This document shows, piece by piece, positions 1 through 32,000 of a stretch of 32,000 nucleotides of DNA. The position numbers and the translations under genes are program-made. A model generated the notes under the pieces. That model worked only from the letters and a program-made list of their open reading frames with translations, had not been told where the DNA came from and made no database searches. Positions within the stretch are counted from its first letter, which is position 1. Each line of letters begins with the position of its first letter. This stretch comes from Nitratidesulfovibrio vulgaris str. Hildenborough (lineage in GTDB: Bacteria > Desulfobacterota > Desulfovibrionia > Desulfovibrionales > Desulfovibrionaceae): the NCBI RefSeq assembly GCF_000195755.1, contig NC_002937.3, positions 1,920,001 through 1,952,000 of the forward strand, given 5' to 3'.

Positions 1-2
1 TG

Positions 3-128
3 GCAGGAGGCGACCATCTCCACTTCGGCATGCTGGTTTCGGGAGTGCAGGTGCAGCCCATCGAGTGGCTCGATTCGCACTGGATCAAGGACAATGTCAT
101 CGACAGGCTCGAGCCCAAAGCCCAATAG
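3..128 (+). CDS. C-terminal end of an M23-family (LytM/NlpD-like) peptidoglycan metallopeptidase; the 5' part lies outside the window
   Basis: Frame 3 is open from the window edge: AGGDHLHFGMLVSGVQVQPIEWLDSHWIKDNVIDRLEPKAQ*. It contains the HxH (HLHF) motif typical of M23 C-termini. Stop TAG at 126-128. Absent from the ORF track because it has no in-window start. Confidence 0.6.
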   Translation, partial: AGGDHLHFGMLVSGVQVQPIEWLDSHWIKDNVIDRLEPKAQ

Positions 129-142
129 CCTGCTTGTGATAG

Positions 143-179
143 CAATGAAAAAGGCCGCCCCCAGCGGCCTTTTTCATTG
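143..179 (+). terminator. Rho-independent terminator after the M23 peptidase gene
   Basis: caatgaaaaAGGCCGCcccccaGCGGCCTttttcattg. GC stem 152-158/164-170 followed by TTTT. The A-tract and T-tract flanks make it potentially bidirectional. Confidence 0.65.
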
Positions 180-282
180 TCCCGCGGGTTCACCCGCCGC
201 TGTGCCCCCTTCTCAGACTCTTGCCTTACGCTGCTGGCATGGTACACCTTCCAGCGAAAACCATAACACCAGAGCGAGCCCC

Positions 283-894
283 ATGACTGTTCTATTTTCA
301 TACCGGACGGTGTGCAAACGGCTGCTACTCGCAATCGCGACGCTTGGCATACCGGCACATGTGCATGCCGGAGTCGCCCCATCGTTCGATTGCACCCATG
401 TAGAAGCGGGAAGCATCGAAGCCGACATCTGCGCGTCAGACGACCTTGCGATTCTCGATCGGCAAATGGACGAAGTGTACCGGCAGGCCAGACAAAAGGC
501 GACCGACCAGCACCCGCCGACGCTCGCAGCGGAACAGCGAGGATGGATCAAGGGACGTAACGAGTGCTGGAAAAGCCCTGATCGTATGGCCTGCATCCGT
601 GACCAGTACCAGCTGCGCATTGCGGAGCTTCAGGCTCTATACAGGCTTGTCGCAAGCGATGGACCGCATGTGTACGGATGCGACGACGCCCCCGGGAGTG
701 AAGTCGTCATTACCCGTTTCAAGACGACGCCACCGACGCTCGTCGCAGAACGAGGCGATAGCGTCTCACTCATGTATCTCTTTGATGGAGGTGGCGTGTA
801 TCAGGGAAGGAATGAGACATTCATTGAAAGAGAAGATGCAGCCACGGTCACGTGGGGTTATGGAGCCACGCCCATGCAGTGCAGAAAACGATAG
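283..894 (+). CDS. Secreted LprI-like (DUF1311) / MliC-like lysozyme-inhibitor family protein, 203 aa
   Basis: Internal ATG at 283 of ORF 94..894 gives a signal peptide (MTVLFSYRTVCKRLLLAIATLGIPAHVHA). A DUF1311-like block follows (C..DICASDDL..LDRQMDEVY..EQRGWIKGRNECW..C). The C-terminal part is an MliC-like Cys-bracketed beta domain (YGCDD...PMQC). Confidence 0.65.
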   Translation: MTVLFSYRTVCKRLLLAIATLGIPAHVHAGVAPSFDCTHVEAGSIEADICASDDLAILDRQMDEVYRQARQKATDQHPPTLAAEQRGWIKGRNECWKSPDRMACIRDQYQLRIAELQALYRLVASDGPHVYGCDDAPGSEVVITRFKTTPPTLVAERGDSVSLMYLFDGGGVYQGRNETFIEREDAATVTWGYGATPMQCRKR

Positions 895-1075
895 AGCATC
901 AAGTCACACGACGTCAGCCGGCAGGGAACATGGGTAGCCTTTGCAGACATGAGCCCCGGCAACCTTGCACATCAAAATGGTGAAGAAGTCCCTGACTCCT
1001 TGAAACGACCGTGGCCGCGACGAGGACTCTCGCGGTACCCGAGCCAAGACATCTCTTGATCCAGATTGCGCGCTC

Positions 1076-1372
1076 TCAAGGCATCCCGGCTTCACGGTTG
1101 TAGTCGCGTACAGCGCGGTCGACCTGACGCTGGATGCGCTGCATATCTTCACGTGCCGTCCGCACGTATGCCTCTACGCATGCCCTGTAACGCAACATCT
1201 CGTTGCGGTAATGCATCCACTCGGAATGCCGGTCGCCCGCCAACGGACGCAAGGGAGAACGGCAGTCAGCCTCCGGGTACTCCCCGCTTGGCAACAGGCT
1301 TCCCTCGGCATGGGCTGGAAGCTGTGCCAGCAGAAGACATCCCCCCACCAGTAGGGCAAGTAGTAAACGCAT
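1076..1372 (-). CDS. Small secreted hypothetical protein, 98 aa
   Basis: Strong RBS (ggaggaacgATG) and an N-terminal signal peptide (MRLLLALLVGGCLLLAQLPAHA). It converges on the LprI-like gene. No family recognised. Confidence 0.5.
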   Translation of the reverse strand: MRLLLALLVGGCLLLAQLPAHAEGSLLPSGEYPEADCRSPLRPLAGDRHSEWMHYRNEMLRYRACVEAYVRTAREDMQRIQRQVDRAVRDYNREAGMP

Positions 1373-1484
1373 CGTTCCTCCGGGTGTATTCTCGCGTCAT
1401 TTCCACGGCTACCGTCTGGATGTTTCTCCGTCAATCCCGCGACAGCAGATGGGGGACGACGGCGGCCCCCATCGGTTCAGGATT

Positions 1485-1500
1485 AGGCACGCATATTGCT
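1485..1500 (+). promoter_or_regulatory. sigma54 (RpoN) -24/-12 promoter candidate
   Basis: AGGCACG-CATA-TTGCT against consensus TGGCACG-N4-TTGCW. GG and GC are correctly spaced and only the first T is mismatched. The -12 GC at 1498-1499 lies about 34 nt before the ATG at 1533. Confidence 0.55.
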
Positions 1501-1532
1501 TAACTCCCGACCTAACAGGACAAGGGAAAAAA

Positions 1533-2141
1533 ATGCACCCGGAGGGCGTCGTGACTGTCGACGGCATTGCCAACAACATCAACCTGATGATGAATCTCAG
1601 CGCGACACGCGAAGGAGAGGCATCCTCACGGGCTACAGCCGGGGCGGAAACCGCGAATCTGGGTAGCATCATCGATGAAGCCCGCCTCTCATCCCTCAGC
1701 CCTCGCTTGCGTAACGTCCTTGGTCAGATATCCGAACAAGGCGGAAGCGCTATCGAAGCCCTCGAAAACAACGTCTCATCCCTCCAGGGCGGCTTCATCT
1801 CCACCCTTCATGCAAAGCTTGAAGAAGCGGGGATAGACCTGTCCGAAAAGCTGACACTGCGGCTTGACGAGCCTTCTCAGCTTGTGGTCGCATCTTCGCA
1901 TCCGCAAGCTGAAGCCGTGCAGAAGATACTCGACGCTTCTCCCGAGTTGGGGGAAGCGTTCGGAGAGATTGCGAGCCAGTCCGAGATCATTCGTGACATC
2001 GGCAACATCCAGAGGGTGCTGTCCACCCGAGGTGGCGTGGCACAGTATGCACAGGAAGACGCCCGCGATACCGGTCCGTCGTCATATCAGGTGAGCCTTA
2101 AGGGTGCGATGTCCCATTTCTGTTTCACACGCAACAGTTGA
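1533..2141 (+). CDS. Hypothetical protein, 202 aa; distant paralog of the 28764..29405 product
   Basis: ATG at 1533 follows an aagggaaaaaa RBS-like purine tract (internal start of ORF 1449..2141). It shares a central pattern with the other protein: G(I/V)D..(L/I)..RL.....(V)(V).S.H......V.K.....P......F..I. Confidence 0.6.
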   Translation: MHPEGVVTVDGIANNINLMMNLSATREGEASSRATAGAETANLGSIIDEARLSSLSPRLRNVLGQISEQGGSAIEALENNVSSLQGGFISTLHAKLEEAGIDLSEKLTLRLDEPSQLVVASSHPQAEAVQKILDASPELGEAFGEIASQSEIIRDIGNIQRVLSTRGGVAQYAQEDARDTGPSSYQVSLKGAMSHFCFTRNS

Positions 2142-2196
2142 AGCCCTTGCGCACTTCGTGCTTTCGGGCTAAAGACTTATCTCTTCCGCGTGGCCC

Positions 2197-2224
2197 TTGC
2201 CAACGGTAGGAAAGGATTTATATT
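2197..2224 (+). promoter_or_regulatory. sigma70-like promoter candidate for ssrA
   Basis: TTGCCA-16 nt-TATATT. The predicted TSS is about 38 nt upstream of the mature tmRNA 5' end, compatible with RNase P processing. Confidence 0.35.
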
Positions 2225-2270
2225 TCTTGCAGGCGACAGTTTGAGCGGCTGTTGTCAACGCAAAGCCATG

Positions 2271-2621
2271 GGGGCGCACTGGTTTCGACGGGGACGTAGA
2301 AGCCGGAGTTGCAGGCCGAGGCGCCGCTGGCCTCGTAAAAAGCGGCACAAAAGTAATTGCCAACAATTACGACTACGCTCTGGCTGCTTAATTGACGGCC
2401 ACGTCGAACCGGTTCACGCCTGATAGACCGGTGAGACGTAACTTCATCAGGCTGGCATCTGACGGCGCTCGCCGCGAAGGGTGCGAGAAAAACAGGTGAG
2501 CTGGTCGAAGGTTGCCTGGTCGGGGGCGAAACCTGAGATGACGATTGTACTCGACCTAAGCCTGTAGACGCTTCGTGTGGAACATTCTCGGACGCGGGTT
2601 CGATTCCCGCCGCCTCCACCA
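2271..2621 (+). ncRNA. ssrA: tmRNA (transfer-messenger RNA, SsrA)
   Basis: 5' GGGGCGCACUGGUUUCGACGGGG acceptor/D-like start. Internal tag ORF GCC AAC AAT TAC GAC TAC GCT CTG GCT GCT TAA (2359-2391) encodes ANNYDYALAA. 3' T-arm and acceptor GGACGCGGGTTCGATTCCCGCCGCCTCCACCA end at 2621. Confidence 0.95.
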
Positions 2622-2637
2622 AGCACACAGCCCCTCA

Positions 2638-2680
2638 GAAAGCCCGGACGCCTCCAAACGTCCGGGCTTTCTTGATTCTT
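2638..2680 (+). terminator. Rho-independent terminator of ssrA
   Basis: GAAAGCCCGGACG-cctccaaa-CGTCCGGGCTTTC is a perfect 13-bp stem, followed by ttgattctt. Confidence 0.65.
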
Positions 2681-2715
2681 CAGGGCTTCTCGCGCCCCAG
2701 CACATCCGCCAGCAG

Positions 2716-2764
2716 ACGCCATTGTGCGGGGTCATGTATGCGATGATGTGAGTAGAAATGTGAG
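2716..2764 (+). repeat. Left copy of the imperfect 49-nt direct repeat (ATGTGAGTAGA-containing)
   Basis: acgccattgtgcggggtcatgtatgcgatgatgtgagtagaaatgtgag aligned by eye to 6624-6672. Confidence 0.55.
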
Positions 2765-2795
2765 AAGAAAGCATCCGGGGTGACTCTCTACTCAC

Positions 2796-3116
2796 ATGGC
2801 GCTCACAGATATTCAGGTAACAGCCTTACAACCATGGACAAAGGCCTATCGCATCGCTGACGCGTCAGGACTATGCCTTGAGGCATCGCCCAATGGTCAC
2901 AAGCTCTGGCGCTTCCGCTATCGTCTCCAGGCCAAGGCCAATATGCTGGTGCGTGGCGTCTATCCGCAAGTCAGCCTCAAGCAGGCACGGCTTGCCCGGG
3001 ACGAGGCACATTTGAAGCTCGCGCAGGGCGTCAATCTGTCTTCTCGCGTCTTCACGCGGTTCCGCCCGCAACACCTGGTCTCCAGCCCCGCAGACGTTCA
3101 AGTCCCTCGCCTATAA
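2796..3116 (+). pseudogene. Truncated P4/CP4-57-type tyrosine integrase; only the N-terminal arm-binding (DUF4102-like) domain remains
   Basis: MALTDIQVTALQPWTKAYRIADASGLCLEASPNGHKLWRFRYRLQAKANMLVRGVYPQVSLKQARLARDEAHLKLAQGVN matches the conserved N-terminus of tRNA/tmRNA-targeting integrases. The ORF stops after 106 aa, whereas full-length proteins are about 400 aa. No catalytic domain is seen in any frame downstream. Confidence 0.7.
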
Positions 3117-3241
3117 TGGCTCGACGCAAAAAAGCCCTGTGCCCCCCTTCCTGCTCAAGGCGCATTGTCCTTGATTCGAGCGTTACAACGCAAGACCAAG
3201 GAGAGAGCCATGCACAACGCACCAAGACAGACTACGGCTCA

Positions 3242-3415
3242 ATGCGCCCGTCAGAGGTGCTTGCTGTCTTCCGCATATCGCGCACGCAATTCTGCATGAG
3301 CTCCATGCCAAGCCCACAAAGACAGCCGCAGCGCGTTCTTGACGCGCGAAGTGGCCAAGGCGGCATGCGACAAGCTGACCCGGCGGAACAGACAGGAAAA
3401 CAACACGGCAGATGA
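3242..3415 (+). pseudogene. Possible degenerate AlpA-like HTH (prophage regulatory/excisionase family) remnant
   Basis: MRPSEVLAVFRISRTQF resembles the AlpA N-terminal HTH (..R..EV.....(I/L)SR.T.Y). The C-terminal conserved Trp region is not recognisable. Weak call. Confidence 0.2.
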
Positions 3416-3452
3416 AAACAGAACAGGCAGGGAGTTCATCCCTGCCTGTTCT
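3413..3452 (-). terminator. Terminator hairpin downstream of the MCP gene (copy 1 of twin hairpins)
   Basis: AGAACAGGCAGGGA-gttca-TCCCTGCCTGTTCT has a 14-bp stem (3420-3433/3439-3452). On the minus strand it is followed by gttttc. Confidence 0.6.
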
Positions 3453-3474
3453 CGTTTGTGGCTATGTGATGCGA

Positions 3475-5562
3475 CTAGGCGTTGTCGCGCTGCATGGTCT
3501 CGATGATGTTCTTCAGCCGCTGGGCCTGTTCGGCAAGCTCGGTCACAGCCTGTGCCGACTGCCGCATGGCGTCGCTGGTCTCGGCAGTGATGCGGTTTAT
3601 CTCGTCCACGGCATGGGCGATTTCTTCAGAGGCGGCAGACTGCTCTTCACTCGCGGTCGCGATAGAGCGCACCTGGTCTGAAGACTTGTCCGACAGCTGC
3701 ACGATGGTAGCCAGCGAGTTGCCCGCCTTCTCGGCCATGGTCGTCACGGTGACCACTTCCTTCACCGTCTGCTGCACCTGCTCGAAGCTCTCACGCGTTC
3801 CGGACTGTATACCGCCGATGGCGTCGCTCACCTCCTTGGTGGCAGCCATGGTCTTCTCAGCCAGCTTGCGCACCTCGTCAGCGACCACGGCAAAACCGCG
3901 TCCGGCCTCGCCAGCACGGGCCGCTTCGATGGCGGCGTTCAACGCGAGCAGGTTCGTCTGGTCGGCGATGTCATTGATGACGTTGATGATGCGGCCTATG
4001 TCCTCGGCCCTGCGGCCCAGTACGTCCATGTCCTGCTGCAACCGCTCGGCATACTGATTCACGGAGTTGATACCCTTCACCATGTCGCGCACGATGCCCG
4101 CCCCGACCTCTGCATTGTCCCGGGCATTGGCAGATGTCTCAGCGGCACTGCCAGCACTACGGGCCACCTCGAGCACGGTGGCGTTCATCTCTTCCATGGC
4201 CGTGGCGGTCTCTCCGGTGCGCTGACTCTGGAACTCCGCCCCGCGCGAGGCCTGTTCTATCTGTGCGGCAAGCTCTTCAGAGGCCGCGGAGATGACCTCG
4301 ACAATGCCCTGAAGGTCACGCGCCGCCTGCAACATGCCGTTCCGCTTGGCTTGTTCGGCGGCCTTGCGGGCTTCTTCGGCCTCTTCAAGGGCTGTCTTTG
4401 CCAGCGCAGTCTGCTGTTCGGCCTCCTGCGATTTGGCTTCAGCAGTCTTGATGAGCTCGCCAAGGCTTTCCACCATGCGCTTCAGGCTGCCATGCAGCGT
4501 CAGCAGTTCACCAGAGAACCGTGAACTCTCGGGCAACGCATTGAAGTTCCCTGCGGCGATGTCCCCAGATGCACGCACGAGCAGGTCGATGGGGTTGGCT
4601 ATCGTGCGGGAGATGAACCACGCACAGACCACAAGGATGAGGGCTATCACGGCACCCACTCCGACGATCTTCAGCACGATGGCCCGCGACTCTGCGAATA
4701 TCTCATCGGTGTCGATGATGACGACAAGCTTCCAGCCTTCAAAACCCGTCAGCACAGAGACCAGACGCTCCTTGCCGCCAAGCTTCGCCTCGAACACGCC
4801 TTCACGCATGGCGAATGCATCGCGGAAGAGGTTGTCCTGAATCTCTGTGACTTTCTTGAAGAGGTTGGCCGGGTCTTTCGAGTCTGAAAGCACCACGCCC
4901 GAATCTTCGATGAGCACCACATAACCGGTCTCGCCGATGCGAATGTTGGCAATCACCTTGGTCAGGGTAGAGAGGTTGATGTCGATGCCCGCGGCACCGA
5001 TGGTGCGCCCCGAAGCGTCGACGATGCGCCCCACGGCACTGGTGACAGCCTCGCCCGTGGTCGACTTGTAGGCGTCTGTCATCTGAATACCATCACCGGA
5101 CACCGCAGCCTGATACCAGCCCCTTTTGCGGGGGTCATACCCGGCAGGCATCTGCATCTCCGATCCGGCAAGAAAACCGCCGTCATCAAACGCTACGAAG
5201 GTTTCGTCGTAGTAGGGGTTCGTCTTCTTCAGCGGGGCAAGTACCTCGTAGGCACGCTTGGCGGCTTCCGACATTTCGCCGTAGCGCACGACCTTGGAAG
5301 ACGACTCATTCACATAACTGGGTACGGTACCCTTCGCCATCTTCATGGCGCTCAAGCTTGAAATGTAGGCTACCCCGTGCTCAGACTCGGAAAAGAATGT
5401 GACCAGGAACTCGTTGACACGCTTCAACTGACCAAGAGAACTCTCCTTGAAGTCCTTTTCGGCGTAACTACGCACTTGGTACGAGACGAGAAGGGAGATG
5501 CTGCCGATGGCGACCACGATAGCTGCAAGAAACGACAAGATGAGTTTGGCACGAATGGTCAT
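3475..5562 (-). CDS. Methyl-accepting chemotaxis protein, 695 aa (TM, dCache-type periplasmic sensor, TM, HAMP, MA signalling domain)
   Basis: dCache-like motif ([10 protein letters not shown]), HAMP, and the highly conserved hairpin region [40 protein letters not shown]. Confidence 0.9.
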
Positions 5563-5680
5563 GAGTCACCCCTTGAACGACGCGGTGAAGTGAGGAATAA
5601 CCCCGGTAAGCCCGAAGGCCGCATTAGAAAAACAAATACAAGAAAATAAAGATCAATCGTTGCCATTTTTCTAACATACT

Positions 5681-5707
5681 GTATCGGCTCACGTCGATAG
5701 TGCTTTA
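5681..5707 (-). promoter_or_regulatory. sigma28 (FliA) promoter candidate for the MCP gene
   Basis: The minus strand reads TAAA-gcactatcgacgtga(15 nt)-GCCGATAC against consensus TAAA-N15-GCCGATAA. It lies about 120 nt upstream of the start codon. Confidence 0.5.
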
Positions 5708-5774
5708 CCCACCGCAGAAAATTCAAGTCTACGTGAACCGACTTACGCGAGGTTCGCGCATGCACCATGGCATC

Positions 5775-5817
5775 TTCAAAGCAGAACAGGCAGGGATTCT
5801 CTCCCTGCCTGTTCTGC
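5775..5817 (-). terminator. Terminator hairpin of the CSD-Excalibur gene (copy 2 of twin hairpins)
   Basis: GCAGAACAGGCAGGGA-ttctc-TCCCTGCCTGTTCTGC (5781-5796/5802-5817) abuts the TAG stop and is followed by ttt on the minus strand. The inner 14 bp of the stem are identical to the hairpin at 3420-3452. Confidence 0.55.
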
Positions 5818-6353
5818 TACCAGCCCCTGCACAACGTCATCTCACAAGGTATCCCATCATCGTCGCCGTCGATGGCAACGCCGGGACAATGCCGAAGGTA
5901 GTATTTCGCCTCTGCACACGAAGTCATCTGGTCGCACCGTGTCTTGCCAGCACACTTGAACTGCGGGTCTGCCTTTGCTGGCGCAGGCAGGTTCACCTCC
6001 CTCTGGTGGGAACTCTCTCCCTCAAACTGCGACCACAGAACCGCCAAAACGACAAGGACCATGACCACCACAAGCGCAGCCACCTTTTGTGCGAAGACAT
6101 CAAGGGCAGAATGACGCCCCCTCCATGCCGCAGGTCTCTGTACCCTGTCGATATAACGCACGACACTGGCGCGAGACCCCTTGGGTGACGGGGGCCCGAG
6201 ATAGTAGAGCACGCGCTCGCCGACTTCCGGCAGCGGGTGACGCGAACGAAACGCCGAGATATGGGCGAAAACACGCGGCGACCCGTCATCCGGAGAGATG
6301 AAGCCAAAACCGCGCTCGTCATTCCACTGTGCAATTTTGCCTTGATCGAACAT
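5817..6353 (-). CDS. Cold-shock domain, TM helix, Excalibur (Ca-binding) domain fusion protein, 178 aa
   Basis: Start at the internal ATG with RBS gagggcgtATG. N-terminal CSD (GKIAQWNDERGFGFISPDDGSPRVFAHISAF), hydrophobic helix (VAALVVVMVLVVLAVLW), and C-terminal Excalibur-like motif (CDQMTSCAEAKYYLRHCPGVAIDGDDDGIPCE). Confidence 0.8.
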   Translation of the reverse strand: MFDQGKIAQWNDERGFGFISPDDGSPRVFAHISAFRSRHPLPEVGERVLYYLGPPSPKGSRASVVRYIDRVQRPAAWRGRHSALDVFAQKVAALVVVMVLVVLAVLWSQFEGESSHQREVNLPAPAKADPQFKCAGKTRCDQMTSCAEAKYYLRHCPGVAIDGDDDGIPCEMTLCRGW

Positions 6354-6623
6354 ACGCCCTCGCAACGACCAGCCGCCCCCCTTGTTTTCCCTTTTTGCTC
6401 GATCCCCCTCACGCTCAACACATAGCCGCATCACTGTTGCGAGTATGCCAACGAGTATAACACATCATGCAGCGAATAAAGTTCTTTATTGCAGTCGGAT
6501 GGACAAGTAGCACCCTTCCCGCAACGTCAACCGGACACCCTGCCCCAGAAAACCATGACGCCTCAAAACATCTTTTCTCTATCGATTTCTAAAAGTTTTT
6601 TGCCAGCACACGCTCACCTCGTA

Positions 6624-6672
6624 ACGCCATCGTGCGATTGCATGCACAAGGTGATGTGAGTAGAGATGTACG
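6624..6672 (+). repeat. Right copy of the imperfect 49-nt direct repeat
   Basis: acgccatcgtgcgattgcatgcacaaggtgatgtgagtagagatgtacg. A perfect TATAAT hexamer follows at 6673-6678. Confidence 0.55.
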
Positions 6673-6818
6673 TATAATCAGGGATGTCATAGCCGGTGTT
6701 CATGCGACATGACCGGGACGACCCCACTGCCGGACGCCTTCCAACACATCGCACCGGGCATGGCCTTGCAGGTAGCCATTTCCCTTGACTTTTCCCCACC
6801 AGAGGTTTTTCTGGCCCG

Positions 6819-8327
6819 ATGCACCAGTTTCTAACACCCCTTGTCGCCATCCTCGGCCTTTGGCTTGGGTTTCCCAATCCACTGGGGCAGGTCCCACTGC
6901 TCGCGCTGTTGTACCCGGCAGCCCTCTACGCCTGTGCCCTGCGCGCCTCCACATGGCAGACTGCCCTTCGTTCCGGCTGGCTCACGGGCATGACTGCGGC
7001 CTCGGCCTGTCTCTACTGGCTTGCGGTGCCCGTACATGATTTCGGCGACCTTCCGTGGGTGCTGGCCGTGCCTTGCGCCGTGGTCATAGGAGCCTATGTG
7101 GGGCTGTATGCCGGGCTGTTCTGCATGGCCACACATCTGTTCCGTGACCGCACGTCCCCGCTTCGGCGAGCGCTGCTTGCGGGGGTGCTGTGGTTTCTTC
7201 TGGAATGGCTGCGCGGAGTGCTGTTCACCGGCTTCCCATGGTTGTCGCTCTCTTCGGCGTTCGTGCCCTGGCCCGTTGCAGTGCAATTCGCATCGGTCGT
7301 AGGAGGCTATGGTCTTTCTGGCATCATGGCTGCCATAGCCTGTCTCGCCTATGAAAGCCTTCACGGCAGACAGACATCCCTTTGCGCGGCCACGCTGTCC
7401 GGGTTCACTCTCGTGATATGCGCATGGGGTATCATGACGCTGTCCACCCCCCTGCCGCAAAGTTCTCCGTTTGGCGCGCTCATGATTCAGGGCAACATCA
7501 ATCAGGACCAGAAATGGGAAGCGGCCTTTCAGAAGGGAACCGTTGACAAGTATCTGGCCCTGACCCGCCAAGCCCTCGGCGGCGAGCGCCCGCGGCTGGT
7601 CATCTGGCCCGAAACGTCGATGCCGTTCTATTTTCAGGAACACAAGACCTACGGCCCGGTCGTCCGTGACTTCGTAAAAGAAAACAACATCGCACTACTG
7701 ATCGGCACCCCCGGTTATGACCGGAAGACCGGCGCGGGCTACGCCCTTTTCAACCGCGCCTATCTCCTCGGTGCCGATGGCGAGACACTGGGGCATTACG
7801 ACAAGGAACACCTCGTCCCCTTCGGCGAATACCTCCCCCCCGGCCTGAACCTGCCCTTTCTTGCCAAGCTGCTGCAAGGCGTAGGCGACTTCACCCCGGG
7901 AACACGGACACAGCCGCTCAAATTGGGCGACCTTGCCCTCGGTATGCTCATCTGCTATGAAAGTATCTTTCCGGAGTTGGCCTTGCAGCGTGTCGCCGAT
8001 GGCGCGAATGTTCTCGTCAACATCAGCAACGACGCATGGTTCGGTTTTACGGCAGCCCCCGAGCAGCATATACAGCTGTCGGCCATGCGCGCCGTGGAAC
8101 AGGGACGCTTTCTGTTGCGTGGGACAAACACCGGCATCACGGCAGCTATAGACCCGCACGGCCGCATCATTGGCCGCAGTAACGTGTTCGTCGACGCGGC
8201 CGTTTTTGTCACCGCATCCCCCCTGTCATCGCGGACGGTGTATTTCCACATCGCCGCATGGCTGCCTCTGGCGGGGGTGGCACTGGCGCTGCTGCTTCTG
8301 CTTCGCCCTGTCCGGCCTTCGGCATAA
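6819..8327 (+). CDS. lnt: Apolipoprotein N-acyltransferase, 502 aa
   Basis: Multi-TM N-terminal part followed by a CN-hydrolase domain with WPE (VIWPETS), the K...E region and ICYE (MLICYESIFPE), characteristic of Lnt. Confidence 0.9.
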   Translation: MHQFLTPLVAILGLWLGFPNPLGQVPLLALLYPAALYACALRASTWQTALRSGWLTGMTAASACLYWLAVPVHDFGDLPWVLAVPCAVVIGAYVGLYAGLFCMATHLFRDRTSPLRRALLAGVLWFLLEWLRGVLFTGFPWLSLSSAFVPWPVAVQFASVVGGYGLSGIMAAIACLAYESLHGRQTSLCAATLSGFTLVICAWGIMTLSTPLPQSSPFGALMIQGNINQDQKWEAAFQKGTVDKYLALTRQALGGERPRLVIWPETSMPFYFQEHKTYGPVVRDFVKENNIALLIGTPGYDRKTGAGYALFNRAYLLGADGETLGHYDKEHLVPFGEYLPPGLNLPFLAKLLQGVGDFTPGTRTQPLKLGDLALGMLICYESIFPELALQRVADGANVLVNISNDAWFGFTAAPEQHIQLSAMRAVEQGRFLLRGTNTGITAAIDPHGRIIGRSNVFVDAAVFVTASPLSSRTVYFHIAAWLPLAGVALALLLLLRPVRPSA

Positions 8328-8350
8328 CATCAATCACATACGAACAGACA

Positions 8351-9467
8351 ATGCTCCACCTACCCGAATTGCGTACACGCAGCACAACCCTTTTCGAACA
8401 ATTCTCCACGCTATGGGGGCGTCTTTGACCTCGCGGGCAACAGACACCGCCTCTCCGAGATAGAGAAGCAGCTTTCCACGCCGGACGCGTGGAACAATCC
8501 CGAAAAGCTCACCCCCGTCCTGCAGGAGAAGAGCATGCTCGAAGGCGAGATCAATCGCCTTGAAGCGCTCGAGACCTGCCGTAACGATGTCTCCGAATGG
8601 CTGCTGCTCGCCGAAGAGGACGAAAGCGCAGAGGCCCTCGAATCGCTCGAAGAGCAGATCATCCGCCTCGAGCAGCTCATCGAGGAGACCGAGATGAACC
8701 TGCTGCTCTCCGGCAAGGAGGACAGGTTCGCCGCCCTGCTCGAAATCCATCCCGGAGCGGGTGGCACCGAAGCGCAGGACTGGGCCGAGATGCTGCTGCG
8801 CATGTACCTGCGCTGGGCCGATACACACGGCTACAAGACGGAATACCTCGACTATCTCGACGGTGACGAGGCGGGCATCAAGAGCGTCACGCTGCGCATT
8901 GCCGGCCCCAACGCCTACGGCCTTCTCAAGGGCGAACGGGGCATCCACAGACTCATCCGCATTTCGCCGTTCGACGCTTCGGGGCGCAGGCATACGTCGT
9001 TCGCCTCGGTGGACGTCATCCCCGACGTAGGGCAGGATATCAAGATCGAGATCAAGGATACCGACCTGCGCATCGACGTCTTCCGTTCAAGCGGCCCCGG
9101 CGGGCAGAGCGTCAACACCACAAGTTCCGCAGTGCGTGTGACGCACATCCCCACCGGTATCGTGGCCCAGTGCCAGAACGAGAAGTCGCAGCACCACAAC
9201 AAGGATTCCGCCCTTCAGATTCTTCGCGGTCGACTCTATGAGCTCGAATTGAGGAAACTCGAAGAAGAGAAGAAGGCGCAGTACGGAGCGAAGGACGCCA
9301 TCGGCTTCGGCAGCCAGATACGCACCTATACCCTCCAGCCCTATCGGCTTGTGAAAGACCACAGAACCAACACCGAAGTGGGCGATGTCGAAGCGGTGCT
9401 CGACGGCAGACTCGACAAACTGTTGCGGGACTACCTGCTGTACCTGCATGGACAAAAGACGAACTGA
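8351..9467 (+). CDS. prfB: Peptide chain release factor 2, expressed through a programmed +1 frameshift: join(8351..8425,8427..9467)
   Basis: Frame-0 leader MLHLPELRTRSTTLFEQFSTLWGRL ends at CTT TGA C. The +1 frame continues DLAGNRHRLSEIEKQL... and carries the SPF tripeptide (RISPFDA) and GGQ (SSGPGGQSVN). Confidence 0.92.
8414..8429 (+). promoter_or_regulatory. prfB autoregulatory +1 frameshift site
   Basis: TGGGGG-CGT-CTT-TGA-C has an internal SD-like GGGGG, a 3-nt spacer, the slippery CUU and UGA C. The spacing is the same as the classical E. coli AGGGGGUAUCUUUGAC site. Confidence 0.85.
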
Positions 9468-10443
9468 CCCCGGCAACGGTCATGAGCGTGAAAAGCTCAT
9501 CGCCGAACTTGAACGCCTTCGGGCGGCCATCGCCGCCATGGACGAGACCGTCCACGAAGGCGGCGGTACGGTTGTGTCTTCACGGCCGAACGCGGACATA
9601 GACGCCGTCAGCCTCCCCGTGCAGCCTTGCGTGATGGACAGCCCAGAGGAAGCAATGACCAACTCTTCCGGCGTGTCAGACGCCCCTCCCATTCTGGCCG
9701 TCACCCGTCTCTTTCAGGGACTCGATGCGGACACATGGCGCGACATCGCCGAACGCCACCAGCTTGAAGGCTGGTTGCCTGTGGAATTGTCGCGCGACAG
9801 CTGCACCAACCTGCGAGAATGGCAGCGCACCATCGAGGAGATGGCACGCCAGCGCGACACCGACCCGCTTACGGGCCTGCCCAACCGCAGGGCTTTCGCA
9901 AGGCACCTCGAAGCTGAACTTGAAAGGACGCGCAGAGGACGTGGCGACCTCAGTCTGGTCATTCTCGACATCGACCATTTCAAGTCGGTCAACGACAACT
10001 ACGGGCACCCCTGCGGCGACGAGGTGCTTTTACGCCTTGCCTCCCAGTTGCAGACCTCCGTGCGCCTCTACGACCTTGCAGCGCGAATCGGCGGCGAAGA
10101 GTTCGCCATCGTCCTGCCCGGCGCCTCGGCGTTGAAGGCCCAGGCCCTTTGCGAACGCATCCTGCAACGTTTCGCATCCACCGGAATGGACTGCCCGGGC
10201 GTTCCGCCCTTCCATGTCACCTTCTCCGGCGGCATCGCCACCTGTACCACCGGCGTGACCTGCCCGGCGTCCCTTCTGGTGGACAGGGCCGACAAGGCCC
10301 TCTACGAGGCCAAGCAGGCAGGGCGCAATCGCATCTACGTCCACCGGGAACCCGGCATCACACATCCTGAACGCAGCACTCTGGTCGAATCCAGCGAAAA
10401 ACAGTTTCTGTTCTCGGGCAACACAGGGCAGACCAAGCCATGA
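9448..10443 (+). CDS. Diguanylate cyclase (GGDEF domain) with an N-terminal coiled-coil/unknown region, about 331 aa; start uncertain
   Basis: DPLTGLPNRRAF, an active-site GGEEF (ARIGGEEFAIVLPG) and an RxxD I-site five residues upstream (RLYD). The ATG at 9448 overlaps the prfB end by 20 nt. Confidence 0.85.
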   Translation: MDKRRTDPGNGHEREKLIAELERLRAAIAAMDETVHEGGGTVVSSRPNADIDAVSLPVQPCVMDSPEEAMTNSSGVSDAPPILAVTRLFQGLDADTWRDIAERHQLEGWLPVELSRDSCTNLREWQRTIEEMARQRDTDPLTGLPNRRAFARHLEAELERTRRGRGDLSLVILDIDHFKSVNDNYGHPCGDEVLLRLASQLQTSVRLYDLAARIGGEEFAIVLPGASALKAQALCERILQRFASTGMDCPGVPPFHVTFSGGIATCTTGVTCPASLLVDRADKALYEAKQAGRNRIYVHREPGITHPERSTLVESSEKQFLFSGNTGQTKP

Positions 10444-11258
10444 CGACGAACCACACGCTCAGCGTATCCATACTCAGCGGCAAAGGCGGCGTGGGCAAGA
10501 CCAACATCGCCCTCAATCTGGGCTATTGCCTGCATCGTGGCGGTCATCCGCTACTGCTCATGGACTGCGACCTCGGTCTGGCCAACCTTGACGTGCTGCT
10601 GGGCCTCGCGCCTGAACGCACGCTTCACGACCTGCTTCTGGGAGGCGCCAGCATCGATGACGTAGCCGTTCCCATCGAACAGGGCGGGTTCGATTTCATC
10701 CCGGCAGCCTCCGGGGGGCCTGAACTTGTCGAACTCGATTCGGACATGCGCTCGCTGTTGCTGCAACGCCTCTCCCCGGCCTTTGCCCGCTACGACTACC
10801 TCTTTCTCGACCTTGGTGCGGGCCTTTCACCGACAGTGCTCGCCTTTGCGGCCATGACACGTGTCCGTCTCGTGATCATCACTCCCGAGCCCACGTCCCT
10901 CACGGACAGCTATGCCCTCATGAAGGTACTGGCGACACAGCACGGAGTCCGCGATTTCCACGTGATCGTCAATCAGGCCGAAGACCGCGCCGAAGAGCAG
11001 ACGGCCTACCGCCGACTTGCCGCCGCCTGTGACAAATTCCTCGGCTTCACCCCGGAGTTTCTCGGTGGTATACGGCTCGACAAGGCCCTGCCCGAAGCGG
11101 TGCGTCGTCAGAAACCGCTGATGCAGACAAACCCCCGTGCCCTTGCGGCACAAGACATTTTCGCCATCGCCGTGAAGCTGCAACGGCTCCGCACGGCGTT
11201 GTTGCCCCAACTGGCTGAAGAACCCGTCTTGCGGGCGCTTCCGGCCGATGACTACTAA
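10440..11258 (+). CDS. MinD/ParA-family P-loop ATPase, FleN/FlhG-like, 272 aa
   Basis: Deviant Walker A LSGKGGVGKTNIALNLG and MDCDLGLANLDVLLG. The start ATG overlaps the GGDEF gene stop (ATGA, 10440-10443). Confidence 0.85.
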   Translation: MTTNHTLSVSILSGKGGVGKTNIALNLGYCLHRGGHPLLLMDCDLGLANLDVLLGLAPERTLHDLLLGGASIDDVAVPIEQGGFDFIPAASGGPELVELDSDMRSLLLQRLSPAFARYDYLFLDLGAGLSPTVLAFAAMTRVRLVIITPEPTSLTDSYALMKVLATQHGVRDFHVIVNQAEDRAEEQTAYRRLAAACDKFLGFTPEFLGGIRLDKALPEAVRRQKPLMQTNPRALAAQDIFAIAVKLQRLRTALLPQLAEEPVLRALPADDY

Positions 11259-11332
11259 CCCGTTGATACTTCGCACTTCCTGACATATGCAGTGACTGCG
11301 GCATCCACTCAGCGCGCACTACGGAGACTCGA

Positions 11333-11614
11333 ATGAACAAGAGCGAACTCATCAGAACCCTTTCGGAAGAGACCAACATCCCCATCGAAGAAGCCACCAT
11401 CGTAGTCAACACCTTCATCGACAACATGAAGGATTCGTTGCTGGCAGGCGACCGTGTCGAGATTCGCGGTTTCGGCAGCTTCAAGATCAAGGATTACGGC
11501 GGTTATTCCGGTCGCAACCCCAAAACCGGCAAGATGGTCGACGTCGAACCCAAGCGACTGCCCTTCTTCCGCGCAGGCAAGGAACTCAAAGAGTTCCTCA
11601 ATGAGCAGCAGTAG
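11333..11614 (+). CDS. ihfB: HU/IHF-family DNA-binding protein, IHF-beta-like, 93 aa
   Basis: MNKSELI...VEIRGFGSFKIK...GRNPKTGKMVDVEPKRLPFFRAGKELK matches the IHF/HU signature. RBS acggagactcgaATG. Confidence 0.85.
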   Translation: MNKSELIRTLSEETNIPIEEATIVVNTFIDNMKDSLLAGDRVEIRGFGSFKIKDYGGYSGRNPKTGKMVDVEPKRLPFFRAGKELKEFLNEQQ

Positions 11615-12494
11615 CCGTATCGCGGGGCTGCTGATAGCCATCACGGCGCTTCTGGCAGCGGATTCCGCGCTGGCGGCCCCGCTTCTTCGCATCCTCTACA
11701 ACGCCGAAACACGCGGGGCCCTGTACCCCTGCCCATCTTGAGGTGGTGCCACCTATGGCGGGCTGGCCCGGAGGGCTGGCGTACTCGGAGAGTTGCGAAA
11801 AGATACGGGCATTCCCACGCTCTTCATCGTCGGTCCCGGCGAATTCGCCCCGGACAACGGTGAAGACGGGGCCGGGAGACTGGCGGGGCTGACCCGTAAG
11901 GGATACGACCTGCTGAAGGTCGATGACGGCTACCTGTCGCCGAAGGCGGCCCAGTGGTTCATGACGCACGCCGGTGGCACTCCCGACGGTTTTCGTAGCG
12001 TCGACGGGCCACCGCAGACGCGAATACATACGGTGAACGCCCTGCGTGTCGCCGTGGTCTTCTTCCCTCCGCTGCCACAGGGCGTGGACGACCCGACACC
12101 CGAAATGGTGCGGGACGCCCTTTCAGCGGGACGCAAGGCACGCTCCGGGGCCGACCTCGTCATCGGGGTCAGTGCATGGGGCAGCCTGAACGAACGCGAC
12201 ATGCTCCCCCGTTGCGAGGGTGTCTTCGACATCCTCTTCGGGTCGGGTACGGGGTCTGCGTTCGATGGTACAGTGGACGGCGTCGCGCCGGGTGTGCTGT
12301 GGGCGCGCCCCGAACGTGACGGCAAAGGCGTCAATGTGGTCGAGGTGCTGGCCCTCCCGCAACCGGGACAACCCAACGACTGGGTTCCGGGCATCACCAT
12401 CGCCACGCGGTACATCATGCTCTCCGACACCGTCGCGCACGACCCTGCCATGGAGGCGGTCATCGGCTCGGTCCCGCCCGTAACGGCGGAATAG
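11601..12494 (+). CDS. Candidate periplasmic selenoprotein, 297 aa if TGA 11739-11741 is read as Sec47 (CxxU motif); otherwise a disrupted gene
   Basis: ATG 11601 gives a signal peptide MSSSSRIAGLLIAITALLAADSALA, then APLLRILYNAETRGALYPCPS-TGA-GGATYGGLARRAGVLGELRKDTG... This is the same frame as ORF 11793..12494, and TGA is the only stop between them. Confidence 0.5.
11762..11780 (+). promoter_or_regulatory. Candidate SECIS-like hairpin downstream of the in-frame UGA
   Basis: GCUGGCCC-gga-GGGCUGGC forms 8 bp including 2 G-U pairs. The G-rich apical loop lies about 31 nt 3' of the UGA. Folded by eye only, and alternative small hairpins exist at 11741-11754 and 11759-11770. Confidence 0.3.
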
Positions 12495-12519
12495 ACGGCA
12501 AGGAGCAAGGAGCAACGAC

Positions 12520-13368
12520 ATGAGCGGCAAGAAGGCCACTGTGCCCTTCCACAAGCTGCACGGCTGCGGCAACGATTTCGTCTTCATCGACAACCGCCAC
12601 CTCAAACTGTCCGTCGAAGCCATGCCCGACTGGGCCCGCAGTATCTGCCGACGCGCCTTCGGCGTGGGGGCCGACGGACTCGTCTTTCTCGATACCGCAC
12701 CGCAAGGGCATGAAGCCGACTACATCTGGCATTTCTACAATGCCGACGGCTCCCGTGCCGAGATGTGCGGCAACGCCTCGCGCTGTGCCGCCGTCCTTGC
12801 CGTCGATCTAGGCTTTGCCGGACCGCGCCACGCCTTCGGCACCGATGCCGGCATCGTGCACGCCGTCGCCGATGTCGAAGCCGGATACGCCAAGGTTGAA
12901 CTCACCCGGCCGCGCGACCTCGCAGCGGGGACGACTCTCGAACTGGAAGGGACGCCGTTCACAGTGCATTTCGTCAACACCGGCGTCCCGCATGCCGTAG
13001 TGTTCTCCGACTCCGTGGATGGCCTCGACCTGCGCAGGCTTGGTGCTGCCCTGCGCTATCACCCCCACTTCTCACCCGCAGGCACCAACGCCAACTTCGC
13101 CTCCATCATAGACCGCCGCACCATTCATCTGCGCACCTACGAACGCGGCGTCGAAGACGAGACCTACGCCTGCGGAACGGGTGCCGCAGCCACGGCTTTC
13201 ATCGCCCATACGCTGGGATTGACTGATGCCAGCGTGGGTGTAAGAACGTCAGGAGGCGAAGTGCTTGGCATCGACATCGAAGATGGTTCCATTTTCCTCT
13301 CCGGCAAGGCGGTCAGGGTGTTCTCGGGCGAGATGCACCCTGAAGGGCTGGGGCTGACGCTGCCCTAG
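12520..13368 (+). CDS. dapF: Diaminopimelate epimerase, 282 aa
   Basis: [11 protein letters not shown], catalytic Cys motifs MCGNASRC and YACGTGAAA. Preceded by a tandem aaggag RBS. Confidence 0.92.
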
Positions 13369-13423
13369 GCGGCGGAACATGGACGGGGACCGGCAGCCCC
13401 GTCGCAAGCAGCAAGGAGTCACC

Positions 13424-14302
13424 ATGCAGTTCACTGGAGCCTTTACCGCCATCGTCACTCCGTTCCGCAATGGTCGCGTCGATGAAGAGCGATTTCGCGA
13501 ACTCATCGAATGGCAGATAGAACAGGGCATCAACGGCCTTGTTCCCTGCGGGACTACGGGCGAATCCGCCACTCTCAGCCATGACGAGCATCGCGACGTC
13601 ATCCGCATCTGTGTCGAGCAGGTCAAGGGCCGCATTCCCGTACTGGCAGGCGCGGGTTCGAACAACACGCGCGAGGCCATCGACCTCACCCGCTTCGCCA
13701 AGGAAGCCGGTGCCGACGGCGCGCTGCTCATCACCCCCTATTACAACAAGCCCACACAGGAAGGACTGTACCTGCACTTCAAGGCCATCGCCTCCGAGGT
13801 GTCGATGCCCTTCATCGTGTACAACGTCCCAAGCCGGACGGGCACGAACATCTGCCCCGAGACTCTGGCGCGCCTCAACCGTGACATTCCTGAAGTTGTG
13901 GGCGTGAAAGAGGCCACGGGCAACCTCATTCAGGTCTCCGAGATTCTCGAATACTGCGGAACCGACTTCCAGGTACTCTCCGGCGACGACTTCACCGTGC
14001 TGCCCCTGCTTTCCGTTGGCGGCTGCGGGGTCATCTCCGTCACGTCCAACGTCGTTCCCGCCAAGATGTCGGACATGTGCCGGGCCTTCAAGGCGGGCGA
14101 CCTTGCCACTGCACGGCGGCTGCACTTCGAGCTTTCGCCCATCAATCGCGCCATGTTCCTCGAAACCAACCCCATCCCGGTCAAGACGGCCCTTGCACTC
14201 ATGGGCCGCATCGACCTCGAGATGAGGCTCCCCCTCTGCCCCCTGCAACAGGTCAACCAGTCGCGTCTGCGGGACATCCTTGCGGCAGCGGGCATCCTGT
14301 AA
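13424..14302 (+). CDS. dapA: 4-hydroxy-tetrahydrodipicolinate synthase, 292 aa
   Basis: [36 protein letters not shown] are the DapA signatures. RBS aaggagtcaccATG, an internal start of ORF 13379..14302. Confidence 0.92.
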
Positions 14303-14323
14303 CGGTGCAGTGCTTCGACCACG

Positions 14324-14351
14324 AAAAGCCACCCTCCGGGTGGCTTTTTTT
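14324..14351 (+). terminator. Rho-independent terminator after dapA
   Basis: aaaaGCCACCCtccGGGTGGCttttttt. Confidence 0.75.
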
Positions 14352-14603
14352 ACGCCCTGCCCCGAGACTGTCTCATCCCCCGAAGGCGCACTCCGCATCG
14401 AGACAGACGACGTCATCGCGTTCGAGGCCTGCCACCCGTCGCCCTCCGCCCAATCGGCACCTCGCACCCTGCCGTCGTGCACCGAGTAGCCCACCTGCGC
14501 CACGGCAACACAGACACCAGTCGACGCAGGCAGCAGCACCGGCAATGCGCATCAGGCCATAGCTTGTGCCACACATCATATGAGGAGCACACCGCAACAC
14601 ACC

Positions 14604-14630
14604 TAAAGGTTGCGGAAGGACGTCCGTTAC
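14604..14630 (+). promoter_or_regulatory. Weak sigma28-like promoter candidate for the second MCP
   Basis: TAAA-N15-TCCGTTAC matches the GCCGATAA -10 element at 5/8. It lies about 45 nt upstream of the ATG at 14675. Confidence 0.3.
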
Positions 14631-14674
14631 ATCTAGAATATGGCAAACAGGAACCATCCTATCCGGGGGACATC

Positions 14675-16990
14675 ATGAAATTCCGCAGTGCTGGTGCCCA
14701 GCTGGCAGCCTTCTCCTCACTACTCATCCTCGTCGTCATGCTCGCATTCATCGGCATTGCAATGTACTCTGCCTATTCCGGCGTTCTCGCCACCGAGACG
14801 CACAATATGGCCCAGTCCACCCGCCAGATAGAGACGTCCCTTGACGACTTCATCTCGGGGCACGCCCTCACCGCGAAAGGGCTGGCCCAACAGAAGACAG
14901 TTGCCAGCACCCTCGCCCTCGGAAGCGCCAGCCTTGTCGTCCGTGACCAGATTTCCCAGACGATCAAAGGCAATGCCGCCTATGCAGCCGTCATGGCATT
15001 CAACGACAAGGGCATCATCCTTGCCGGACTCACGTCAACCGGTGCCGACCTCACAGGCAAAACGCTTCCGGCTTCGGATATTTTGCCCAGCATCATGGGT
15101 GGCAAGGACTTCATCGGACGCGAAGCCTTCAGGGACAAGGACACGGGACGCGTCGTCATCACCGTGGCTTCACCCATTCTCACCGTCACCGGCGTTGCCG
15201 CAGGCGGCATCTGTATCGCCCTCGACATCGACACCTTCTCGAAGCGCTTCATCCAGCCCATGCGGTACGGCGCGGACGGCTATCCCTTTGTTCTTGATGC
15301 CAAGGGCATCATCGTTGCCCACCCTGACAGCAGCCTGCTGCTGAGTGATGTTTCACAACAGGCCTTCGTGCAGCGCGTCCTTTCAAACAGTGAGGGCGTG
15401 TTCGACTACGACTGGAAGGGGCGCACCAAAGTGCTTGCCAGTGTCACCTCGAAGGTCACCGGATGGAAAATCTGCGCCAGTGCCTATGAAGACGACATAG
15501 CAAGCATCGCCCGCAAGCAGCGCGACATCCTCGCCGTTGTAGGCGTCATCGCCCTTGGCATCATGGCTGCTGCCATCGCCCTAATGAGCCGCAGCATGGT
15601 CACGCGCCCCACGGCCCTGCTTTGCGAATACGCCAACGCCATCGCGGGGGGGAATCTCAACGCGCGCCTTGAGGGAACGTTCCGGCACGAACTTGGCACA
15701 CTCGCCGACGCCATGGGACGAATGGTCGAAGACCTGAAGCACCGCCTCGGATTCGCGCAGGGGGTGCTTAACGGCATGGTCGTTCCCGTGCTCATCGTCG
15801 ACCGCGAAGAACGCACCCTCTTCATCAACCAGCCCTGTCTGGACATGCTGCAACTGGACGGCACGCCCGAACAACAGCACGGCCGGACACTGGCAGAGGT
15901 GTTCTACAACGACCCCGGCCGCCAGACCGCCGTCGGACGCGCCATGAACGAGCGCAAGGCCATCACCAACATCGACGTGACCATAAAAGGCCACAAGGGT
16001 GGTGAAGTGCAGGTGCTGGCCAACGTGACCTACCTGGCAGACACCGACGGCAACATCTTCGGCGGTTTCTGCCTGTACCTTGACGTGACGGAAGCGCGTC
16101 GCCAGCAGGCCTTCATTGCGGAACAGAACAAGCGAATCGGCGAGGCCGCGACACAGGCCGAGACTGTCTCGCAAAACCTCTCAGAAGCGGCTGCGACCCT
16201 TGAAGGGCAGATTGATCAGGCGGCACGCGGTTCCGACATCCAGCGGCAGCGCACCGCCGAAGCGGCAACGGCCATGGAGCAGATGAACGCCTCTGTGATG
16301 GAGGTGGCCCGCAATGCGGCCGGTGCCGCCGAACAGGCCGAGACAGCACGTCACAAGGCGCAGGAAGGCGCCTCGGCACTCGACGATTCGGTTCGCACCA
16401 TACGCGAAGCCAAGCAGCTGGCCGACACCTTGCGCGAACACATGGGCGAACTCGGCAAACAGGCTGAGGACATCGGCCGCGTCCTCGATGTCATCGCCGA
16501 CATTGCCGACCAGACCAACCTGCTGGCACTGAACGCCGCCATCGAAGCTGCACGCGCCGGGGAAGCCGGACGGGGCTTTGCCGTTGTCGCCGACGAAGTA
16601 CGCAAACTGGCCGAGAAGACCATGAACGCGACCCGGGAGGTCGACACCGCGATCAAGGGTATCCAGACGAGCGCAAGGTCGAACATCGACAACACCCGCA
16701 AGGCCACCGACGCCATCGAAGTCGGCACGGGCATGGTGGGGAAGTCGGGCGAGATTCTGCGCGAGATAGTGCGGCTGGTGGAGACGACAGCCGACTCCGT
16801 GCGCAACATCGCCACGGCTTCAGAGGAACAGTCCGCTGCCAGCGAGCAGATTACCCGTTCCACCGACGAGATAAACCGTATCGCGTCTGAGACGGCAGAC
16901 GCCATGCAGCAGTCCGCACGGGCCGTGCAGGACGTGGCGAGCCTTGCCGATGAACTGCACGGTGTCATTGAGGAGATGCGCCGCCAGTGA
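14675..16990 (+). CDS. Methyl-accepting chemotaxis protein, 771 aa (TM, Cache-like sensor, TM, HAMP, PAS-like, MA domain)
   Basis: Internal ATG after RBS ggggga. TM helix [21 protein letters not shown]. Conserved signalling hairpin [40 protein letters not shown]. Confidence 0.9.
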
Positions 16991-17030
16991 CCCCGCACGG
17001 ACGTAGAAGCTGAAAGCTGCGACGACACGG

Positions 17031-17058
17031 GGCCCGCCATCCATCCGGATGGCGGGCC
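17031..17058. terminator. Hairpin between convergent genes (MCP and cyclase)
   Basis: GGCCCGCCATCC-atcc-GGATGGCGGGCC has a 12-bp perfect stem. The U-tract is poor (tt only). Confidence 0.4.
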
Positions 17059-17099
17059 TTGACTCATCTGCTCGGGAAATCGTCAGGAGACAGGGGGGA

Positions 17100-18155
17100 C
17101 TACGGCACAAGCACTGTGACGGTGGCGGGTGCCCCGGTACCCCCGACAAGAGGAAGCGGTGCCACGATGATCAACGCCCCAGAAAGCGGCGCGGCATCGA
17201 GCGACCCCAGACATTCCACGACGGCACACCCCCGAGAGAGCGCCGTCCTGTTGCACGAGAACGACGCATCGTCGGGAGCATCCACCCCGTGCGTGTCGAT
17301 ACCGATGCCACCGACATGACGCTCGGCGCACAACCACTGCACAGCACCGGGTGCGAACGAAGGAAAGCGTATCGCATCCGAGTCGCCCGTCCTGCCGAAG
17401 TAGGCTCGCGGGTCATCCCAGTGGCGATGCCAGCCCGTATTGCAGGCCACGAAGGCGCCCCGTGGAATACGCCCGAAACGGTTTTCCCACGCTTCAAGGT
17501 CATCCATGCCGCAAGTGCACCCGCTATCCAGCCCCGCGCGCTTGCGCAAGTCGATAATGACAAGCGGTGCCACCAGCGGCCATGATGCCGCATCCTCCAG
17601 TGACACGCCATCGGGCAGGAAGGATGAGGGCGCGTTGACGTGGGTTCCGCTGTGCTCACCCATGCGAAAGGCCCGCAACCTGTACCCTTCGGTAGAGAAC
17701 GTGGCCACTGTCTCTGCCACCATGGAAGGATCGTCGGGCCAGAGTGGCATGGCAGGGGTTATGGGCTGCGTCGCGTCGATGACACGCCGCCACCTAGCCC
17801 ATCCGGCCCTGTCACACGCACGCCGCCCCGTATTCTCGGCAGGCCTGCGCTCAACGGGACAAGCGACGGAGGCATCAGGCGCAACATCACACTTCAAATC
17901 AACGCGTTCTGCACTGCCCTGAAGGGCCGGGCTGGCTTTCGAGGCGACCAGAGTCTCAGCGTCTGCGCATTCCTCAGGGAAGGCCATGACACGTCCGCCC
18001 GCTACACTTTCAGAACCACGTCCATGACCAGCTTCGCCCCCTGCAGCATGAAGGGCGCCGGTTGCCGACGATTCCTCTGCAGAACGGACCGTTCCATGAC
18101 CAGCCTGTACAGCGGCAGCCGCGTCCGGTGCCTTTGATGGCTTATACACTGTCAC
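17100..18155 (-). CDS. Putative cyclase / kynurenine-formamidase-like family protein with a long low-complexity N-terminal extension; start uncertain
   Basis: C-terminal 230 aa: VIDATQPI..MPLWPDDP...GEHSGTHVNAPSSF...GIGIDTHGVD, the PF04199-type pattern. A GTG at 18155 overlaps the aspA stop (GTGA). Alternative starts are 18149 and 17987. Confidence 0.7.
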   Translation of the reverse strand: MTVYKPSKAPDAAAAVQAGHGTVRSAEESSATGALHAAGGEAGHGRGSESVAGGRVMAFPEECADAETLVASKASPALQGSAERVDLKCDVAPDASVACPVERRPAENTGRRACDRAGWARWRRVIDATQPITPAMPLWPDDPSMVAETVATFSTEGYRLRAFRMGEHSGTHVNAPSSFLPDGVSLEDAASWPLVAPLVIIDLRKRAGLDSGCTCGMDDLEAWENRFGRIPRGAFVACNTGWHRHWDDPRAYFGRTGDSDAIRFPSFAPGAVQWLCAERHVGGIGIDTHGVDAPDDASFSCNRTALSRGCAVVECLGSLDAAPLSGALIIVAPLPLVGGTGAPATVTVLVP

Positions 18156-19558
18156 CTCCGGCGAACATCGCGTGGGGAGAGCATCTTGGCAGGGTCCAGA
18201 AGCTCTTCGAACTCCTCCGGCGTCATGATGCCCTCGGCCTGCAGCACCTCGGGCACGGAACGCCCGCTCTCCTGCGCCTCCTTGGCCAGTCGGGCGGCGG
18301 TCTCATAGCCTATCACCGGAGCAAGCGCCGTGACGACCCCGAGAGAATGCCGCACAAGCTCGAGGCACCGTTCGGGGTTGGCGGTGATGCCGACAACACA
18401 CCGCTCGCGCAGGGTGCGCGACGCCTTCGTGAGCATCTGCAACGACTGGAAGAGGTTGAGGGCGATGACAGGCAGAAAGACATTGAGTTCAAGCTGCCCC
18501 CCCTCGGCGGCGAAGGTCACCGTGAGGTCGTTGCCGATCACCTGATAGCAGACCTGATTGACCACTTCGGGAATGACGGGGTTGACCTTGCCCGGCATGA
18601 TGCTCGACCCCGGCTGCATGGGTGGCAGGTTGATTTCATGCAGACCGGTGAACGGCCCGGAAGCAAGCAGCCGCAGGTCGTTGCATATCTTCGACAGCTT
18701 CACGGCCACGCGTTTGAGCAGACCGGACAGCATGACATAGGCACCTGCGTCACTGGTCGCCTCCACGAGGTTGGCGGCGGTGACCAGAGGCAGACCGCAT
18801 ATATCCGCGAGACGTTCACGTACCAGCGAGGCATATCCCGGCACACTGTTGATGCCGGTGCCGACGGCCGTGGCACCTATGTTCACCTCGCACAGCAGAC
18901 GCGCAGCGTCATCAAGCCTGTCGATGTCCTCGCCGATGGTGACGCCCCATGCCGCGAATTCGGCACCCAGCGTGATGGGGACCGCGTCCTGCAACTGGGT
19001 GCGCGCCATCTTGATGACCCCGGCAAACTCGTCACCTTTCGCGTCGAAGGCGGCCCGCAGGTCGCGCAGCGCCGTTGACAACTCGCGTGCATACCAGACG
19101 AGGGCGATGCGTAGCGCCGTCGGATAGACATCGTTGGTCGACTGCGAGAGGTTCACGTGATTGAGAGGGCTTATGACCTCATAGCGCCCTTTCGGGTGCC
19201 CCAGGAGTTCCAGCGCCCGGTTGGCGATGACCTCGTTGGCGTTCATGTTCACCGAGGTTCCCGCCCCGCCCTGGATGACATCCACGGGAAACTGGTCGTC
19301 GAACCTGCCCGCGCGCACGTCGCGGCAGGCATTGACGATGGCTTCACCGACGCCCGCATCAAGCAGACCGAGTTCCATGTTGGCGAGGGCCGCAGCCTTC
19401 TTGACGGCGGCGAGTGCCTGTATGAACCGCGGAAACGTCGCCACCGGCATGGCCGTTATCTGGAAATTCTCCAAGGCACGCAATGTCTGCACGCCGTAGT
19501 AGACACCGGCAGGAACCCGTTTTTCTCCGAGGCTGTCACGTTCTGTCCTGTATTCCAT
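18152..19558 (-). CDS. aspA: Aspartate ammonia-lyase, 468 aa
   Basis: MEYRTERDSLGEKRVPAGVYYGVQTLRALENF, TQLQDAVPITLGAEF and the fumarate-lyase signature GSSIMPGKVNP. RBS ggagcgcgagATG at the internal start of ORF 18152..19639. Confidence 0.9.
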   Translation of the reverse strand: MEYRTERDSLGEKRVPAGVYYGVQTLRALENFQITAMPVATFPRFIQALAAVKKAAALANMELGLLDAGVGEAIVNACRDVRAGRFDDQFPVDVIQGGAGTSVNMNANEVIANRALELLGHPKGRYEVISPLNHVNLSQSTNDVYPTALRIALVWYARELSTALRDLRAAFDAKGDEFAGVIKMARTQLQDAVPITLGAEFAAWGVTIGEDIDRLDDAARLLCEVNIGATAVGTGINSVPGYASLVRERLADICGLPLVTAANLVEATSDAGAYVMLSGLLKRVAVKLSKICNDLRLLASGPFTGLHEINLPPMQPGSSIMPGKVNPVIPEVVNQVCYQVIGNDLTVTFAAEGGQLELNVFLPVIALNLFQSLQMLTKASRTLRERCVVGITANPERCLELVRHSLGVVTALAPVIGYETAARLAKEAQESGRSVPEVLQAEGIMTPEEFEELLDPAKMLSPRDVRRR

Positions 19559-19689
19559 CTCGCGCTCCGTATGCTTCCGATATTCCGTATGAAGCTCCGC
19601 GGTTGTGACAAGACACGCTTGTTCTTGCGTGTTCAGCAACAGCCTCGCACGAGGTCATCAAGAGTGCAACCATGCGCATCAAAACAGGA

Positions 19690-20052
19690 ACGCCCCGCAC
19701 CGTTTCCGGGGCGGGGCGCGACAGGCACACGACAACCCCGTTCGGGGTTGCGCCACCTGCGGCGGCCTGGCCGCCGGGTGGAAAGGCGCGGGGAACCCGT
19801 GCCTGCTCCCTTTGCCGGGTTGCAGACCACAGTCTGCAACATGAGACGCCCCGCACCGTTTCCGGGGCGGGGCGCGACAGGCGCACGACAACCCCGTTCG
19901 GGGTTGCGCCACCTGCGGCGGACAGGCCGCCGGGTGGAAAGGCACGGCACGCGGTCGCTCACGGCGCGGGGAACCCGCGCCTGCTCCCTTTGCCGGGTTG
20001 CAGACCACAGTCTGCAACATGAGACGCCCCGCACCGTTTCCGGGGCGGGGCG
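19690..20052. repeat. Tandem repeat, 2.2 copies of a 156/178-bp hairpin-dense unit, in the ppiB-aspA spacer
   Basis: Unit starts (ACGCCCCGCACCGTTTCCGGGGCGGGGCG) are at 19690, 19846 and 20024. Copies 1 and 2 differ by a few substitutions plus a 22-bp insertion (19943-19964 region). Each unit contains at least 5 GC-rich stem-loops. Confidence 0.9.
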
Positions 20053-20073
20053 TCTCATGACAAACCTGCAGGG

Positions 20074-20673
20074 CTATTTCAGTACGGTAGCCTTGGTGAT
20101 GACCACAGGAGTACGCGGAACATTCTCATGGAAGCCATAGCTGCCAGTGGGAACGCCCTTGATCTTGTCGACAACGTCAGTGCCTTCAACCACACGCCCG
20201 AAGACGGCGTAGCCCCAACCCTGCCCCGCAGGTGCACGGAAGTTGAGGAAGTCGTTGTCCTTCACGTTGATGAAGAACTGGGCCGTGGCGGAATGAGGGT
20301 CGTTGGTGCGCGCCATGGCCAGCGTGTACTTCTTGTTGCCAAGACCGTTGGACGCCTCGTTTTCGATAGGGGCGCGGGTCTTCTTCTCGACCATGTTGGC
20401 GTCGTAGCCACCACCCTGAATCATGAAGCCATCCATGACGCGATGGAAGATGGTGCCGTCATAGTGACCTTCTTCCACGTACTGGCGGAAGTTAGCGGCG
20501 GTCTTGGGAGCCTTTTCATCGTCGAGTTCGATGACGATGTCACCCATGCTGGTTTCGAGCTTGATCATTGTATGGCCTCCATTGACCGGTGCGGCATACC
20601 CCTGCGGTGAAACACAGAGAATGCCCGCGACCAGTGCGATGATCATGAGAATGTCACGCATGGCACTGCTCAC
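20074..20673 (-). CDS. Cyclophilin-type peptidyl-prolyl cis-trans isomerase with a signal peptide, about 195-199 aa
   Basis: Signal peptide [20 protein letters not shown]. Cyclophilin core [14 protein letters not shown]...[14 protein letters not shown]...SATAQFFIN. Confidence 0.9.
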
Positions 20674-20824
20674 TTCGTTGAGGTTGATGCGTTGCCGTGC
20701 GGGGTTCTACCAGAAGCGTTGCTCAAGGGCAAACACTGACGCACACGCCCGACACGCATGGCACTACCATCAGCTGCAGAGCGACCCCGCAGAACAGGAG
20801 CAGCACCACAGAGTCATGCCGCTA

Positions 20825-20854
20825 CCGACCACGACCTCAAGCAGTCGTGGTCGG
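20825..20854 (-). terminator. Stem-loop just downstream of clpB (no U-tract)
   Basis: CCGACCACGAC-ctcaagca-GTCGTGGTCGG has an 11-bp perfect stem, 17 nt after the clpB stop. Confidence 0.35.
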
Positions 20855-20870
20855 CAGCGGGCAGAGAGTC

Positions 20871-23468
<2,598 letters not shown>

Positions 23469-23492
23469 GGCGCGTTCCTCCTTGTACGTCCG

Positions 23493-23810
23493 CTACCTGC
23501 GGATCGAGACCTCGAGTTCGCGAATTCTGCTGTTGAGGGTGTCTATGCGGTCGAGCAGGTCGACGATGATGATGCCGCCGACGCTCGGCAACTCGAAATC
23601 AGCGCAGATGCGTTCGAGCTTGCGAATGCGATAGACGTCGATCTGCCTGAAGAGCATGGCCTCTACCGGTGTCATCACCGGCTCTATCCACCCGAGTTCT
23701 ATGAGCTCGTTGAGACGGGCTGGAAGAATGGCCGCAAGTTCCAGAAACTCGGCCCTTGCGATCAGTTCCGAACGGATGGGCAGACCGGCTACGCTGTGCT
23801 TACCTTCCAT
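23493..23810 (-). CDS. cbpM: CbpM-like / MerR-fold chaperone modulatory protein, 105 aa
   Basis: Small protein between the cbpA-like and clpB genes. ELIELGWIEP...FRQIDVYRIRKLERI resembles the CbpM/MerR_2 helix pattern. The assignment rests largely on position. Confidence 0.6.
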   Translation of the reverse strand: MEGKHSVAGLPIRSELIARAEFLELAAILPARLNELIELGWIEPVMTPVEAMLFRQIDVYRIRKLERICADFELPSVGGIIIVDLLDRIDTLNSRIRELEVSIRR

Positions 23811-23842
23811 GTTGTTCTCCTCGTCGGGCCGGAGTTGAGGCG

Positions 23843-24793
23843 TTACCGCCCTTCACGCGCCCGGAACGACGATTCGCGGGCCAGGGTTTCCCAGAGTTCA
23901 CGCTCTCGCGGCGTCAGCGTGTCGGGCACGCGCACCACGATGCGCACGAATTGATCGCCACGCTTGCCCACCGGGCCAAGACCGCGCCCCTTGAGCCGCA
24001 GCTTGCGGCCGCTGCCGGTGCCGGGAGGCACGGCGATGTCCACCTCGCCATCCAGCGTGGGCACGCGCACCGTGGTTCCCAGTGTCGCCTCCCATGGTGC
24101 GAGGGGCAAGTCGTAGACGAGGTTCGACTCCTCGACGGCGAAAAGCGGATGCTGCGCGAGGCGCACCTTGAGGTACAGGTCGCCCGCAGGGGCTCCACCC
24201 ATGCCCGGGTCGCCCTGTCCGGCAAGGCGTATCCGGGCGCCATCGCGAACGCCTGCGGGGATGTTCACCTCGAGCGTACGCGGCCCGGTCTGCCCTTGCA
24301 GGGTGATGGCGCGCCTTCCACCCCCGTGCACCTCTTCGAGGGTCAGGGCTATCTCGGCCTCCACGTCACGCCCCTTGCGCTGACGCCCGGAGAAACCGCC
24401 GAAGGGGTCTGGGCCGAAGCCTCCCCCACCCCGCCTGCCAGCGCCTGCGCCACCGAAGAGCGTCTCGAAGAAGTCGCTGAAGCCCGCCCCGCCGAAGCCC
24501 TGCCCGCCGCCGAAGTCGAAGCGGACGTTCTCGAAGTCCGGTGCCCCCTGAAAGTTCTGTCCGTGCTGCCAGTTGGGCCCGAGTTGATCGTAGAGCTTGC
24601 GCTTCTCGTCGTCCTTGAGCACTTCGTAGGCCTCGTTGATCTCCTTGAAGCTCTCCTCGGCCTTCTTGTCTCCCGGATTGAGGTCGGGATGGTACTTGCG
24701 GGCCAGCTTCTTGTAGGCCTTGGCAATCTCATCCCGTGAGGCGGTGCGGCTCACGCCCAGCAGCTTGTAGTAGTCCTTGAACTCGACACCCAT
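23843..24793 (-). CDS. cbpA: DnaJ-class co-chaperone without a zinc finger (CbpA-like curved-DNA-binding protein), 316 aa
   Basis: J-domain [34 protein letters not shown] (HPD), a G/F-rich linker, and C-terminal substrate-binding domains. No CxxCxGxG repeats. Confidence 0.85.
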
Positions 24794-24850
24794 CTCGTAT
24801 AGCTCTCCTGTTGACGGTGCCAGTTTCTGCACTCGTCGATTTCGTCCTTT

Positions 24851-24878
24851 TAGATAAGCCGCCCTAACCGGCAGTCAA
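24851..24878 (-). promoter_or_regulatory. sigma70-like promoter candidate for cbpA-cbpM-clpB
   Basis: The minus strand reads TTGACT-16 nt-TATCTA, about 55 nt upstream of the cbpA ATG. Confidence 0.3.
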
Positions 24879-24935
24879 GAAAGGGGTACGCATCGGGATG
24901 CATTCATCCCGCGCCGCCCCGTCAGGATATGCAAC

Positions 24936-26036
24936 ATGCTCCGCAGCCTTCCGGTACTCATGTACCACTACATCAGCCGCGTCCACGATTCCATCGCCGT
25001 ACACCCCGACCAGTTCGAAGACCATTGCCGGGGCATGGCCGCCGAGGGCTGGCGCGGCGTGAGCCTTGCCGAGGCTGAAGCGTTCCTTGCCGAGGGCACG
25101 CCACTGCCCGAACGTTCCGTGCTCATCACCTTCGACGACGGCTTTCTCGACAACTACGTCCACGCCCTGCCCATTCTCGAAAAGTACGGGCACTGCGGCA
25201 CGGTGTTCGCCACGGCGGGCAAACTCGAAACCGCAGCCGGGCTGCGCCCCACCCTCGCCGACGTATGGTCGGGGCGCATCCCCGCCGAGGGGTTGCCCCG
25301 TGTGGACGCCCCCTTCGTGAAGCACAGGCTTGGCTTCGATGAACGGCACGACCTGTTCCTCAACTGGGACGAGGCCCGTCATGCCGAATCGACAGGCACC
25401 CTCGCGGTGGCGGCCCACTCCATGTGGCATCGCAGCGTCTTCACCTCGGCTTCGTATGAGGGCTTCTACGCCCCGCAACGCCGGGGGCGCACCTTCGACC
25501 GCGTGGAGGGCGACGTGCCGTGGGGGCTGCCGCGCTTCAAGGTGGGTCCGGCACTGCGCGAACGCGCCTTCCTGCCTTCGGCCGAACTTCTGCACGCCAT
25601 CCGCGAGACCGTACCGCAGGACAAGGACGGAGCCTACGCCTTTTTCTCCGACACCGCCGCGACAGAGCGCCTGATGCATACGGTGGAGGCATTCGGCGCG
25701 GACGGTCTCGGCAGGTTCGAGACCGACGCGGAACGGACAGAACGCATGTACCGCGAGATGCGTGACTGCAAGCAGCTTCTCGAGAACGAACTGGGGCATC
25801 CCGTCACCACCTTCTGCTGGCCTTGGGGGGCCTTCTGCGACGAGGCCCTCGCCATAGGGCGTGAGCTTGGCTTCAGGGTCTTCCTGACCACGCTCATGGG
25901 GTCCAACCCGCCATCAGCACCGCTTGCCGTGCACCGGTTCAAGGCCAAGGCGAAACCGTGGTCTTGGCTTCGCCTTCGTCTGCATGTCTATTCCCGCCCG
26001 CTGCTTGCGAACCTGTATGCGAGGATGCGCCTGTGA
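24936..26036 (+). CDS. Polysaccharide deacetylase (NodB-homology, CE4-like) family protein, 366 aa
   Basis: VLMYHYIS...VLITFDDGFLDNYVHALPILEKYGHCGTVFA...HSMWH are the typical NodB-domain motifs. Confidence 0.8.
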   Translation: MLRSLPVLMYHYISRVHDSIAVHPDQFEDHCRGMAAEGWRGVSLAEAEAFLAEGTPLPERSVLITFDDGFLDNYVHALPILEKYGHCGTVFATAGKLETAAGLRPTLADVWSGRIPAEGLPRVDAPFVKHRLGFDERHDLFLNWDEARHAESTGTLAVAAHSMWHRSVFTSASYEGFYAPQRRGRTFDRVEGDVPWGLPRFKVGPALRERAFLPSAELLHAIRETVPQDKDGAYAFFSDTAATERLMHTVEAFGADGLGRFETDAERTERMYREMRDCKQLLENELGHPVTTFCWPWGAFCDEALAIGRELGFRVFLTTLMGSNPPSAPLAVHRFKAKAKPWSWLRLRLHVYSRPLLANLYARMRL

Positions 26037-26180
26037 CCGCGCAGGGCACGTGAACGACACCCGCCAGACAACGCCAAGCCGGGCGACGCTAGGCCGGGCG
26101 CCGTATGCACGGAAACGCACAGACGCCCGGGATGACCAGAGGTGCCGCGTCCGCCCCGACCATCCCGGTGACCTGAGCGC

Positions 26181-26217
26181 AAAAGAAACAGGCCGGAAGC
26201 TCTGCTCCCGGCCTGTT
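26181..26217 (-). terminator. Rho-independent terminator after the threonine aldolase gene
   Basis: The minus strand reads AACAGGCCGG-gagcagagctt-CCGGCCTGTT followed by tcttttg. Confidence 0.55.
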
Positions 26218-26234
26218 GTCATCACGTGAGGCTG

Positions 26235-27257
26235 CTATGCCAGCCGTTTGATGGCGTGCACGAACTCCATGACCTGTTCCTCGGTGGAGTCGAAGCTGGT
26301 CATCCAGCGCACCTCGTGCAGCACCGGGTCCCACTCATAGAAATAGAAGTCCTTCTGCAGTGCCGCGATATGTTCCGGCGAAAGCCGGGCGAACACGGCG
26401 TTTGCCTCAACGGGCCGGGTGATGGTCACATGGGGCAGACCGCGCAGGCTTTCAGCCATGAGCCGTGCCATGCTGTTGGCGTTACGGGCGTTCTCAAGCC
26501 ACAGACCATCACGCAGAAGTTCGATGAACTGCGCCGCGATGAAGCGCATCTTCGAGACCAGTTGCATCCCCTGCTTGCGGATGAACTTGAATTCGCTTGC
26601 CAGTTCACGATTGAAGAAGATGACGGCTTCACCGAACATCATGCCGTTCTTGGTGCCGCCGAACGAGAGCACATCGACCCCCGTGTCACGGGTGAGGGCC
26701 GCCAGCCCGGTATCGAGTGCCGCCGCCGCGTTGCACAGCCGTGCACCATCCATGTGCAGCAGCATGCCGTTGGCGTGGGCGAAATCGGCCAGCGCGCGTA
26801 TCTGCGCCGGCGAGTACACCGTGCCGAGTTCAGTCGTCTGGGTGATGGAGATGACACGGGGCTGGCTGTGGTGGAAATTACCCAGCGAGTGCATGAGGGG
26901 CACGATGTCCATGACCCGGATGCGACCGTCGTGCGACGGGATGACCTGCAACTTCGACCCGGTCACCGACTCCGGCGCGCCGCATTCATCGACATTGATA
27001 TGGGCCACATCGGCGCAGACCACCGAATGCCAGGGGCGCGTGACGGATTTGAGTCCCAGCACGTTCGCAGCGGTGCCCAGAAAGACGAAATACAGGTCGA
27101 TGTCATCACCGAAGTGTCCGCGGAAGACATCCGCAGCCTCACTTGTCCACGGGTCCATGCCGTAGGCCTTGGCGTGGCCTTCGTTGGCGGAGGCCATGGC
27201 GGCGAGGATGCGCGGATGCACCCCTGCTGTGTTGTCGCTGGCGAAACTCTTGAGCAT
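26235..27257 (-). CDS. ltaE: Low-specificity L-threonine aldolase (PLP-dependent, beta-eliminating lyase family), 340 aa
   Basis: MLKSFASDNTAGVHPRILAAM...LSFGGTKNG (PLP-Lys region). Strong RBS gaggaggaacaggATG at the internal start of ORF 26235..27398. Confidence 0.85.
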   Translation of the reverse strand: MLKSFASDNTAGVHPRILAAMASANEGHAKAYGMDPWTSEAADVFRGHFGDDIDLYFVFLGTAANVLGLKSVTRPWHSVVCADVAHINVDECGAPESVTGSKLQVIPSHDGRIRVMDIVPLMHSLGNFHHSQPRVISITQTTELGTVYSPAQIRALADFAHANGMLLHMDGARLCNAAAALDTGLAALTRDTGVDVLSFGGTKNGMMFGEAVIFFNRELASEFKFIRKQGMQLVSKMRFIAAQFIELLRDGLWLENARNANSMARLMAESLRGLPHVTITRPVEANAVFARLSPEHIAALQKDFYFYEWDPVLHEVRWMTSFDSTEEQVMEFVHAIKRLA

Positions 27258-27268
27258 CCTGTTCCTCC

Positions 27269-28438
27269 TCATACGCGCGGCGGGCATTGCCGCCGTGAGA
27301 GTGCCTCGTTGTAGACGCGTAACGTCGCGTCCCTGAAATCTTCGCTTCGCAATGAAGCCATGCGACGCACACAGGCTGCGCGAAGCCCCTCGCGCCATGA
27401 TGCGTCGTCGTGCACGCGGGCAAGCAAGGCTGCCAATGCCTGTACGTCACCGGGCGGACACATGGCATCGCCGGGAAGCAGGTCGGGCATGACGCCCACG
27501 GTACTCGACACCAGCGGTACGCCACAGGCCATAATCTCCAGTGCGGCGCGGGCGATGGCCTCCGACCACAGCGAGGGCACCACCCCCGCATCCATGGCGG
27601 AGATGCAGCCGACCACATCAGGGTGTCGCCCGGTGATGGCGGTGATGTCACCGACCCCCGCGTCGCGTATCCACCCTTCGACCTCGGCCTGCGTGGTGGC
27701 GGTCTCGAAACCTGCCAGCATGAGCCGCAGGTTGTGATACCCCTGTGAACGGAGACGTGCCACGGCCTCTATGGTCTCCTTCTGCGCCTTCACCCTGTCG
27801 AAGCGCCCAAGCAGCCCTATCACGAAGGCATCATCACCCCATCCGTATCCCTGTCTGACAGCAACGCGCCCTGCGGGGTCGAAGCGGAACCTGTCCGCAT
27901 CCACACCACCGATGATGGTATGCACCCGGTCGGAAGCGACCCCCATGTTATCAGCCATATGGCGCGCCATGACGGAATTGGTGGCAATGACGGCGTCGAC
28001 CACGCGGGAGTGCAGCAGTCTGTTGGGCAGATTGCCCTTGGGCAGGCGCTGGTCGCCGCGTGTACGGACAAGGGCGAACCCTGCCTCCCGCCGCAGCACG
28101 GCCCAGAGAGGCACCCCTTCGCCCCTGTGACAGTTGACCACATGGGGCCGGAACGCCTGCACCAGCCGACGCATGGAGACGTAGAGACCGGGCCAGTGCA
28201 GAGGATTGCCCGTGTTGAGTGGCAGAGGGACAGGGTCTAGCCCCAGAGACACGGCCTTCTCGAACGAAGCTGTGCCCGCAAGACCTATGACGAGCGTCTC
28301 ATGCCCGGAAGCGCGCAGCAGACGCGCCAGTTCAATGCCGTACCATGCGGTGGCATTGAACCAGCGCACGTTGACGACCTGAATGGTACGCAAACCCCCG
28401 GCTGCCGGGGCGGAAGGGACGGGATGGCGAACGTTCAC
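27269..28438 (-). CDS. Glycosyltransferase, GT4 (group 1) family, 389 aa
   Basis: GT-B architecture. N-terminal VVNVRWFNATAWYGIELARLL, and C-terminal PSLWSEAIARAALEIMACGVPLVSSTVG (the E-x7-E-type region). GTG start, so the boundary is uncertain. Confidence 0.85.
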   Translation of the reverse strand: MNVRHPVPSAPAAGGLRTIQVVNVRWFNATAWYGIELARLLRASGHETLVIGLAGTASFEKAVSLGLDPVPLPLNTGNPLHWPGLYVSMRRLVQAFRPHVVNCHRGEGVPLWAVLRREAGFALVRTRGDQRLPKGNLPNRLLHSRVVDAVIATNSVMARHMADNMGVASDRVHTIIGGVDADRFRFDPAGRVAVRQGYGWGDDAFVIGLLGRFDRVKAQKETIEAVARLRSQGYHNLRLMLAGFETATTQAEVEGWIRDAGVGDITAITGRHPDVVGCISAMDAGVVPSLWSEAIARAALEIMACGVPLVSSTVGVMPDLLPGDAMCPPGDVQALAALLARVHDDASWREGLRAACVRRMASLRSEDFRDATLRVYNEALSRRQCPPRV

Positions 28439-28684
28439 GCGGGAGTCATGCCAGCATCGACCACGGATGACAAGAGCGGGCTGCGATTACTGCCAACGTT
28501 CCATGCCCTCCCGCCGGTCAGTATGGAACGCCAACGGACGGAGGCCGTCTGGCGCCCCTGCCCTCAGGACGACAGAGTATTGACGATGCATCCTACCGGC
28601 CAGATGGCTGGACGGCGGATGACAGGAGGAAGTGACAGGGTGACGGAGGCATCAGGGCGGCACACATGAATGCGGGCAAGCGTC

Positions 28685-28753
28685 GCAACAGGTGCAACTG
28701 TGTCAGCCGACGCAACTATGGCAACTGCGCAACTGGCGTAATCGGTGCAACTG
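28685..28753. repeat. Array of six GCAAC(T/A)(G/A) heptamers with about 9-bp phasing
   Basis: Copies start at 28685, 28694, 28712, 28721, 28729 and 28747 (spacings 9, 18, 9, 8, 18). Longer repeat GCAACTGGCGT occurs twice, at 28729 and 28747. Confidence 0.6.
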
Positions 28754-28763
28754 GCGTGTAAGG

Positions 28764-29405
28764 CTAGACCCGCCGGTTGATGCTTGCAAGGAAGTTGGAT
28801 GCCTGCATGTTGAAATCGAGAATGGACGAACCGCCTCCGTTGGATGTGGAGTCGAACCAGAGTGCCATGCTCTCCATCTGAATGCGGGTTCGCAGGGCGG
28901 CAGGAGAAATCTGCTGTGCCTTGCGTGCCTGATCAAGCCCGGTAAGGGCCTGAATGTCATTGAACTTGGCGACCATGTCGGGATTGTCCTTGAAATACTT
29001 CTCGACCTTGGCCTTGTCTGCATGGTTGCTGACGACAGAGACACCCCCCTGACCGTCGGACGCAAGGCGGAATTCGATGTCCTTGTCGACACCGAGGGCC
29101 AGCAAGTCCTTACGGACCGTTTCCGAGAACGAGGCTTCAAGCCCTTCACGATACTTCTGCAATGAGGCGAACGAAACCTGACTGCCGCCCGAGAGTTTCA
29201 TGCCTTCGAACAGCGAACGCAACTGAAGCGCAAGCGTCCCGCTTGTGGCCCCTGCATACGCCCCGGTGGCCGAGGTCTTTCCGCCTGATGTGCCGGACGT
29301 CTTGTCCGAAGCAGTGGCATCCTTCGTGTTCGACTGCTTGAGATTGGCGAAGTCGATACCATTACCGTAAGCCATCGTGTAGCTGCCTATTCCCGTCGTA
29401 CGCAT
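28764..29405 (-). CDS. Hypothetical protein, 213 aa; distant paralog of the 1533..2141 product
   Basis: Internal ATG with RBS gggaggcacgATG. Ser/Thr/Gly-rich N-terminal part, then VDKDIEFRLASDGQGGVSVVSNHADKAKVEKYFKDNPDMVAKFNDIQ, which parallels IDLSEKLTLRLDEPSQLVVASSHPQAEAVQKILDASPELGEAFGEIA. Confidence 0.6.
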   Translation of the reverse strand: MRTTGIGSYTMAYGNGIDFANLKQSNTKDATASDKTSGTSGGKTSATGAYAGATSGTLALQLRSLFEGMKLSGGSQVSFASLQKYREGLEASFSETVRKDLLALGVDKDIEFRLASDGQGGVSVVSNHADKAKVEKYFKDNPDMVAKFNDIQALTGLDQARKAQQISPAALRTRIQMESMALWFDSTSNGGGSSILDFNMQASNFLASINRRV

Positions 29406-29455
29406 CGTGCCTCCCGGCGGCAGTGGTTGCCGCCTCATGTCAGTGCCGACTTCCA

Positions 29456-29471
29456 AGCATGAATCATGCCA
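29456..29471 (-). promoter_or_regulatory. sigma54 (RpoN) -24/-12 promoter candidate
   Basis: The minus strand reads TGGCATG-ATTC-ATGCT against TGGCACG-N4-TTGCW. GG/GC spacing is correct, with two mismatches. The -12 GC lies about 52 nt upstream of the ATG at 29405. Confidence 0.5.
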
Positions 29472-29581
29472 ATACAGCAAAGAAAAAGCTTGGACGCTCC
29501 CGGCAAAAAGGGCTATCGAGGCATTACGGGGGCTGGTGACCACAGGGTCGCCTAGGTTGTATCCTTTTGCCAAAGCAAGGC

Positions 29582-30583
29582 ATGACACAGACACAAACGG
29601 TCGAAACACTCTCCTTCGACGACGCCGGACTGGCCAATCAACTCTTCGGCGCACAGAACGGCAATCTCGACATCATTGCCGAACGTTCCGGCACGTCCAT
29701 AGATACATGCGGCAACGCCGTCACTGTCAGCGGTGAGAATGCCATTGCCGTGGAGACCGTGCTGAGGCTTCTCACGCAACTCTACGGCCTGCTCAAGGCA
29801 GGGCACCCTCTCTATGCCCGTGATGTGACCCATGCCTACTCCATGCTCGAACGCGAACCCGCAACGGAGTTGCGCAAGGTCTTTCGTGAAGCCGTGTTCG
29901 TCGTCTCTCCGCGCAAGACGGTGACGGCCAAGACGCTCTCGCAGCGAGACTATGTAGACGCCTTGCGTGACAACGACATGGTGTTCGCCGTGGGCCCTGC
30001 GGGCACGGGAAAAACCTACCTCGCCGTGGCGACGGCCCTTGCATTGCTGCAAGCCCGCCGCGTCAAGCGCATCATACTCACCCGCCCCGCCGTCGAAGCG
30101 GGCGAGAAGCTGGGCTTCCTGCCCGGCGACCTCGTCGAAAAGGTCAACCCCTACCTGCGCCCACTCTACGACGCCCTGCACGACATGCTCGACTTCCAGA
30201 AGGTTACGGACATGCTCGAGACAGGGGTCATCGAGATTGCGCCTCTGGCCTTCATGCGCGGACGCACCCTGAACGATGCGTTCATCATCCTTGACGAAGC
30301 ACAGAACACGACCCCCGAACAGATGAAGATGTTCCTCACCCGGCTGGGTTTCGGGTCGCGCGCCGTCATCACGGGCGATGTAACCCAGATAGACCTGCCC
30401 ACATCCGGAAGGGGCGATGCCCTCTCCCGGTCAGGCCTCGTACAGGCCATGCGCATCCTCGACGGCGTCAAGGGCATACGCATCATCCGCTTCCATGAAG
30501 CCGACGTCATAAGGCATCCACTGGTCGGACGCATCGTACAGGCCTATGAAAGACATGAATCCGTCAAAAACAACCATACGTAA
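29582..30583 (+). CDS. phoH: PhoH-like ATPase, 333 aa
   Basis: Walker A VFAVGPAGTGKTYLAVA, and ILDEAQNTTPEQMKMFLTRLGFGSRAVITGDVTQIDLP. ATG at 29582, with an alternative TTG at 29567. Confidence 0.9.
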   Translation: MTQTQTVETLSFDDAGLANQLFGAQNGNLDIIAERSGTSIDTCGNAVTVSGENAIAVETVLRLLTQLYGLLKAGHPLYARDVTHAYSMLEREPATELRKVFREAVFVVSPRKTVTAKTLSQRDYVDALRDNDMVFAVGPAGTGKTYLAVATALALLQARRVKRIILTRPAVEAGEKLGFLPGDLVEKVNPYLRPLYDALHDMLDFQKVTDMLETGVIEIAPLAFMRGRTLNDAFIILDEAQNTTPEQMKMFLTRLGFGSRAVITGDVTQIDLPTSGRGDALSRSGLVQAMRILDGVKGIRIIRFHEADVIRHPLVGRIVQAYERHESVKNNHT

Positions 30584-32000
30584 CCTGCTGCGTCGACTCG
30601 CGCTCGTGACCGACGCCGGCGGCCTCGTCGCCCTCGCCTGTGTCATCATCGCGCTCTCGTTCCTTGCAGGGAGCGACATGAAGGCTCCTGCACGCGTTCT
30701 CGTCGCCGGAGAGATTGCTCCTCATGACATCGTGGCCGACCGCGACCTGCTTGTCGAAGACCAGCAGGCGACACGGGCCCGCCGTGAACAGGCCGGAATG
30801 CTGCAACCGGCCGTCTTCGAGTTGAGCACCGAACCCCTTCTGCACCTGCGCGAAAGGGTTCACGAAGTGTTCCAGTCGCTCAACAACGCCGAAATCGGCG
30901 ACCTCGAACCGTTGCGTCTAGCCCTCTCCGACCAGTTGGGCACCGATATTTCCATGCGTACGCTCACGGTCTGGTCGAGCGAATCGTTCCAGTCGTATGT
31001 CACCACCAATGTCCTGCCATGGACCGAAGCCCGGCTGTCCGACGGCGTATCCTCCGACATGCGCATCCTGCTTCAGTTCAAGGGAGGCATCCTCGTACGC
31101 GACCTGACCACCGGAACCGAAACGCTACGCACCAACCTGCATGCCATCCCCGACATACGCACCGTCACCTCCGAATTGACGCAGACACTCAAGAACGACG
31201 GACAATTGCAACTCGCCACCCGCAGGGCCATCCTGTCGCTCATCGAGCCTCTGCTGGTGCCCACGCTCACCCTCAACCGCGAGGCGACCGCAGCCCGTTC
31301 AGCCGAGGTCACGGACGCCATAGAGCCTGTGCTGTACAGGCTTCAACGGGGAGAGGTCATCGTCCGGCAGGGCGAACGTGTCGGACGTGAACAGCAACTG
31401 AAAATCCAGAGTCTCTACAGCGTTCGCAGCAAGCGGCTGCATTCGCTCACCGTCGTCGGCACGGCGGTTTCAGCGGCCATTCTCGCCTTCGGCCTCTTCT
31501 TCGCCCCCAGCGGCAGACCGGGCCGCCCGCTGCAACGCAAGGACCTGCTCTTCATCTCCCTCCTGCTGCTGGGCTTCGCCCTCGCAGCCAAGGGGCTCAA
31601 CCAGCTTGCCCCGGGCATCACCGACGGCATCGCCACCGAACGGCTTGCCTACTGCTTTCCAGTGGCCGGGGCCGCAGGCCTTTCGGCACTCATATTCTCC
31701 GCCCGCCGCTACTGCGTGACAGGACTTCTGCTGGCCTTCTTCTGCACCGTCCTGCTACAGGGGGGCTTGCCGCTCTTCCTGTTCTTCTTCGTGGGAGCCA
31801 TGCTCAACACATGGCTGGTCACAAGGGCCCAGACCCGGCAGGATGTGGTGTGGAGCTTCTTCCCGCTTCTGGGGGGACTGCTGGTATGCGGCCTTGCATC
31901 GGCGCTGCTTGAAGGATTGCGCGGTACGCCACTTGTGCACACCCTGCTGCTGGTCGGGGCCAACGCCATGATTTCGATGCTGCTGCTCTTTGCCCTGAGC
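30546..32000 (+). CDS. 7TM receptor with extracellular domain plus (expected) HD hydrolase, YqfF/PgpH-like membrane protein; N-terminal 485 codons, continues beyond the window
   Basis: The frame is open from ATG 30546 (or 30555) to the window end with no stop. N-terminal TM helix, a 7TMR-HDED-like extracellular region (VLYRLQRGEVIVRQGERVGREQQLKIQSL), then successive hydrophobic helices. The position after phoH is the classic phoH-yqfF-ybeY order. Not in the ORF track because it has no stop. Confidence 0.8.
   Translation, partial: MKDMNPSKTTIRNLLRRLALVTDAGGLVALACVIIALSFLAGSDMKAPARVLVAGEIAPHDIVADRDLLVEDQQATRARREQAGMLQPAVFELSTEPLLHLRERVHEVFQSLNNAEIGDLEPLRLALSDQLGTDISMRTLTVWSSESFQSYVTTNVLPWTEARLSDGVSSDMRILLQFKGGILVRDLTTGTETLRTNLHAIPDIRTVTSELTQTLKNDGQLQLATRRAILSLIEPLLVPTLTLNREATAARSAEVTDAIEPVLYRLQRGEVIVRQGERVGREQQLKIQSLYSVRSKRLHSLTVVGTAVSAAILAFGLFFAPSGRPGRPLQRKDLLFISLLLLGFALAAKGLNQLAPGITDGIATERLAYCFPVAGAAGLSALIFSARRYCVTGLLLAFFCTVLLQGGLPLFLFFFVGAMLNTWLVTRAQTRQDVVWSFFPLLGGLLVCGLASALLEGLRGTPLVHTLLLVGANAMISMLLLFALS

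Follow-up and report, generated by a model that had tools for sequence, protein, structure and literature searches.

An in-frame UGA upstream of DVU_1866 in Nitratidesulfovibrio vulgaris is best explained as the selenocysteine codon of an exported protein

Introduction

In Nitratidesulfovibrio vulgaris Hildenborough, the open reading frame deposited as DVU_1866 is preceded, in the same frame, by a segment that begins like a secretory signal peptide and is separated from it by a single UGA codon. Does this UGA end translation, or is it read as selenocysteine (Sec) inside one longer protein, and what would such a protein do? A preliminary description of the locus had proposed that the two halves form a single Sec-containing exported protein with a C-x-x-U motif, leaving aside whether the family was already catalogued. 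It is: the family has a curated NCBIfam model, NF049981, and a 2026 review (PMC13188914) tables it as UshA-like (seleno)protein family 2, with a CxxU motif, one Sec and WP_420705249.1 as representative, the source being given only as 'GenBank annotated'. Since the selenoprotein claim is already contained in the model and in that table, it is not a discovery. What has been published on the family consists of that one table row; our search of the searchable literature found no description of its SECIS element, fold degeneration, synteny or function, and no mention of DVU1865 or DVU1866. Here we have examined the locus within a window of 32,000 nt, that is, the whole stretch of DNA that was analysed.

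Results

Window positions 11601-12494 form a single reading frame whose sole internal stop is the TGA at 11739-11741 and which closes at a TAG (12492-12494). The segment starting at ATG 11601, MSSSSRIAGLLIAITALLAADSALA followed by AP, has the organisation of a Sec-type signal peptide, with an Arg in the n-region, a hydrophobic core whose 11-residue Kyte-Doolittle mean reaches 2.79, and A-x-A. Equivalent signal peptides or lipobox-like N-termini were seen in homologs. The TGA stands in the context YP-C44-P-S-U47-GGATYGGLARRA, and the 233-codon ORF shares the frame of ATG 11601. The signal peptide, the lone TGA and the CPSU motif were therefore all found as the preliminary description had them. 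The same holds for the placement of the gene between ihfB and dapF, as the flanking genes are an HU/IHF-family gene (Bac_DNA_binding) and dapF (Table 1). The last 14 nt of the HU/IHF-family gene overlap the start of the selenoprotein gene, so that translational coupling to HU is possible. An HU-like gene lies immediately upstream in 18 of 23 loci, and the start context of the selenoprotein gene is kept in loci L001 and L004.

Comparison with deposited records showed that the 233-aa ORF is an exact match to AAS96342.1, WP_010939152.1 and Q72AX4, all of them DVU_1866 of N. vulgaris Hildenborough. The selenoprotein gene thus consists of an unannotated 5′ segment plus DVU_1866. Of the 106 short database entries, 80 begin right after the Sec position.

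Table 1. Coordinates of the features discussed, in window positions
Feature	Position	Strand	Remarks
Upstream HU/IHF-family gene	11333..11614	+	Pfam Bac_DNA_binding, E = 3.5e-28
Selenoprotein CDS (best explanation)	11601..12494	+	297 codons including Sec47, then TAG; UshA-like (seleno)protein family 2
Predicted Sec-type signal peptide MSSSSRIAGLLIAITALLAADSALA	11601..11675	+	predicted cleavage after A-L-A; read from sequence
Predicted degenerate 5′-nucleotidase-type metallophosphoesterase-fold domain	11685..12464	+	aa 29-288; without metal ligands and without C-terminal nucleotide-binding domain
Cys44 codon TGC	11730..11732	+	first residue of C-x-x-U; invariant in orthologs and in 30 diverse Cys-form homologs
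UGA, almost certainly read as Sec47	11739..11741	+	TGA in orthologs, Cys in homologs
Candidate bacterial SECIS hairpin	11762..11780	+	arms 11762-11769 / 11773-11780; GGA loop 11770-11772
DVU_1866 'hypothetical protein'	11793..12494	+	deposited truncated record, 233 aa, TTG start
dapF	12520-13368		downstream flank of selenoprotein gene

When the read-through protein was scored with U written as C, it matched NF049981, an equivalog model that spans the UGA, with 239.8 bits (cutoff 140; E = 3.3e-71), residues 29-288 aligning to model positions 1-261 of 262. The model asks for C-x-x-U or C-x-x-C near the mature N-terminus, and the protein has C44-P-S-U47 there. It is a member of the family by full-length match, with the same CxxU motif and nothing structural that differs; in contrast, the deposited DVU_1866 record is still a truncated hypothetical protein. 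The model was also matched by all 30 diverse Cys forms that we compared, so that the family comprises both Sec and Cys forms. A Pfam scan of the read-through protein, extended to E = 10, matched nothing, Metallophos and 5_nucleotid_C included, and no thioredoxin family was matched in Pfam or NCBIfam.

We then compared the residue at the Sec position across related loci. TGA occupies it in 10 out of 10 orthologous loci (51-79% identity), and more distant metagenome homologs, which were found using a tighter alignment subset as query, carry TGA in 13 of 22 cases and TGC in the other 9; neither TAA nor TAG was ever found in either set. A word-indexed protein search had given few homologs (5 and 10), and an exhaustive search recovered the Cys forms: in 41 of 43 long database homologs a Cys is aligned to the Sec position, as CxxC. 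A position so fixed across loci and homologs is more than chance would give. Among the 30 diverse Cys forms both motif cysteines belong to the only 11 invariant columns, and in orthologs the longest invariant stretch of the protein, PCPSUGG.T.GGLARRA, straddles the TGA. Protein conservation extends beyond it in either direction. Over the 20 codons that precede the UGA, the window and L004 differ by 10 synonymous and 2 non-synonymous changes, which is evidence of purifying selection on this segment. Sec forms seem to outnumber Cys forms in the family, and some lineages keep tandem Cys and Sec paralogs. A reassigned genetic code was ruled out, UGA being the ordinary stop of prfB, of the GGDEF gene and of the MCP gene within the window. 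From these comparisons, and from the model that spans the UGA, the proposal that the two halves are one Sec-containing CxxU protein gained strong support: the in-frame UGA almost certainly codes for selenocysteine within one exported 297-residue protein, and a single selenoprotein gene at 11601-12494 is very probably the best explanation of the locus as a whole.

Sec insertion in bacteria would call for a SECIS element, and a hairpin with a G-rich loop about 31 nt downstream had been put forward as the candidate. It consists of 8 bp closed by a GGA triloop whose first base (11770) lies 31 nt from the U of the UGA, the UGA-to-loop gap being 28 nt and the local MFE -13.6 kcal/mol. All four published bSECIS criteria (PMC13188914, Fig. 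2) hold for this hairpin, namely a loop of 3-9 nt with G in its first two positions, an upper stem of 4-16 bp, a distance of 16-37 nt from the UGA and an MFE of at most -7.5 kcal/mol. Covariation analysis of the RNA 3′ of the UGA revealed a conserved stem: the core of the hairpin (upper 6 bp; 11764-11769 with 11773-11778) is paired in 119 of 120 cells from 20 distinct Sec forms, and one wobble-wobble stem pair appears as GC, GU, UA or UG among them. Stem cells were paired in 90% of cases, compared with 28-47% when the partners were slid. The core together with a GGN loop was present in 14/14 Sec-form clusters versus 0/5 Cys-form clusters (Fisher p = 8.6e-5). The hairpin overlaps the codons of G-L-A-R-R-A-G and, despite this contrast, the GGLARR peptide is encoded by Sec-form and Cys-form clusters alike.

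Folded on its own, the window sequence had an energy no better than that of shuffles (z = 0.06), though the hairpin was predicted, and stability was therefore dropped as SECIS evidence. Judged from the aligned sequences, the candidate hairpin is supported by conservation and by the contrast between Sec and Cys forms, not by stability. Around the UGA no Rfam SECIS model matched, whether at the gathering threshold or with E relaxed to 10, and only chance snoRNA and sRNA matches appeared; because the bacterial SECIS models of Rfam cover particular gene families only, this is weak negative evidence.

Three observations on the hairpin deserve mention. Its position on a conserved peptide counts against the hairpin evidence. 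Cys forms L024-L026 keep an equally strong stem, the loop alone being different. The stem of Sec form L035 is interrupted by an A.C mismatch.

With respect to the selenium machinery of the host, none of selA, selB, selC and selD lies within the 32-kb window, where tmRNA is the sole tRNA-like gene. Indirect support comes from the literature: SelD and seven further selenoproteins are on record for D. vulgaris (PMC1794560), and its [NiFeSe] hydrogenase HysL has been characterised (PMC13582414).

For the analysis of the neighbourhood, genes in homolog loci were called with a third-position-GC criterion, as a longest-ORF-first procedure gave antisense artefacts in GC-rich DNA. The usual neighbourhood comprises lnt, prfB, GGDEF, ParA-like and HU genes, the selenoprotein gene, dapF and dapA; it is silent on redox. 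In one Cys-form lineage, represented by three close relatives, the gene lies between thioredoxin and Thioredoxin_3 genes, followed by DsbD_TM, rhodanese and MauE/DoxX genes, with an ArsR-type regulator and ArsP_1 permeases in the same neighbourhood. Genes for phosphate transport (PhoU-like and PHO4) lie downstream of one Cys-form locus. The neighbours of a non-syntenic Sec locus, L020 (YcaO and pilin-like genes), were uninformative.

The preliminary description had noted a faint likeness of the N-terminus to 5′-nucleotidases. Structure models, one of a Cys homolog and one of the post-UGA part of the window protein, made this likeness much clearer. Foldseek searches with the Cys-homolog model retrieved CD73, venom 5′-nucleotidase and E. 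coli UshA (E ~1e-12 to 1e-10, probability 1.00), with TMq ~0.6 and TMt ~0.36, the targets being covered over their N-terminal half only. The post-UGA model of the window protein retrieved YunD (1.9e-5) and NadN (1.9e-4), and Rv0805 and YmdB more weakly. At the sequence level, a close-ortholog profile found nothing significant among PDB sequences, and a more diverse profile gave marginal N-terminal matches only. According to the models, the mature protein is predicted to fold like the N-terminal metallophosphoesterase domain of 5′-nucleotidases.

The D-x-H metal motif had been reported missing, and so are all other metal ligands. E36-T-R38 stands at the place of D-x-H. In a weak but collinear alignment (hhalign probability 8%), UshA residues D41, H43, D84 and N116 align to E/N, R or a variable residue, G and P, respectively, and H117, H217, H252 and Q254 to a variable residue, A/P/S, G and G. 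Independently of any alignment to UshA, the family has no conserved His, Asp or Asn, as judged from the 30 diverse Cys forms. Next to where the G-D ligand used to be there is a nearly invariant Glu, and the conserved residues include a Glu within G-x-x-E-F, an S-x-W-G motif, and Glu and Arg residues. Besides, the protein stops at residue 297, and the C-terminal substrate-binding domain of 5′-nucleotidases is missing. The window protein therefore shares with E. coli UshA, human CD73 and bacterial 5′-nucleotidases the N-terminal catalytic-domain fold, a GG-[LV]-ARR helix start after the first strand and export (predicted for the window protein). It differs from UshA and CD73 in that D41, H43, D84, N116, H217, H252, Q254 and the catalytic H117/D120 are replaced, identity is 14-15%, and both the C-terminal nucleotide-binding domain and any Pfam match are lacking.

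Another selenoprotein family has been placed on this scaffold, the PCGU type of NF041198, that is, the COG0737 'UshA-like' CxU selenoproteins of Zhang and Gladyshev 2008 (PMC2398784). In both families Sec is N-terminal, after the first strand of a 5′-nucleotidase-type scaffold; residues 17-76 of the window protein match NF041198 positions 10-70, and 29 of 30 family-2 Cys forms match the model weakly (best E = 1.2e-13). However, the NF041198 model has 519 positions, takes in the C-terminal domain and carries a C-x-U motif, whereas the window protein is about half that length and has C-x-x-U. With 19.4 bits against a cutoff of 275, obtained over the N-terminal 60 residues only, it is no member of NF041198.

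Discussion

The evidence presented above suggests the following course of events. UGA-47 would be decoded as selenocysteine during translation, SelB with Sec-tRNA(Sec) being recruited, as the comparative evidence indicates, by the short hairpin at 11762-11780 with its GGA loop 28 nt downstream. The product would then be exported to the periplasm through its predicted Sec-type signal peptide. Its functional centre would be the invariant C44-x-x-U47 pair, which alignment to 5′-nucleotidases places in the loop after the first beta-strand, beside the vestigial active site.

We infer an active centre formed by the CxxU pair, with a role that is most likely redox, because Sec and Cys interchange in a CxxC-type pair, the protein appears to be exported, and thioredoxin and DsbD genes are neighbours in one lineage. 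More specifically, we tentatively propose, with a confidence slightly short of even, that the pair cycles between the selenol/thiol and the selenylsulfide states as an envelope redox or sulfur/selenium-transfer centre and that it would be re-reduced through thioredoxin and a CcdA/DsbD-type route. DsbA-like, thioredoxin-like and Prx-like selenoproteins offer a parallel, since they have a similar two-residue-spaced Cys/Sec pair that interchanges with CxxC, a similar extracytoplasmic location (here predicted) and, in one lineage of the present family, Trx/DsbD-type neighbours. The difference lies in the fold: thioredoxin-fold oxidoreductases carry CxxC at a helix N-terminus, whereas in this family the fold is another one and the pair is modelled in a flexible loop. 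That the fold is not thioredoxin-like speaks against a redox role. The CxxC loop of the Cys-homolog model has low confidence (pLDDT ~58-63).

A metallophosphoesterase scaffold may have lost its whole dimetal site and been rebuilt around a Cys-Sec pair, and the gene may long have been passed on vertically within a housekeeping block of Desulfovibrio-type bacteria; we regard this joint reading as possible and somewhat doubtful.

An alternative view of the same selenoprotein is that C-x-x-U, rather than acting as a redox couple, binds a metal or metalloid, the soft Se and S ligands having replaced the lost dimetal centre to hold, for example, Ni, Cu, Zn, Hg, As or sulfide/selenide species. We consider it unlikely, but several observations are in line with it. 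Aligned to 5′-nucleotidases, C-x-x-U falls in the loop directly after the D-x-H position, the near-invariant Glu sits beside the former G-D ligand position, and ArsP_1 permeases and the ArsR-type regulator occur in the single informative non-syntenic neighbourhood. Moreover, Sec is a metal ligand in FdhA and [NiFeSe] hydrogenase of this same organism. On the other hand, only two soft ligands are conserved, with no conserved His, Asp or additional Cys to complete a site, that neighbourhood has more thiol-disulfide proteins (Trx, Trx_3, DsbD_TM), and export by the Sec pathway means that the metal would need to be acquired in the periplasm.

Much less probable is that the protein has retained UshA-type phosphoesterase or nucleotidase activity, with Sec aiding catalysis. 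The 5′-nucleotidase/metallophosphoesterase fold would suit such an activity, as would the weak sequence matches to 5′-nucleotidases and, in one homolog, to SoxB, and the PhoU-like and PHO4 genes downstream of one Cys-form locus. However, all seven metal ligands of UshA, as well as its catalytic His-Asp dyad, align to non-ligand residues, the family conserves neither His nor Asp nor Asn, and neither a Metallophos or 5_nucleotid_C match nor the C-terminal substrate-binding domain is there. As the dimetal ligands are lost and the nucleotide-binding domain is missing, sequence and models alike make a phosphoesterase very unlikely, and we rejected a residual activity of this type.

Finally, the notion that the UGA terminates translation, leaving a 46-codon ORF and a separate 233-codon gene or else a pseudogene created by a nonsense mutation, is scarcely credible, for although deposited records annotate only the 233-aa ORF from its TTG start and gene callers split homologs the same way, both versions are contradicted by a TGA kept in 10/10 orthologous loci and 13 distant homologs and never exchanged for another stop, by the Cys of full-length homologs at the Sec position and by a Sec-form-specific hairpin at SECIS distance, while the most conserved block straddles the stop, purifying selection is indicated upstream of it, and a 233-aa product would have neither signal peptide nor first beta-strand, and would miss the one motif that is invariant.

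These findings bear directly on how the locus is used. In widely consulted database entries for N. vulgaris Hildenborough, a model sulfate reducer, DVU_1866 is still a truncated 233-aa hypothetical protein from which signal peptide, first strand and active-site motif are all missing, and for this reason it would mislead proteomics searches, the interpretation of fitness screens and structure prediction. Since N. vulgaris Hildenborough can be manipulated genetically and is known to produce further selenoproteins, the function of this exported, apparently Sec-preferring selenoprotein is directly testable. In a protein with a predicted 5′-nucleotidase fold and without metal ligands, the Cys-Sec pair is the sole invariant chemistry. 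If the scaffold was indeed rebuilt around that pair, the family would represent a new kind of exported selenoenzyme, handling redox reactions or chalcogens and metalloids on a fold other than that of thioredoxin.

A single gene interrupted by an in-frame UGA encodes a predicted exported protein

Between the ATG and the TAG of the gene under study, the only internal stop is a TGA, and the 233-codon ORF downstream of it lies in the same frame. The encoded N-terminus reads MSSSSRIAGLLIAITALLAADSALA, followed past the predicted cleavage site by AP, and the UGA sits in the context LYP-C44-P-S-[TGA]47-GGATYGGLARRA, a CxxU arrangement. All these elements, together with the flanking ihfB-type gene and dapF, had been pointed out in a preliminary description and were found in the sequence.

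Features of the window (window-relative coordinates)
Feature	Position	Strand	Remark
tmRNA gene	2270-2621	+	Rfam RF00023, 198.7 bits
prfB	8351-9467	+	ORF0 from ATG 8351
SD-like GGGGG of prfB	8415-8419		
Slippery site of prfB	8423-8429		CTT TGA C
prfB continuation ORF	8535-9467	+	PCRF and RF-1 domains
GGDEF gene, longest ORF	9385-10443	+	
HU/IHF-family gene	11333-11614		last 14 nt (11601-11614) overlap the selenoprotein gene
Selenoprotein gene	11601-12494		ATG 11601, TAG 12492-12494
In-frame TGA	11739-11741		codon 47
Candidate bacterial SECIS	11762-11780	+	predicted 8-bp stem, GGA triloop
233-codon ORF	11793-12494		DVU_1866
dapF	12520-13368		

The 233-codon ORF corresponds exactly to DVU_1866 of Nitratidesulfovibrio (Desulfovibrio) vulgaris Hildenborough (AAS96342.1, WP_010939152.1, Q72AX4), which was deposited as "hypothetical protein"; a literature search found no mention of DVU1865 or DVU1866. 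No Pfam model matched the read-through protein. When Sec was entered as C, it matched NCBIfam NF049981, an equivalog model named "UshA-like (seleno)protein family 2", with 239.8 bits (cutoff 140), and positions 1-261 of 262 aligned to residues 29-288, so that the match crosses the UGA. The family had already been catalogued as a CxxU selenoprotein, which answers a question left by the preliminary description, and our literature search found no paper naming this accession besides a review (PMC13188914). The longer UshA-like PCGU selenoprotein family NF041198 is a relative: it was weakly matched by 29 of 30 Cys forms (homologs with a Cys codon at the UGA position; best E = 1.2e-13), while the window protein scored 19.4 bits, far under the cutoff of 275.

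The UGA position carries TGA or a Cys codon in homologs

Ten orthologous loci (51-79% identity) were compared, four on contigs that encode database homologs and six in genomes (N. oxamicus, N. liaohensis, Nitratidesulfovibrio spp. and Desulfovibrio MAGs). Each of them contained PCPS-TGA-GGGT.GGLARRA, with neither another stop codon nor a Cys codon at the UGA position, and the protein has no invariant stretch longer than the block around the UGA. In the 20 codons preceding the UGA, the window and the homologous locus L004 differed by 10 synonymous and 2 non-synonymous codons. With the post-UGA sequence as query, an exhaustive search recovered 261 cluster representatives (E up to 0.001); among 43 long members aligned from the best 150 of these, 41 had Cys at the UGA position, almost always within C-x-x-C-G. 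Both cysteines belong to the 11 columns that are invariant in the 30 Cys forms (mean identity 33%). The C-x-x-[U/C] motif was present in 0 of 106 short entries, 80 of which start at most ~35 residues past it because gene callers restart after the UGA. Of 22 metagenome loci, 13 have TGA and 9 have TGC at the aligned position, always downstream of a signal peptide. These results strongly support that the UGA encodes Sec, and that the two annotated halves are one gene whose product carries an export signal, as first proposed.

UGA is the terminator of prfB, the GGDEF gene and an MCP gene within the window, and no sel genes were found in these 32 kb; D. vulgaris is listed with SelD and with three FdhA, DsrE-like, GlpC, HesB-like and FrhA selenoproteins (PMC1794560), and one Sec enzyme of this organism, the [NiFeSe] hydrogenase HysL, has been characterised (PMC13582414). 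Termination is highly improbable at a codon kept as TGA in orthologs and aligned with Cys in other homologs.

The window holds a second recoded UGA, of distinct and well-known mechanism. In prfB (release factor 2), ORF0 runs into the slippery site of a classic programmed +1 frameshift. The longest ORF of the GGDEF gene begins 83 nt inside the prfB 3′ end, and its true start is probably further downstream. The tmRNA gene encodes the tag peptide ANNYDYALAA (ARAGORN).

Two tandem same-strand paralogs occur in some metagenome genomes (L021, L022, L024, L025, L026, L027, L031, L034), with a Cys form (CPTCG) ~920 nt upstream of a Sec form (CPS-TGA-G; Cys codon 6055 and TGA 6976 in L021): a natural Cys/Sec pair inside one genome. 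In other Nitratidesulfovibrio species (L003, 1246-1668; L005, L008, L009) the part encoded before the TGA (position 2944) has a lipobox-like N-terminus (LLAACA or LSACA), and ~150-200 residues of low-complexity linker (VQD repeats in L003) precede the conserved domain; the window, L001 and L004 have a short signal peptide only. Because the N-termini differ in this way, the same protein appears to occur as a soluble periplasmic form in some species and as a lipid-anchored one in others.

A candidate SECIS hairpin is confined to Sec forms

A hairpin with a G-rich loop had been noticed 3′ of the UGA. [quoted passage not shown] Across 20 distinct Sec-form sequences (TGA at this position), pairing was found in 90% of cells, compared with 28-47% after partners were shifted by 1-3 columns; in the upper stem, the six pairs were formed in 119/120 cells, the Leu-wobble/Ala-wobble pair was of GC, GU, UA and UG types, and none of 500 shuffles reached the observed covariation score. 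Of the folding and covariance checks suggested beforehand, covariation was thus positive and single-sequence folding energy equalled that of shuffles (z = 0.06). Rfam SECIS models gave no match.

Because the hairpin lies over codons of the conserved peptide G-L-A-R-R-A, the Cys forms, which have the same peptide and no SECIS requirement, were taken as control. After clustering at 70% identity, the 6-bp core and the GGN loop were both present in 14/14 Sec clusters and in 0/5 Cys clusters (Fisher p = 8.6e-5); some Cys forms had an equally good stem, the difference being confined to the loop. In the Sec form L035 (6118-6165), GGLTRR (ACC) replaces GGLARR (GCC), which puts an A.C mismatch into an upper stem that is invariant elsewhere; counting it as a 15th Sec cluster gives 14/15 versus 0/5 (p ~4e-4, hypergeometric, hand-computed). 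Since core and loop are confined to Sec clusters and the peptide is shared, the synonymous sites of Ala-Arg-Arg-Ala are frozen as GCC-CGG-NGG-GCN only where the UGA needs decoding. The hairpin is a strongly supported SECIS candidate.

A 5′-nucleotidase-like fold without its metal ligands

The AlphaFold2 model of P0013, a Cys homolog of 303 aa (39% identical; pLDDT 79, pTM 0.82), matched in Foldseek the N-terminal metallophosphoesterase domain of human CD73, snake venom 5′-nucleotidase and E. coli UshA (E = 2e-12 to 1e-10, probability 1.00, TMq ~0.6, identity 14-15%). The post-UGA portion of the window protein (pLDDT 81.8, pTM 0.84) matched YunD (E = 1.9e-5, TMq 0.65) and NadN (E = 1.9e-4), and, at lower rank and more weakly, Rv0805, YmdB, GpdQ and Mre11, all metallophosphoesterases. 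Sequence-level matches were marginal and N-terminal only (venom 5′-nucleotidase, E = 0.0022; T. thermophilus 5′-nucleotidase, E = 0.092). The faint likeness to these enzymes perceived in the preliminary description is therefore real at the level of fold.

Ligands were mapped by hhalign of the family against UshA, a collinear but statistically weak alignment (probability 8%, E = 0.004). In it, D41 falls on N/D/E (E36 in the window protein) and H43 on a variable column (R38), in line with the absence of D-x-H noted before; D84 falls on G, then a conserved E, N116 on P, H117 on a variable column, H217 on A/P/S, and H252 and Q254 on G. Independently of this alignment, no His, Asp or Asn occurs among the invariant and near-invariant columns of the family. 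Unlike CD73, venom 5′-nucleotidase and UshA, with which it shares the N-terminal domain fold, the protein also lacks the C-terminal nucleotide-binding domain. Loss of the metal ligands from a 5′-nucleotidase-like fold is thus strongly supported, and we conclude that the protein has an UshA-like fold and is not an UshA-like enzyme; residual hydrolase activity is very doubtful.

The gene belongs to an old housekeeping block

Synteny was analysed in 23 loci by a GC3-guided gene call (which misses the GGDEF gene of the window, choosing antisense fragments instead) and BLAST clustering. An HU-like gene was the immediate upstream neighbour in 18/23, and most of these loci shared the order lnt, prfB, GGDEF, ParA-like, HU, [gene], (dapF), dapA. 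This order is kept even at ~30% identity of the family protein, so the gene is old and has been inherited vertically. In L001 (2821-2828) and L004 (1636-1643), too, the gene starts within the end of the HU/IHF-family gene, with an overlap of 8 nt; this overlap and the recurrent adjacency suggest translational coupling of the two genes.

The housekeeping block offers no functional hint. The only functionally suggestive neighbourhood found was that of one lineage of Cys forms, made up of three close relatives (L013, L015, L016; L013 5370-10936, on a contig shared with L014), with the order ArsR-type regulator, ArsP_1 permease(s), DGC, thioredoxin, [gene], Thioredoxin_3, DsbD_TM, rhodanese, MauE/DoxX. 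Another Cys form keeps HU upstream and has PhoU-like and PHO4 genes downstream.

Possible role of the C-x-x-[U/C] pair

The C-x-x-[U/C] pair is, on strong support, the sole invariant reactive chemistry of the family. It would constitute the active centre, placed in the loop to which strand 1 leads; in true 5′-nucleotidases this loop follows the D-x-H metal motif. The leading, still tentative, reading is that the pair acts in the envelope as a selenylsulfide/selenol-thiol redox or chalcogen-transfer couple. Its main rival, a metal- or metalloid-binding site at the same pair, is less probable. Commonly used Hildenborough records still mis-annotate the gene, and the interest of the finding would be higher if the idea of a degenerate-phosphoesterase selenoenzyme were confirmed.

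Follow-up and report, generated by a model that had tools for sequence, protein, structure and literature searches.

A tandem repeat of variable copy number around the predicted ppiB terminator of Nitratidesulfovibrio vulgaris

Three neighboring genes are found on the minus strand of the window, i.e., the whole 32-kb stretch of Nitratidesulfovibrio vulgaris DNA that was analyzed. These are clpB (20871-23468), identified as an open reading frame (ORF); ppiB (20074-20661), an ORF with a Pfam Pro_isomerase domain that encodes a peptidyl-prolyl isomerase of 195 aa; and aspA (18152-19558), an ORF that encodes an aspartate ammonia-lyase of 468 aa, as indicated by its Pfam Lyase_1 and FumaraseC_C domains and by the names of its homologues. 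Identical ClpB, PpiB, and AspA proteins are encoded on CP000527.1, CP116246.1, and many metagenome/SRA assemblies. The spacer between ppiB and aspA harbors a tandem repeat, with ppiB upstream and aspA downstream of it, both genes being read on the minus strand, hereafter the sense strand. No paper mentioning DVU1871-1873 was found in the literature, nor any on such a repeat in D. vulgaris. Downstream of aspA lies a cyclase-family gene (17100-18155, minus strand) that is called with 349, 295, 226, or 187 aa depending on the strain. Its N-terminal extension is of low complexity and overlaps the aspA stop, and in every strain the cyclase-family gene ends equally far from the aspA stop; the long extension is probably not translated.

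A repeat search of the window returned two pairs of direct repeats in the ppiB-aspA spacer, one of 102 nt (19690-19791 and 19846-19947, 96% identity, spacing 156) and one of 90 nt (19785-19874 and 19963-20052, 99% identity, spacing 178), while the array was not listed by Tandem Repeats Finder. Unit 1 (19690-19845) is 156 bp long and corresponds to the 178-bp unit minus 22 bp; unit 2 (19846-20023) has the 178 bp that are typical of the species; and a partial third copy of 29 bp (20024-20052), proximal to ppiB, consists of hairpin H alone. Outside the 22-bp indel, units 1 and 2 differ at 4 of 156 positions. The tandem units of 156 and 178 bp, the 29-bp partial copy, and the identity of about 97% described by the first-pass annotation are thus borne out by the repeat search. 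The repeat does lie in the ppiB-aspA spacer, as stated there, but does not fill it, since it accounts for 363 of the 515 bases. Head-to-tail direct repeats with a unit of about 10-200 bp, as found here, are the arrangement by which a variable-number tandem repeat (VNTR) or minisatellite is recognized.

Along the array, the order is terminator hairpin, 149-bp body B, hairpin, body, and hairpin, the sequence between H copies being the same 149-bp (or 127-bp) body every time. A CRISPR array was rejected on that account, the H copies being separated by the same body and not by unique spacers. Read on the sense strand, the ppiB stop is followed by H', which has an extended stem and no U-tract, and then by one to three modules, each made of the 149-bp B and H. 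The last H has a U-tract, and the unique aspA upstream region begins 3' of the array. Comparison between strains places this upstream region (19559-19679, minus strand), the presumed promoter and 5' UTR, outside the repeat, and the 131 bp beside aspA (19559-19689) are unique sequence that is almost invariant between strains.

Five GC-rich hairpins are found in each full unit, at 19691-19718 (H1), 19733-19750 (H2), 19760-19776 (H3), 19785-19803 (H4), and 19819-19840 (H5) in unit 1, and at 19847-19874, 19889-19906, 19916-19932, 19963-19981, and 19997-20018, respectively, in unit 2. At least five GC-rich stem-loops per unit had been annotated at first, and all five are present. The first of them is longer than claimed, with 11 pairs including one A/G mismatch (CGCCCCGCaCCG-TTTC-CGGgGCGGGGCG). 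H5 is a perfect 9-4-9 palindrome (GTTGCAGAC-N4-GTCTGCAAC) with a lower GC content than the other hairpins, and its arms are invariant in 18 of 18 units. Around the ppiB-proximal H, inverted-repeat search and folding delineate an extended hairpin on the minus strand, CATGAGACG...CGTCTCATG (20018-20059). The terminal hairpin of the first-pass annotation is present, with arms of 19 nt (20018-20036 and 20041-20059) that are 95% complementary. It folds at -45.6 kcal/mol (z = -8.45) and is followed by GUUGCAGAC, without a U-tract on the sense strand.

Regarding variation within the species, the ppiB-aspA spacer was taken from every fetched locus, which gave 13 distinct versions. One unit is present in L007 and L015, where the spacer measures 359 bp from the ppiB stop to the aspA start; two units are found in the window, L002, L009, L014, and L017, with a spacer of 515 or 537 bp; and three units in L008 (strain DP4, 715 bp) and L006 (CP116246.1, 718 bp). 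The copy number is polymorphic within the species, from one to three units, which is the other property expected of a VNTR. Over the 13 distinct versions, the 151 bp on the aspA side (19539-19689) contain one SNP, and the 69 bases on the ppiB side show one common polymorphism.

Among the distinct units, 16 of 18 are at least 178 bp long and contain the 22-bp segment GGCACGGCACGCGGTCGCTCAC, which occupies 19941-19962 in unit 2 (columns 96-117 of the alignment) and is absent from unit 1. Apart from the window, only assemblies whose flanks are nearly identical to its own (L001, L005, and L010) have the 156-bp unit. Since 178 bp is the usual unit length, the difference corresponds to a 22-bp deletion in copy 1, with GGC at either end of its junction, and not to the insertion in copy 2 that had been proposed. 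At column 38, 8 of 10 first units have A and all 9 later units have G. The sequence of a unit reflects its place in the array, which indicates that the array is older than the divergence of the strains. The single unit of L007 shows no difference from unit 1 of L009, a version with two units, and that of L015 is a chimera, its 5' part resembling a first unit and its 3' part a last unit. Judged by their sequences, the versions with one unit appear to derive from those with two by deletion or recombination, and copy number would shift by unequal exchange or slippage.

Several assemblies are interrupted at this locus. Gaps of 100 N lie within the repeat in L001 (at about 11435-11534) and in L005/L012, and contigs stopping exactly at hairpin H are found among the ends of L003, L010, L018, L019, and L021; such breaks and gaps in short-read assemblies are to be expected of a tandem repeat that exceeds the k-mer. 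In L010, unlike in the window, a 156-type unit directly adjoins ppiB. Either copy number or unit order may differ there despite identical flanking genes, or the assembly may have collapsed the repeat. The flanking genes of L001, L005, and L010 are all identical to those of the window, and the array may even change within the time span of laboratory culture.

On the sense strand, the aspA-proximal H (19690-19718) is followed by the T-rich tail UUCCUGUUUUG (19680-19689, minus strand), and it is only at this hairpin of the array that a U-tract is kept. When the minus strand of 19672-19722 is folded, a hairpin of -26.1 kcal/mol is obtained, then UUCCUGUUUUGAUG. By this folding, the hairpin and its tail fit the definition of a predicted intrinsic terminator. 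They were recognized through folding and through comparison with relatives, the aspA-proximal H not being called by the terminator consensus scan, for which an internal mismatch of the stem is probably the cause.

Three related species, with AspA proteins of 87%, 79%, and 76% identity, keep the order clpB-ppiB-aspA-cyclase, and their ppiB-aspA spacers of about 250-330 bp have no repeat. Each of them has a single GC-rich hairpin with a U-tract just 3' of ppiB, on the sense strand. In the closest relative (L022), the terminator stem ACGCCCCGC/GCGGGGCGT is that of the H opening every unit, and the aspA-proximal H and the sequence beside it align with the hairpin, loop, and flank of the L023 terminator. 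When the N. vulgaris spacer is locally aligned to those of the relatives, only the terminator aligns, body B being without similarity. From this comparison, the aspA-proximal H together with its T-rich tail is predicted to be the ancestral intrinsic terminator of ppiB. On this basis, the repeat begins and ends with this ancestral hairpin. The 149-bp body B is specific to the N. vulgaris lineage and showed no detectable similarity to any other sequence searched; given that it has no counterpart in the relatives' spacers, it arrived or arose in that lineage. The array resembles an intrinsic terminator in that H and its tail stand, as in the relatives, immediately 3' of ppiB on the sense strand. 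It differs from their single terminators in that the hairpin is present in two to four copies, the last alone with a U-tract, and that 149 bp of additional, hairpin-rich sequence separate the copies.

Other copies of the unit were sought in several collections. A unit profile (nhmmer) detected only this locus in the 32-kb window and 228 kb of loci, a weak match in L024 corresponding to a plain CGGCGG/CCGCCG hairpin. Motif searches likewise placed the hairpin motifs at this locus only in the window, with none in 100 shuffles. No genuine second copy was detected in plasmids (PLSDB), phages, or viral contigs. Exact scans of a genome collection with the H5 22-mer and the H 24-mer gave no match, not even this locus, the window's own genome being probably masked or absent in that collection; having missed the locus itself, these scans are weak evidence against dispersal. 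In the metagenome scan, the body pattern gave no match though the JGI contig L007 carries the body, which means that the scanned collection lacks that contig, and the H 24-mer retrieved this locus again, at the end of a contig (L021), as well as a lone hairpin in L020. Taken together, the collections searched included no complete N. vulgaris genome and leave room for diverged copies elsewhere. The REP/BIME-like dispersed family suggested by the first-pass annotation has no second locus in any search made. This locus appears to be the only one with the unit, and the copy number ranges from one to three among isolates, which is largely the outcome that the first-pass annotation had named as refuting its own reading.

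The lone hairpin in L020 (4264-4287) is an identical 24-nt sequence, CCCCGCACCGTTTCCGGGGCGGGG, on a 270-kb metagenome contig of another bacterium. It stands between convergent ORF ends that, by eye, are response-regulator-like and with a CxxCH haem motif, respectively. It looks like a convergence of GC-rich terminator hairpins and not like homology.

With regard to regulatory signals, Rfam 15 matched only the tmRNA at 2270-2621 over the window, and with E-values up to 10 the best scores were 10-23 bits against thresholds of 40-99, so that no Rfam family fits the array. The sigma-70 consensus scan found no promoter-like site on either strand, the aspA upstream region included. A sigma-54 promoter was rejected, as no GG-N10-GC could be seen by eye in the unit on either strand. 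A riboswitch or attenuator of aspA was also rejected, being absent in the relatives, with a variable copy number and a terminator that is ancestral to ppiB.

The explanation that probably holds is that of a single-locus, species-specific VNTR (minisatellite) around the ppiB intrinsic terminator of N. vulgaris. Transcription of ppiB would traverse H' and then between one and three B+H modules before stopping mainly at the last H and its U-tract, with a predicted main 3' end near 19680-19690 in the window; the resulting 3' UTR would be long, about 230-590 nt, and dense in stable hairpins. The array would act as terminator and insulator ahead of a separately promoted aspA, and perhaps also as a barrier to 3' exonucleases guarding the 3' end of the ppiB mRNA in a REP-like manner. 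The first proposal of a transcriptional insulator or terminator between ppiB and aspA keeps some basis to this extent, since the array sits on the predicted ppiB terminator. Copy number would drift by unequal recombination or replication slippage between identical copies of H (or of the whole unit), and the array itself would be close to neutral. Selection for a functional terminator may account for part of the maintenance of its hairpins, and hairpin-templated correction of the two stem arms for another part.

The main rival of the minisatellite explanation, considered unlikely, is that of a structured RNA module read from the sense strand and kept by selection, either a 3'-UTR stabilizer of the ppiB mRNA or a 3'-UTR-derived sRNA. 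Its position 3' of ppiB and its end in a predicted terminator would suit such a module, and the array folds far better than shuffled sequence, with z = -9.8 on the minus strand and z = -9.1 on the plus strand. In the comparison of structures, for which the sample was 18 distinct units that are all close relatives, pairing reaches 98.9% over the 41 pairs of the five core hairpins. A single pair, columns 121/133, varies on both sides (G-C in 9, G-U in 4, and A-U in 5 units), which is the only compensatory change. It probably reflects one historical event, and the covariation score was reached by 10 of 500 shuffles, for sequences that are closely related. Hairpin-templated correction is an established mechanism, and it could yield such a compensatory pair without selection on an RNA.

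The distribution of substitutions can also be taken in favor of a sense-strand RNA. Variable positions gather in the loops (8 of 20; columns 14, 17, 51, 77, 79, 80, 126, and 162 of the unit alignment), compared with 9 of 82 in the stems and 7 of 74 in the linkers (Fisher, p = 0.0046 for loops vs stems and p = 0.003 for loops vs linkers). Across the 18 units, loops are thus about four times more variable than stems or linkers. The H3 loop alone exists as CCTGG, ACAGG, and TCTAG (window loops 19766-19770 and 19922-19926). This excess hints that the hairpins truly form in vivo and that the element is perhaps not purely neutral. Loops may be the only free positions of a larger fold, or mutational hot spots in extruded hairpins. 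However, linkers are as conserved as stems, contrary to what stem-specific selection would produce, the copy number and the 22-bp indel vary freely, and the relatives, whose gene order is identical, lack the array, which matches no Rfam family. Folding and covariation, which the first-pass annotation had proposed as checks, yield a strong fold on both strands together with one compensatory pair only. The structured sRNA it had suggested is not supported, with a single covarying pair and no promoter-like site on either strand.

A related reading, held to be quite unlikely, is that body B is a lineage-specific functional module. It would be either a 3'-UTR RNA in which the dose of copies tunes ppiB mRNA stability or aspA read-through, or a new element that targets and duplicates terminator hairpins. 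If so, the excess of loop substitutions (8 of 20 vs about 10% elsewhere) would mean that the hairpins extrude or fold in vivo.

It can also be hypothesized that B, with or without H, is a MITE-like or REP-like non-autonomous mobile element whose insertion at the terminator hairpin of ppiB was followed by tandem amplification. Two direct copies of H flank B even in one-unit strains, B has no counterpart in the relatives' spacers, and its richness in palindromes recalls REP/BIME and related elements. Yet the ends of B bear no terminal inverted repeats, the hairpins being all internal, and the flanking duplication is 29 bp (hairpin H). Typical target-site duplications are much shorter than this. 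The absence of a second copy from the window, the 228 kb of loci, PLSDB, phages, viral contigs, and the metagenome and genome scans, as well as the absence of homologues of the spurious ORFs at other loci, makes this scenario improbable. Compared with a MITE, the array has neither terminal inverted repeats nor a short target-site duplication, nor copies at unrelated loci in searches that comprised no complete N. vulgaris genome.

A structured sRNA read from the plus strand, i.e., antisense to both ppiB and aspA, is very doubtful. In its favor, the plus-strand reading of H4 gives G-C, G-U, and A-U pairs and in no case A-C, and the change of A10 to T in H1 would make G-U on that strand only. Conversely, pairs 95/111, 117/144, 124/135, 154/179, and 159/174 (minus alignment) give G-U only on the minus strand, so that G-U intermediates favor the plus strand at some sites and the minus strand at others. 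The number of broken pair cells according to RNAalifold over the 18 units is similar as well, with 7 of 1016 for the plus and 9 of 1062 for the minus strand. The hairpins show no strand preference, both strands being equally compatible, and the first argument for a plus-strand RNA, which rested on one G-U state, does not stand against this equal breakage. Moreover, the plus strand has no promoter-like site, and no U-tract follows any of its hairpins.

Equally far from the evidence is the idea that palindromes such as H5 are candidate operators and that the array provides a variable-dose platform for a regulator of aspA. The array is upstream of aspA, and the perfect, invariant, and less GC-rich H5 would suit such a role. 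On the other hand, some 260 bp, with the terminator among them, separate the nearest H5 from the aspA start, relatives with the same gene arrangement do without the array, its copy number varies, and no match to a regulator or motif is known.

That the repeat encodes a protein has almost no likelihood left. Long ORFs do span it on both strands, and one of them is annotated on CP000527.1 as 'hypothetical protein Dvul_1292 [Nitratidesulfovibrio vulgaris DP4]', of 205 aa, at 3640-4257 of L008 (minus strand, which is the plus strand of the window over the repeat). Spurious long ORFs are to be expected at a GC content of 61%. Because the unit cannot be divided by 3 (178 = 3 x 59 + 1), the reading frame shifts from one unit to the next, the Dvul_1292 ORF reading three units in three frames, and the changes in copy number and of 22 bp break the frame between strains. 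No Pfam match was found for this ORF, nor any homologue but itself among 5.8 billion proteins, besides low-complexity matches. The 141-aa ORF of the minus strand likewise retrieved only itself and low-complexity matches among 1.84 billion representatives, and an exact look-up gave no record. A protein-coding repeat was consequently rejected for lack of a unit length in multiples of 3, of a conserved frame, and of homologues, and Dvul_1292 is, from its sequence, almost certainly a spurious gene call. That the repeat is non-coding, is not a CRISPR, and matches no known riboswitch was already the view of the first-pass annotation, with which the evidence from frame, Pfam, Rfam, and body agrees.

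Among known systems, the array is similar to mycobacterial MIRU-VNTRs, which are also head-to-tail repeats in a same-strand intergenic spacer with slightly different units and a strain-variable copy number. Whereas MIRUs are a family with members at dozens of loci, the array was found at one locus only, its unit is longer (178 bp), and each of its copies opens with the terminator hairpin of the upstream gene. Likeness can also be noted to REP/BIME and to the pneumococcal BOX elements, as regards the extragenic location, the GC-rich and palindromic sequence, the possible 3' UTR site, the stable hairpins, and the local tandem arrangement. REP, BIME, and BOX elements plausibly protect the upstream mRNA and aid termination, and they are dispersed, with tens to hundreds of copies per genome; the REP unit is an imperfect palindrome of about 20-40 bp, linked to RAYT transposases. 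Unlike these dispersed elements, the array unit has no second copy detected in the collections searched, and compared with REP it is several times longer, with 178 bp and five different palindromes. The array is an undescribed example of a well-known type of element and not a new class of element.

The practical value of the array is modest. It can serve as a typing marker for N. vulgaris strains and laboratory lineages by means of spacers of 359, 515, 537, 715, and 718 bp, it accounts for the contig breaks and the 100-N gaps in assemblies at this locus, and it calls for a correction of the annotation of DP4, where the hypothetical protein Dvul_1292 is almost certainly spurious. Under the minisatellite explanation, it would be a clean case of a terminator hairpin used as the recombination handle of a tandem array. 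The natural series of one, two, and three copies makes it possible to relate stacked hairpins in a 3' UTR to termination and mRNA stability in a model sulfate reducer.

Other repeated sequences were observed elsewhere in the window. The tmRNA gene (2270-2621, plus strand; 198.7 bits with Rfam) has, according to ARAGORN, the tag peptide ANNYDYALAA. Just downstream of it begins the first copy of a 46-nt direct repeat (2716-2761 and 6624-6669, 76% identical), and near-identical hairpins, AGAACAGGCAGGGA...TCCCTGCCTGTTCT (87%), are located about 2.3 kb apart at 3415-3452 and 5778-5815. Duplicated terminators are one possible reading of these repeats near the tmRNA gene, and the ends of an island integrated at ssrA another. 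Finally, an inverted repeat of 255 nt with 75% complementarity, its arms located 12.3 kb apart at 3805-4059 and 16412-16666, probably corresponds to segments of paralogous genes on opposite strands.
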